DNA of 64,000 bases from Lophium mytilinum. Taxonomy: Eukaryota. The notes under the pieces were generated by a model. That model ran no database searches, was not told the origin of the DNA, and worked only from the letters and a program-made list of their open reading frames with translations. Location of the stretch: contig MU004190.1 of the NCBI GenBank assembly GCA_010093605.1, positions 1,054,001 through 1,118,000 on the forward strand, given 5' to 3'. The first letter of the stretch is position 1. Each line of letters starts with the position of its first letter. Shown here piece by piece: positions 1 to 64,000 of this stretch. Both the position numbers and the translations under genes were made by a program.

Positions 1-1350
1 CGAAGACCCTCCTCAAGCGCCGCTACCTTTCTCGCCACGAAGAACCCTACTCTCGAGGTCAGCCTACCATGGGATGAGAAGCTATACGAGGAGTTGAAGA
101 CGGAAAATGAGAAGGAACTGGAGGCCATCCAGAAGGAGGAGGACGAGGCGGCAGAGAAGGCTGGTGAAACGGAGGTGCAGACAGCTCGAGGAAAGCGGGC
201 AGAATGCTATACACGCATCGGAGACAAGGTATGAAGGTCACTTTGGATTTCTATCTGACTAGACGCTGATCGTGTCTCCCTAGGAGAAAGCCATTGCAGC
301 ATACGAAGCTGTGTTCGAAAAGACCGGCATTCTAGGCACGAAGATCGACATCGTGCTCGCCATAATACGTATCGGGCTTTTCTTCGGGGACAAGATACTT
401 GTCAAGAAGACGGTAGAACGCGCAGGGACACTAGTGGAGAGCGGTGGTGACTGGGATCGTCGAAATCGCCTCAAGGCATACCAAGGGCTACACCTCCTCA
501 CCGTTCGATCGCACGCCCAAGCCGCACCGCTTCTGCTCGACAGTCTATCTACCTTCACTAGCTACGAGCTTTGCAACTACTCCGCTCTTGTCATTTACGC
601 TGTCCTTGCTGGTTCCGTGTCATTGAAGCGAGTCGACTTCAAGTCGAAGGTTGTGGATGCACCGGAGATCAAGGCAATTTTGGGTGATGGGGATGAAAAG
701 TCATCTGCGCTATCTGGGAAGACGTCTGCAGGTGCAGGCGCTGGCGACGAGGAGATGCAGGACGGGCCTGCTTCTTCTGCAACCCCGCACGCAGCTGTCA
801 ATCTGACTACCATCGGTCAGTCGCAGGCAGAGCAACAAGATGCTGAGGCGCCTGTTGATTTCACGGGGCTTGCCACGTTGGTTGGTAGTCTCTACAACGG
901 AAACTACAAAGACTTCTTCGGCGCTCTGGCATCAGTCGAGGATGCGTTTCTCAGCCAAGACCGATATCTGTACGAGCATAAGAGTTGGTTCGTGCGTGAG
1001 ATGCGACTAAGAGGCTATCAACAGCTTCTCCAGAGCTACAGAGTGGTTGGCCTGACCAGCATGGCCAATGACTTCGGAGTGACCATTGATTTTCTGGACA
1101 GGTATGTTTTCGACCTATACCTTTCCTATTCCTTCCGCCCGCTAATGCAGCAACTAGGGACCTTGCCAAGTTCATTGCCGCAGACAGGATACCATGCACC
1201 ATCGATCGTGTCAAGGGTATCATCGAAACCAACAGACCAGACGACAAGAACAAGCAATACTCAGACGTGGTCAAGCAGGGCGATCAGCTCATCACGAAGC
1301 TTCAGAAGTACGGACAGGCGGTCCGATTACGGGGAAGTGAGAGGGGATAG
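1..1350 (+). CDS. RPN7: 26S proteasome lid subunit Rpn7 (5' end outside window; introns ~229-283 and ~1102-1158)
   Basis: Motifs GGDWDRRNRLKAY, LLLDSLSTFTSYEL, VREMRLRGYQQLLQSY; after splicing the C-terminus reads ...IDRVKGIIETNRPDDKNKQY...VRLRGSERG*. Confidence 0.95.
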
Positions 1351-2158
1351 GCGGGCAATTGGCTACAATAGTAGAGCATGCAGCACAGAGCATACAAGCG
1401 AGCTTGTAAAATGTAGACATAGACCAGCAATGCATCCACGCACTAAGACTCTGATTCGGCAGTGAGGCTCCTCACGGCGCAATGTCGAGATACTTCTAAT
1501 CTGTGTAGTTTGATTAACAGCAAGGTACCACTTTTATACTGTACATGACTCCGTATAAGGTCGGATGTCTCCGCTGTCTAGGTGGGGATTTATACACCAT
1601 CTCACCGTTTGCTTACCGCAACTTTAATCTGAGGTAGGTGCGCAAATCGGACACCGCCATTCTCCTTGTGAGATACATCCATCTCACCAACCCTCCGTTC
1701 CTCCATCATCATGTCCTGATCCCCATACGATCACTCCACCATCATTTTGCGGAGAAGCAGCAGGGTGGGGAGATGGCGCCAGGCGATAAGATAGTCGCGT
1801 CCATGCGCTCATCAACGAGAGCGATGGAGTCATACAAACAAACGGGCCGCCGCCACTTCAATATCAATGCATCACCGAAGCCAGTCTTGACTCTCCACGT
1901 GGGAGTACGAGGTAAATAATATATTCAGCGAATTCCCCCGTCTCTCCCCGAAAACCCCCATCCCACCCTAGAGAAAAGCATTGCGGGGCACGCGTTCCGT
2001 CCGCGCGGGAAAAAAAATATTGCCTCAATTCCAGCGCAGAGAAAAAGCAACCCTTGGGAGAGATATACTAAAAGCTGGGGTTTGCTCTAGATTCGACCGC
2101 CAGACCTGTCCTCCTACCTCTTCTTATCTCGTCTGGACTGAGAACGCAGTCCCGCAAT

Positions 2159-3732
2159 ATGTCCGCCACCGCCACCGTTCGCGCTCTCTCGTATGAGAAT
2201 ATCAATCCCCATGTCAAGACCGCGAAGTATGCCGTCCGCGGCGAACTGGCCGTGAGATCGGAGGAATACCGAGCCAAGCTGGCCAAGGGTGAGGGGAAGG
2301 ATTTGCCCTTTGACACTGTCATTGCAGCAAACATCGGAAACCCGCAGCAATTGGACCAGAAGCCCATCACCTTCTTCCGACAGGTCGCCAGTATCATGGA
2401 GAACCCGGAACTTCTCGAGAAGGAGGAAGTGCTAACAAAGGGTCTGGGATACAAGCCGGACGTGGTTGCGAGGGCTAAGAAGCTGCTTGCGGCGGTCAAG
2501 AGTGTGGGGGCATACAGCCAGAGCCATGGCGCTCCGGCCATCCGAGAGAGTGTTGCTAAGTTCATTGAGCGTACGTCTGCGAAGTTAGGTTGGAGAGTTA
2601 CAATGCTTACATCTTAATCTAGGACGAGACGGATACCCAGCCGAAGCTGAACATGTCTACCTCAGTGCCGGTGCTTCTTCAGGCGTCAACACCCTCCTCC
2701 ATATCATGTGCTCTAAGCCCGAGAGCGGTATCCTCGTTCCAATTCCCCAGTACCCTCTATACACTGCTACACTAGCCGTCCTCGATGCGCGTGTGGTCCC
2801 ATACTACCTCGACGAGAGCCAGGCATGGGGCACCAATCTCGGCGAGATCAAGAGTGCGTACGATAAGGCCATTGCCGAAGGAACCGACGTGAAGGCCATT
2901 GTCATCATCAACCCAGGCAATCCCACAGGCGCCAGTCTCCCTGCCGAGGATATCAAGTCGGTTTTGGAGTTTGCCGCCGAGAAGAAGCTTGTCGTCATGG
3001 CAGACGAGGTCTACCAAACCAACGTCTTCCAGGGCGAGTTCATCTCTTTCAAGAAGGCTCTCCGTGATCTCCAAAAGGAGGTCCCCAAGAAGTTCGACAA
3101 CATCGAGCTCGCGTCGCTACACAGCGTGTCGAAGGGCATGGTCGGCGAGTGTGGACACCGTGGCGGCTACTTCGAGCTCATCGGCTTCGACGAGAAGGTC
3201 GCGGCTGAGATTTACAAGTTTATCAGTATTCAGCTGTGCCCGCCCGTCATGGGCCAGTGCATCGTCGAAATGATGGTAAACCCGCCGAAGGAGGGCGAGC
3301 CAAGCTACGAGCTGTATAAGCAGGAATACGACGGTATCTTTGATGGCCTGAAGAAAAGGGCGTATGCGCTCTACGAGGCTTTTAAGCAGATGGAGGGTGT
3401 CAGCTGCAATACTCCTGCTGTAAGTTGATACTTGACTGGTCTATTCGATTTACTCGGACTAACGAGGTCTCAAGGGCTCCATGTATCTCTTTCCCACCAT
3501 CACCATACCCGAGAAAGCCATTGCCCAGGCCAAAAAAGAAGGCCGCGAACCCGACGACTTTTACTGCTTCCGTCTACTCGACGCTACAGGCGTCTGTGTC
3601 GTCGCAGGCTCCGGCTTCGGCCAGAAAGAGGGTACGCTGCATTTCAGGACGACGTTCCTGGCCCCCGGCACAGACTGGGTGGGTAGGATCGTGAAGTTCC
3701 ACAAGGAGTTCATGGATGAGTTCAGGGACTAG
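2159..3732 (+). CDS. ALT1: Alanine aminotransferase (class I PLP aminotransferase), 2 introns (~2571-2622, ~3420-3473)
   Basis: YAVRGEL, ANIGNPQQL, IINPGNPTG, ADEVYQTN, PLP-lysine motif SLHSVSKG...GECGHRGGY, GSGFGQKEGTLHFRTTFL. Confidence 0.93.
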
Positions 3733-4745
3733 AGGCCTCGAATTCTGACGTGGCTTAGATGATTCTATGATTCATGAAATGTTGCATTGCGGACGGGATG
3801 GCTCTAGCGGCGAAAGGGAACCGCGATATATAGAGACTAGAACGAAATGAAATCTCGACTCTCGATGGAGCGATTGATATCATGATAAGCGTTCACCTCG
3901 GAAGTGATTGAGTTCGGCATGGGTGCTCGGAAGGGGCAGGATACGCTCCGGGTATCACGTGAACATCGCCGCGATTATACAACGATTCTCTGCCAACGTC
4001 TACGACTACTTGCTTACTACTTCTACGTCTTTTCTTAATGCTATGGTAATTAGTCGGATACAGTTAAAGGCGCGAGTCCTCCAGTCGTCCTACCTAATTA
4101 GATGAGTCTGTGAGACGCGTTGACGCTAACCATTCCCAGGAGGTCAAGATTCATCGCAGAACGCAGGAACAACTCAAATCCAACTTCACTCCTCTCTTCG
4201 CCATCCCTGACCATCTTTTTTGGGAATCATGAATCTCGAATTTAGCATTCAGACCTTGAAGTCTTCGCCCTGGAAGTAGGCTCAACGATCTTGTAAGACC
4301 GGTGGGAATTACTTTCTGACGTGCAGAACGGATCTTCGACGTCAGCCGCACATTGGCACTCCAATAACGCCCCTCACAGGGCCGTTAGGTCGCTCACTAA
4401 CTTTTCCTCTACTGATGAACTCTCCAATAACAGATAAGGAACAATGCTGAACTATCTTTTGGAGTTTTTGCGGGCCAATCCTTATCGAAAATAGCTAACG
4501 GCTGACTTTTAGGGCTTACAATGACTTGGTTGATGAAAGTCCCATGCTTGGGAGCGAGCTAGTGCTAAATATGATGGGGGCCAAAAGGTATACTTTTAGA
4601 AGGAGTCCTTGAAGTCCCTCTACCCCACTCCACAAGCTCTTTTCCAATCTACAACCCATCGAGGCTAGTAGGTTGTCTTTTATTGTGATAAAATAAACCT
4701 CTTATTCCAACTTCTCTTCAGTATCGCATCGGCATTTCGTCGATC

Positions 4746-6398
4746 ATGTCCAAAGAAACAACATTTGATTTCGTTGTTGTCGGAGGGGGAACAGCTGGTG
4801 TTGTGGTAGCCTCCCGCCTCAGCCAAAAGTTCAGCGTTGCCCTCGTCGAAGCAGGCCCAAACGATATACTCAACCCACACATTACAGACCCTAAAAGCTT
4901 CCTGATGCTCATAGGAGATGGTATTCTCATGGACTACTCAAGTGTTCCTCAAAGCCACTGCGACAACCGAAATATGACCCAATTTGCGGGTCGCGCCGTC
5001 TCTGGATCTAGCGCGGCCAACATGGGGGTTTGGACAAGAGCGTCAAAGACCGACTATGAGGTGATAGCGGAAAAAGCAGGCCATCGGAGGTTCACGTTTG
5101 AAGGGTTGTTGCCTTATTTTAAACGTACGGAGCATTTCTGGGATACTGCGGCGGATCCCAAATATCATGGCTTCGACGGGCCAATCCACACAACCGCTGG
5201 CCGGAAATATCCAATGCGTAACATATTGCAACAGTCTTTCTCCGCTAGGGGAGTCGAGACGAATCCGGAGCCTTCCGATGGCGACCCGACAGGCCTCTCA
5301 GCTGTCTGCCAGAACTTTCGAATAACATCGAGCTCTGACTCGACAAGACAGCATAGCGCACGGGTATACGACCTCTCTCGAGTGCACGTGCTAGCTTCCA
5401 CTTTCGTTAGAAAAGTGATGTTTCAAGAGGGTAGGGCAACAGGTGTCGAACTTCTCGACGGCAACCAACTGCTCGCTCGCCGTGAAGTCATCATCAGCTG
5501 TGGCGCCTACAAGACACCTCAATTGTTAATGTTATCAGGAATCGGTCCATTATTAGAGCTATCTAAACATTTCATTCCCCAAGTCGTAGACTCTCCTGAA
5601 GTCGGCCGCAACCTCTTTGACCACAACTCCCTTGTCCAATACTACCAACTCCGCCGCCCGGAGAAAGGCTTCGCCCTCCCTTTCACAGGCACTGCAAAGC
5701 CCGAGTACGGACAAGGCGCGCCATCAGACTTCATCGCCTTCCAAGCTCTCCCAACCCCAGACCTCAAAGCCGCCCTCGCAGCAGACGACCCCACTATTGA
5801 CGATCTCCACCCACATCTCCGTCCGAAGCGCTGCCACCACATCTCAATGGTCTTCTACAACCCCCTAATTGCCCCACCTGACTACAGTTCTCACCTCGGA
5901 GGCCCCTTAGATGGCACTCACATCGCCCTCATATCCCTCCTACTCCTCCCCACCTCCCGCGGCAGCATAACCCTCCCCTCTACCGACCCAACAGCACACC
6001 CTATCATAGACCCAAACTACCTCTCCACTTCCGCGGACCGCTACTCCCTCCGCACCGCCGTGCGCCGCAACTTGCAGCTCGCAGAGACCGAGCCGCTCGC
6101 CAGCGAACTTGTAGCAGAGACGCCGCCAGATGGATTCCCGGCGCTAACGTCCCGCTCCAGCGACGAGGAAATTGATGCTAGGATTAGCAAGTTTTGTGGA
6201 ACTATTTACCACGCCCAGGGCACGGCGGCGTTGGGGACGGTATTAGACGCTGAATTTAGGGTTAAGGGAGTGAAGGGGCTGAGGGTTTGTGATGCGAGTG
6301 TACTGCCGGAGGCTGTAGGGGCGATGCCGCAGGCGACGATTTATGCGCTGGCGGAGTTGGCAGCGGAGCTCATTGGAACTGAGAATGGGGATGAGTGA
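4746..6398 (+). CDS. GMC oxidoreductase (AA3-type flavoprotein), intronless, no evident signal peptide
   Basis: FDFVVVGGGTAG FAD motif, GRAVSGSSAAN, TPQLLMLSGIGP, VGRNLFDH, C-terminal GLRVCDASVLP. Confidence 0.92.
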   Translation: MSKETTFDFVVVGGGTAGVVVASRLSQKFSVALVEAGPNDILNPHITDPKSFLMLIGDGILMDYSSVPQSHCDNRNMTQFAGRAVSGSSAANMGVWTRASKTDYEVIAEKAGHRRFTFEGLLPYFKRTEHFWDTAADPKYHGFDGPIHTTAGRKYPMRNILQQSFSARGVETNPEPSDGDPTGLSAVCQNFRITSSSDSTRQHSARVYDLSRVHVLASTFVRKVMFQEGRATGVELLDGNQLLARREVIISCGAYKTPQLLMLSGIGPLLELSKHFIPQVVDSPEVGRNLFDHNSLVQYYQLRRPEKGFALPFTGTAKPEYGQGAPSDFIAFQALPTPDLKAALAADDPTIDDLHPHLRPKRCHHISMVFYNPLIAPPDYSSHLGGPLDGTHIALISLLLLPTSRGSITLPSTDPTAHPIIDPNYLSTSADRYSLRTAVRRNLQLAETEPLASELVAETPPDGFPALTSRSSDEEIDARISKFCGTIYHAQGTAALGTVLDAEFRVKGVKGLRVCDASVLPEAVGAMPQATIYALAELAAELIGTENGDE

Positions 6399-7118
6399 GG
6401 ATCGAGAGAGCCCAGCACGGTCGACTCTAGATCGAATATTAGCTAGTGGAAATGTGAGTGGTGGAGATGAGCTGGCGATGATGTTCAGCGCTTCTGTGTG
6501 CTAATGCTTCGCGCAGTACGAGAACGATGAAAGGTACTACTGAGGGTTGGATTGGTGGTGATTCCCATCGGGTCCCCTAGTCCTCAGCGGCCTCCTCCCT
6601 ATGTACCCAGAAACCACGGAGTCGGGTTCAATATAGGCGAAACAAGAATTAATAAAAAATACAAAGTGCCTTGGGCGTGGTTCGAACCCCGTACTCTCCT
6701 AACAGCACAATGAGCGTATAGGAGGTGAGACCGAGTTTACAAGTGCAGCTGGAGTTGCTCCCGTGCATCCCGCGCGATATCTTGGGTAAGGATGAGGGGA
6801 GGCTCAGTGCAAGTGTAGAGCTGTGACTGATTCTGCTCGGCTGTAAGAGAGTAGGGAGTGGAAGTGCCTCTAGGTGCTTTGATTGGTGGACCGGCGAAAT
6901 AAAAGGGTATTTGTGGTATGGTCAGCATTCATTGTGATCGGGGGCGATGGGTATGGGTGAATGAATATGTTAGCGGTTCTGTATGGAGGGTGGATGGGGA
7001 CTGGGAATGGAGGTAAGTGAGATTGAAGTGCCTAGTATACCATTCCCGTTACCTTGGTTAAGCGTGTATTCGTGGCCTTGATTTCTTTCGCTTTCATTTC
7101 ACCAGTCCGATCTTCAAG

Positions 7119-7285
7119 GCTCTCTTCTTCTCCGCTCTCTTCTTCTCCGCTCTCNNNNNNNNNNNNNNNNNNNNNNNNNNNNNNNNNNNNNNNNNNNNNN
7201 NNNNNNNNNNNNNNNNNNNNNNNNNNNNNNNNNNNNNNNNNNNNNNNNNGCTCTCTTCTTCTCCGCTCTCTTCTTCTCCGCTCTC
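7119..7285. repeat. 15-bp tandem repeat (GCTCTCTTCTTCTCC)n spanning an assembly gap (N run 7155-7249)
   Basis: Identical units on both sides of the N run; true copy number unknown. Confidence 0.9.
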
Positions 7286-7910
7286 ACCTCCTGACTCCAT
7301 TTTCACCGATTTTCAAACCCTACGATAAGCTTCCTCTGCCTGTTACTTCCTACATCTTGATGACGTGCACTTCATATGTTCCTTCTTGTGTCAACATGGG
7401 CCACTGTCAGGGAGTAGCGGTGGGGGCAGGCACGTGTATACAGCCTCACCTTTCTCCAAACCTCTTCTCTCCTACATCATCATTCATACAATACATCATG
7501 TACATGGCCTACAGCTTGTTCCGTGACAGCACTTCTGACTCTGAAGAGCGAGCAATGTGGCTACCGATGTCGTGCAGCGACAAACGGGTTGTATAACGAG
7601 ACATTTAATAGGTGATAGCTAGAATGGAAGACTGTGTATAGCTGTCCTACCGGCTACATTCGGTGACTTGAACTGACACATCTACAGGCACGTGGCCACG
7701 ATTTCGTTTTGCCAGATGTTCGTTGAAGCGGCCGGGACAGCGCAGAGAGTAGGAAACTATGAAGTTACGAGTGAGCAAGTGGCGAAGCAAAGGATGTTTT
7801 TTAAGCAGAGAATAGTAAGTTAGTCTTTAGTCTTAAAGCATAGATTACTCTCAAACCCTCAGCACTCCACAAAAGAGTTAAATACTAGTATCTAACCAAA
7901 TACTACAGCA

Positions 7911-8645
7911 ATGTCGTTTTCGGAAGATCCGCCCTCTGGAACACCCTTTCGCCTTGAACATCACATTATCGACGTACTAGTAAAGATCGATGGACATCCC
8001 GTCATGGAGCTCTCCGCAACGACAGTAACACATGGCTGTGAACACTGCGGTCAGATATGGGGCGGCAATATCGGCGATGGCTACGAAGGAGGAATGGCGT
8101 CGCTACATTTCGGAAGTCCTCCTGGGCACGTCGAATATCCCGACAGCCAGGCTCCAAAGTTTCTAGGCTTGTTCGTCGAATCAGAAGTCAACCAAGGTCT
8201 CCGAATGACGTTTGAGAAGCGAGAGGTCACCTGCAAGAGATGCGGAGAAGCTCTAGAGCGTAACGCTCCACATTCTAATCTCGGAGCTATAACGATACAA
8301 ACGAAAAATATCGGCTCCGCAATGAATCCGACAGCGCAGCCACCGCGTCGCCGGAGAAATGTGAGAGATTCACCACCGCCTTGCGAGAGGAACTGCTTGA
8401 TCACAGCGCGGAAAGACCTTGAGGAGATGGAGATTGAGGTGAATAAGCATATAAAGAATGTCAAATACTACGAGGCAAAGCTTGAGGGGATGCCGGCCAG
8501 CCAGCGAGGTCCAGAATCGGCGGTGTGGTTCTACCTTATCAAGGCGCGCGACGATTCGAGGAAGTGGCTTGAAGATAATGAGGGAGTTGTGAGAGAGTTA
8601 AATGGGAGGCTGACTGCTTTACGGCATGGGGAATTCGACGAGTAG
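7911..8645 (+). CDS. Hypothetical protein with two CxxC modules and a helical C-terminus (CxxC family member 1)
   Basis: 244-aa intronless ORF; HGCEHCGQIW and FEKREVTCKRCG; probable 5'UTR intron (GTAAGT ~7815...CTAAC...TACAG) just before the ATG. Confidence 0.7.
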   Translation: MSFSEDPPSGTPFRLEHHIIDVLVKIDGHPVMELSATTVTHGCEHCGQIWGGNIGDGYEGGMASLHFGSPPGHVEYPDSQAPKFLGLFVESEVNQGLRMTFEKREVTCKRCGEALERNAPHSNLGAITIQTKNIGSAMNPTAQPPRRRRNVRDSPPPCERNCLITARKDLEEMEIEVNKHIKNVKYYEAKLEGMPASQRGPESAVWFYLIKARDDSRKWLEDNEGVVRELNGRLTALRHGEFDE

Positions 8646-9194
8646 CAGCCTGAGACTACTAAATTATGCAGCGGACGGAGAAATCTATAATTGCCTGAGA
8701 AACGTGATGAGCGGGAAATCTAGGCTTCCAAAGTTCGGTACAAGGAGCACTGAATCCATAGTTGACTCGGAAGGCCTAGGCTACCCGTTGAGCACCTAGG
8801 AGCCCCATACCCCTTGGGGCGGTTATATAGCCACAGCTGCGCCCACAGATAGTCCACTATGCAAACAATCGCCAATCCCGCATACTACCATGTCACGTGA
8901 CCATTCTTAATAAATTCCGAAGTTTGCGAAGCCGAAACCTCAAAGTTGTTCTCCTCGAAAGCTGTCAAGTGATCCTAGGTGATTAATAAGCTTATTTCGA
9001 ATTCGTATTAGCCGTCTATCAGAAAACTGGGCATGTATTCTGAGCATTGGCTGTCACGCGCGGTCTCCACCATCTCCCCATCAATACCCGCCACCGGTAT
9101 CTTGAGAGCTACACGGACCCAGATCTCAATTCCACAACCTTAGATTAGGAGTCTTGGGAGGAGCATACAGGGACTTTTGCGGAAACCCTGAAAG

Positions 9195-10232
9195 ATGGCA
9201 TCCCTCCTGACCCTACCTCCCGAGCTGCGGCAGGCAATCATCTCGAACTCTCTATCAATCGAATATAAAAAGACGAAAGACCAAAGGTTTCACATCTCGA
9301 CTCCGTTCCATGCCGTGTGCAAGCTTCTGGAGGAGGACATCAAAAAGAGCATCCCAAGTTGGCTACCCGAACCAGCCACTGGCTGCCTTGCCCCAATTCG
9401 GAAAATTGGAGATATGTATTGCGTCGAAGACATCAACAATCACTTCGTCAATATCGCAAAATCATCGAATCGCACTTGGACCGGTATACAGGAGCTCAAT
9501 GTTCAACTTGTGAGGGACGAAGGTCTCGAAGGCTTTATAGAACATGGTTTATCGGGACAGCATGGCTGGCCTTACGCGTTCTATATACTATCGTATATGA
9601 TCCATAACGGCATACGCAACGTCATTCGCGGCCCACTCGTTCTTCCTGAAAGCGTTGAAGTCATCAAAGTCGATCTCACGATACCCCCGAAAGCTTGGGC
9701 ACTGCTGAACATACTTGGCCAGCCGCACTTGGACGTGCCGATGCAAATGTTCACAACGCCAAGACCGGGGCAAGAATCTATGTCCGGGCAGAGCTTATTC
9801 TGGCGGACGCTTTTCAAAAAAGTTCATGAATTAGTTAATCATATTCGTTATGCTCCTAAAAGAGCGCGAAACCTGTCAGTTGAGATCGTGGGAACAGCAC
9901 CAGAAAGTCAACTTGAAGTAATAGCTCAGGAACCAGACTGGAGCCTCATTTGGAAGCTCCCTCAAACCTCGCAAGTGCGCGGGCCTCCCATGCCTGTCGA
10001 CTTTTCCAAATTTGTGAAGAATGTTCGAGCCAAAAAAGCTGAAATGGTCCTCGAAGAGGAGAGGAAGCGAATCCTCGAGGCAGACGAAAGAGCGATGAGA
10101 GCAAAGAGACAGAAACAGGAGCTGGCAAAGAACATGGGCGAGAAGGCAAGGCGGCGGAAGGAAGAGACTAAGAAGAGGAGGAAGGAGTGGGCCCAGAACA
10201 TGGCGGAGATTCGGAAGAAGAAAAGGGAATAG
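9195..10232 (+). CDS. Hypothetical protein with F-box-like N-terminus and highly charged coiled-coil C-terminus
   Basis: 345-aa ORF starting MASLLTLPPELRQAII (L-x-x-LP-x-EL-x-x-x-I); K/E/R-rich tail. Confidence 0.7.
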   Translation: MASLLTLPPELRQAIISNSLSIEYKKTKDQRFHISTPFHAVCKLLEEDIKKSIPSWLPEPATGCLAPIRKIGDMYCVEDINNHFVNIAKSSNRTWTGIQELNVQLVRDEGLEGFIEHGLSGQHGWPYAFYILSYMIHNGIRNVIRGPLVLPESVEVIKVDLTIPPKAWALLNILGQPHLDVPMQMFTTPRPGQESMSGQSLFWRTLFKKVHELVNHIRYAPKRARNLSVEIVGTAPESQLEVIAQEPDWSLIWKLPQTSQVRGPPMPVDFSKFVKNVRAKKAEMVLEEERKRILEADERAMRAKRQKQELAKNMGEKARRRKEETKKRRKEWAQNMAEIRKKKRE

Positions 10233-10837
10233 TGAGAGCAAGAGAACAAGAGGTATGGATAGCTTGTCTGACACTACTTGAGACATATCGATTTATTTCC
10301 GAAAAGACTAAAGCACGAACTCTGAGCTGCAACCGCATACGCATTTGCGTTAATCCACTCCGGTTCTCAGACGCAGCAGACACAGGTGTACAGCGGGATC
10401 ACAAGTATGAACATGGACTTACCACTACTCAGGCTTCAATCTTGTTCGCTCCACATCACTGGCAGGACTGGCCAAACTAGCAAATGTTCGATGAGCTAAG
10501 AGACACGTTTTCTGTACTAGACTGATTCCGACGGTGTATTCAGATCTCCAGAATCCCATGGGCTGACCCCAACCAGTTATGACACATGTGCCTAGAATTT
10601 CGCCAAACACTCCTCGTAAGACTTCTCTAGGAGTGCATATATTTTTTAGTGCTTTAGTGACGTTCTTTGAAGTGTACACAACTCATTGAAAGCGGATTAT
10701 ATCGGTAGTCAAAGGTGAGTCATCACACATAATATTCAAGATCCCTGAATTGCTCTCTATTGCTGTCGCTAGATTGCGAAAGGAAGAGTGATGTGCCACC
10801 TACATAGCCAGCCTAGTAGATTTCACCAAGCCTCCTG

Positions 10838-11566
10838 TCAGAGTTTCTCCACATTCCCCTCCAGTACCTCCTTTGAAATCTCCTCTGTAACTCTCAGAGG
10901 TCGCTGGATCACCCACTCTACCCCTTCAAGAGTCAGCATCTCCTGCTTCCACTCCTCCACTTTCAACTTCTCCAACTTCTCCAACATCTCCTTCATGTCC
11001 AGAACCTCTAGCTCGTTTGAATCAGGGAGCTCCCCCTCCCGGCGCTGTCCCTTATACACCACCTTCCAAAACTTGTTCACCTTTTTCTTCCATCCCTTCT
11101 CCATCTCCACCTCTGGATCCTCGACATCCACCGTCTTCACACGAACCAGAATCGCCTTCTTCCCACCCGGCAACTCGAACACGAAGTTCGGCTGATACTC
11201 CGGGGGCACGTGCGTCTTCACCCACTCGAACTCCTCATCGCCCATCATCAGCGGGCGATCCGCATCCCAGAGATCCTTGCCACAGTGGATGCAGGACTGA
11301 TAGCAAGGGCGGAAGTCGCTGATGACCATGCCGTCGAAGAGTGGCAGCGTGTAGGGCTCGCCCGTAGCGACGAAGGTAGGGTCAAGCCAGACCTTGTCGC
11401 AGTGGCGGCAGTGGCGCGACAGGCGGCCGAAGCCGTCGACGCGGGAGCGGATGAAACAGGGGACGATGCAGGTGCTGCGGGGGCAGGGCCAGGAGAGGTA
11501 GGAGTCGCCGCCTGCGAAGACGAGTGGAGAGGACTGGCGGGCAGGTTTGGGGGTTTCGGTGGACAT
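10838..11566 (-). CDS. Hypothetical protein with two CxxC modules and a K/E-rich C-terminus (CxxC family member 2)
   Basis: 242-aa ORF; FGRLSRHCRHCDKVW and FRPCYQSCIHCGKDLW; TATAAA ~70 bp upstream on the minus strand. Confidence 0.75.
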   Translation of the reverse strand: MSTETPKPARQSSPLVFAGGDSYLSWPCPRSTCIVPCFIRSRVDGFGRLSRHCRHCDKVWLDPTFVATGEPYTLPLFDGMVISDFRPCYQSCIHCGKDLWDADRPLMMGDEEFEWVKTHVPPEYQPNFVFELPGGKKAILVRVKTVDVEDPEVEMEKGWKKKVNKFWKVVYKGQRREGELPDSNELEVLDMKEMLEKLEKLKVEEWKQEMLTLEGVEWVIQRPLRVTEEISKEVLEGNVEKL

Positions 11567-12247
11567 GGAGGGTGTTCTTGAGTTTTGGTGGGTATTTTTA
11601 GGTGTTTGAATTCTTGATATTTGATTATTGGATTTATATCGTAAGTAAGTTGTTTAAAATTTGAAAGGTAAAAGTCTCCGTTGACTATCTTTTATATGTG
11701 GGAATATTCGCGGGTAAGTGAAAGAGTTGCTTGCTGGAGTACACGCTGGCGATGCGAGCTGGCTGAATACGTGAACGGCGCAGAAATTCCACAAGCCCTT
11801 CACTCCCGGGTCAGCAGTGTATGTACACCTAACTACTTCGCCTTGAAGTGCTGAGGCACTCCTGCCAGTGGTGTCACGAGGGGAATATAGAAGCGTGCGG
11901 GAGCCGGATTCGTGGCGCTGGGTGGAGGTTGCTAGGAGCTTACGCTTCGTGTTTGGAAGTTCGTCAACATCTCCCTTAAGCGTATGCTCTAGGTCTATGA
12001 AGCTGTCTTGGTTCCGCGGGCCCCCAGGTACTGATCCGGTACTTCGGTCTACCAGACACCGTGTAGTATTAATGGCATCACCAGAAGGCACGTAAGGCTT
12101 GTCTACCGTGTCTGATAGAAGAGCATATGAGATATTTTGATGGCTTCTTCATCCTCCTGCACGCTTTTGAGTCTCCGAGGCCTGATTTGCTCAATAAAAC
12201 GAGGGCTATACTTGAGTTCCAAGGGAGACCCCCAAGGTAGTCCACTT

Positions 12248-13375
12248 TCATTTGATATCTGCACCAATTCTGCTAAATTTTAGTACATAGCTTTCCCCAG
12301 CGGCTTCCCAAAAGTTAGCTTGGTCATAATCAGCACGCTTTGAAAATGTTGAATCACCTGGCACCTTTTCGGTCCTCGTAGAGTTCTTCCTATGGAAGAC
12401 TCTGCTCACTAAGCTTCTCTGGCCCCCGCCTTTCACAGCGTCCTGATTCTCGGTCTTGGCTGGCGGCTTAAGAGCAGTTCGTAGCTTGAGCGGTGCCATG
12501 GCCCCCGCCGGCAACGATTGAGCAGCCAACGTGTCCAGAAGCAGCAACGCATACGGCCTCTTCTCCTCGCCCGCTGGAAGATCTGTCCACCGCTCCTTAC
12601 AGTGCCCACAGACGATACTGACATCACAGAAGCGATAGCAGATCTTGTCCACAATGACCGGAACACACCACGCCTTTCGGATAGTTGTCCACCTCTGACC
12701 GCCCGGCTTGTCGATTGACCAAGGAACTTTACCGCAGCAGCATCGCTTGTCGATTTTTCGGAAGTAGGTGATGTATCCATTTTCCACTACGGCTTCGATG
12801 GTCGACTTCTGGGGAATGATTGACGAGAAGACGTCGGCATTCTGAGCCTCGGTGATATAGGGACTGAAGATTGGAGGGTCTTCTATGTTCCATTCAGATC
12901 GTGGCTCTCCTATTTTGATGACCAAAGGCTCTGGTAGATTCCATTCGGCTGCTCGGGTTGGGTACTTGGAGAGGGAGTAGGAGCTGTGGAGGACTATATG
13001 ATAGTCGCCACCAGCTTCTTCACTGCCGTCGACCCAGGTTTTGTGGCAGCTGATACATCTCGTAGATATGGTGGCGAAAAGATAGCAGACATTGCCGTCT
13101 TTAACGGGAAAGTAGTCATAATCGTATGGGCGCAACTCCATGTTGTGGTCGTTGTTTAGAAGTCTGGCCGGCTCATGCCAGCAGCTGCGGCACACATTCT
13201 CGACCACCTGGAAGCAGAGCATCTCAGACCCGTTGTGAGCTAGCTCGACTATCTTGCGGTCGCCATTACACCTGCCTCGATCGTCTGCGTCCGCTAGACC
13301 TATTGGATGCCGTCGGAGAAGGGAAGCGGTTTCTTGAAGTCGTCGGGGGCTCGGATATTGGTAAGGGCGAGGCAT
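12248..13375 (-). CDS. Hypothetical protein with four CxxC-type modules, internally duplicated (CxxC family member 3)
   Basis: ATG at 13375 (MPRPYQ); FQVVENVCRSC, FATISTRCISCHKTW, FRKIDKRCCCGKVPW, FCDVSIVCGHCKERW. Confidence 0.75.
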   Translation of the reverse strand: MPRPYQYPSPRRLQETASLLRRHPIGLADADDRGRCNGDRKIVELAHNGSEMLCFQVVENVCRSCWHEPARLLNNDHNMELRPYDYDYFPVKDGNVCYLFATISTRCISCHKTWVDGSEEAGGDYHIVLHSSYSLSKYPTRAAEWNLPEPLVIKIGEPRSEWNIEDPPIFSPYITEAQNADVFSSIIPQKSTIEAVVENGYITYFRKIDKRCCCGKVPWSIDKPGGQRWTTIRKAWCVPVIVDKICYRFCDVSIVCGHCKERWTDLPAGEEKRPYALLLLDTLAAQSLPAGAMAPLKLRTALKPPAKTENQDAVKGGGQRSLVSRVFHRKNSTRTEKVPGDSTFSKRADYDQANFWEAAGESYVLKFSRIGADIK

Positions 13376-14107
13376 GTTTTCAGGATCCACAGATGTGTCT
13401 CAGAAAGATGAGGCTCTGGGTTGATATAAGGCTGGATGAACCTGGTGGATATATTTTCTGGTGGTGGATTTAAGGAGTGAGAGTGAGCCTTGGGGGGTAA
13501 GCGAGTGGTAAGTTACTGCTTTAGGTGTACGCTCTACCACTGCCTTGTGAGCACTACCACAAAGTCGGTGAAATATGCCACGAACTCGGTGAAGTTGGCT
13601 TGCTGGCTGACCATTCAGAAGGAGTCTATGCGCGTTTCAGCTTCACTCATTGGCTACCATGTGACTTTGAAATCCACGTCACTTTTGTGCACGAGACACC
13701 ATGCAACCCTTGGTAATTCCCTCTCTCACTGGCCCCCATCCTGCAATATATCAACGTCGTACTGTATGGTTTTGAAAGGTGGCGAGTTGAATAATGTGTT
13801 GATTGGCAGGTAAGCATATAGTAGGCTGACGCCAGTCCTGCAAGGCTGATGACGCTAGATCATGACCGCTTTTTAGCTGATCCACGTAGGCTGAGGCTCA
13901 AATCAAGAAAATGATTGGTACCCATAAGGAATAAACGTACAGATACAATGACTCCGTACTGCTAAGTGTAGGTAAGCAAATAGCCGCAAGAGCAGCAGCT
14001 GAAGAGCACGTGACCTGGCGCTTCCATCATCGTTTTGTCCTGTATATTTACTACCCATCTACCTTGCAAGTATTAAAAACGAGTTCGTCTTACTGCTCCA
14101 TTTAACG

Positions 14108-14797
14108 TTATAGATCAACATCAAAATCTTCGACTAGCAGAACTTCATCAACATCCTCTACCTGGGTCCAGCCCTCTTCATCAGAGTCCTTCGATTCTCG
14201 GCCAACCTGGATGTGCACATCCTCAGAATCCTCATATAAAGTTCGAGTGAAGGTCCATAGTACTTTCGCTAATTCACTCTGAACACTTTTCCCGTCGCGG
14301 GAATGACTTCCTAGTGTCGCTTTGTCCTTGAGAGCCGCCTCCTGGAACCTTTCGATCCACTCATTGTCCATGATTATGGCGATACCGTTCTCTTTTATCG
14401 CAATCTTGGTCTCTAGTTGCTTGGCTGAAAATGATAGCCTGATAGCGCCTTCCGGGCATCCGGCCGCAGGTAGGGGAGTTGCATCGACACCAACGGACGT
14501 CGAATATTGAGGAATCGGTGTCAACATGACTTTTGAAGTCGAAGCAAACTCCAGAGGTGGCGTTAAAGTGATATCTGTTGTCAGAGCGTCTTGTCCGAAG
14601 CCGTCACTCTCGAAGCCTTCTTCCTTGAAGTGGGCTAGGAAAATGGAGTATAAAGTTGAGGAGTCCATGTTCTTGGTGGGGAGAGGGCTCGCCTTGGTTG
14701 CTTGATCGGAAGGTTTTATGGAATCAGAAAGTGCGCTCATAGGCACGATAGGAAACGTTGACAGCCGGTCATGTGCGCGTTGGCACCCTCGTGGCAT
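14108..14797 (-). CDS. Hypothetical acidic protein (true start may be the downstream MSALS or MDSST)
   Basis: 229-aa ORF; acidic tail DSDEEGWTQVEDVDEVLLVEDFDVDL. Confidence 0.6.
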   Translation of the reverse strand: MPRGCQRAHDRLSTFPIVPMSALSDSIKPSDQATKASPLPTKNMDSSTLYSIFLAHFKEEGFESDGFGQDALTTDITLTPPLEFASTSKVMLTPIPQYSTSVGVDATPLPAAGCPEGAIRLSFSAKQLETKIAIKENGIAIIMDNEWIERFQEAALKDKATLGSHSRDGKSVQSELAKVLWTFTRTLYEDSEDVHIQVGRESKDSDEEGWTQVEDVDEVLLVEDFDVDL

Positions 14798-14962
14798 TTC
14801 TCCTACGTAGCAAGCAGTCGTTTTCGCCTCGTGGAGATACCTTCACTTTCTTACACCTCGTTGAGCCCTTACCAACATCCTCGACATACCATATCCCAAC
14901 TCTTACAGCTTTGTGAAGATAAAGTAAACACTTAAAGGGTTCCAACATCGATAAACGACAAA

Positions 14963-15361
14963 ATGCCCTTCCCTTTCAGCTCACTCTTCCCTCAAAAGAA
15001 GAGATACTATCACCCCGACTTCGGCTACGTCGAACCAAGAGACTTCCACAGACTCTCGCATCGGGCAGACTTCCACCCCACTGGCTACTACGGCTCGGCA
15101 GGCGTGTTTCAAGGTAATGAGTTCCACGCACAGGAGCATCAAGCGCGTGAAATGCAACGAGAGCAAGAGCAAGAATACCAGCGGCAGGAGCATGAAATGC
15201 AGCGGCAACAAGCACGCGAATATCGCCGAAAGATGGCACGCGAGCAGCGTGAGATGGGTGGCGCTCACCGTGAGCGCAATATGGGTAGGCGAGACATGCA
15301 GGAAGGTGGGTATGGCCGGCCAAGAGGTCGTAGAAACCGTCGGGCTCCGGAATATGACTAG
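14963..15361 (+). CDS. Small hypothetical protein, Q/E/R-rich coiled coil with RG-rich tail
   Basis: 132-aa ORF with ACAAAATG start context and biased low-complexity composition. Confidence 0.6.
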   Translation: MPFPFSSLFPQKKRYYHPDFGYVEPRDFHRLSHRADFHPTGYYGSAGVFQGNEFHAQEHQAREMQREQEQEYQRQEHEMQRQQAREYRRKMAREQREMGGAHRERNMGRRDMQEGGYGRPRGRRNRRAPEYD

Positions 15362-15565
15362 GAATGCCCGAATTATAGTTTTAGAGGCCCTGATGAGTGG
15401 TAACGGGGTGATGAGAACCCGGAAGTAGATAGTGAAAGTGAAACAAATAGCTTGACAGTGTTGGGCTGACTATCGTTGGATAGCAAGCAACCAAATCTGA
15501 AGCATCCAAAACTGAATGTGATGCCCTGACCTTCTCAAATATGCTATAGCCGAAGGAATGTCAGC

Positions 15566-16180
15566 ATGTCTTTTCCAAATTCCTACTCCGACCCTTGTCA
15601 TTATCACCGCCCCTCAGACCATCATCGCCATCATCCTCAGGAAGACCACCGAGAAACGGTGTACAGCAGCTACAAACTTGTTCCTCAGAGGCAGATTCGC
15701 TGCGACAGAGATCCTGGAGGAGTGTACTACTCCAGATACGATCCCTTCCGTGAGGGGCACCCGAGACTGAAGCACTTCAACATGAGCCCGCGGGAACACA
15801 GAAGGATCGATCGGACCCATTTCATGGTTCCCGACCAGCGCAGACCTCACGACTATACCTCGGCGCAGGATCCCCGAGACTTCGCCACTTACCAACACGG
15901 CTATGCAATTAGCAATGGTGATGGCGTGAGCAACACGAAAGCTGTATCTCGGTACGATCGCCACGTTGAAGATGTCGGATACGGTTTGTCCTCGGGTCTT
16001 TGCTGTGCGGAGCAGTATTCTGAACATACAAACTTCCAGATGCATGGCCAAGAGTTTGACGTATACTCTTATCGACACAAGCCCCGCGGTGACGGCATCG
16101 AACGCGTAGACCATATTGTTGATCTATGCAAAGCCGACTTGAGTAGATTAGGCGGGTTTCCAGTCATAATCAGCTTGTAA
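15566..16180 (+). CDS. Hypothetical His/Tyr/Arg/Asp-rich protein
   Basis: 204-aa ORF; no recognised domain. Confidence 0.55.
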   Translation: MSFPNSYSDPCHYHRPSDHHRHHPQEDHRETVYSSYKLVPQRQIRCDRDPGGVYYSRYDPFREGHPRLKHFNMSPREHRRIDRTHFMVPDQRRPHDYTSAQDPRDFATYQHGYAISNGDGVSNTKAVSRYDRHVEDVGYGLSSGLCCAEQYSEHTNFQMHGQEFDVYSYRHKPRGDGIERVDHIVDLCKADLSRLGGFPVIISL

Positions 16181-16520
16181 GGCCTCATACGCTATCAAAG
16201 AATATGTTTTGTGTAGAGATATCATCGTACCTAGAGTTTCGAAAAGCCTAACAGCGAAGAATGCATGTACTTAAGCTCCTTTTTTAGAGTATGAATGCCA
16301 CTGTCAGGTATACCCCGGCTCGAACATCTCCGATTCGTCAAAAGGTAGCGCAATTTCCGTTGTGCGGACTTCTGGCCACTTTCAATTGGCAAGTTTCCAT
16401 ATTCCGTCTACTCCGCGGTCTGTAATGACACATACGCAACAGAAACATGCCAGTGCTCGCAATTTAATGGCTAGTTGTAGATGGATTGGTTTCTGTATTT
16501 GTACCCTACTTGATAGCTGC

Positions 16521-17373
16521 TTACGCTTCCGGTGGATCGTAGGTCTTCGGCTTCGTATCCTTAATCGCTGGGTTGACTTTGAATGGCTCCAAGATGCCTA
16601 ACCAATCTAAAAGAGCCACAGTAGCAGCAGTGCACGGTATAGCGAGGAAACCGATCAGAATCAGTGTTGGCAGATCTGGTGTAGGTTTACTAGATTTCTC
16701 TTCTCGCGGTAAATGAGAATCTAATTGTTTCATGCTCCGAGCGCTGAAGTCCCGAAGACTCTCCCCTGGTTTAGGAGGATCTTTCAGCAGTTCTTCCCAA
16801 ATGGTTTTAGTGAACCCTTTGTTCGTCTTTTGCGCTGTCTGCTTGACACTGTCGTCTTCGCGGTCAAAATCCAAAGCTACCACTTCGCTCCATGCCTCCA
16901 CCTGGGCCGGACTCAGTATCGGGACCTTCAAGCGGCTGTTGGCACTGATCGCTCGTAATACTGTGTGCCGTGCTCGGAAAAGGGCAAAGCCAGGCTGCTG
17001 GCCCCCAGGGTTATCCATGATCTCCTTGATCCGGCCGAGGTCCGCTAAATCAGCCAGATTGGTGAGTTCATCGTGGGATACCGCGCCGGAGATGGTGTTT
17101 TCCGGCCCTTGGAGTCGTTTTAGGATTTCGAGTTCAACCTGACGACTGGCGCGTGAAATGGAGGGTTGGTCCGCAGCTAGTCTAAAAAGGAAGGGACACG
17201 GTTAGACAATCATTGAGAGTTATAGGCCCTTCGCGACGGTACAAAATTAGGACAGCTTACCTTTGGGAGGTAAATCCTCGATTGAGGGACCAAGGGAAGG
17301 CTCGAATTGTTGATGCTGTGGGAGCGGATCGCGTCGCGAAGACTCTCGGTGCAGTTCTCGAAAAGGCAGCCAT
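16521..17373 (-). CDS. Hypothetical protein with mitochondrial-presequence-like N-terminus and a C-terminal hydrophobic segment; intron 17182-17260
   Basis: Exon 1 MAAFSRTAPRVFATRSAPTASTIRAFPWSLNRGFTSQR (R/S/T/A-rich, no acidic residues); GTAAGC...CTAAC...TTTAG intron joins in frame to the 16521 ORF; LILIGFLAIPCTAATVALL. Confidence 0.65.
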
Positions 17374-17834
17374 CAGTACAGGAGGATATTCAACGGTACA
17401 GCAAGCTATAGAACAAGCTGTCAGAGGGGTCGCAGCTACATCGGAGTTGTGCCGAACGAGGTGGTGTTAATTAGCAAAGAAGCGAACGGGTTGTACTACA
17501 GGTTGACGTCTATCTGATGTCGCTCTGCGTAGATATCAGCACGCTAAAACCTCCAGCCTCCAAGATCTCACGACTCAATCATCCCCTGGACCACATGCAT
17601 AGGTAGACAGTTCCGAAAGGTCAAAGCAGTCCTATTGATGTATTTCACATAACATGGAGTACCCAGCCAGCAATGCTATTGTCCCGGAACTCGGCCACAC
17701 TGACTTCCATACCACTGACGACACCGCCTGACCATCACCTGATAATTCCACAGCCCCCATGAATCTCTACACATGCCTTCCGAGTCTTCCTGTTCCCTTA
17801 AACTCTTATACATGGCCGCTCTGCACTGCTCACC

Positions 17835-19352
17835 ATGAGTAGGACCCGCGCGCTTACTCTCATAGTTCTCTCCCTTCTCGGCATCTTTGCGGCATACCAC
17901 TATAACCGCTCCACCATGGCTACCACCCCCAAACTCATCCCAACCAGCGCACTCGCTAAGAACGGGGCAATAGTCGTCGGTTCAGGCCTCGCTGGCCTCT
18001 CAGCCGCCTCCCAACTAATTGCAGCGAATATCCCCGTCCGTCTGCTTGAGCGGAACGCAAAGCCAGGCGGTAACTCCATCAAAGCCTCATCCGGCATCAA
18101 TGGCGCCCCTACTCCCTTCCAGCCTGGTCCTCCAGACACAGAATTCTACGCCGACACCGTTAAATCAACGGGCCACGCCATGAGCACAGCCCGCGAGCAC
18201 CGCGAAAAGCTAATTGGCACACTCACCAACTCTTCCGCCTCAGCAGTCACGTGGCTCACAACTACCCACGGCATCGACCTCAGCAAAGTCGCTCAATTGG
18301 GTGGCCACTCCCGCGCTCGAACACACAGGGGAGCGGGCGGGACACCCCCGGGATTCGCCATCGTTTCGACTCTCCTCAAAAGCCTGAAAGCAAGCCCACT
18401 TTTTGAGCTCAAGACTTCCTGCACCGTAAACCGCCTCTTGCTTTCCGGCGCCTCCATCACAGGCGTCGAGTACACCTGCAGCTCGCCCGAAGCTGAAAGC
18501 ACCACCTCAGAGCTCCATGGACCTGTCATAGTAACCACAGGAGGTTTCGCAGGCGACGACACCGGCCTCCTAGCCACCCACCGCCCTGACCTCGCAAACT
18601 TCCCATCAACCAACGATCCCGCGCCGGGGTCTACGCATCTCCTAACCTCCGTCGGTGCGCAGCTGCTCGACATGTCCAGCGTCCAGGTCCACCCGACCGG
18701 CTTCGTGGATCCCGCGACCCCGCTCTCCCCGCTGAAGTTCCTCGCCGCAGAAGTGTTGCGTGGGGAGGGCGGGATTCTACTCCACGACGGGGAGCGCTTT
18801 TTCAACGAATTGGACACGCGTGAGAAAGTCACGGCTGCAATTTTGAAGAACGATCCGGTTGAGGAGAAGCCGAAGCAGTGGGATGTGCTATTAGTGTTAG
18901 ATGAGGGGGTTTATGAGGCTGCGAAGTCGCATATTGATTTCTACATCTTCAAGGGGCTGGTGCGGAAGACGACAATTGGGGACCTGGGGGATAAAGCATT
19001 GGCTACGATCAGCGAGTACGCGGATGTGGTTGCCGGCAAGCACGAAGACAAGCTTGGCCGGACTGCTTTCGCGGATTGGGAGCTGTTGGAGCCGAAGGCG
19101 GACTCGATAGTGTACGTAGGGAGAGTGACGCCGGTGGTGCATTTCACGATGGGCGGCGTGGTTATTAGCGAGAAGGCTGAGGTGCTAGACGCGCAAGGAG
19201 TGCCCATTGAGGGCGTCTGGGCCGCTGGAGAGGTAACTGGAGGCGTGCATGGAGGGAACAGGCTAGGTGGGTCGAGCTTGTTAGAATGTGTGGTCTTTGG
19301 GAGGAATGCAGGAGAGAGGGTGGTAGAGTATATCAAGAATGAAGGAAAGTAA
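17835..19352 (+). CDS. OSM1: FAD-dependent fumarate reductase (Osm1/Frd1-like, flavocytochrome c flavin subunit family)
   Basis: IVVGSGLAGL, GGNSIKASSGING, LGGHSRARTHRG, VQVHPTG, EVLRGEGG, HFTMGG, GVHGGNRLGGSSLLECVVFGR; N-terminal hydrophobic segment. Confidence 0.9.
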   Translation: MSRTRALTLIVLSLLGIFAAYHYNRSTMATTPKLIPTSALAKNGAIVVGSGLAGLSAASQLIAANIPVRLLERNAKPGGNSIKASSGINGAPTPFQPGPPDTEFYADTVKSTGHAMSTAREHREKLIGTLTNSSASAVTWLTTTHGIDLSKVAQLGGHSRARTHRGAGGTPPGFAIVSTLLKSLKASPLFELKTSCTVNRLLLSGASITGVEYTCSSPEAESTTSELHGPVIVTTGGFAGDDTGLLATHRPDLANFPSTNDPAPGSTHLLTSVGAQLLDMSSVQVHPTGFVDPATPLSPLKFLAAEVLRGEGGILLHDGERFFNELDTREKVTAAILKNDPVEEKPKQWDVLLVLDEGVYEAAKSHIDFYIFKGLVRKTTIGDLGDKALATISEYADVVAGKHEDKLGRTAFADWELLEPKADSIVYVGRVTPVVHFTMGGVVISEKAEVLDAQGVPIEGVWAAGEVTGGVHGGNRLGGSSLLECVVFGRNAGERVVEYIKNEGK

Positions 19353-19707
19353 GGTTCATTTAATAGTCTGAATGTGAGAAATAAACTCCACTTCCTTTTC
19401 GAAGTCGCCATGACGCCAGGCGATAACAGGTTTAGCGTGTTACTAGAGTGTGTTAAGGGTAGTTCGTGCATCACGTACTCCCGTTTCCAATCCTTTCTCA
19501 TCTTCAACCCCGAAGGATCGTGAGAGAAGAGCGTATATCGAGAAATGGAGAGCATGTGATGGGAGAAAGAGGATAGCATGAAATACGGCAATATCGTGCC
19601 CTTGTTTAAGTGTTGCGAAAATGTATATACTAGTGAGAACGTTTCGTGATTCAACGCATAATAAGTGAGGTGGAAAGAAAATACTTCGTGCCCTCACCAA
19701 GATCCTT

Positions 19708-22700
19708 CTAGAGCTTCCACCCCCATAACCAAGCCTCCAAAAGATCGACCGTGATTGGCTCAAAGTCAACTCTAGAGGCCGCCGCCGCTCTTTTTCTATC
19801 CGCCGGGGACCAGTGATACCCCATACCGTCCCCAAACACCCTATACGCCTCCAAGAACCCTAGCGCCCCCGTCTCCATTACATCCATATCCCCCTCTTTC
19901 CCTCTCCTCTCCAACTCTCCCACCCACTCCGACAAGCTCACCGTCCTCAAATTCATCCTAAACCTCTCCCTCAACGTCCTGACCACAATATCCCAGGGCT
20001 TAGGCCTCGGATGCACAAGGTTGAACACCCGCGGTTCCTGATCCTGTCCCCCATCTTTAGTATCTACGACCTCCCTCACCATTTCCGCGAGCTGGTCTAC
20101 CGGCGCCCAATCAGCCATGACAACGCGCTCAGGAACAATTCCCATAACCCTAGACGCCCGAATCAGCGAACGCAGCCACTCCTGCTCCGCCCACAGCCCC
20201 TTCCTCAGATCAGCCGGCCCACCCATCTGGCCAATGCGGAGAATATCAACAGGCACTGCTGACCGCTGGCACGCGATCTCGAGCATGCGTTCACAGACCC
20301 ATTTGCCTTCGGAGTAGCCCCGTCTTAGCGCTGACCCCGGGTTATCAATCGGTGACTCCATATATAGGGCGTCATCAGGTTTGACATGCATCTCGTTTCT
20401 GGCCGCGCAAGCAGAGGAGATGAAGACAATGCGGGGCCGGCGAATACTAGTGACGGACCAGTCGATGACGTGACGAAGGCCACAGATGAAGGGCGTTTCG
20501 AAAGCCTCGAGCGGGCTGGCAAAGTCCGGCTTCCAGGCGTTGTAAAGTATGACGTCGACATCATCTATTAGAATTTTGCAGAGGTTGTGGTCGAGTGAGA
20601 GGTTTGGGAGGCTGATATCGATGGGTAAGTAAGCTGCTTTGAAAGCAGCGGGGTGTGAAGCGGCAACGGGCGGAGGAGAAGCGGGATAGGTATCCATGCA
20701 GTATATTTTTGACACCCAGGGAGACTCTAGAAGGGAGAGAAGGAGATGGGATCCGAAATAGCCTTCATAGCCAATCAGAGCGATATGCTTTGGGAAGAGG
20801 AGGGGGGGCTGGGGTATTGCGGCCCTGGCGATTAGCCCTGATGTATGTTTTTTGACCATTGCTTGCATGCTGATGAAGCGGACGTCATTGTTGTCTTGAC
20901 TAGGAACGCCTTTCAGAGTGAGGAACTTGTAGACAGCAGTCGTTATTCCCTGAACTGTTGAATTTAGGTAAATCATTCGTGGTGATATCCACGAGACATC
21001 AGCGGTCGGTAAGACTATTTGTAGACCAAATCTGAGCCTTGCGACGATCTCACCAATTTGGAGATAATCAAGGCCGTGAGAGAGGAGATCCTTGCGAGAG
21101 CCTGCTTCTGTTGATGCCAGGAAGCACTGAGAAAGGATGTCATGGACGAACCGTGCAACATCTTCCATCTTGAATGTTTTTTCGGTCGAAGGCGTCAAAG
21201 GAAATCCAACATCCGGATTTGCAACCCTGTCCTGAGAGTACAAATGGTCGAGTTCCAACTCATAGAGTTGCTCCGTCAGCTTTCTGACGATAGTGCCCTT
21301 GGAAGCTCTGGCGAAGGGCTTCTCCGGGTTTGCTACTAGTATTCTGGATCGAAGTATCTTTCCTTGCACTGGGGCAAGCCGATTGGCCTCTTTTACGAGT
21401 GGCCACACAAGATCCAGGATTCGCTCCCGTGCTACGTCCACGTTCAATGCTAGCTCAACCATCAGCGCCGGCTGAGGTCTACCTTGGCCGACAACAAGGG
21501 CACCGGTTAGGAGCGAAATATTTTGAAGGGCCATCTCTATGGGAACAGCGTTGAGAGTATGGGCGCCGGAAAGAACTATGATGTCATCCTTACGGCCATA
21601 GTATCGCCAGAGGTTCGGCTTGGTCGGATGGGGACTGAACAGGTCCCTGGTGTGATACCGGGTAGTACCAGGCAGACTGTGGTATAAGCCGATGAAGTCC
21701 TTGGTTTTTTTATCCACACTAACTACAAGCTCAAATGTCTGCTCTTGATCACCTGTCTTCTCCATTTGAACATTCATGTATGGATTCCATTCCACCCAAC
21801 TCCAGTCCTCTGGTCCCGGAGCAAGGTGAGGCAGGCAAAGTATTTCAGTAGATCCATAGAAATTGATTATGTCGGTCACTTGGCGGATCCGTTCTGCTAT
21901 GCCTAACGACAATGGTCCTCCGGTAAAGACGAGATGAGCCAATCCTCGGAATACATCTAGTCCGCCTGGCTCGAGGAATAAATTTTCGATAGTCGCGGGT
22001 GGAAGATAGAGTACTCGGATGTTCTGGTGGCTTCGTATTTCTTTTATAAGGTAGACACTTGGAGGCATAAGGGGTGGGCCTAAAACTGGAAACGCCGATG
22101 AAAAAAGCGGGCCAACTTCGATAGAGTCAGCAGAATATTCATTCATCGGACTCGCAAAGGTCAGCTTACCCACTAAAGCTATGAATCCAGCAAGCTACCC
22201 CTTCGTAAGCATAAGACCTACCAGTCCACATTACAAGCTTACATGATAGTGAGGGAGTACGCTATAGAAGCGACCCCAAGTGTTCCACGACGAAAAGTCC
22301 TGGTTCTCTCTTCCCGGAGTGCTTGGGAGATTTCGCTGATTATCAAGGACTGCAAATGAGCCATGTGTCAGAAAAATAGGCTTAGGGTGACCTGTTACGT
22401 ATCAGCGTTGCCGATATCATCCATCATTTCAACTACCTGTCGATCCCGATGAATGCATTATTGCCACTTCTCTCCGACTATGCGTATCGAAACGCTCGTT
22501 ATACTGATACAGTTTGGGAGTACTGTACAGCATCTCCCTGAATGCCGGAATCTCATCGCCGATTAGAGAGGGCTGGATAGCATGTAGTTGCCGAACCAAA
22601 GGACTGACTTCTTCCGCGTAAAGAAGTTGGTAGCAGTAGGTCTGCTGAAGCAACGAGATGTTTGTTGCAGAGAGGTTTCTGATGGATAGGAACAAGACCT

Positions 22701-23044
22701 AGAGCGGTCAGTGCATACTTCAAGCGAGGTGAAAGTATGATCACCTTGTATCCACACTTCACGGCAGCTAAAAACATGATGGCGCCTCGCAAATCGGGAA
22801 TGCCTAAATAACCTAACGTCTCGTACGTAAGGCTCACCCCCTTTTTGTATGTAATCCAGTGAGCCATATAGTCAACGCAACGGGCCATATCAGCACAGGT
22901 AATGTCCATGAAGCCGTCCGAGAGGTCCGGCGAACGTGGGATGGCAGCAAAAAGTCGGCCGGGGTCGGAACGGGAGTACTCGTCGAGCGCTTGTGGTAAA
23001 GTTCGTTTCCCATAGTCAACTTCCGCCGTCGGCGCCGATGTCAT
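19708..23044 (-). CDS. NRPS-like carboxylic acid reductase (adenylation - carrier - NAD-binding reductase), 3 introns in the 5' part
   Basis: A-domain motifs MHSSGSTG, FYGSTE, YHTRDLF, YGRKDD, RASKG; reductase GYEGYFG, FISS, GYSEGKW, RIGQMGG. Confidence 0.9.
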
Positions 23045-23984
23045 GACTGAAATGGGATGCTAGGAAGAAGCATTAAGATAGAAAAAGAAGGCATGAGACA
23101 GCGGCATCGCACGGTTTATAGGCTGACAGGATCTTTTAATGCCGAAATACTGGAGATGTTCGTATGTGGCTGTTCGTCTTCCATGTCGCGATAACCGAAC
23201 ATCCAGTATATTTTTATCACTGGACCAATCAATGGAGAAACACTGGAGGAGCGGCGTGCGGAAAACGTCCTGCAGGAACAATAATCAGGACCAAGCATTT
23301 TCCTCTTTCGGCAAAGGCGCATCCTGTCAAACAGGGGACAAAATAGGTCTACATAAATAGCGCGGACGAGGATGAAACAATTTGAGTGCCTATACGCCGC
23401 GAGCTATGTGATAGGCATACAACTGCAGGGAACTGGCATCCTTCTTGCCCGAAAGTGTATGTTGTATAAGCTTTAGGTCCCCGTCAATGAGTTTGCCACC
23501 CTTGGAGTGTTTCGGGAATAAAAAGGAGCGTATGCGTTTAGCTTATCGGATCTCTTTTCTATGGAGAATTACGACCGCGACCGAAATATAGGTCCAACAT
23601 GAGTGGTGTAACATGCGATGCGCTTGCCTCGGTGGTAACGTGCATACTTAGCCTTAAAAAACCGCCCCGCCTAAGCTTCGGCCGACACGCATCGACGCAA
23701 AGTAAGCGCATAGAAAGATGGCTGTATGGATCATCGAGCTCGAACTGCTATGGGACAAAGAGTTTCTATGATGAGTGGGCTATGTGAAGGACTGTCCGCA
23801 ATGGAGTGGTAGTTGTTAAGAGACGGGAGGCAGAATATCAGGGGTTTAACCGGATATAGCAATAGCGGCTTGGCCTCATCTTCCGCTAGGTATAACTCCT
23901 GGCTGCTTTGTAATGCTAGTAAGACTGCTATTCCCATCGCAAAATGGACACGCAAAGCCCTGATCAGTCACATATTCCATTAGT

Positions 23985-25912
23985 ATGGAGAGCAAGAAAG
24001 GCGGGAGACCTTATCGTGTCCGCTTCCGCAATTCTACGTGCCCGAGTGGAGCCGTGACAGGCGCCGACTATAAGAAGTATGACTTCTTCTTCGATCCGCA
24101 CCAAGTCTGGCTCAAGACTCGAAGAACCCGTAAGCATCTTTCATTGCAGCCTTTGTGACAGCGTCTAAAGTGCGCGACTTAGTCACATTTCACGATCAGT
24201 CAAGGTCTATCTACTACGACGCGAATAATGCAGAGGAAGAGTCGGAATTCGACGTGGTCCCTGATAGGACAGAACCTGGTGCGCCTCCACCTCAAACGCA
24301 GCTCGAGCATGGTCCCAACTTCCAGGATCCCGTGTGCCGTAGGAACGAGCCCACGCGAGCCAGCCAGCAGCAGCCCCCCGCCCAGAACACCCCTACCCTG
24401 AGCACCATCACTGCTAGTACCCTTACAGGGGAAGCAGACATCAATTGTAACTCAAGCCATGATTCGTGTATGCATGTCGAAGAAAGCTCTGATGGGTTCG
24501 ACTGTGGTGTGCCATTCAGCAGATTTCCCGACTCATGCAAGTTTAACAACATGAAAGAGGCGTCCTTGTTTCGACACTACATAGAGGATCTCGCGCGTTG
24601 GGTAAGTGATTCCGGCTCTACACTAAGAACTGGTTCAAGGTTACTTTGGGGACGCTTAGTATCAAGCATAAACTAACTGACTTCAAGTTCGATGTTTGCA
24701 ACCCTCATCGACCCTTTGCATATGCTGTCCCCAGACTAGCAGCTTCGAGTCCACTACTACGGAAAGCCATTCTTGCTCACTCGGCACATCACATCAGCCG
24801 GACCACAGGATCCGATCCATCACTCCCCTTCCAGTATCTAGAGGAGTGCCTTGCGTTGCTAATCCCGGAATTAAAGAATGAGCAAGTCATGGGCGTGGAA
24901 AACAGCGCCCTCATCGCCACCATCTTTCTACGCTCATTTGGCGAATTCGAAGGTAATTCTATATGAAAAACGACTCCGATCATTTTTTAGCAGAGACTAA
25001 CTGAACTGGCATAGACATTGCTTCAGGCGAATTTCACATTTCCGGGACTTCTCTTTTCATCCAGTCTGGTGGTGGGTGCGAGTCACTTCGCCGCTCGAAC
25101 AAGCTGCGGAATGCGGCCTACTGGATTCATCTGCGCCAGGAAGTCGGCTACAGTGTCGTCGAGCAGCGAAACATCCGTGCTAACCTCAACATCTGTCCGT
25201 TTGACGCGTCGGCTGATGCCAGCAGTGACGCCGGTTGGTGCAATCGAGTAGTCTGGATTTGCGTTCAAGTCCTCCGGTGGGCATTTGGTGACAACAGTAC
25301 TGTCGAACGGCACAATGAGCTCACCGACATGATCGAAGACTGGGAGAACCGTCGGCCTCAGACTTTCGAGGCGATGATGGATCTCCGTGGGCCATTTGAT
25401 TCCGACGTATGGGACAAGGAGGTGTGGTTTACGAATGACGAGCATAGTAAGACCCCTTTCCCACGATTCCAGTATTCCGACTGAATAGCGCGAAATACAG
25501 TCGACGCTCTGCAGTACCTCCTGATTGCAAAGCTCATTCTATCGCTGCACAACCCGCATCTACCTAGGCTAGGCCTGCGCGCTCAAACAGCGTATTCGAA
25601 CTCGAAAGCCATGAACCAATTCTACGTCCGAACCATGTGCGTAGCCGCCAAATGTAGCAGCTTCGTCCCGGCAAAATTCATGGCCTGTAACGTACTCTTC
25701 GCCAGTAAGTCTAGTCTAGATCTATACTTGAGCTCAAATATCCCTTAGTTACGAATGCTGTACTGACTCGTACAGCTGGCGGCTGCTTCCACCTGAAGGC
25801 CGACCAAGAGAACGTCGTCGACTTTCTCCGCAGCTGCGAGCGCGACCATGGCTATGCAACCAAAGCCCACGTCGAGGCGCTCGAAAATATATGGGCTGCG
25901 AACTATCAATGA
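23985..25912 (+). CDS. ArcA-like fungal transcription regulator (multi-exon); no Zn2Cys6 cluster found
   Basis: Spliced reading RVRFRN...YDFFFDPHQVW, LFRHYIEDLARW|FDVCNPHRPF, SPLLRKAILAHSAHH, LRNAAYWIHLRQEV, GWCNRVVWICV; ends ...ENIWAANYQ*; start uncertain. Confidence 0.75.
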
Positions 25913-26803
25913 GATTATCCCAAAAACCACCGAAAACAGCCGTCAGAAGAGTCCCAGTGGTCGAATCGAGAGCGACAGGTCAACACACGAAAACATACCA
26001 ATATAACTTATGTCAAGCGACAACAGGCGTCGCTATATAAAGGACTCACCTTTCCATTGGGCTCAGTTGCGTTCGAAAGCATCACTCTCCGAAGCGGCTT
26101 TCGGAGTACCGAGCTCGATAGTATCATTCGGGCCCCCGCATTATAGAGAGAGCGGGCTTCACATATGCCGACATCCACCCCTCGTGTTGGACCTCAGAAT
26201 GGGTAGCTAGGCACCACGAGCCCTTTACCGCTACCTACAGATCGCCCCTCCTCATCATGCTCTCTGGAACACCGAAACTCCCATCGAGGGCCCCCAGGGC
26301 CCTTCTACACCCCTTCCAAATCCCCTCCAAATCCCGTCTGATATACGGCTTCCGGTCTCAGCCACCTATTTGAGCCTTCGAATCGGACTCGCAGCAAAAG
26401 GCTCGCAACAGACCAAAGATTTGACCCGAAGCAGCTTAAGAGACTCTATGTTCAACACTTTGGCCGGTGCCAAGAATTACCAAATCGGGAGTGAGAAGCG
26501 GGGAGGACGGGGTTCCCCCCACGATGGCAAATCCGCTTCATCCCAAAGGCAACAGCATCACCACACGAGCAACCACTTGCATCCGCACCCAAAACATTAT
26601 AGCAAATAGAAATCGATCTTCATGATTTTATACATAACCCGAAGCACCTGACTCCCATCCCCGTGCCCCCCCGCTCTCCGCTCCAAAAGCCACCTCATCA
26701 CTTTCACAGGCAGGCCACTTCCACCACCTAAAAATCATGAATAACTCTAACCAATGCATTTCAATTCACACGCAAACACAGGTCTTAACTCGGAAGCCGC
26801 CGC

Positions 26804-29134
26804 TTATAGCTCATCGTGCCCCGCATCCTCATCGCCATCGTAATCCGGCATGCCTCCCGCGCCGCCGCCATACAGCTTCGAGGTAATTGGGTAGGCGACG
26901 CTGCTGAGCTTCTCCTTCTGCTCGTCAAAGTCCTCGGCGTTGGCCGTGGCGGCGTTTTCTTCGAGCCAGTCTTGGGTTTCCTTGACGGCTTCGAGGAGCT
27001 GTGATATCGAATTAGTGTTTCTTTCTTTAATTTGTTTCTTTCTTTGATTGGCAGGGAAGGGATCAACATACATCGTTCTTGTCCTCCTCGTCGATCTTGC
27101 CACCAAGGCCCTCCTCGTCGTTGACCTGGTTCTTGAGGCTGTAGGCGTAGTTCTCGAGGCCGTTCCTGGACTCGATGCGCTCGCGGGTTGCCTTATCTTC
27201 TTCGGCGTACTTCTCGGCTTCCTCGACCATGCGCTCAATTTCCTCGGCTGAGAGGCGGCCCTTGTCGTTCGTGATGGCGATGGAGTCACCCTTGCCTGTG
27301 CCCTTGTCGACGGCGCTGACCTTGAGGACACCGTTGGCGTCGAGCTCGAATGTCACTTCGACTTGAGGAACACCACGGGGTGCAGGACTGTGGATGTATT
27401 AGTTTGAAGAATGGGTGGTAGAATATGCAAAGGCGACTTACGGAATGCCTGTGAGCTCAAATTTGCCCAACATGTTGTTGTCCTTGGTCATAGAACGCTC
27501 GCCCTCGTAGACTTGGATCAAGACCACGGGTTGGTTGTCCGCAGCGGTGGAGAAGATCTGGCTCTTCTTGGTCGGGATGGTAGTGCCGCGCTTGATCAGG
27601 TGGGTCATGACACCGCCGGTAGTCTCGATACCAAGAGTGAGCGGGTTGACATCCATGAGAACGACCTGCTTTGTGGGTATTAGCATAACTCAAAATCAAT
27701 AATGAGCAGAGTAGACACGTACATTAGCCTTGGTATCACCGGACAAGACACCACCCTGGACGGCCGCACCATAGGCAACGGCTTCATCGGGGTTGACATC
27801 CTTGCGCGCTTTCTTGCCGAAGAACTCTTCGAGCATAGCCTGGACTTTGGGGATACGGGTAGAACCACCGACAAGAACAATGTCGTCAATGTCGCTCTTC
27901 TTCATCTTCGCGTCCTTGAGAACCTGTTCGACAGGCTTAAGGGTCTTCTTGAAAAGATCGTTGTTAAGCTCTTCGAACTTAGCGCGGGTAAGGGTCTCAG
28001 AAAAGTCCTCGCCGGCGTGGAAGGACTCGATTTCGATCTTAGCGGTCTTCTGGGAAGAGAGAGTTCGCTTCGCCTTCTCGACCTCACGCTTCAGCTTGCC
28101 CATAGTCTTGGCGTCCTTGGTGATATCGACGCTCTTCTCCTTGTTGTACTTCTTGGCGAAGTACGTGATAACACGCTGATCGAAATCTTCACCACCGAGA
28201 TGGGTGTCACCAGCGGTAGCCTGGACCTCGAAGACACCGTTGTCGATGGTAAGGATGGAAACATCGAAAGTTCCTCCTCCAAGATCGTAGACGATGACTT
28301 GGCGCTCGTCCTTGTCAGTCTTGTCCAGACCATAGGCGAGAGCGGCGGCGGTAGGTTCGTTGACGACACGGAGGACGTTCAGGCCGGCAATTGTGCCAGC
28401 GTCCTTGGTAGCCGCTCGCTGAGCGTCGTTGAAGTAGGCCGGGACAGTGACAACGGCGTTAGTGACGGTCTCGCCGAGATAGTTCTCAGCAACCTCCTTC
28501 ATCTTGCCTAGAACCATAGCGCTGATCTCCTCGGGGGTGAATGTGGTCTCCTTGCCGTGGACATCGACCTTGACGCGGGGTTGACCGCCCTTGTTGACAA
28601 CGGAGAAGGGGAAGTGCTTCATATCGGCCTGGACATCCTTCTCGGAGAACTTGCGCCCGATCAATCGTTTCTGCAGAGCTGTTAGTATTGTCATTGCGAG
28701 AGAGCTTTAGAGGGGAACTCACAATATCAAAGATAGTCCGGTGGGGGTTGCTAGCGTATTGATTCTTTGCGGCGTCACCGACCAGACGTTCTTCATCTGT
28801 GAAAGCGACCCAAGACGGTGTTATCCGGTTACCTGGCCTCATTGTTAGTCTGGGTTCTTGAAATGTGTCCTTTCAAAGTAGAGTAGAGCATACCCTGATC
28901 GTTGACCATAATTTCCACCTTTCCGTTCTTCATCACACCCACACATGAGTAAGTGGTTCCCAAATCGATACCAATGACAGGTCCCTGGACCGCGTTGTTC
29001 TCTTTGATCGGTTCCTGATCATCTGCCCGTGCCGTCGAGGCGAGCATCAAGCCCGCAACGAGAACGATAACAAGGTAGAAGGCAACCGACCACGCCGAAC
29101 GCGACGAGTTGCCGCTTCTTGACCGCCTCGCCAT
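26804..29134 (-). CDS. KAR2: ER Hsp70 chaperone BiP, multi-intron
   Basis: Signal peptide, [46 protein letters not shown]-terminal HDEL. Confidence 0.98.
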
Positions 29135-31286
29135 TATGGATGTGTGTGAGAGGACTGAGGGAAAGGGCGGTAGGAGCAGTCTCTCTCGAGGAGACAGCAA
29201 AGAGAAGTGAAAGGACGAAGCCTTAAGGTTGTGTCGCCTCGGTGCACCTCTTATGCAGGAGGACGAGCAAAAGTAGAGAGAAAAGCCTCGGGTGGTGGAG
29301 AGGATTGGATGTTGAAGAGGTTGTGGGGGAAAGAGAGAACGGTGTGGGAGATGTTGCTTTAAAAGTAGCCACAGCTAAAGTTTTGGCCAGAAATCGCTTT
29401 GGAGTTCTGCCTTGTGTATTGCTTCACCGCCTGCTGTAAGGGGGAAGGCGTGGCCGTCATCCGCCACTATTTGCGACTTGCAAGCTGTCCTTTACAGGGC
29501 CCGTGGAGCGTTCCCCCTCAGCCTCACCAGTAACGATCCTGAATGTGCTACTAATTACAACTTAATCTGAGATGTCTAACAGTATCTGAAAGAACACGTG
29601 TAAGTTTGTTCGTGCTAGAATATTCTCTGATCCGAACACCATGTATCTGTACTACTTCACGTGATACGTCCCTCCTTCCTTACTATCATGCGCTATCTTG
29701 GGAGCATTCTTTGATATACCCGAATTTCTCCTTTGGAAGATCTCATTCTCAGGCACACTTCCATAGAACTCCAGATCATAGACCAACTATCTCAAAATAA
29801 CACCAACACCACCCCGCCACATTTCAGATTAGAATAGAAACTTTAAGCGCTGGTCCCTGCACCCAGCCTCCCGTGCCCCTGCCAAGCGTCTCACTCTCTC
29901 CATTCCCTCCATGTGTCCTTTTCTCAGCCCTGCACGCCTAGAAACTATCTACCCTTTTGGTTGAGACATATTAAGGCCCACCTTAATCGAACGTCGGAGA
30001 AAGAATGACTCTTCGATAGTGTCTTGCAACGTTTCCTCATGCTCGGCTGTTTGGGGCCGATAGAATCCTCTAGAAGTGGGATGGATCTGCGGTATCATTC
30101 TCGGAGCGGGAGATCTCTATGACCTAAGATTGTGTCACGGGTCGCACGCCTACGATGCTCAGTGACAGTATATAAAACTAGCTTGGGATTTATAGAGCAA
30201 TTCTCATACAAGATGCGGATCTTAGGAGCTGAAAGTTTCATACAGCTAATCCAAAAAGACGTGAACTGCAGCGGCAAGGAAAACTATAGGAAAGTGATAG
30301 AAGTATCATGTCGGTATTCGCTTCCGACTTCGTACGCTGGTCAAAAGAGTCGACCCCTCTTCCTTTGATGACGGGGTGGTCCAAGTCCCGCCATCCCTCG
30401 TCCTCTAAGTTGACCCCACCGAATAATACATAGTATTTGCAAAGAACCTGCACTTCTTACATTATGACTAGAGCACGTGTACAGAAAATCGAGTGTGCTT
30501 GAGCTCTTGCATGATACATGTAGCAGCGGGGACAACGGCAGAACCGGATTCTGAGAACCTTCCGGTCACCGTACATCAGAGAGGTCAGGTCACGCTTCAC
30601 GCAAGGCAGATCGTAGGGATGTTCTGCGTAGGTTGAAGAATGGAGAGCTGACGAGAGGAGAGCTGCGCCTAGTGACTGCATTAGTATTGGGACGCTCAGG
30701 AAGGTATGTATACGTGAAGAGTCTACTTACAGAGTTAGGTAGACAATACCATCAGGCCGAACGGTGAGATCCAATAGGTGTTGTAACGATTGTCGATGTT
30801 ACACTGTGGCAGCCCTCCAAGTTGGCTGGATCGGATGATTGTCCGCAGTTGCACTGCCCAAGGTAGCACCAATTTGAGTCCATGGAACAAAAGGAAGGGA
30901 AACCATAGATAAAGTGCAAAGGTGCTCATACTCAACCCCACACCCTAGAACCGGAAACTCTGCGAAAGGGTAGCTTTAGCAAGGAACATCCGACTGAACG
31001 TATTTAGATGTTTGGGAACGTATTGTGGACACGTATGAGAAATCTCCCTTATCACCGATGCCAGATCTCCAACGCTAAGTGCCCAAACGTATATCGCATG
31101 AGAATCTGATTCTAGGATTTTTTAGTGATCATTTCCGGAATGTACATAAGTGAGTAATCTCAGCTTGGAGACACTCAACTTTCGTACGACGGCTCTTTTT
31201 GTAGTTTGTAGCAGGGAGTGGATGGATGAATGGTTGGGTCCGCTCTGAATAGTTCTGAGTCAAACGCTGAGAGCTTTTGGCATATC

Positions 31287-32426
31287 TCAAAGCACGGTCG
31301 GGGAACGACTACTAGGGAAGCTCGAAGGATGCTTAGCTCGCATGTGGCGTTTAAGATTGTCATTGCGTCTGAAAGGAGCTGATTGGCAGTTCGCAAAAGG
31401 GCAGTTGAAGGTCTCTTGCGCGCTCTGCTCCCCGTGGCGGCTCTTCTCGTGCCGTACAAGATCTGCCCTTAGACCAAAAGGCTTCTGTTGGCAACCTGGG
31501 ATGGTGCAACGATATCTTTTATTGTGGATGCGGTGGAAGTGTTTTCTATAGCCAATGTTAGAATTGGTTCTAAAACTTTAAGATACGCTTCCTAGGTCGG
31601 CCAACGCGAGGCTCACTGGGATGCTTACCTCAGTAGGCATGGCTTCTCGAAGGCCATTCCACATTCAGAGCAACGTGAAGGCGAGACGAGTGGACATGTT
31701 CGTTGCGAGGGCGAAGCTGAAGGAGCACTGGTGGGAGGGCGGTCTTGTCGAGGGGATGCTAAAAGCTCAGCATCTAGGTTATAGCAGGTACTGGACTCGG
31801 CTGAAGGAGATGTCGACACAAACTCGGAAATGGATGAGGTAGTTGCGGCGGGAGGGGGAGTTGAGCTGCTACACGAAGAGATATCGTCTTGAACTGGCGA
31901 GTATTCTGGTCCAGTGGAAGGAGAGGACGCACAGTCCGGAAAATGGAGCCATTTGGCCCAAATGGTGGGGTTTAATTCGAACTCGACCTCAAAAGGGTCG
32001 ACATATTCGGGGAGTAGAGTACCAGAGTCAGAATTTAAATGATGGTCCTGATGGTCGCTCTGAATTGGTGGTGCGCGAAGACGTTATGTCTTCGCGCAAA
32101 GGCGCAGTTGGGGTAGATATAGAAGAGCTAGAGTCGTAGGCTGATCGAAACGGACGAAGTCCCCCTTCACCACTCGCCGTGAAGGCGTGGCTCGGGGAAT
32201 GTGACGCGAAGGCTCCGCTGCCTAGGAAGGAAGTTTCAACGATGATGGAACTTGAGATGGTGAGATTGAAGTTGAGTCGGAGATTCCGAGGCTTAAATGG
32301 AACGTGAAAGACGGAGGCATGCCGTGGGGGCGAGAACCGTGGCAGCGAATCAAACTGTCTTCCTGCAGGCGAGGGTGGTTGAGAAACGCCACAGCTGGGA
32401 GTATGCCTCATCGTGCGTGGCGGCAT
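31287..32426 (-). CDS. C2H2 zinc-finger protein with 3 C-terminal fingers; intron 31546-31628; 5' structure uncertain
   Basis: Spliced: CSECGMAFEKPCLLR|KHFHRIH, CTIPGCQQKPFGLRADLVRHEKSRH, CPFANCQSAPFRRNDNLKRHMRAKH; S/P-rich upstream; not shown intact by the ORF track. Confidence 0.75.
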
Positions 32427-32898
32427 GCCTCTCAGGCGTCATTTCGCCTTCTCTCTTCAAACATCAAGCCTTTTTGGGGGTTTTGTGTGCATCACTACAT
32501 CGATATGCAGCTTCAATGATATACGAACGGATCCTACCTAAGTATCTATCATTGTCTTGACTTGTACGAGGAGAGGGCAATCGTGAGGAGTCTCCAGCTA
32601 CGAAGCACGCGGGGCACCAAAAAGGTGGCCTTTTATTCTGCCTTCTGTACGTCTGTCTGCCCTGATAGATCTCTAGGCCATTTGCCTGCCTGAAGTTGGA
32701 CAGTAAACTATGCGGAAGCACATGGTTCAACATAACTAAAATGAAAAGTAGCTGATCACTGGCACTCGTGAAAAGAGCAGAAGCTGTAGGCATGCAAGTG
32801 TGAGATAAAAAGTCTAATTGGGCATTGGAATCATCTATGTGTCGTCAGAAGGAGTTCAATATGTACGCACAAAACACCACCCGCTCGCTCAACACGCC

Positions 32899-35800
32899 CT
32901 AATACACCTCCAACACGTATCGCTGCGCCTCCTTCAGCGTCTCAATCTCACGCCTACTATCCACCTTCTTGCCGCCCTTCCCGTGCTGAGACGCATGCTG
33001 CACCTCGATCGCCTCCTGCAGCACCTCTGTGACATCAGGCACCGGCCACGTCGGACCGCAAAGGTAGAAGCTACCCTCGTTCTTGAGATAGGCAGTGCGG
33101 ATATCGCCGAGAGTTTGTCGCATACGGTCCTGGATGTAGATCTTCTGCGGCTGGTCTCTGCTGAAGGCACGTCCCAGGAGAGTGATGATGCCGGCGTCTT
33201 GATACGCCTCCCATTCCTCACCGTAGAGGTACTCCTCGCGCTGGTGACGAGAGCCCATGTACAGTAGGAGCTCGCCGATTTCGTGGCCTTGCTGCTTCTG
33301 GTAGGCGCGTTCCTGGACGAAGGCACGGAAGGGCGCCAGACCCGTACCGAGACCGGCCATGATGATTGGTGCGGTAGTCTTGGGAGGTAGTTTCATGACG
33401 GAAGGCTTGACGGAAACGGTGACGGGCGAACCCACGGCCAGACCATTGAGGTAGCGAGTAGCCTGGCCAAAGCGATCACGGCCCTTGGGGTCGACCCAGT
33501 TGACAGTGACAATGAGAAGCGAGACCGAGGTCGGAGTGACATTTTGAGACGAAGCGATAGAGTATTCACGTCGTTTCATAGGAGTGACAATGCGCACAAT
33601 ATCGTGGAAGGCCGGGTGTGCTGATGTGAATTCGAGCAGGATGTCAGCGTAGGTGACAGTGTCGACCTCCGCGCGGCGCTTGAATTCGCCAGCACCTTCA
33701 GGGCCACCGAGAGTAAGAAGGGTTTTTCGCTCGGTTTCATCATCCGCAAATTCCGATAGCGCTTCGTAGAAGCGCTTTGGGGGCTTGCCGAAAATATCGA
33801 TGTTCTGGATGAGCGATTGATACACAGTGCGATTCTCCAGGACATTCGGGTCTTCGCGGGAGGGAACCTCGACAATCTCATCCGCGTTGAGGCCGTACCA
33901 CTTGATGAACTCCTCAACCTCGGCCTTGTCGTTTTCAGCGTGAATGCCGAGGGCTTCGCCGATCGCGTATTTGAGTCCAGATGTGCCAAGGTCGAATTCA
34001 ATGTGGAAGATGTTTCGATCATATGACTCTGGGGTGAGGCGGCGGTGCTCCTTCACAGTTGCAACAGCAGTCTTGATTCCCAGGTCTGGTCGGAGAGCCG
34101 GGGTGGTGCCGAATGCTTCTTTGAAAGCGAGGCCCTTGGCAACAATTTGCCACGATTTGAGGAGGCTGGGTGGCTCAGGCTCGATGCGGTCGAAAGAAGC
34201 GAAACTGTTGACATTGATATCTGCGGGTATATCAAGGCTTTCGACCTCTGACTCAATGGTGGCCCAGGTCTCTGGCACCTCGATCTCCCGAAGGCATGTC
34301 TGGAGATCACCAACAAGAGCGTTGATGATTTCAAAACCGCCATTCAAAGTGGCCAATTTCTCTACATCCGCGGAGAAAGTGTTCTCCCGGGCCACCTTCA
34401 AGAAAGCTAGCTGGGCGAGATAATTCTCAAGACTTGGATCCGCAGACACAGACTCTGATAGCGTGGGATCGAATACGAAAAGCTCGACGTCTCTCGAGAA
34501 AAGACCTTTTCGTAGCGTGGGGGAGAGCCTCTTCTCAACATCCTCATCTTTGAGTCCAGCGAGTTTGACAATGATAGAGCTATCCGTTTTGACACTAGCC
34601 AAGACATCAAATTCTTTCAACAAGGTCTCATCGCCTACGAAGCTTACGTCAGCCTGTTCAACTGAGTATGAAGCTTCGATCGCATAGCTCGAGTTCCGCA
34701 GGTCTGTCCGAACAGTGCCGCCGCGGACTAGGTTGTCGTGACCCGTGCGAATCAAAACGTTCGTAGACGAGTCCAACGAGAAGAGTTTCCCCACTACAAC
34801 CGGCGCGTTGACCGCAGGAGATTCGTCCAAGTGCCAGAAGCTATACTGACGCACGGTTGAGCTGTCAACGATGTCAACATATGAGGGAAGCTGGTCAGCC
34901 TCTTCCACGGGGAGATAAGTGGCCCGGAAAGCATCCAGAATGCCGCTCGGGGTCCACACCTCCTCCCTGGAGTACTTGATTTCGCTGACTCGAGTCGTTG
35001 CGTCTAGATCAGAGAACTGCACAGCGGCCAGAACATCAGAGTATAGTCGGGAGTGTTGTGCTCTGTCCAAAGTACTGGACGCATCCTCGACCTGGCCAAG
35101 AACAGAGATGTACTTTGTGGATTTGGGGAGAGCTGCCAAGAAGGCCTCCTCAACAAAAGGCCGGTACACACGGACGTTGATAGCGCCAACCTTGCAACCC
35201 TGCCTGACCAGAGCTGCAGCTACTTGAGCAGCTAGCGAGGCTTCGACAGTGCCGAACACTACCAATACTGTATCCGGAGTCTCATGGCCGTAGTATTCGA
35301 AGAGCTCGTAATCGGTACCAAACTCGTCGTTGAACGCCTTGAGTAGACGTACTGCTTGGCCTTCGTGATCGGAGTGTTTCTTCTCCGGGCCAGATGTAGC
35401 CTCGACAATGGCTTTATAATTGTTGTAAAGGCCGACTTGGTCCAAAACATCGACGACTCTTGTAGTCTCCCTTCCAACACTGATCCCATCGTAGGTGTGG
35501 ATTGTTGGAATGATAGTCGACAGCAAAGTGGCGAACAGAGCCATATGCTGGATTTCAAAGGCCGAAGTGCTCGCGACAAGACCCAATCCTAGATCATCCG
35601 CCAGGGCCAACGAAGAGACATAGTCGGTGATGAGCCCAGTAGCAGAGCTACCAGAATAATCCGCAGCCGAGATATGTGCAACCAATGGGTTTGCGACTGA
35701 GTATAGCAGCGATAGCTGATCGAGGGCAGGTCGGAGGTGGTTCAGCGTGAAGGGAGAGGCAATCACAGCCTGAGGAATGTGGCGCTTCTTCAAGTCGAAG

Positions 35801-36150
35801 TCATTGGAGAACATGTATCCCAGAGCAATTGAGCCGGCGCCGGTGCGAGTCTCCATGTATGACACGCCCGTTGCATAGCCGAATGCATTCTTCTCCTTCT
35901 GCGCCTGCCAGTGTTTCACAGCGATGTCCAGGTCAAAAGTCTCTGGAGAGTACGAGAAGATCTTGTCGGAGAGGATATAGGCGACTTGTTGCACGAGGGT
36001 CTGAGCAGTCACGTAGGTGGGGCCACTGATTGAGGACAACGAGATGTCCTGGCCAAAAGGGAGCCCTGAAGACTTCTGGGTGAAAGCCTTCGCCTTGGTG
36101 TCCTCGGGGATGGCTCCAGGGCCCGCGGATTCTGATTGTTGGAGATGCAT
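32899..36150 (-). CDS. MET10: Sulfite reductase [NADPH] flavoprotein (alpha) subunit
   Basis: PFOR-like N-terminal part plus diflavin reductase motifs RREYSIASS, MAGLGTGLAPFRAF, AFSRDQPQKIYIQD, FYLCGP, C-terminal RYVLEVY; first ATG at 36150. Confidence 0.95.
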   Translation of the reverse strand: MHLQQSESAGPGAIPEDTKAKAFTQKSSGLPFGQDISLSSISGPTYVTAQTLVQQVAYILSDKIFSYSPETFDLDIAVKHWQAQKEKNAFGYATGVSYMETRTGAGSIALGYMFSNDFDLKKRHIPQAVIASPFTLNHLRPALDQLSLLYSVANPLVAHISAADYSGSSATGLITDYVSSLALADDLGLGLVASTSAFEIQHMALFATLLSTIIPTIHTYDGISVGRETTRVVDVLDQVGLYNNYKAIVEATSGPEKKHSDHEGQAVRLLKAFNDEFGTDYELFEYYGHETPDTVLVVFGTVEASLAAQVAAALVRQGCKVGAINVRVYRPFVEEAFLAALPKSTKYISVLGQVEDASSTLDRAQHSRLYSDVLAAVQFSDLDATTRVSEIKYSREEVWTPSGILDAFRATYLPVEEADQLPSYVDIVDSSTVRQYSFWHLDESPAVNAPVVVGKLFSLDSSTNVLIRTGHDNLVRGGTVRTDLRNSSYAIEASYSVEQADVSFVGDETLLKEFDVLASVKTDSSIIVKLAGLKDEDVEKRLSPTLRKGLFSRDVELFVFDPTLSESVSADPSLENYLAQLAFLKVARENTFSADVEKLATLNGGFEIINALVGDLQTCLREIEVPETWATIESEVESLDIPADINVNSFASFDRIEPEPPSLLKSWQIVAKGLAFKEAFGTTPALRPDLGIKTAVATVKEHRRLTPESYDRNIFHIEFDLGTSGLKYAIGEALGIHAENDKAEVEEFIKWYGLNADEIVEVPSREDPNVLENRTVYQSLIQNIDIFGKPPKRFYEALSEFADDETERKTLLTLGGPEGAGEFKRRAEVDTVTYADILLEFTSAHPAFHDIVRIVTPMKRREYSIASSQNVTPTSVSLLIVTVNWVDPKGRDRFGQATRYLNGLAVGSPVTVSVKPSVMKLPPKTTAPIIMAGLGTGLAPFRAFVQERAYQKQQGHEIGELLLYMGSRHQREEYLYGEEWEAYQDAGIITLLGRAFSRDQPQKIYIQDRMRQTLGDIRTAYLKNEGSFYLCGPTWPVPDVTEVLQEAIEVQHASQHGKGGKKVDSRREIETLKEAQRYVLEVY

Positions 36151-36451
36151 GATAAATGGCGGGGACGCGCTCTTCAATAAGAAGTAGAGACGCGTAAAGT
36201 GTTCTGCTCCGGAAGACCACGGCGAGAGAGTCAATGACGACTCTTCTGTGGGAGGGTCTGGAGGGAGAGAGGTGGTGTTGAGGGCTGAGAGGGAAATTCT
36301 GGAGGCGAAGGGCGAGGTCGGCGCAGAAGGCGGGACCGTGAAGCCGAGGAGAAGTTAGGCCGGTCCATTTGGGCGACTTGGGGCATTTGCGCGGCGGCAA
36401 TTGGCTGTCCCATGGTTCTTTCACTAAATTTCAAAGCGCGCTACGAAAATA

Positions 36452-36565
36452 CAGTCTCCCCCCCTGTACGGACTGGACACGACCGTGCGTAGAACAGGGG
36501 ATTTTACATACAAAAACCCTTGTTTTGCGCACGGTCGTGTCCAGTCCGTACAGGGGGGGAGACTG
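36452..36565. mobile_element. MITE-like hairpin element (Tc1/mariner-pogo type), 114 bp, TA target duplication
   Basis: Perfect 38-bp terminal inverted repeats (36452-36489 / 36528-36565) starting CAGT, flanked by TA on both sides; imperfect pairing continues inward. Confidence 0.8.
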
Positions 36566-36660
36566 TATGTCGTCTTGGTCGAGCACGCCATCGATCTGCT
36601 GCAGGGACCACAGCCACTGCAAACGGTGCAAACGTCGGCCCCGCGGGATCATTCAGCCGA

Positions 36661-36672
36661 GGTCATGTGACC
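36661..36672 (-). promoter_or_regulatory. Possible Cbf1-type E-box (RTCACRTG) upstream of MET10
   Basis: GGTCACATGACC on the minus strand; Cbf1 sites are known at yeast MET promoters, but a short motif can occur by chance. Confidence 0.3.
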
Positions 36673-36882
36673 TTGAGCTGCGGCGATCTGTTCGGAGGTG
36701 AGCTCGTCCCAATAAGCTCCCCCCTCTCAGTACAACACCGTGTTCACAGCAAGCGCTTTAGGCCGTGACTCGAAAGCCCTACATTTGGGCTCTTCGTATG
36801 CCAGGCTTCCTTGTTAAATCTTTATTTACCTGAAGCTCTCCCCTTTTATACTTCAATACAGACTCGATCAAATACCGCCATC

Positions 36883-39082
<2,200 letters not shown>

Positions 39083-39821
39083 GACATAGGCCTTTTTGAA
39101 GAATCAAGATCGTGGGTCTGCGAATTTTGGGGATTATTTGCTGCATAGCATGGTCATTCGGGTGTTTCGAAAAGTAGGTTTGGAAAAACTTTCATATCAT
39201 GTGCAATCCTCAGTATTAATCTTGAGGAGACGTCGAGAAAAGCAAACATTATCGTACTAGTTCCAGTACACGTGTTATCGCGAGATGTATTTGAAGAGGA
39301 TACATGAACAGACCGCAGCGATGAATCAAAACCAAAAGCAAAACAACATACAAGTACCATTGACAGCCTCTCATGTATCAAGCGCCTCTAAGAACGGGGA
39401 AAGCTGCAAGAACCAGGAAACACCATGGCCCGCGCTTGTGGAAAGGCGACGTGATCGCAGGTACTGGTATATGTTCCTTTCTGTATTAGACTTCTCACCA
39501 AGTTGCATTCCCAGCCAGCCTCACTTGCATACGTGGATATGCTCACCTACGACGTGCACGAGCATTCCCGTATTGCGGTCAGACGAGATTAAAGTTGGTT
39601 TCAAGTATGCGCGGCCTTGATATGAGTTGATGGGCTTGTCGCCTTAGCAGCGTTGGTGGAGACCTTTGCAGGTTCTGGAACATCCAGTCCGCGTCTTCCA
39701 TGTCATTTGACAGTACTACCTAGGCCATAAGTCCAGACACACGGACCTAGTACCGCTCAGCTTCAACCTTGCTTCTTTAACGCCACTGCGAGGGGTGGCC
39801 TGGCCAGTCTGTAGCCAGTGA

Positions 39822-40105
39822 GCCAGAAAGCAGTCTGATTCACACTGCCTGGAACTTACCATTGAACCTCCCGTCAACCTCCCCGCCCCACTCGAGGTCC
39901 CTTCGCAAACCAATCCCCAGATCCCTGCGTCCCGGCCAGCCAACAAAGAGGAGGAAGTGGACGTCAAGCCCATCATTCAGGTATCTGTGTTCTCAAGGCA
40001 GGAGGAAGAGGACCTTCTCAGTCTCTAAATCAAGAAAGCTGAAGCCGAGGCGCTCGTCACCGCTCTACGGTTGAAGGTGGCTGAAGCGCAAGAGGCGACG
40101 AAACT
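39822..40105 (+). pseudogene. Probable decayed coding fragment
   Basis: Protein-like frame (...KEEEVDVKPIIQ...EEEDLLSL*IKKAEAEALVTALRLKVAEAQE) with in-frame TAA at 40026, followed by a GTAAGT...CTGAC...TAG intron. Confidence 0.35.
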
Positions 40106-40703
40106 GTAAGTTTTTGTTAAAACTGAATGGGAACAGGATACTGACTTCTGTTCTAGCGGAGGGATGGCAGAGCATTCCTAGATTCTTGAGTGGTCGACAC
40201 AACTGAGAAGGGGGCCCCAGCTAGGTAGCAGCTAGTGATTCAGGGATTTGTCAGACTTACACTGCCTGGAATTTGGCATTGCGCCCAGGATTATGAGACC
40301 TCATGTATTAGCCCCAGGAAGTGGCAAGGGAGTGTGCACAGATGTACCTCTAGCTTGTCGGTGGATATACCAAAACCTCATAGGAATGGCCACATTGGAT
40401 AGCAATGAGAAGTAGTAAACCCATTTCGACAATGAAGACTCATGAAGGCTGTTCCCAGTAGTAGTACGCTATCATTGATATTACAATACTTTTTATTGTA
40501 TATTATACACCTACATTTATTCAGCAGCTTACAACGATCGCTTGACGACGCCATATCCCTTTTTTTAAAAAAATGTTTCAATCAATCAAGGTAATACACC
40601 AAGTTTCTCAGCTCATCGACGGTAAAAATGAACTCCTTTCTTATATCTCACTAGGTGCCGACACCTACCTCCATGGGGTAACTGAAGACCTAGTCGCAAG
40701 AAC

Positions 40704-42050
40704 CTAGACGGAAATGGTATTCAGTTGCATCAAAATCTACAAGATGTTAACTCTATTTTGGTATTTGGAGAATCAGAACCAAACCTTCTCAATATATCTT
40801 ACGCCAACAAGAATACCATCCACGTCTTCAAACTCAGATTCGTCCCCGAAGTCCGCGTTGTCTGGATCCAGGCACGTCAGGCACGTCTCGACAACACTGG
40901 CGTACTTTGATCCCATGCGCCTCGGGAGCGCGCGTCGTGCGAGCGCTCGAAAGTGCTCCTTGACCAGAGAGGGATCGTGAAGCTCACGGCTTCCAAGCGA
41001 TAGCTCGAGCGCCGACGAGGGGCGAAGAGTCCGAGAACTCGACTTTCCAGGCGCATAGTCGACGAAAGACTCCCAAAGTCCAAGTTCCAGTAAGCAGACT
41101 CCCAAGCTGTAGATGTCATGCTGCATCACGTAGTCCTCCATCGGAGTCTCGCCTTGTCGGCACGGATGCCTGTATATATTTCGTTCCCAGGCAGTGTCAC
41201 CTGCGCGAGCGGTGACGCCTTCTGCAGCACGAACGTGCTCGAAGCCTACGAGATACGCGTGTCCCACCGACCCGTCTTTAGGTTTCAGCATGAGGATGTT
41301 GTCTGGGCGGACGTTCTTATGCACGAAGCCGAAGGTGTGGATGTAGCCGACCGATTTAGCTAGCTGGCTGGCGATTACGAACCGATCAGAGAGCGAATGG
41401 TCAAGATCTCTCTCTACTAGTAAACTACGAAGGCTTTTAGGGTTCGAATACCCGTCAGGCATCCTGAAGGCGAAGGTGAACGCGGAAGGGTGCTATGAAG
41501 GTGGCTCAAAGTGCTTAATGACCCCCTTGCAGCTTAGAAGCCCGAAGGTAAATGGGTCCGCGTGGGACAGTTTTCTGGCAAGTTCTCGTACATTCTTGGT
41601 AAAGGCTGTAATGCTAACGTTGTTTGGACAGTGTATCGATTTCAGGACTAGCTCTCTGCCTCCGTTTGATCTTTGTGCTGCCCGTGCTGGGCTTGAAGGG
41701 ATGTCCACAGGGGTAAGGTCCAAGATGCCCTCTTCTGGCAGCCATATAGAAGGCACATTCTGTAGCTTGGGATTCAACGCAAGCTTGAGCGAGTGGGTGG
41801 TTGATATGGCTTTCTGGCCGGGGCTTCTGCTGTGTCGGACTAGTTCCTCGTCCATTTGAGGTATAGCGGCCTTTATAATCAGGTACCAGGACGGGTCGAA
41901 GATTCCCTGCCAGGTTTCGAGATCATCGATAGCCTTGTTCAACCTCTCCTCTGAACGTGCGTACTTCCCCCTCTTTACTCGTGACGTCTGTTGGGTCTGA
42001 TCTGAGCCGTCGCCCTCCATCATAGACTTTAGCATTGTATTCGTAACATT
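40704..42050 (-). pseudogene. Fungal HeLo/HET-s-associated kinase-like gene, 5'-truncated with an in-frame stop
   Basis: WQGIFDPSW, FVHKNVRPDNIL, YLVGFE, YRHP, HDIYSLGVCLLELGLWESF, GVRYIEK|ILMQLNTISV*; the two ORFs are in one frame separated by TAG at 41493-41495. Confidence 0.75.
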
Positions 42051-42435
42051 TAGTTGTCAGAGGGAGCCTGGCTGTTGAACTACCAGTTAGTCAAGAGGTA
42101 GTGTAATATGTACTGCTTGAACCTCAATATCGGCAGTACTAGGCTACAAAGTATGGGCACTTGAAGTTATATTTACTTTGCTCGGACTTTGCTCACTCGA
42201 CACCATTGTTAGGGGTGCTCTGCCTGTTGAACAGCCAGATCGCCAAAAGATAGTCTAATCTGTAGTGCTTGGACCTCGACATCGCCGCTGATCTTGGAAT
42301 TCATGTGGGGGCACCCCAAGCAGTGGTGAACCAATGTGCCCAGACTTGTGGCCTGTCACTGTACTAGCCCGCAGGTTACGTTAGAAAGTCCGTATAGTAA
42401 GCTTGTATCAGTGTTTTCGTCCGCTTCTATCAGTG

Positions 42436-44664
42436 TTATAAAGGACGCGAGTCAAGAGCCGAGAACAGATTATCCCAGCTGAGAGAATCAGGATTCGGCT
42501 CGCCCTGTATTGCGGCTTGCCAAAAATCTTCGAAGGAAGTGTCGAGAGTAAAGCCTGGCTCTTGCGCGTCCATGTCCTGACCCACACGAGGGGCTTGCAA
42601 TTGGCCATGCTCATCAGAGTTGCTGAAAGCGCCGAATACGCTATCTTGAGCAAAGCCAGCAACACTGTCCGGCTCCAGCGTGGTCGGGTCAGCAAGGAGT
42701 ACCTCATGCTTCCTCAAAACCTCGGTCAAACTCCCCAGAAACCTCTCCAGCAGCGGCGATACATTTCCCGCATCCTCAAACATCTGTAAAGTCTTCTTAA
42801 CCTCCGCCTTTATCTCCGCCTCGTCTGCCGCATCTCGATTGAAGCACAAATCCATCACCATAACTACCAGCGCAAGATGCGTAAAGTGGACTGCCATTCC
42901 CATGAGTTCCGGCACCGTGGATGGTACGTCGTGGCAACGGAGATCTGCGTAAGCCTGAAGGACTACACGTGCGGATTCCAGGCATACGTGTCTTGAATAG
43001 GCGTAACGAGGATCGGTAGACTGCCGAAGGAGGAATCTTTGGTGGAGTTTGCAGCGCCTGCTGTGAGCTTCTATTGTAATGCAGTACCGTGAAATAGGGA
43101 TTGCTGGGTACATGGCCTCGAGGGCCTTACTTTCCCTACGACTTTTGGCGTCGAGTTTGAAGAAGAAGGGGAGGCTTGAGTTGAAGTCTTGCAGCTTTCG
43201 GTCCAGGGCGATGATTTTCTCGTACGGCAGCTGCAGCAGCTTGCTTGTCTCTAGCGGTACTGTATCGGCCATTTCGCGGCACAGATGGGCGAGGCGAACT
43301 CTTTCGAGGAAGAAGGTCATACCAGTCGGCTGAGGCGCGATTGTCAACTCAATTTCCTTGAAGAAGATGAGATCGTCGTCGTTGCAGTCTTTAGGAAGCT
43401 TGACGTTCACATGATTTGGATGGATGAAGTACATGCCTTCTTGAGGACCAGAAATGGTTGCGAAGAGCCTGACAGAGAGTAAGCGAGGAAGGAGGTTGGG
43501 GCAAAGAAGCACCGCGCGCACCAGTCTGTAGATGCTATGTGCCAAAAAACCCTTCGTTTGACTTCGCGATCAACTAGGGTACGAGGGTTCGTCTCGTTCT
43601 CAGTTGCGGATGACTCGTTATTGGCGTCCAGTTGGTGTAAACGAAGCTCTCTAGCGATTGATAGCGCAGCTGTCGACAGAAGACGACCTCTTGCAGAGAA
43701 ACCATCTAGGTGATAGGTGACCAACGATATTAGTACATAAGCTTGGACGTCTTCCAGAATGCCTGAGGTATTTCGGCGTGAGTAATCTAGCACATCCAGT
43801 GCGCCTCTACTCAACGCCTTGGATAGGTGGATAGCGTCTTGTTGAGTGATCGCGACTTCAGAATGCGCAAAGGGCTGATAGAAATACGCAGCGAGGGCGA
43901 AAAGAGATAGCAATAGAGCAGCTTGACCGGGTAAGACAGGCTCATTTTGAGTGATCTGTAGGTAGACAGTCCTTACAAGGGAGCGGAGTGTTGGGATGTG
44001 TAGTATCCTGCACAAATGGTCGACATTGGACTCGTAGCTCTGAAAGAGTAGAGTTGCTATTCTGTAAGTTGGGAATATGGCAATGGTGTCGTTCGGTGGC
44101 CCAATGTTGGAACTTCGAGCGGAATGTTGTAGATCGGCTTGTGTGGCGTGAAGTTCGTACGCGCCACTTATTTTAAGAACTAGGCTATTTGACAACGGAG
44201 GGAGCTATTCATTATTGAAAAAATGAGTATAGGAAGTGAAGCTCAAAGTGTGATGAAATAAAATCACATACGAGCGAATCCTCTCTTGTCCCGACATTCT
44301 CAAGCCATCGTGAATCTTGGTCTCGCTTTTGGTCGATGTTGGGTAAGACGATACTTCTGGGAGGGCGGTAAAGCGGCTGTTGTCTTGCAACCCTACTGTC
44401 ATCTAATGGATTTGTTGAATGAGTATCGGTGGGCCCTGTCTGATTTAAGACGATAGACTCTAGTCGATCAATGCGAGCCCGTAGTTCCGCGCTACTTTGG
44501 ACTGTAGACGTTGTGATTGTCGGTCCTTGTGGCGGAACCAGGAAGTTGCAGGTTATGCCGCGAGCAGCGCAATTGGAGCATGGCTGAGCCCGATTGCACT
44601 TCAATTTTTTCGATCGACATGATTGGCATGAAACTGGATCTGGACGGACTCTGTTCCTCTGCAT
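42436..44664 (-). CDS. Zn(II)2Cys6 fungal transcription factor, 2 introns
   Basis: CQSCRSKKLKCNRAQPCSNCAARGITC; middle homology region ARELRLHQLD...REVKRRVFWHIASTDW. Confidence 0.93.
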
Positions 44665-45201
44665 GCCTCAAGGATAAGCGACGTGATAGGAATAAAGATT
44701 ACTCAAAGAAGAGGGAGGAAGTACGGTCCATGGAAGTAGGCGGTAGATAGGTACTTTAGATCTGAGTATTACTAAAACTCGAACCAATTTCCCCCAAACG
44801 CCAGGTTTGTCAGCAATGCCCCGGCACGCCCTGGTGAGAAACAATCGGACGCTTTTTCGCGCCAAGGCCTCGCGGGTAATGGCTAGGCAGCTTTGGAACC
44901 GCGGAGCCTTTTCGGTATAGAGTAATTTAGATATACTATATAGAAAGGATTAACAGTAGGGTAATAGAGTAGACTTAAAGATTAATAGGTACATAATATC
45001 ATAATCCTAGAGCATCGATTGGAGAGCATAGAGAAATTGGTATTGGGATAGAATGCGGTATTGAGGAATTGAAGAAATGCACGAACAGTCGGAGTTTGTG
45101 GGTGTGGGAGAAGGTCTTTTAGTAAACATACTTATCCATATCCCCTCAAAGACGTCGCGTACTTCATATCTGTACGTTGCTTCGATCTCCCCGCTTCAAA
45201 A

Positions 45202-46181
45202 TCAAGGGCTCTTATACACATACCCAAATTCCTTCTGTGCACTTTTCAGCGCCTCCCTCAATGGTCCCTCTCTCTCCTCCCATCCCTTCGGGTCCGCCTC
45301 CTTCATCTCTTGCATCTTCGCCTGTCCAAACCGGAACGGCTCTCCACTAGGCACGCACATACCCTTCTTCACAGCCGACCTCTTCCAAACACGTTCCCAC
45401 CAAGCATAGACATTCGGGAACTTACTTAAATGTACACCACCGACCTCTGTTACATCGGCAAACGGCCAGACCGCTATGTCAGCAATGCTGTACCGACCGC
45501 GACCAGCACCAGCGATGTAATCGCGGTCTGCAAGACGGGCATCAAGGACGCCATAATTCCGCTCCACTTCGCCTACGAAGCGCTGGATGTGAAATGGGTG
45601 GCGCTCTGGATGGAAACGGTAGCTGAAGTTTGCTTGTGCTTGCATGGGACCTAACATGTCATCAGCCATCATCATCGGCAGTAACAATAGCAATTCTACC
45701 CTCGCATGTTTAAGTCTTACGGGTAAAAGATGAATGAACCATACCTAAACCAGCGTGCAGCCAAGCAACCCACTGCTCACACGTACACGCTTCGAAGGCA
45801 TCCTCAAAGCTGAATTTGTAATCCGGGTCATAGTGTCGCGTAAGGTAGTTGAGGATTGCTGCGCCCTCGAAGACAGCGTAGCCGCCTTTATCGTGGTCGA
45901 CGATGGTGGGGATGCGACCATTTGGACTGAGTTTAGTGTACCAGGCCTGTTTTTGAACGTTCTCGTAGATGTCAATGGTTTGAGTCGTGTATTCAATGCC
46001 ATATGCTTCTTTCAGTTCTTCGAGGAGGATGGCGACTTTGAAGCCTTGTGTGGAGATTGTAAGTACATGCTAGAGGGGTTGAGAAATGGTTGAATAGTAA
46101 AATACCATTGGGTGTGCCAAAGGTGAGGAGCTCGATGCCCTTGTTGGCGATGAGGCCTGTCGGCGTGGAGAATTGTGCCAT
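45202..46181 (-). CDS. Glutathione S-transferase (Ure2p/YfcG-like), with introns
   Basis: GIELLTFGTPNG, GRIPTIVDHD...FEGAAILNYL, GPMQAQAN, RYSIADIAVWPF. Confidence 0.9.
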
Positions 46182-46484
46182 TATGCTAGTGCGGGTTGAC
46201 TTCGAATAGCGGAGGTGATAGCCTAGGTAAAAGTGTCGCCCTCCAGCGCCGGCGAAATGGCCGGAAAGTATACAGATATCAGCTGTTGGGGGATAGCTTA
46301 AGGTTGTAAAAGCAGAAGGTTCAAGTATTCTATTAAGTATGTTAGAAGAAGATACGGGTGCGCTTCGCTTACTTGAATACACCTTCTGATACTAATTTGC
46401 ATAGAGGGAAGTAGCTTCCTATAGTTATTTTGAGTAATATATGCGGTGATGGTGGTATGGGAGGCTGTCGGGGGCCCACGGAGG

Positions 46485-46742
46485 TCCGCGGAGGCTTGGC
46501 GAGCTAATATGGCAACCCATCGAACGAAACAAGAGCAAACAAAACTCGGCGAGAAACGAAACCCTGCGGCTGCTGATAGCAGTCGCCGGTCTAACGTGGT
46601 TAGATTACCTGTCACCCCGCACCAGGCTGTGGTTGGACAACTCAGCGGACTCAACTCATGCCTGACCGAAACAACTGCGTGATTGCAACCTGATCCGGGT
46701 TGGGATGAATCCTGTGAGTACCTGAAAGCGGACGTCCGCGGA
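46485..46742. promoter_or_regulatory. Two PDRE-like TCCGCGGA palindromes in the GST/reductase divergent promoter
   Basis: TCCGCGGA at 46485-46492 and 46735-46742; everted CGG repeats are typical Zn2Cys6 sites. Confidence 0.45.
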
Positions 46743-46878
46743 ATGAAAGCATCGCTGATGAGGTTGGATAGAGGGAGGACTTGATAAAAAGCCGTTAAAA
46801 CATCGTTGGTAGAAACTATACTTTTCTATTCGAAGACAATCGAAGCGTCCAGGCTCCTGCATACCTGAAACCATCGCC

Positions 46879-48049
46879 ATGCCCAAACAAGTCATTGTCC
46901 ACAGTTCTCTTGACATCGTCGATTTTACCGACACCCCAATTCCTACTCCGAAGGAAAAGGAAGTCGTTATCAAGGTTGTTGTGTCCGGCACAAACCCAAA
47001 GGACTGGAAGTATCCGCTATGGTATGTCGTTTTCGTGCGTCAGTCTGGACCATAATGTTTACATCCTGCATAGGAAGAACTGGCCCCACAATAGCGGTGA
47101 TGACATTGCTGGCATTGTCCATTCCGTTGGCAAGGACGTCTATGAATTCACACCGGGCGACCGCGTAGCAGCTCTGCATGCATTCCAACAAGAGAACGGC
47201 AGTTTTGCAGAATACGCCACGGCGCCAGACTGGACGACCTTCCACGTTCCACTAAACCTATCTTTTGAAGAAGCTGGCACGATTCCTCTTTCGGCTATCA
47301 CCGCTGCAGTTGCGTTGTATGTCGATATGAGACTTCCACCGCCTTGGAATCCGAGGAAGCCTTCCGAGGAGAGGACGCCAATTCTCATTTATGGCGTTAC
47401 GTCCGCAGTCGGTGCATTCGCAGCGAAATACGCCCAGCTCTCCGGTCTTGGTCCCATCATTGGAGTTGCTGGCCGCGCTAGCGATTTCGCGAAGACCTTG
47501 GTTGACCACGTGGTTGACTACCGCAATGGCGAAGACGCGCTTGTCGCGGCTGTTGAAGAGTTTCTTGCAAAGAAAGGTCTGGGCAGCAAGGTTCCTAATG
47601 TTTTTGACGCAATAAGCGAGGATGGGTCATTCGAAGCAACTCTGCGATTTATCGATCCGAGTGGCACTGTCAGCACCGTACTGCCTCCCAGGCTGTTCGC
47701 TAAGGATAAGAAGAACTTTAGATGGCCGCCTGGCATTAAAGCCTTTAATAGCGCTGCTCCTTTTGTTCATACAACCCTTCAGGACTTTGGGCATATCTGG
47801 TCGCGTTACCTGGGCCGGCTATTGGAAACCGGAGGGTTGAAGGCGCATCCCTTTGAGGTTATACCAGGTGGATTGAATGGTGTATTGATTGGATTGAGGA
47901 ACCTAAGGGATGGAAAGGCCAGTGCCGTCAAGTACGTTTACAGGATCGCGGACACGAAGGAGACTCCAGTTGGCAAACAACCCTTGGGGGACCCACACCA
48001 CCATAATACTCACCCACTAAGAAATTTCCCTTTCCCTCCGGAAGATTAG
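46879..48049 (+). CDS. MDR-family enoyl-reductase-like / quinone oxidoreductase, intron ~47023-47073
   Basis: GTNPKDWK, GDDIAGIV, GDRVAA, GSFAEYA, IYGVTSAVGAFA, GKASAVKYVY. Confidence 0.9.
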
Positions 48050-48346
48050 AACTTATTGAATAGTCTGGGCCTTGAAAGACCAGACTCCAAGCCAGGCAAT
48101 GATCGAATGCGTGACAGATTAGCTGATTCAGTAGAAAATGACAACGAATACTCATGAAGGTTGTTCCAAATACCTGATATACTACAATGGGCGAGTTGCA
48201 TCTACTCTAGCCCTGCCAAAACGCCAAAAGTGATACACAAACCAAACGACTTCGCTCCCTTAGAAATAGCCCATGAAAGGCCACATGCTGATCTACCGGC
48301 AGGTCCCCACGATCGCATACCTTACGTTCCTGAAGATAGTCTCAAT

Positions 48347-51300
48347 CTACACCGCCCCGAACCCCTTCGAGTTCTCCAACGCCAACCTCAGCTTCGTCTC
48401 CAGCTTTTCCCTCGTCTCGTACTCCGGCAGATTCAACCGCCCAAAGCACGTGCTACTCGTCGGCAGCTTATCCGTCGGCGCGTTACTCCTCACCACCGAA
48501 AACTGCATCTTCGCCGCGCCACCCACCGGGACTCTATCGCTCGCCGTAACAAATTCCAGTAGCCTTCTCTTATCATCGAGGTCAAACGTCTCGACCAGAT
48601 CCCAGAAAGCGAGGACGGTGGGGTGCGACGCCGTGTATCCTTCGTCGTATTTCGTAGCGCGCCGCAGCGCTGCAATGTCGATGTCATGGTGGCCTTCTAC
48701 GAGGAATTTGAGCGCGTCCTCGTTGAAGAGGTTGACGGCTTTCCAGTCGAGGCAGGTGTAGAAGCCCTTGGCGAAGGCGTTGAAGCGGGTGCGGATGCTG
48801 CGGTCTGTGAGGTAGTAGATGTAGTCGTCGACGTACTGTTCGCGGTTGGCGTTGGTGACGAGTTCAGCTTCGTTTTGGCCGTCGGGGAGTAGTCCGTCGA
48901 GCTCGTCCATGGCTGTGGTTGCAGAGTCATCTGGAGAACGAGGCAGGTCTTTATTGCATAACCCTACCGCAGAGTCGTCTTGCCACGGGCCGTCATGGGA
49001 GAAGGAGGCTGGGAAGGGTTTGGTGGTGAAATTTTCGTTGTGGTCATCTTTCGAACGGGGCCTACGGTCAGACTCAGACGCTCCCATATTAACGTCGATC
49101 CGGTTTCCGTTGGCCTCAAAGCTGAAGGAGTAGGTCCGAGAAAACACGTCGCCAACGTCACCGTCGGACCAAGAAAGCAGCTGATCGAACCCCCTAGCCA
49201 GCTCAGGCCACCCATCTCGGATATGACAGATGGATGTGACAGGTTTGTCGAGTAGGCGGCTGTAGAAAACTGTTGGGAATGTGACTGGAAGAGTGATTCC
49301 GTTGTAAATCGCCAATGAAAAGATGAGTCCAATGAGCTCGTAGCGATACAAAGGTTCCAGAGAGCCTGGCTGGAACCACGTCATTCGAGTCATCGGATCA
49401 ACGGTGAACATCCCTGGTGTATTTAGCCAAAGGTTCACTTTTCAAGCAGATCAGACTAAACAAACCTTTGCCGGGATCGAAGACCTCGACTAAGATGACT
49501 TGGAAAAACTCAAGGGAAACACCGCCTTGATCTAGTCCCTGTTCACCTTCGTGGTGTCCTAGTTTGACCTTCAAAGGTTTCCTAAAATTCCTCTTCTCTA
49601 AGCCCCATAGCTGATCGAATGTATCCTTCAATGGATCCGCTCTGCTAACGTCTAGGGCCAGATACCGCGAGAAAAGAACATGGAGTTTGTTCTCCATTGT
49701 ATACCAGAATTTCTCGTCATAGAACGAATGCAGTTGTCGCCGAAGGTGTTGCGTTCGCTCGGCTCGCTCGAACTCTTTGTACATGGATCTGTAATTGATC
49801 GTGCGGAAGAACGACACTACCCTCTGAGGATGAAACAAAAACGGGTATGATAGAAGGTGGAGGGTGTTAGGATTAGCTGAACGCTTCAACCATTCCGTTG
49901 GTGCATTGGCTTGATCCATGCGCTCGTGGAGATATTGGATTTGAAACATAGGGCTGTATAGATTTAAAGAATCGCGATGCTCGTCTACAATGGTTAGAAC
50001 GAGAATGAATTGGAAAAAGGGTAGACCTACAAAAATCACCCATGATTTCTATGGCACCTCCGACGGAGCTCCACCGGTGAACCTCGGATTTGCAGTCCCA
50101 TTGCTTGATGATGATAGTTCTTAGCCATTCGAAGAAGACAGAAGTTACGGTCCAACCGGGATCACGATCTGTATCCAGGTTCAAGCGGCTTTTACTCGCT
50201 TGCTGTTCTACAATCGCAAGATGTTGGACAACGACGTCCATCAATCCGAAAGTAGACTGCTTGGAATTTTGTTGCTCGCCTGCTTGGCGGGTCATCGTTA
50301 TCATAATCTCCGAGAAGCACCGGCGGGCAGCAATTCCCCGGACCAGTCGGTCTGCCAGCCTCAATGCAGGTTCGTATTCCAGGCCGTCGATGATGCCGAG
50401 CCATGGGTGCTTGAATTGATATTCCGTGTGGTTATGCACTTCGTGGGGAGCCCTTGGAAGGATGATACCCCAAGACCTTAGTTTTCTAACTTCTGCCCAG
50501 GTATGTGGCCAACCAACAGGAACTAAAGAAGTTAGAGCGTGGATGCAGATCATGACGATATGTGCTGCATCGCTATCGCTGAGGTAGGCTTTGTTCATTT
50601 CTAAGCTTGGGTAGACGAACAGATCGGCGAACCCGTCTACTTTGGGGGCCTTATACGCTGCTCGAAATCGTGGGAGTTTCTGGGCTACGATCTCTGGAGG
50701 AGGATTGAACAATGCCTCGGTAGCAATCCATAAGCTGTCAAATATAAGTGATCCATTACGCTGGTTCCAGGAGCGAAAAGCATGGCTTAGGCGACCAGGA
50801 TTGAGGTAAGGTAAAGGTGATTGCGCTCCTTCTTTCCAGTCTTCGTCACGGAAAGATCGCAGTAATGTGGCAGCGTCACTTAAGCTGTAGTAAAGAGACC
50901 GATTGACAAAGGGCATACTAGGTCGCAGTCTCGTTCTTTTGTCGTAATCGACGACGAATGAGAAGGCCGATGCTTCCCCATCGTCGCTCCGGCAATCACG
51001 AGTGTGGCTAGAAAGTTCGTCCATGACAGCGCACGTGAGGTGTGAAAAGACTGGGACTGCCACTCTGTCTCGTTTGCGGCGGTCAGAGGTTCGCTCCGCA
51101 CTTTGGTCTCGCTCTAAGCGTTGGTGGTCTGGAATCACTGCAGTGGCGGCTCTCGAGATATTCTTCGTCTCCCCACCCTTGATAGAAATGCCATTTGAGA
51201 GTTTGGTCGTGCCCATTGCACTGGACTTGGCAAAGTCGTTTCCACTGGCTCCGTCAAGGTTTGGATGAGTGGACGTCCTGGCCTGGCCGTTCGAATAGGG

Positions 51301-52443
51301 GGGTATACGCTGGGTTATCTTCCGGATTATTTGCCCATCGGGGTGGTACTCAGTCGTTATGCGGGAAATGGAGCGCCGGCGATATTCCCTTGAAGGATGA
51401 CGGCTGAGTATCGGTGAAGTGTGCGAGCCGGCCTTGGTCGGCCCGCTGTCGTGGCTGTTGACACCGTTGGCCATGTGATCTTTGAAAGATGAATGTGACT
51501 CAATCGAAAAGCTGCTCTTGAGGAGCGATGAATCAATGTGGTCCATCACGCTGTCCGAGTTGTCGGCTTTTGCTCCGTTATTAGCCGGTGACGTGTGATT
51601 TTTATGAACCAATGGAGAGTCCTCACGAGACCTTAACAACCAGAGAGAAGACTCAAGGGGGTTTGGTATATGTTTGGAAAACGAGCAAATCACAGCAACC
51701 GTGTCGTACAAGTTTTGTCCTAATGATTTGTTGTCTTTTTTTGCCTGATGTTGGCGACTGACTTTTTGCCAATACGTATCTGCCGGGCGCTCAGGTAATT
51801 CAGAAGGCTTCGAAGATGGGACATCAAGACCCCCGTCGGCGGGAGGAATAGCCAAATCAATTTGAAGCATGGTACGCTCATGGGAGCATGAACGACCATT
51901 CCCAAGTACTGTGCTCCCACCAGGTATATCCGCCCAATCTCTTGTGACAGTACTAGTCCGCTCGTGATTGATTTCAAAGGTCGACGGCAAGACCTTAAGC
52001 TTATTGGGACAAAGTCCAGCATGCGGTTTGTCCTGACTAGCGAGATAGTGAGCAAGCGCTCGAGCCGTCACCTGTGTAGGCATTCTAAAGGGCTTGCTGG
52101 TGTCTCGTTTTCTACAGGTAAGACAGGTAGGAGTGGTGCAAAAGGGCTCGTCACATCCATACTGAATCTGGGAGATGTAGCTGGAGGCGGATTAGCTAGA
52201 GTTACAAGACATTTTATACATCAATACAAACCGTCTGACCAGTTCCTGAAATCCCTGCTCGCGAATAGCATGCGCGGAGTCCAACAGCCTGCTTGGCTTT
52301 TCGACCGAAACAATACGGCTGGCCAATGCTTCTGAAAGAAGAGGACGTGTTCTATGGCTAACCCCTATGCCTAGGGATGCAGCACTCATTGGAGGAATGT
52401 CATGGTTCGAAGGGTTTCGAGCCCCTCTCGAATTGGACGTCAT
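48347..52443 (-). CDS. HECT E3 ubiquitin ligase with N-terminal AZUL-like Zn module (Hul4/UBE3A-like), multi-exon
   Basis: QIQYGCDEPFCTTPTC after intron 1; GEQGLDQGGVSLEFF; LLEFVTASDRVP; catalytic LPTSSTCF; ends SKGFGAV. Confidence 0.9.
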
Positions 52444-53084
52444 ATCATAGATGCTGAGTATTCGTGCTCGGATAACTGCCGGTTTGATGGGCGAAGTGAC
52501 TGAGGTTGATGCTGGAGAGGCAGTCGAGTCGCGGTTGAGGGCGAAGAGTGATCAGGCGGAATGATGGGGCTCTGGAGACACATGGTAGGAAGCTTCATTC
52601 ACTGGCATCGGCTTCCACGTAGGCTGGGGAAGCAGGCGCCAGGGGACGTGTAACGTGGTGTAGTGGGACGGGGTGAATGGGAGCGAGAGAGAGGCTGACA
52701 ATTGGGATACGCGATTCGTGGTCTTGGTAGAATAAGGCTGGAAGCGCAAGGCTGAAGGACGTCACTGGAGGCCCATCCACAATCCCGCACACGCCCAATT
52801 TCTGCTCATCCTCTATCGCCACTCTGTGACTCGGAGTTTGCCCCTCGCTCGTGCTCTGTCATGCTCGTTGATTTCGCAGCATCGTGCCTGTAGAATATTA
52901 TATCTCGAGCTGTGCAGCCAGTGCCTTTCCGACGCTCCGAAAGGCCTTTTTGCCCCTCCTCGTCACTGGTAGCGACAGTCCCTCATCCCACTACGGCCCT
53001 GCATTTTCACCACATTCTTCACCACTCCCCCTGCCCTCCGCCACTATAAACCTACAGCGCTGCTCATTACACCCCAACGACACC

Positions 53085-54890
53085 ATGTTGGCCTCTCCGA
53101 AGCCGCTGACGGCGAGCCAGCCGGCCCAGCAGAGCCGCGAATCCACCCATCCCTTCACATGCAACACCTGCCAGGTCGCATTCAGGTCGAGTGAGCTGCA
53201 GAGGGCTCATATGCAGGCCGACTGGCAGTATGCTTTACACTCCTCTCTGTACGCCGTGTCTGGGCTCCAACTAACACACGCCTCAGTCGGTACAATCTCA
53301 AGCGCAGAGTCGCGAACCTTCCCCCACTCTCCGCAGAGATATTCGCCGAGAAAGTGCTGGCCAACAAGGCTTCTGCAGCCGCGACCGCAGCCAAAGCAGT
53401 CTTCGAGAAGCCGTGCTCCATCTGCCAGAAGTCGTACTTCAGCGAGAACGCCTACGCCAACCACCTCAACAGCCAGAAGCACAAAGCGAATGTTGCGAGG
53501 GGACACAAATCTGGATCCGTGGGACGGGATGACGAGACGGCCTCAGTGATGAGCTCCGCATTCTCTCTGGGCGAACCTACCGTAGACGAGACAGTCGACG
53601 AGGAGGTGGAAGAGGAATTCACGAAGGTTGTGGACAAGATCAAGAACACCACTCTAGACGAAAAGGAACCCGTTACTCGTCGGCCAACACGCCCACGCCA
53701 CTCTGCTGAGGGCGACCGACCAGAGCACCCCTTGTCTCGGAAGAGCACCGAAGATTCGGCCATGGAAGAAGACGACGCGATGTCGACAGCCTCTGCCAAC
53801 AAGGTCAAGACGGACCCCCTCGTTAACTGCTTGTTCTGCAACTATCGTTCCCCGAACTTCTCACTGAACATCGAACATATGGGCCGCATCCATGGCATGT
53901 TCATCCCTGAAAAGGACTATCTCACGGACAGCGAAGGCCTGATCAAGTACCTCCACATGAAAATCAACGACTTCCACGAGTGCCTTTACTGCGGCAAGGC
54001 CGTCCACACCGCTGTAGGAATCCAGACTCACATGCGAGACCGCGGCCACTGCATGATCGCTTTCGAAGACGAACCCGAGCTCATCGAAATCGGCCAATTC
54101 TACGACTTCCGGAGCACCTACTCGGACGAAGAGGACTTCGAAGACTCCGACTCGACCACCAGCGGCGGCGGCATCAAGCTCGGCGCAGCCCGCACCACCA
54201 AGACAACCCACAACGGCGACGAGAAGATGGGCGGGGTCGAAGACGAGGGCTGGGAAACCGATAGCACCCTTTCTGACGTGCCCACCGACGAAATTACCTC
54301 CGTCCCTATTGATGACCACTCCCACCGCTACGCCTCCCTCAACAAGTCTCGCCACCACTCCCACAGCGACCCGCGACCCCACCGTGCCAGTGATGGCTGG
54401 CATTCTCATGCTCATCCGACTCCGCACGCGGTCTACCACGACGAGTTCGAGCTGCACCTCCCCTCTGGACGCACCGCCGGCCATAGATCACTCAACCGCT
54501 ACTACCGCCAGAATCTGCGCAATCACCCCAGCGCCTCAGAACGCATGGAGCAGTATCAGCGCCGCATTGAGGCCGGATCTGACGGCGAAGAAGACGAAGA
54601 TGGCGATACAGCCATGGACGGGCAGCGTCGCGGTCGCGGTCGGCAAGGCGGCGAGCTCATTACGCGTGCTAACGGCGGATTGGGCATGATCGGCGTGAGC
54701 GATGCGACCAAGAAGGCTGTCCAGGTGACGGAGAAGCGGGAGAGGCGGAGGGAGCAGCGGGCGCGGAACAAGTACCAGGCTGGCAACGAGAAGCAGCATA
54801 ACTTCCAGAAACATTTCAGGGTAAGTCTTCGACTCTTTAGAATGAGGTGGAACTGTGCTAACTGGGATTTAGGATCCCCTCCTGCAATGA
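53085..54890 (+). CDS. REI1: Pre-60S maturation factor Rei1/Reh1 (ZNF622 family), 2 introns
   Basis: FTCNTCQVAF...HRYNLKRRVA, CLFCN, HGMFIPE, CLYCG...HMRDRGHC, ELHLPSGRTAGHRSLNRYYRQ, C-terminal QKHFR|DPLLQ*. Confidence 0.93.
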
Positions 54891-55423
54891 TCACCTCACT
54901 GCTCTCGACGAGGCTTGGCGAGGTGCTTTTCTCTTGCTGTCCTTTCTTTCTTTTCTGACGGTGGCTGCTGCGTAGGCGGCTTTTGGGGAGAGATACATCA
55001 CGACTGTCGATAAGGTTGCATGATGGCGTTTGCATTTTTAGACTGGAATGGACCTCATGTTTCATGCATGAAGTACGGATGGATGGACGGAATGATTAGC
55101 TGGCACTTCCTTTAGATTGGAAGCTTTCCGAGGATGCTGTTTTGGTAGTAGCTCCTTGTAGACCAGCCACTTCGGTAGACTAAAAAAGAACTTGATTTTG
55201 GCAGCACCATATTTGCGCGTATGTGCGTTTCGAAACGTCCGAGAGTGACATGTATTGAACTCCGTAATATGTTTGCCTCTATGCAACCGTGATGGCATGA
55301 TGCCTGAATAAGAGAATCTGCCCCAACCAATGCATGGCCCAGCGACGCAAGAAATGTGGTTTGCATCTTCTCCCCTAACAAGAAACCCCCATGTTCATCT
55401 CGACATATGCACGTGACCGTTTC

Positions 55424-57174
55424 TCATTCATCAGCATCATCGTCCAACTCCTCGAATCGCCCTTCCTGCACTGCCCTCGCAACCGGATTCTCCACATTCA
55501 TAACGCCCGTAGCTTTGAGCCTATCACACTATCAGCGCCGACCACAATCGCGAAAGAAAGAATGATCCAACATACCGTTCAAAAAGCACAAACAAGCGCT
55601 CCGCCTCCCTCTCCTTCTCCTCGCGCGTCATCGGCGGCCCCTGATCCACCTCCTCCGCATCCAACCGCTGCCCAGTAATCGGATTCACCGGCACCCCTTC
55701 TCCCTCCTTCCCCCCTTCCCCATCTGCATACGCGTCCATCGCGCTCTCCGGCATCGCGATGTTATGGCTCATCAAAAACCCGGACGCGAAGCCGTAACCG
55801 ACGTTATGCACGAACTTCGCGGCGTCCTTCCCGGACAGCTCGAACAGCATGCTGCTGACATTCCCGCGCATGGTGGGCGTCATGGCGGAGGTGGAGAGGC
55901 GCAGCAGGCGCGCGGAGAGGGTATCGCTCTTCCCCAACGGCCGGCTGCGCTCGTCGTCGGTGGGGAGGAGCAACCACTGCATGTACGTCTTCACGGAGTC
56001 CGGGGCGATTTCGTAGACGCGGCGGATGAGGGTAAGGACGGGGGAGACGGCGGTGTCGAGCTCGGCCTCCGGGTAGACGGAGATGGCCTGGTCGAGGATG
56101 TTGATGAGGTGCTCGGCGTTGCATTTGGCGTCGAACTTGGGGAAGACGGGGCAGTGGGAGAAGGATTTGGGGGATTTATCGGTTGATTCGAGGTCGAGGT
56201 TTATGAGGGCGTTGATGAGGTAGTTTACGGGTTGTTCGAGGGGGGGCGAGGGGATCTTGTGGCGCACGAGGATTTTGAAAATGTGCGGGATGGATTTTGT
56301 GAACATGGGTTGCAGATCAGGGTAGTGGTGGGTTATGTTGAACATGAGTTTGAGGGTTTCGGAGAGGGCCATGGTGTTCATGGACATGGGGTTGTCGTAG
56401 GAGAGGCGCCGGGAGGACTTGGAGTATCGCTTTGCATGCCGCGCGATGGCGGCGTTGATGCTATCGGCGAGTTGATGCGACCTTACGAGGGAGTCGAAAT
56501 CGAGGTCGGAATTGTAAGTTAGGAGAAAGAGGATTCGGGATATGAGGAACTCGTCGTCTGTGTTGTCGTTCTAGAAGGGAATTAGCTATGCTTCCCCGAT
56601 ATATAGCTCTACAACTAGCCTTCGCTTTCTCAGCAGCCTTGTCTCCGAAGCCCAGGTCGACGAGTATTTGCCTGGTCTTGGGTTGTAGTAATAACGCATT
56701 TGCAAGGCACCGGAGTGCTTCTCGCGATGTCGCGGAGTTTGAGTTTTCGAAGCCATAGCGTGCCAGTATCTCAATTCCCTAGAATGACCAATATTCAGTT
56801 TTGCCCCTACTACAACAACCGTCCTTGCACATACGTTCCGCGTAAATATAGGGTCGGCGTTCTCAGCAGCGCGTCCGTGGACTTTGAGTTCTTCTAGCAA
56901 TGTGTTCCGCTCTATGGATATGCGTAAGCTCAGTTGAGCGCATGCTTGACCGCGCGAGTCGGGTCTCCGCGTCTAGGAAACGTATTGGCCTTACGTTGAG
57001 GGAGTAGGTTAGTCTGTTCGAGGTCGGTCTTCAATTTCGCGAAGATTGAAGTGACTTGTTCTAGCTTCGCTATACGATGTTAGCGCTGCTATAGCTCGGA
57101 GAAGTGTTGCTTCAAGATAATGTACCTTTGCCACTATAGGGCATCATGGTGGAACTGTCAGTCGCTGGCGCCAT
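55424..57174 (-). CDS. RIC8: G-alpha guanine nucleotide exchange factor/chaperone Ric8 (synembryn), multi-exon
   Basis: REALRCLANA, ETLKLMFN, FVHNVGYGFASGFL, VNPITGQ, MTREEKEREAERLFVLFER|LKATG. Confidence 0.93.
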
Positions 57175-58095
57175 ATTTACATGGACGTGTAGGAGGTGGT
57201 TGGTAGTGAGATGCTGTTGAAACAGCTGGAGACGCGAAACGGCGAGGCTTGATGTCCTCAAGCGGGCGCCCCGCACCTTTGTTGAAGCATGCATCGAGGC
57301 CATCGCAGCAGACGGTGACCGACAAGGGCTCCGAGGCCATGTGCATTGTGGGAATCATCATCAGGACACCCGGCGCCTTAATTCAGGCGTGCGGGCAGCG
57401 ACTCGTGACGGGGGTGCATGTGTTGGAGATGCCTGTAGTCCGATATCAACCACCACCTGGAGATGCGCGTGATGCGATGCCTGGAGATACTTGTGATTCG
57501 TTGATGACAGCCTTGCTTGTATGCATGGTCTATGTAAGTAGTGGTGACGCTGAAGATGACAGTGAATGGATAGCTGGCGACAAGAGGCTCCTGCAATATA
57601 ATGAATAGTATTGTTATAGCTAAGAGTTAGAAGCACAGATGTTGAAAAGGATAGCCAGGCTGTATCCTCAAGAATTATCTGCAAGGTACCCCGCGGTTCG
57701 TGCATATAATTGTAACTAAAGGAGTGCTAAGGGGGTAATGGGGGCATATGCAGTGCAGAAGCAAACCTGGGAAAGAACAGCCCAACGACTCCCTAAAGAA
57801 CTAATATAACTTAGACATAAACAGAGTGAATGCAAAGACTCATGCTACATTCACCGCTCCCTGAAGAACGAATCTGGTTCCTCAGTGCAGGCGTTTCCCC
57901 AGATTCCGCTTAGCGCATTTCACGAGCGCGACCCGCGACGCGCGACTCCATTTCCACTAAAGCGGAGCCCTGCCAGCCTTCCACTTTCATCTCGTCGTTC
58001 CGCTCCCGCTATACCCACCCGTCCTGTGCAATGCTCGTCGTGTCTCTTATATCCAAATTGTGGTTCTTTGATTCTTTGTTTCTGCTCGCATAGCC

Positions 58096-61000
58096 ATGGT
58101 GTTCTCCTTTGCCCATCACCCACCGACTCCCCCGAGAGACAAAAGGCTCAACCAGGACATTGACGACATCCTGGACGCCTTCGACACACCGTTCACAATT
58201 GAGGACGACGAGAAGCCCACGCGATCGAAACCGATCAAGTCAAAGCCGGTCCAACGCAAACTCTTTGTCGACACCCCGCCTGAGCAATCCCCTTCGTCTT
58301 CCGCGGACAGCGATCCTTCTCGAGTCGCGGCAAGACGGAAACAGGTCATCTTCAACGACGTGCTACCACCACCTCACCAATGGAGTTCTCCTCAAAACCC
58401 TCTGAGACCTCTGCCCCAAACACGAGTTAACGCGCCCTTGAAATCAATCCTCAAACCCTACGATCCAACTATCACCTTCCGCCGATCAATCAACCTCAAC
58501 TCCACCGAATTTGAACCAATATCTGCCCATACATTTGACTCTTTCGCGGAGATGCTCGAGTCAGTAGTGAAGCAGCTAGCCCAGGACCTTCGGGCCCCAC
58601 GACTGGACGCATACAGCACCCTCTCGAATACCTTGAAGGCCCTGGAGGATAAACCAGATGAGAAGTCTCTAGAAAACAAGATGGGATTGCTGTCCCAATT
58701 CATTCAGAGAGACATGGTGGCTGTGACAGCTACAGGAGCTCCTGATACAAACTTGAGCAACCAGGCGATCAAGCTCCTCATGGCCTTGGTCCGGATACCT
58801 GCCGCTGTGGCCGCCATGGCGGACGACTTTTGCTCTTTCACCATAGACCGTGCCATCCAAGTCGCGGAAGACCCAGAATGCTCAAAATCCTCAATTAACC
58901 ACCACCTCGGCCTTCTGACCCTACAAAACTTCAGCACAAGATCGATGACCTCCACCCGGGCCGAGAGAATCCTAGCCGTTCTAGAAAACATCACGGAACG
59001 GGTCAGTGGATACGGTGTCCAGGCCTATAGACTACGGGTTTATCGGAAACTCGTCCGACAAGCTCCAGAGGTCATGGCGGCCAGGACACTGTATTGGTTT
59101 AAAGTGGTCGTGAAATCTATGCTGAGCGGTCAAAATGATGTCCGGACCAGCGCCCTCGAGGTTGCAAAACTAGCCGGTATTGAATTCGTCGACAGGCGTC
59201 AGGTGTCTAAAGCAGTCACCGACTACTTGAATACCACACAGGCGGATGGAGCCTCTATCAAAGTGGAGTATTTGATCGGACGATTCACAGACATGCTCAG
59301 CAAGAAGTCCGAAGCACACCTTGTTCCAGAGATCTGGGGTGCAATCACCCTTTTCCTTCGACCCGCTCTTGAGGGAAACACCTGGTCACAGCTGAACATC
59401 TGGCTGAAAGTCTTGAATGAAATCATTACGAGCTGTACCGACTACCAAGTCAATTATCAAACGACACTCGCGTTTGGCTATCTGGTCTTCGTAACTAACC
59501 TAGATGGAAATACCCGAAACAGTCTCTCCAAAATGCTAGCCGCCATTCCTCTCTTGCAGCTAGATCGAAAGGGGAGATCCTCGAACGGAAAACAGTCGAA
59601 GGAAGTGTCTATTGCTGGCTCCTGGACCCTTCTGTATTATTCTCTCCGTCCTTCAGCGTCTGCGCAAGAACTCACAAGATACTGGAAAGAATTTTTACAT
59701 GGTGCTTGGATTGAGCTTGTACTCGTACCCAGATATGCCGATCTCGCGTGTCGAATGCTTTCCTACCTTTTTGGATATGGACCAGCGAAAATTTGGAACG
59801 GCCGTAGAGTTGAGAGAAGCCGTCTCATTACAGTCGAAGAACTTCCTCGGCTAGATCCAAAATGGATACGGGCGAACATGTCACTCGTACTGGACTTTGT
59901 GGAAGCATGCTTGTGCAGAGCCACTTACTCAAAGAACTCAATTCTGGAGGAGAACAGCCTAATGAGAATGTGGTCTTGCTTGATGGACTCTTTGGCTGAG
60001 GCTGGCAGCAAAGAGGTCAAGGCATCTATGGAGCTTAAAGATGCCATCGCACGCGTCGTTAATATGTATCGCCGGCTCTGGGCCAAACATACTTCGACCC
60101 CAGCGATGAAATCCGAAGAGGAGGAAGACTGGGTCAGCCTATTCCGCTTCCTTTTCGAAACCTCCATGGAAAAACTCGGAGCCGTTCACTTTGCCGACAA
60201 ATTCCTGACACGAAACAATAACGAAGACCTCGAAGCCGCGCCTACTCCATCCCATCGATCCCGAATCCAAGGAGCCTACCAATCACCTCTCCTTCACATG
60301 GTCGACTTGCTAGCAAATCAATCGGAAGGCAAGCTATCAGACACCCATCGTCTTGATCTAGTCAAATGGGTCATTGAGCCATGCTTGGCCTCGAAAAACA
60401 CCCGATCGCTGAAGCTTGAGCTCCTTATGGAGTGCGCTGATCTTGTCAGAGAATCCAAAGAAACGTGTATGGCCGCTAATATCTGGCAAACTGTCGCCAA
60501 GTACGCAAAAACCACACTTGAGGATTACCCATTGGACACAGCCGAAAAGCAATCCAGGCATCTTGGGGAGGAGTACGAAGTCGTCATTAAGATATTGACC
60601 CAAGGTTTGAGGTATTCCACGCCTCAGGCAAGTTCGGTCGCGAAAGACCTGCTCGTTTGCCTTTCTGAAAAGATCAGAGCCGAGGCGGGCACTGGTGCGA
60701 TTGTCCTCGCTCTTGTCGAGCGTCTTTCTGAAGATATTTCTGGACAAGCCAAAGGCGAGCGCATCAACAACAGCCTCGTCTACGGTGCTACACTCCTCAG
60801 ACAGCTGCCGGAATCCATCAACCGACGAGCAGTAGAAGATGGGCGAAAATCTCTTTGGGGCGCTTCTCCGATGCCTCCTAGGACTTTTGACTTCGATCCA
60901 TATAAAAGATTCTACAAGACCATCGTCGTGCTACTCTCTTCGGCCTACGGTAATCTAGATCTACTCGATGTCTTGACCTTCAAAGAATTCGTTTCGGCCT

Positions 61001-63921
61001 TCTCTGCATCGATTCAAAAGTGTCCAATCGCTTTGCTAGGCTTTTATCTCCGCAGAATTCAAGCCGGCGTCATTATTTGGGTACAAGATGCTGGGCGGAA
61101 GTTACAGACGAAGAACACCCGCATGACAGATATTTATCGATCGGTATGTTTCGCTACCTCATGTTTGACCTTGCCTCTGACTAACCATTTTCAGATTGTC
61201 TCAATGTGGCAAACAATCAACGAAGCTCTCAAGAAGCTTCCTAAGAAGGACTCTTCGACACTTAGCGCTCTTAGTCCGCTGGTTGCCTCTGGGTTTCTCA
61301 GTCGTCGCAGGGAACTGACCAATGACTCCGTTGGGACGTGGAACAGCACTTTTGGGAACGAAGAGACGTTGGAATATCCTGCAGAGGTCAAACGAGCCTT
61401 GAGCCGCTTGACTCCCATGATAGATCTTCAACTTCCTGGATTCCCTCATGATGAGGATCAAGTAGGTACTTCAGCTTACTTTCCGAAGCATTACTAACCA
61501 GATCTACAGGACTCCGTCGCTTCCTTCTACGATTCAGAAGTCGAACAGAGCCAATCCGAAGTTGAGAAGAGCACCGATATCGTGCGAGAGACATCACCGA
61601 CACTCCGTACCATCACTACTACCGCCCCGCTTAAGTCACCTGCGTCCGCATCTATTTCAAGGGGTAGAACCCCTCTAGGTCAACTCCCACGGGCCCGTCT
61701 TCGACATGACGACTCTCAAATTTTCTTCGAAGAGATTACATCGGAACCGAGCGATTCAATAGTACAACAGTCTCAAGTTCTGACGGACCGACAATTGGAG
61801 GTATGGGAAAAGCAGCGTGCTACTGCCGCCATGTTCCCAGACATTCAGTCAAGCCCAGTCGCGGAGTTGCCGCGTTCCTCAACAGGGGTAACACGATTAA
61901 ACCTCACATCGGATCTACCCAATGTTGACTCGGATGACGCATTGCATACGCCTATGAAGGGTCGCAAGTCCCTTGGCCCCATGGATTATTACGTTGGATC
62001 TTCCCCAACGCCGAGGAACCGCTCTAGGACCAAACAGATCATGAGTGACACCAGTGTGGCAACTCCTAATGCAGTAAGGACGGTTCAAGTCACAGTGCCC
62101 TCTGAAGATGATCCTCCTTCGTCACCGCCAGGCATGGAAACGACACAAGAGAGCCTCGGTTCTTATATTCCAGAAACGGCGTCAGATGCTGCGGGTATGG
62201 TTGAGGACAGTTTCGAATATCGCCAAGTGGAGAAGGATGTCGCCCACGATCTTACTGATGAAATCGAAGTACATGAACCCACTGAGATTGACTCAAGCGT
62301 TTTTATCGGTCCTCTTCGGCGGGCTGGCTCTGTCGAGGAAGATATCCAAGTCAACAATGAGGCGGCCGATCTTACCCCCGAAGAAGACGAGGATCTCCCA
62401 AGTCCCAACCCTGAATCCCAGTTGGCTGCTCAAATCACCACAGACATGGAAGCCTTGAACAAGCGGTCCATCGAAGTCACCTCAGTGGAATCGTCCAGGG
62501 ATCTGCAGCAAATAGCCAAGGCCGATGATGCAGCTTCTACTATTTTACGCGAAGGGAAGGCGGACGCCAAGAAGCAACTTGAGAAGAGTCAATCAGGAAA
62601 TCCAGATGACTCCTCTCCTTTGCCCGATCCGGCCTACATAGCGGTGGAATCATCCCCTGATCGAGGTACACCGGCTCCGCAAGACAATCAAAGCACAACT
62701 TCTGAGGACATGAGCCGCGTCGGAGACTCATTCACCGCGGCTGACAGCAGCTTTCACACGGCAGTTGACATGCCTCGCAAGACTTCCGTCACCAACGTAC
62801 GAAGATCGTTTAGAAATACCCCATCCAGCCCCACACAGTCGTCGCCTAGGTCTACGCGAAACACCTTATTGAGCTCACAGGCGACGGCTAAAGCCTCTCG
62901 CAAGCGAAAGGAATCCCCGATGGTTGCTCTTGCTACGAAACGAGCGCGGAAGCAATCAACAACTAGACAGACACCCGTTCCTAGTATTCGCCGCACTCCA
63001 TCATTCGTGAACTCTGCGGGCGACGAAGAGATTCTAGACTGTATCGTAGTCGACATGAACTCGCCTCTCACGCGCGGATCAGCATCAATACCTGCAGAAC
63101 AGCAACCACGCGTTGTTGTCACGCCAGCCTCTTCTCCAGCGCCTACTGCCAAAATAGAGGGTAGCGCAACTACCAACAAAATGATGCCGCCGCCCCCCTC
63201 ATCAGCACCTGTCAAACGGAAACCAGGTCGCCCAAGGAAGGTCGTTACAGAAAGCCAATCCGCGGAAAAGCCGACTCGCTCCACCAAGCGCAGCGTCCGC
63301 CTCTCTGCGCCAGAGCTAGGTAGATCAGTATCTGACCGTACGCACGACCTAGTCAATGAGACACCAGCGCCAAAGAGGGTAAAGCGAACAGCAAGCCAGG
63401 ACATCAGTCGCGCGACGTCCCTCGCCCCTTCGGAAACCAGCTCGCATGCCAGTATTACCAGGATACTCGACCACGTAGCCATTGCTCCTACACCGCAGGC
63501 GCTGAGGGATGAAGCCGTCCACCCTCCAAGCTCGCCGATCCGGGCGCAGCACGACGAGTCGAGTCCGACGAACCGGGAAGCTGCGCAAAAGTCTGTACGA
63601 AGGCCATCCGCCGTACCCGAGACAACAACCAACGCACAAGCGTCGCCTCAAATTTCATGCTTCCCCTCTAGGATTTCCACGCCGCTCAAGCGTACTGCGG
63701 ATGCCATGGCGGCAGATGCCCCTGCTACACCATCCCAGGCCCAAACACCGCTCGGAAGGATCATGGCTACGCCGAGTAGCATATTGGCGAAGCTGAAGAA
63801 GATAATGGCTGATTGCAGTCAGATGGTGCTGGGCAGCCAGGAGGAGAGGGAGTTTGATGACGTGCTTTTCAATATTCGGACGAAGGTGCATGATGCTGGA
63901 AGGAGGGGGAGGGATACTTGA
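58096..63921 (+). CDS. RIF1: Rap1-interacting factor 1 (telomere / replication-timing regulator), introns ~61144-61194 and ~61462-61509
   Basis: N-terminal PP1-docking KQVIF and KSILK, long helical-repeat region, RLRHDDSQI, S/T/P-rich disordered C-terminus with KRKPGRPRK. Confidence 0.88.
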
Positions 63922-64000
63922 GGAGCAGATCTCCAGGGCGGACCTGCTTTGAGAGAAGGACGAACGTGGGAATGTACATGCCGGCGTTTTGATTGGGTTT

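Follow-up and report, generated by a model that had tools for sequence, protein, structure and literature searches.

A local cluster of fungal genes encoding cysteine-knuckle modules without a described family in Lophium mytilinum

We analysed a window of 64,000 nucleotides (the whole stretch of DNA studied, on contig MU004190.1 of the wood-dwelling ascomycete Lophium mytilinum) and found a gene cluster that belongs to no described family and represents a real but modest novelty. We favor, with reasonable but far from complete confidence, the reading that these genes form a family that is young and restricted to a few taxa, with intracellular products whose paired half-modules, each comprising a β-hairpin and a cysteine knuckle, build structural Zn(Cys)4 sites.

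The modules reside in three open reading frames (ORFs), all of which are present as the initial annotation had described them. P0001 (7911..8645, plus strand) is a single ORF of 244 aa and a tentative member of the family. P0002 (10838..11566, minus strand) is intronless and encodes 242 aa, while P0003 (12248..13375, minus strand) occupies an ORF of 375 codons that, as two exons, yields a spliced product of 357 aa. The latter had also been called intronless, which proved wrong: a 54-nt, in-frame GT..AG intron (12304..12357, minus strand, with ends GTGATT...GGGAAG, read as CT..AC on the plus strand) is removed in an RNA-type contig, where 12303 is joined directly to 12358, and the deposited 357-aa model also lacks its 18 codons. 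The intervening gene P0004 (9195..10232, plus strand, 345 aa) contains three Cys and no knuckle, and is not a member of the family. The deposited Lophium model of P0001 (P0011) differs from the single ORF at both ends; the single ORF is the better model, since it shares 82% identity from end to end with the Mytilinidion orthologue P0010, in which the N-terminal CxxC is also present.

P0002 and P0003 are transcribed. The whole P0002 ORF is contained in an 864-nt RNA-type contig, collinear with 10767-11630, and the contigs over P0003 span 11848-13600 and extend further, so that both genes are covered over their entire length. The contigs covering these two genes come from the run that contains the spliced form of P0003. 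A further RNA-type contig is collinear with 9094-10030, in the region of P0004.

Eight modules of two types, A and B, had been proposed, and all eight, together with every sequence string quoted for them, were found in place. The A-like half-module of P0001 (7986..8060, plus strand, residues 26-50) combines a DG turn with C43-x2-C46-x3-W50, and its B half-module (8187..8246, plus strand, residues 93-112) an NQG turn with F101-x6-C108-x2-C111-G. In P0002, the A half-module (11345..11467, minus strand, residues 34-74) carries VP, then F46-x6-C53-x2-C56-x3-W60-x-D and a PYTL strand, and is followed by the B half-module (11267..11344, minus strand, residues 75-100), with a DG turn and F85-x6-C92-x2-C95-GKDLW. 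Both lie within a Cys-rich N-terminal domain (about residues 26-105), which precedes a conserved, charged C-terminal half; three more conserved Cys of P0002 (C28, C33 and C88) are not accounted for by the proposed module scheme. P0003 consists of two tandem units of ~105 aa and a basic tail of disordered appearance. Unit 1 (12896..13267, minus strand, residues 37-160) comprises B1 (F55-x6-C62-x2-C65) and A1 (F100-x6-C107-x2-C110-x3-W114), and unit 2 (12476..12814, minus strand, residues 188-300) comprises B2 (F205-x6-C212-x-C214) and A2 (F249-x6-C256-x2-C259-x3-W263). The order is thus B-then-A in the P0003 unit and A-then-B in P0001 and P0002. As had been claimed, a Phe stands exactly six residues ahead of the first Cys in seven of the eight modules (position -7: F101 of P0001; F46 and F85 of P0002; F55, F100, F205 and F249 of P0003), the exception being C43 of P0001. 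The pattern F-x6-C-x2-C is found nine times in the six-frame translation of the 64-kb window, six times inside the three ORFs and three times in open frames of 41, 41 and 70 codons. This points to more than chance, although the figure overstates significance because the motif was picked after viewing the sequence; the pattern itself misses B2. MAFFT placed the four A modules in one register, where P, C, C and W do not vary, and paired the P0002 A half-module by itself with A2 of P0003.

Profile comparisons with hhalign support relationships at several levels, with probabilities that are to be read as soft because the alignments of orthologues have very little depth (2-4 sequences, Neff 1.2-2.7), and with scores that Cys-rich composition raises artificially. 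Judged by its sequence, P0003 arose when a ~105-aa unit, in which a B knuckle is followed by an A knuckle, was duplicated internally: its N and C units match over 103 columns (98%, E 2.6e-13). The A and B halves also appear to be related to each other (76.6%, E 2.2e-5), which amounts to a pseudo-twofold symmetry at the sequence level. Their score of 25.8 was reached by none of 200 shuffles (11.9 +/- 2.3), a lenient null that preserved the CxxC block and destroyed local β-strand patterns. P0002 matches the P0003 family through its A half-module (71.4%, E 3.6e-5) and the profile of eight units more strongly (82.7%, E 9.6e-6), with a score reached in none of 200 shuffles, while its B half-module against that of the unit gave 16% (E 0.0016). 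Sharing of a module across genes is borne out for P0002 and P0003. The scheme of two alternating module types is refined to a B-then-A unit, duplicated in P0003, whose halves are mutually related.

For P0001, the same comparisons leave a substantial, though minority, chance that P0002 and P0003 alone are paralogous and that P0001 is an unrelated lineage-specific gene with two coincidental CxxC pairs. The P0001 family gave hhalign probabilities of only 0.8% against the P0003 family, 7.5% against the P0002 family, and 5.9% and 0.9% against the unit profile; BLASTP aligned just 12 residues about one CxxC, and the A-like module, which has no Phe, takes two one-residue indels to align. On the other hand, both knuckles match the corresponding A and B parts of the profile in the order seen in P0002, and the A-like half-module falls into the common register of the A modules. 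Of 200 CxxC-preserving shuffles, 2 reached the best score of 22.5 and none the two-hit sum of 40.3. Furthermore, the B module retains VE...NQG-x4-F-x6-CxxC-G, and 2.2 kb separate the gene from the others, in an arrangement kept on one Mytilinidion contig. The three-gene family suggested by the initial annotation accordingly holds for P0002 and P0003 and is weak for P0001.

Mytilinidion resinicola, Glonium stellatum and two further records were the only places where relatives turned up. An exhaustive HMMER search of 1,835,955,588 representatives returned four matches at E <= 0.001, three of them real. The family is restricted to a few related fungi of the Mytilinidiales and Gloniales, two sister orders of the Dothideomycetes. 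The local cluster is conserved, with the Mytilinidion orthologues together on one contig and the relatives of P0002 and P0003 together on one contig of 6955 nt. Lophium and Mytilinidion orthologues are 71-82% identical, which does not support the description of the family as old and fast-evolving; the suggested role in conflict or defence found no support either. In other fungi the ORFs are 54-82% identical, and the orthologue alignments show no change at any of the seven Phe or at any knuckle Cys: four Cys each in P0001 and P0002, and eight in P0003 across four orthologues, Glonium included. The P0003 homologue of Glonium is ~34% identical and retains all four F-x6-CxxC modules. B2 is CxC in Lophium and CxxC in Glonium, so the Cys pair has been retained across an indel.

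The claim that no described family fits was upheld by Pfam, PDB sequence and structural searches. Pfam hmmscan at a maximum E of 10, where the HMMER filters discard most matches with E above about 0.1, found no match for P0002, P0003 or their orthologues; the PDB sequence search found no match, and Foldseek none that was significant. The B knuckle of P0001 gave sub-threshold matches to zinc ribbons (E 0.034-0.17, 12.3-14.6 bits against cut-offs of 29-34.4), the best being Zn_ribbon_8 at residues 98-117 (14.6 bits against 34.4). The modules resemble zinc ribbons (Zn_ribbon_8, Zn_Ribbon_TF, Zn_ribbon_4) in having two CxxC knuckles, on predicted β-hairpins and presumably around one zinc, and in their CxxC-G and CxxC-x2/3-W context; zinc ribbons often contain CxxC-G and CxxC-x3-W. 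They differ in that P0002 and P0003 have no Pfam match at all and P0001 stays far below the gathering cut-offs, in the ~105-aa unit with each knuckle six residues past the conserved Phe of its hairpin, and in knuckles 39-65 residues apart, whereas classical zinc ribbons space them by roughly 10-25 residues. A loose likeness to 3CxxC (RTP/ZAR1-type) domains had also been noted, but no zf-3CxxC row appeared at E <= 10 among the eight proteins scanned (P0001-P0003 and five orthologues). The first knuckle of zf-3CxxC, CxxC-x3-W-x-[SD]-like, does resemble that of the unit; zf-3CxxC has three CxxC pairs per domain, however, whereas in the ~105-aa unit the conserved Cys pairs number two and a conserved His partner was not identified.

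The AlphaFold 2 model of P0003 unit 2 (pLDDT 69.3, pTM 0.53) has two β-hairpins that each lead into a Cys knuckle, and then a further strand, while the whole-protein model (pLDDT 32.0) was useless. In the β-tent fold, a zinc bound to two Cys pairs holds two β-meanders, set at a right angle, together at the apex, with a cradle for ligand or substrate below. We consider it unlikely that the unit is a strongly diverged member of this fold (CULT, Yippee/Mis18, MsrB, RIG-I C-terminal domain) with its half symmetry still visible in sequence. As outlined in the relevant passages of PMC4287342, each of the two meanders of the β-tent fold has four strands, the zinc sits at the apex, and the fold has two CxxC motifs and is internally pseudosymmetric. 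The likeness lies in a domain of ~100 aa with two related halves, one presumed structural zinc, and Cys pairs, one from each half, 44-45 residues apart (C62/C65 to C107/C110 and C212/C214 to C256/C259), close to the 45-50 or so residues of the fold, a spacing that alone is not fold-specific. The CxC knuckle of B2 in Lophium also recalls the CxC variant of the first Cys pair in GFA, a β-tent family, mentioned in the same passages (PMC4287342). Among the 42 listed Foldseek rows, 23, including rank 1, were cereblon/CULT (21), Mis18a-yippee (1) or the DRH-3 C-terminal domain (1), but none of them reached significance (E no better than 0.71, TM <= 0.20, rmsd 11.5-17.6 Å) and most were redundant entries of one protein. 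Moreover, no Pfam match to these families appeared at E <= 10, and the model has about five strands rather than eight. The halves also remain similar in sequence here, whereas in the account of PMC4287342 the members of the fold lack such similarity; there, Lupas and co-workers' proposal that the β-tent arose by duplication of a sub-domain peptide is regarded as unsupported, internal sequence symmetry being missing. It is similarly doubtful that the unit is an undescribed, zinc-pinned, pseudo-symmetric β domain, β-tent-like or of a new fold, tandemly duplicated and with halves still alike.

Two further explanations are both very improbable. The modules might be zinc-knuckle-like patterns that arose by chance or convergence in ORFs that are unrelated and perhaps non-functional: BLASTP between pairs of the three proteins gives weak matches (best E 0.001 in a single comparison), such knuckle contexts are frequent in zinc ribbons, and the motif was picked after viewing the sequence. 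For P0002 and P0003 this is largely refuted by the internal repeat of P0003, the shuffles, and the spliced and collinear RNA-type contigs, and the conservation of knuckle Cys and Phe in other fungi also argues against it. Equally improbable are secreted, disulfide-rich, effector-like proteins: genes that are Cys-rich, lineage-restricted and clustered, as these are, are typical fungal effector candidates, but no hydrophobic, signal-like N-terminal segment was seen in the three proteins or their orthologues, Cys amounts to only 2.5-4.2%, CxxC pairs after hairpins are the usual geometry of metal knuckles, and the long charged tails look intracellular.

The favored reading, paired half-modules around a zinc site, would work as follows. 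A half-module of ~40-45 residues would form a β-hairpin with a D/N-G turn and the Phe on its second strand, leading after six residues into the Cys-x2-Cys knuckle, after which W or G-x2-W often comes. Two successive half-modules, with Cys pairs 39-65 residues apart, would each donate one pair to a single Zn(Cys)4 site that pins two small β-sheets together, with the conserved Phe and Trp as a small core below the metal. P0003 would carry two such units in tandem (B-A-B-A) through its internal duplication, P0002 one A-B pair, and P0001 probably one as well, each domain being followed by a charged tail, helical or basic and of low complexity. The pairing of A with B proposed initially agrees with the invariance of all eight knuckle Cys in P0003, and zinc is the putative ligand; which knuckles pair is uncertain because the A-then-B order of P0001 and P0002 reverses that of the P0003 unit. 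Direct inspection found all three N-termini polar, without a hydrophobic signal-like stretch, which favors zinc over disulfides, and the proteins are, on this basis, most likely intracellular. The domain may serve as a rigid, zinc-stabilised scaffold that binds a protein or nucleic-acid partner, rather than as an enzyme.

Fungal genomes abound in hypothetical proteins of restricted lineage distribution, which limits the wider importance of the cluster unless its fold or partner is unusual. Should the symmetric-domain reading prove true, the unit would be a young and legible case of a folded domain born by duplication of a 'hairpin + knuckle' peptide, the scenario of Lupas and co-workers as presented in those passages of PMC4287342. 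If the favored reading is right, the cluster would define an undescribed cysteine-knuckle domain family meriting a Pfam-type entry, with three levels of duplication, of half-module, unit and gene, still legible, and would offer a compact case study of the origin of small metal-stabilised domains and local gene families.

The three genes occupy ORFs at 7911-8645 on the forward strand (P0001, 244 aa) and at 10838-11566 and 12248-13375 on the reverse strand (P0002, 242 aa, and P0003, 375 codons, respectively). In a protein comparison, all three matched deposited hypothetical proteins of Lophium mytilinum, identical or almost so, and since this species belongs to the Mytilinidiales, an order of Dothideomycetes, the window is, as judged from these matches, fungal nuclear DNA. 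Every module quoted in the initial annotation was recovered from the three ORFs, and in seven of the eight a phenylalanine stands exactly six residues ahead of the first cysteine. The six-frame translation of the whole 64 kb contained nine matches to F-x6-C-x2-C, six of them inside the three ORFs, a count that overstates significance since the motif was picked after inspecting the sequence. Of the remaining three, two fall in open frames of 41 codons each and one in a frame of 70 codons; the matches at ~15231 and ~16650 on the reverse strand were rejected as family members because both lie in the 41-codon frames, which are overlapped by longer ones. A run of 95 N at 7155-7249, either an assembly gap or a masked stretch, precedes the 7911 gene by ~660 nt.

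The modules are a real feature of these proteins, and their conservation, as read from alignments, is support independent of the motif count. The seven phenylalanines and all knuckle cysteines are invariant across the orthologue alignments, with the eight knuckle cysteines of P0003 kept in all four of its orthologues. All four F-x6-CxxC modules are retained in the Glonium stellatum homologue of P0003 (P0012), which is only ~34% identical. The second B knuckle reads C-x-C in the three Mytilinidiaceae-type sequences versus C-x-x-C in Glonium, indicating that the cysteine pair survived an indel. Outside both knuckles of P0002, the cysteines C28-x4-C33 and C88 (window ~11301-11485, reverse strand) are invariant in its orthologues and could be part of a second metal site.

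Within the P0003 family, residues 37-160 and 188-300 align with each other over 103 columns (hhalign 98%, E 2.6e-13), defining a unit of ~105 aa in which a B knuckle is followed by ~40 residues, an A knuckle and then a hydrophobic strand (Y-x-L-x-L). Similarity is likewise seen between the two halves of the unit (hhalign 76.6%, E 2.2e-5, 30 columns), with a score of 25.8 that none of 200 column shuffles preserving the CxxC block reached (11.9 +/- 2.3, maximum 20.8). This half-to-half likeness reduces the elementary piece to a hairpin with a D/N-G turn, a phenylalanine, six residues and a cysteine pair. Three levels of duplication are readable in the family.

Kinship between P0002 and P0003 is probable on profile comparison. 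Their families align with hhalign at 71.4% (E 3.6e-5), while the P0002 family matches a profile of eight units at 82.7% (E 9.6e-6, 77 columns) and its second knuckle matches the B part of that profile at 16% (E 0.0016); neither of the latter scores was equalled in 200 CxxC-preserving shuffles. Unguided MAFFT also placed the A module of P0002 on the second A module of P0003. The link to P0001 is weak, with hhalign values of 0.8% and 7.5% against the P0003 and P0002 families and, with the unit profile, of 5.9% for A and 0.9% for B. Its two knuckles each match the corresponding part of the unit, and their order agrees with that in P0002; the best score was reached by two of 200 shuffles and the two-hit sum by none. 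The null behind these shuffle tests, for P0002 as for P0001, is a lenient one, since strand patterns are lost in it. Taken together, the balance tips slightly towards P0001 belonging to the family. A precedes B in P0001 and P0002, at distances of 65 and 39 residues, and B precedes A in the P0003 unit, at 44-45 residues.

A public sequencing run, guessed to be RNA and not recorded as such, contains 58% of the words sampled from 7700-13600. One of its contigs skips 54 nt at 12304-12357, bounded by CT..AC on the forward strand and hence GT..AG on the reverse, and this is exactly the stretch absent from the deposited 357-aa model of P0003. The skipped segment implies that the run contains spliced RNA and that a single in-frame intron interrupts the 12248 gene, so that the earlier description of the ORFs as intronless fails for this gene. 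An 864-nt contig collinear with 10767-11630 spans the entire P0002 ORF, and contigs over 11848-13600 and past it take in all of P0003. No contig of the run falls on 7700-9078, making it uninformative on whether the 7911 gene is expressed. On the reverse strand the 12248 and 10838 genes lie in tandem; between them the contigs end at 11630 and restart at 11660, leaving only 29 nt uncovered (11631-11659).

For P0001, the deposited Lophium model (P0011, 263 aa) swaps both ends of the protein and loses its first CxxC; it takes an upstream exon overlapping an ORF at 7360-7596 and a different 3' end. This model is probably mis-predicted, because the 82%-identical orthologue from Mytilinidion resinicola (P0010) backs the single ORF 7911-8645 over its full length, and we favor the plain ORF on this comparison.

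Searches with a word index returned three matches for P0003, three for P0002 (one being the query itself) and two for P0001, with orthologues only in Mytilinidion resinicola, where a single 446,750-nt contig carries all three, and in two further records. An exhaustive HMMER search of 1,835,955,588 representatives with the P0003 profile gave four matches at E <= 0.001, namely the Mytilinidion cluster, Glonium stellatum OCL09878.1 (183 bits), a 125-aa fragment and one repeat protein. The last of these (P0014, 745 aa) was rejected as spurious: its nine short stretches all fall on profile positions 148-183, and the protein is made of Gly/Asn-rich repeats and devoid of cysteine knuckles. For P0015, a member of the cluster of the 125-aa fragment, and for P0009, a relative of P0002, the longest contig listed measures 6955 nt in both cases; we read this as one and the same contig, and the tandem arrangement of P0002 and P0003 would then be conserved in a third organism. 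Metagenome scans for the locus gave no confirmed locus, so that the putative third-organism synteny is a protein-level reading. As Glonium belongs to the order Gloniales, the family is confined, in sequence searches of this sensitivity, to two related orders.

The genes are part of an island of Pfam-less genes at 7900-16200 (7911+, 9195+, 10838-, 12248-, 14108-14797- and 15566-16180+), flanked by a GMC oxidoreductase (4746-6398) and a FAD_binding_2 protein (17835-19352). Between P0001 and P0002, the forward-strand gene at 9195-10232 (P0004, 345 aa) belongs to no Pfam family and carries a long Lys/Glu/Arg-rich tail; its N-terminus (LPPELRQAI...) has what we take to be an F-box-like look, and a contig of the guessed-RNA run is collinear with 9094-10030. 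At 17835-22146, the FAD_binding_2 oxidoreductase adjoins an 812-aa ORF with AMP-binding_C_3 and NAD_binding_4 domains that resembles a carboxylic-acid reductase or NRPS-like enzyme. These two, and an aminotransferase fragment at 2706-3428, may form a small biosynthetic neighbourhood.

None of the proteins showed a Pfam match at or near threshold at E 1 or E 10. At E <= 10, neither P0002 nor P0003 nor any of their orthologues gave a row, and sub-threshold zinc-ribbon rows appeared solely on the B knuckle of P0001; zf-3CxxC, to which a loose likeness had been proposed, was absent from the scan at that cutoff. Sequence searches of the PDB with three profiles gave nothing better than E 0.45, and the best ESM Atlas scores, 0.78 and 0.79, were under any useful level. 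In the text of the papers searched, none of the six locus tags appears, and among the matches listed, none of the literature naming the species concerns these genes.

AlphaFold2 prediction of the whole P0003 from four sequences was unusable (pLDDT 32.0). For its second unit alone, a nine-row alignment of the orthologues, Glonium, the fragment and the P0002 family was used, in which the row for the N-terminal unit did not align to the query; the best model reached pLDDT 69.3 and pTM 0.53, the other four 47.0-55.4. Its strands pair as 4-11/14-22 followed by C-x-C and 50-55/58-66 followed by CxxC, with a further strand at 88-98. Foldseek found nothing in the PDB at E <= 0.001. Among the 42 rows listed, 23 were cereblon/CULT (21), Mis18a-yippee (1) or the DRH-3 C-terminal domain (1), all with TM <= 0.20. 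The beta-tent fold is described as a pair of meanders with pseudosymmetry, in which two CxxC motifs hold a zinc at the apex (PMC4287342). For the modelled unit this fold is a lead, not a placement.

On sequence inspection, the N-termini of the three proteins are polar, without a signal-like segment. Cysteines make up 2.5-4.2% of the proteins and occur as conserved pairs following hairpins. We infer that two half-modules most likely join in one structural Zn(Cys)4 site and that their conserved Phe and Trp would make up a mini-core. Given the likeness of A and B, this putative site could arise from any two adjacent half-modules. The modules would serve as a rigid scaffold for binding, carried by intracellular proteins whose tails are charged or basic. 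The analysis turned up nothing for or against the conflict or defence role raised in the initial annotation. Narrow in distribution, the genes plausibly represent an undescribed cysteine-knuckle family of the zinc-knuckle beta-domain kind.
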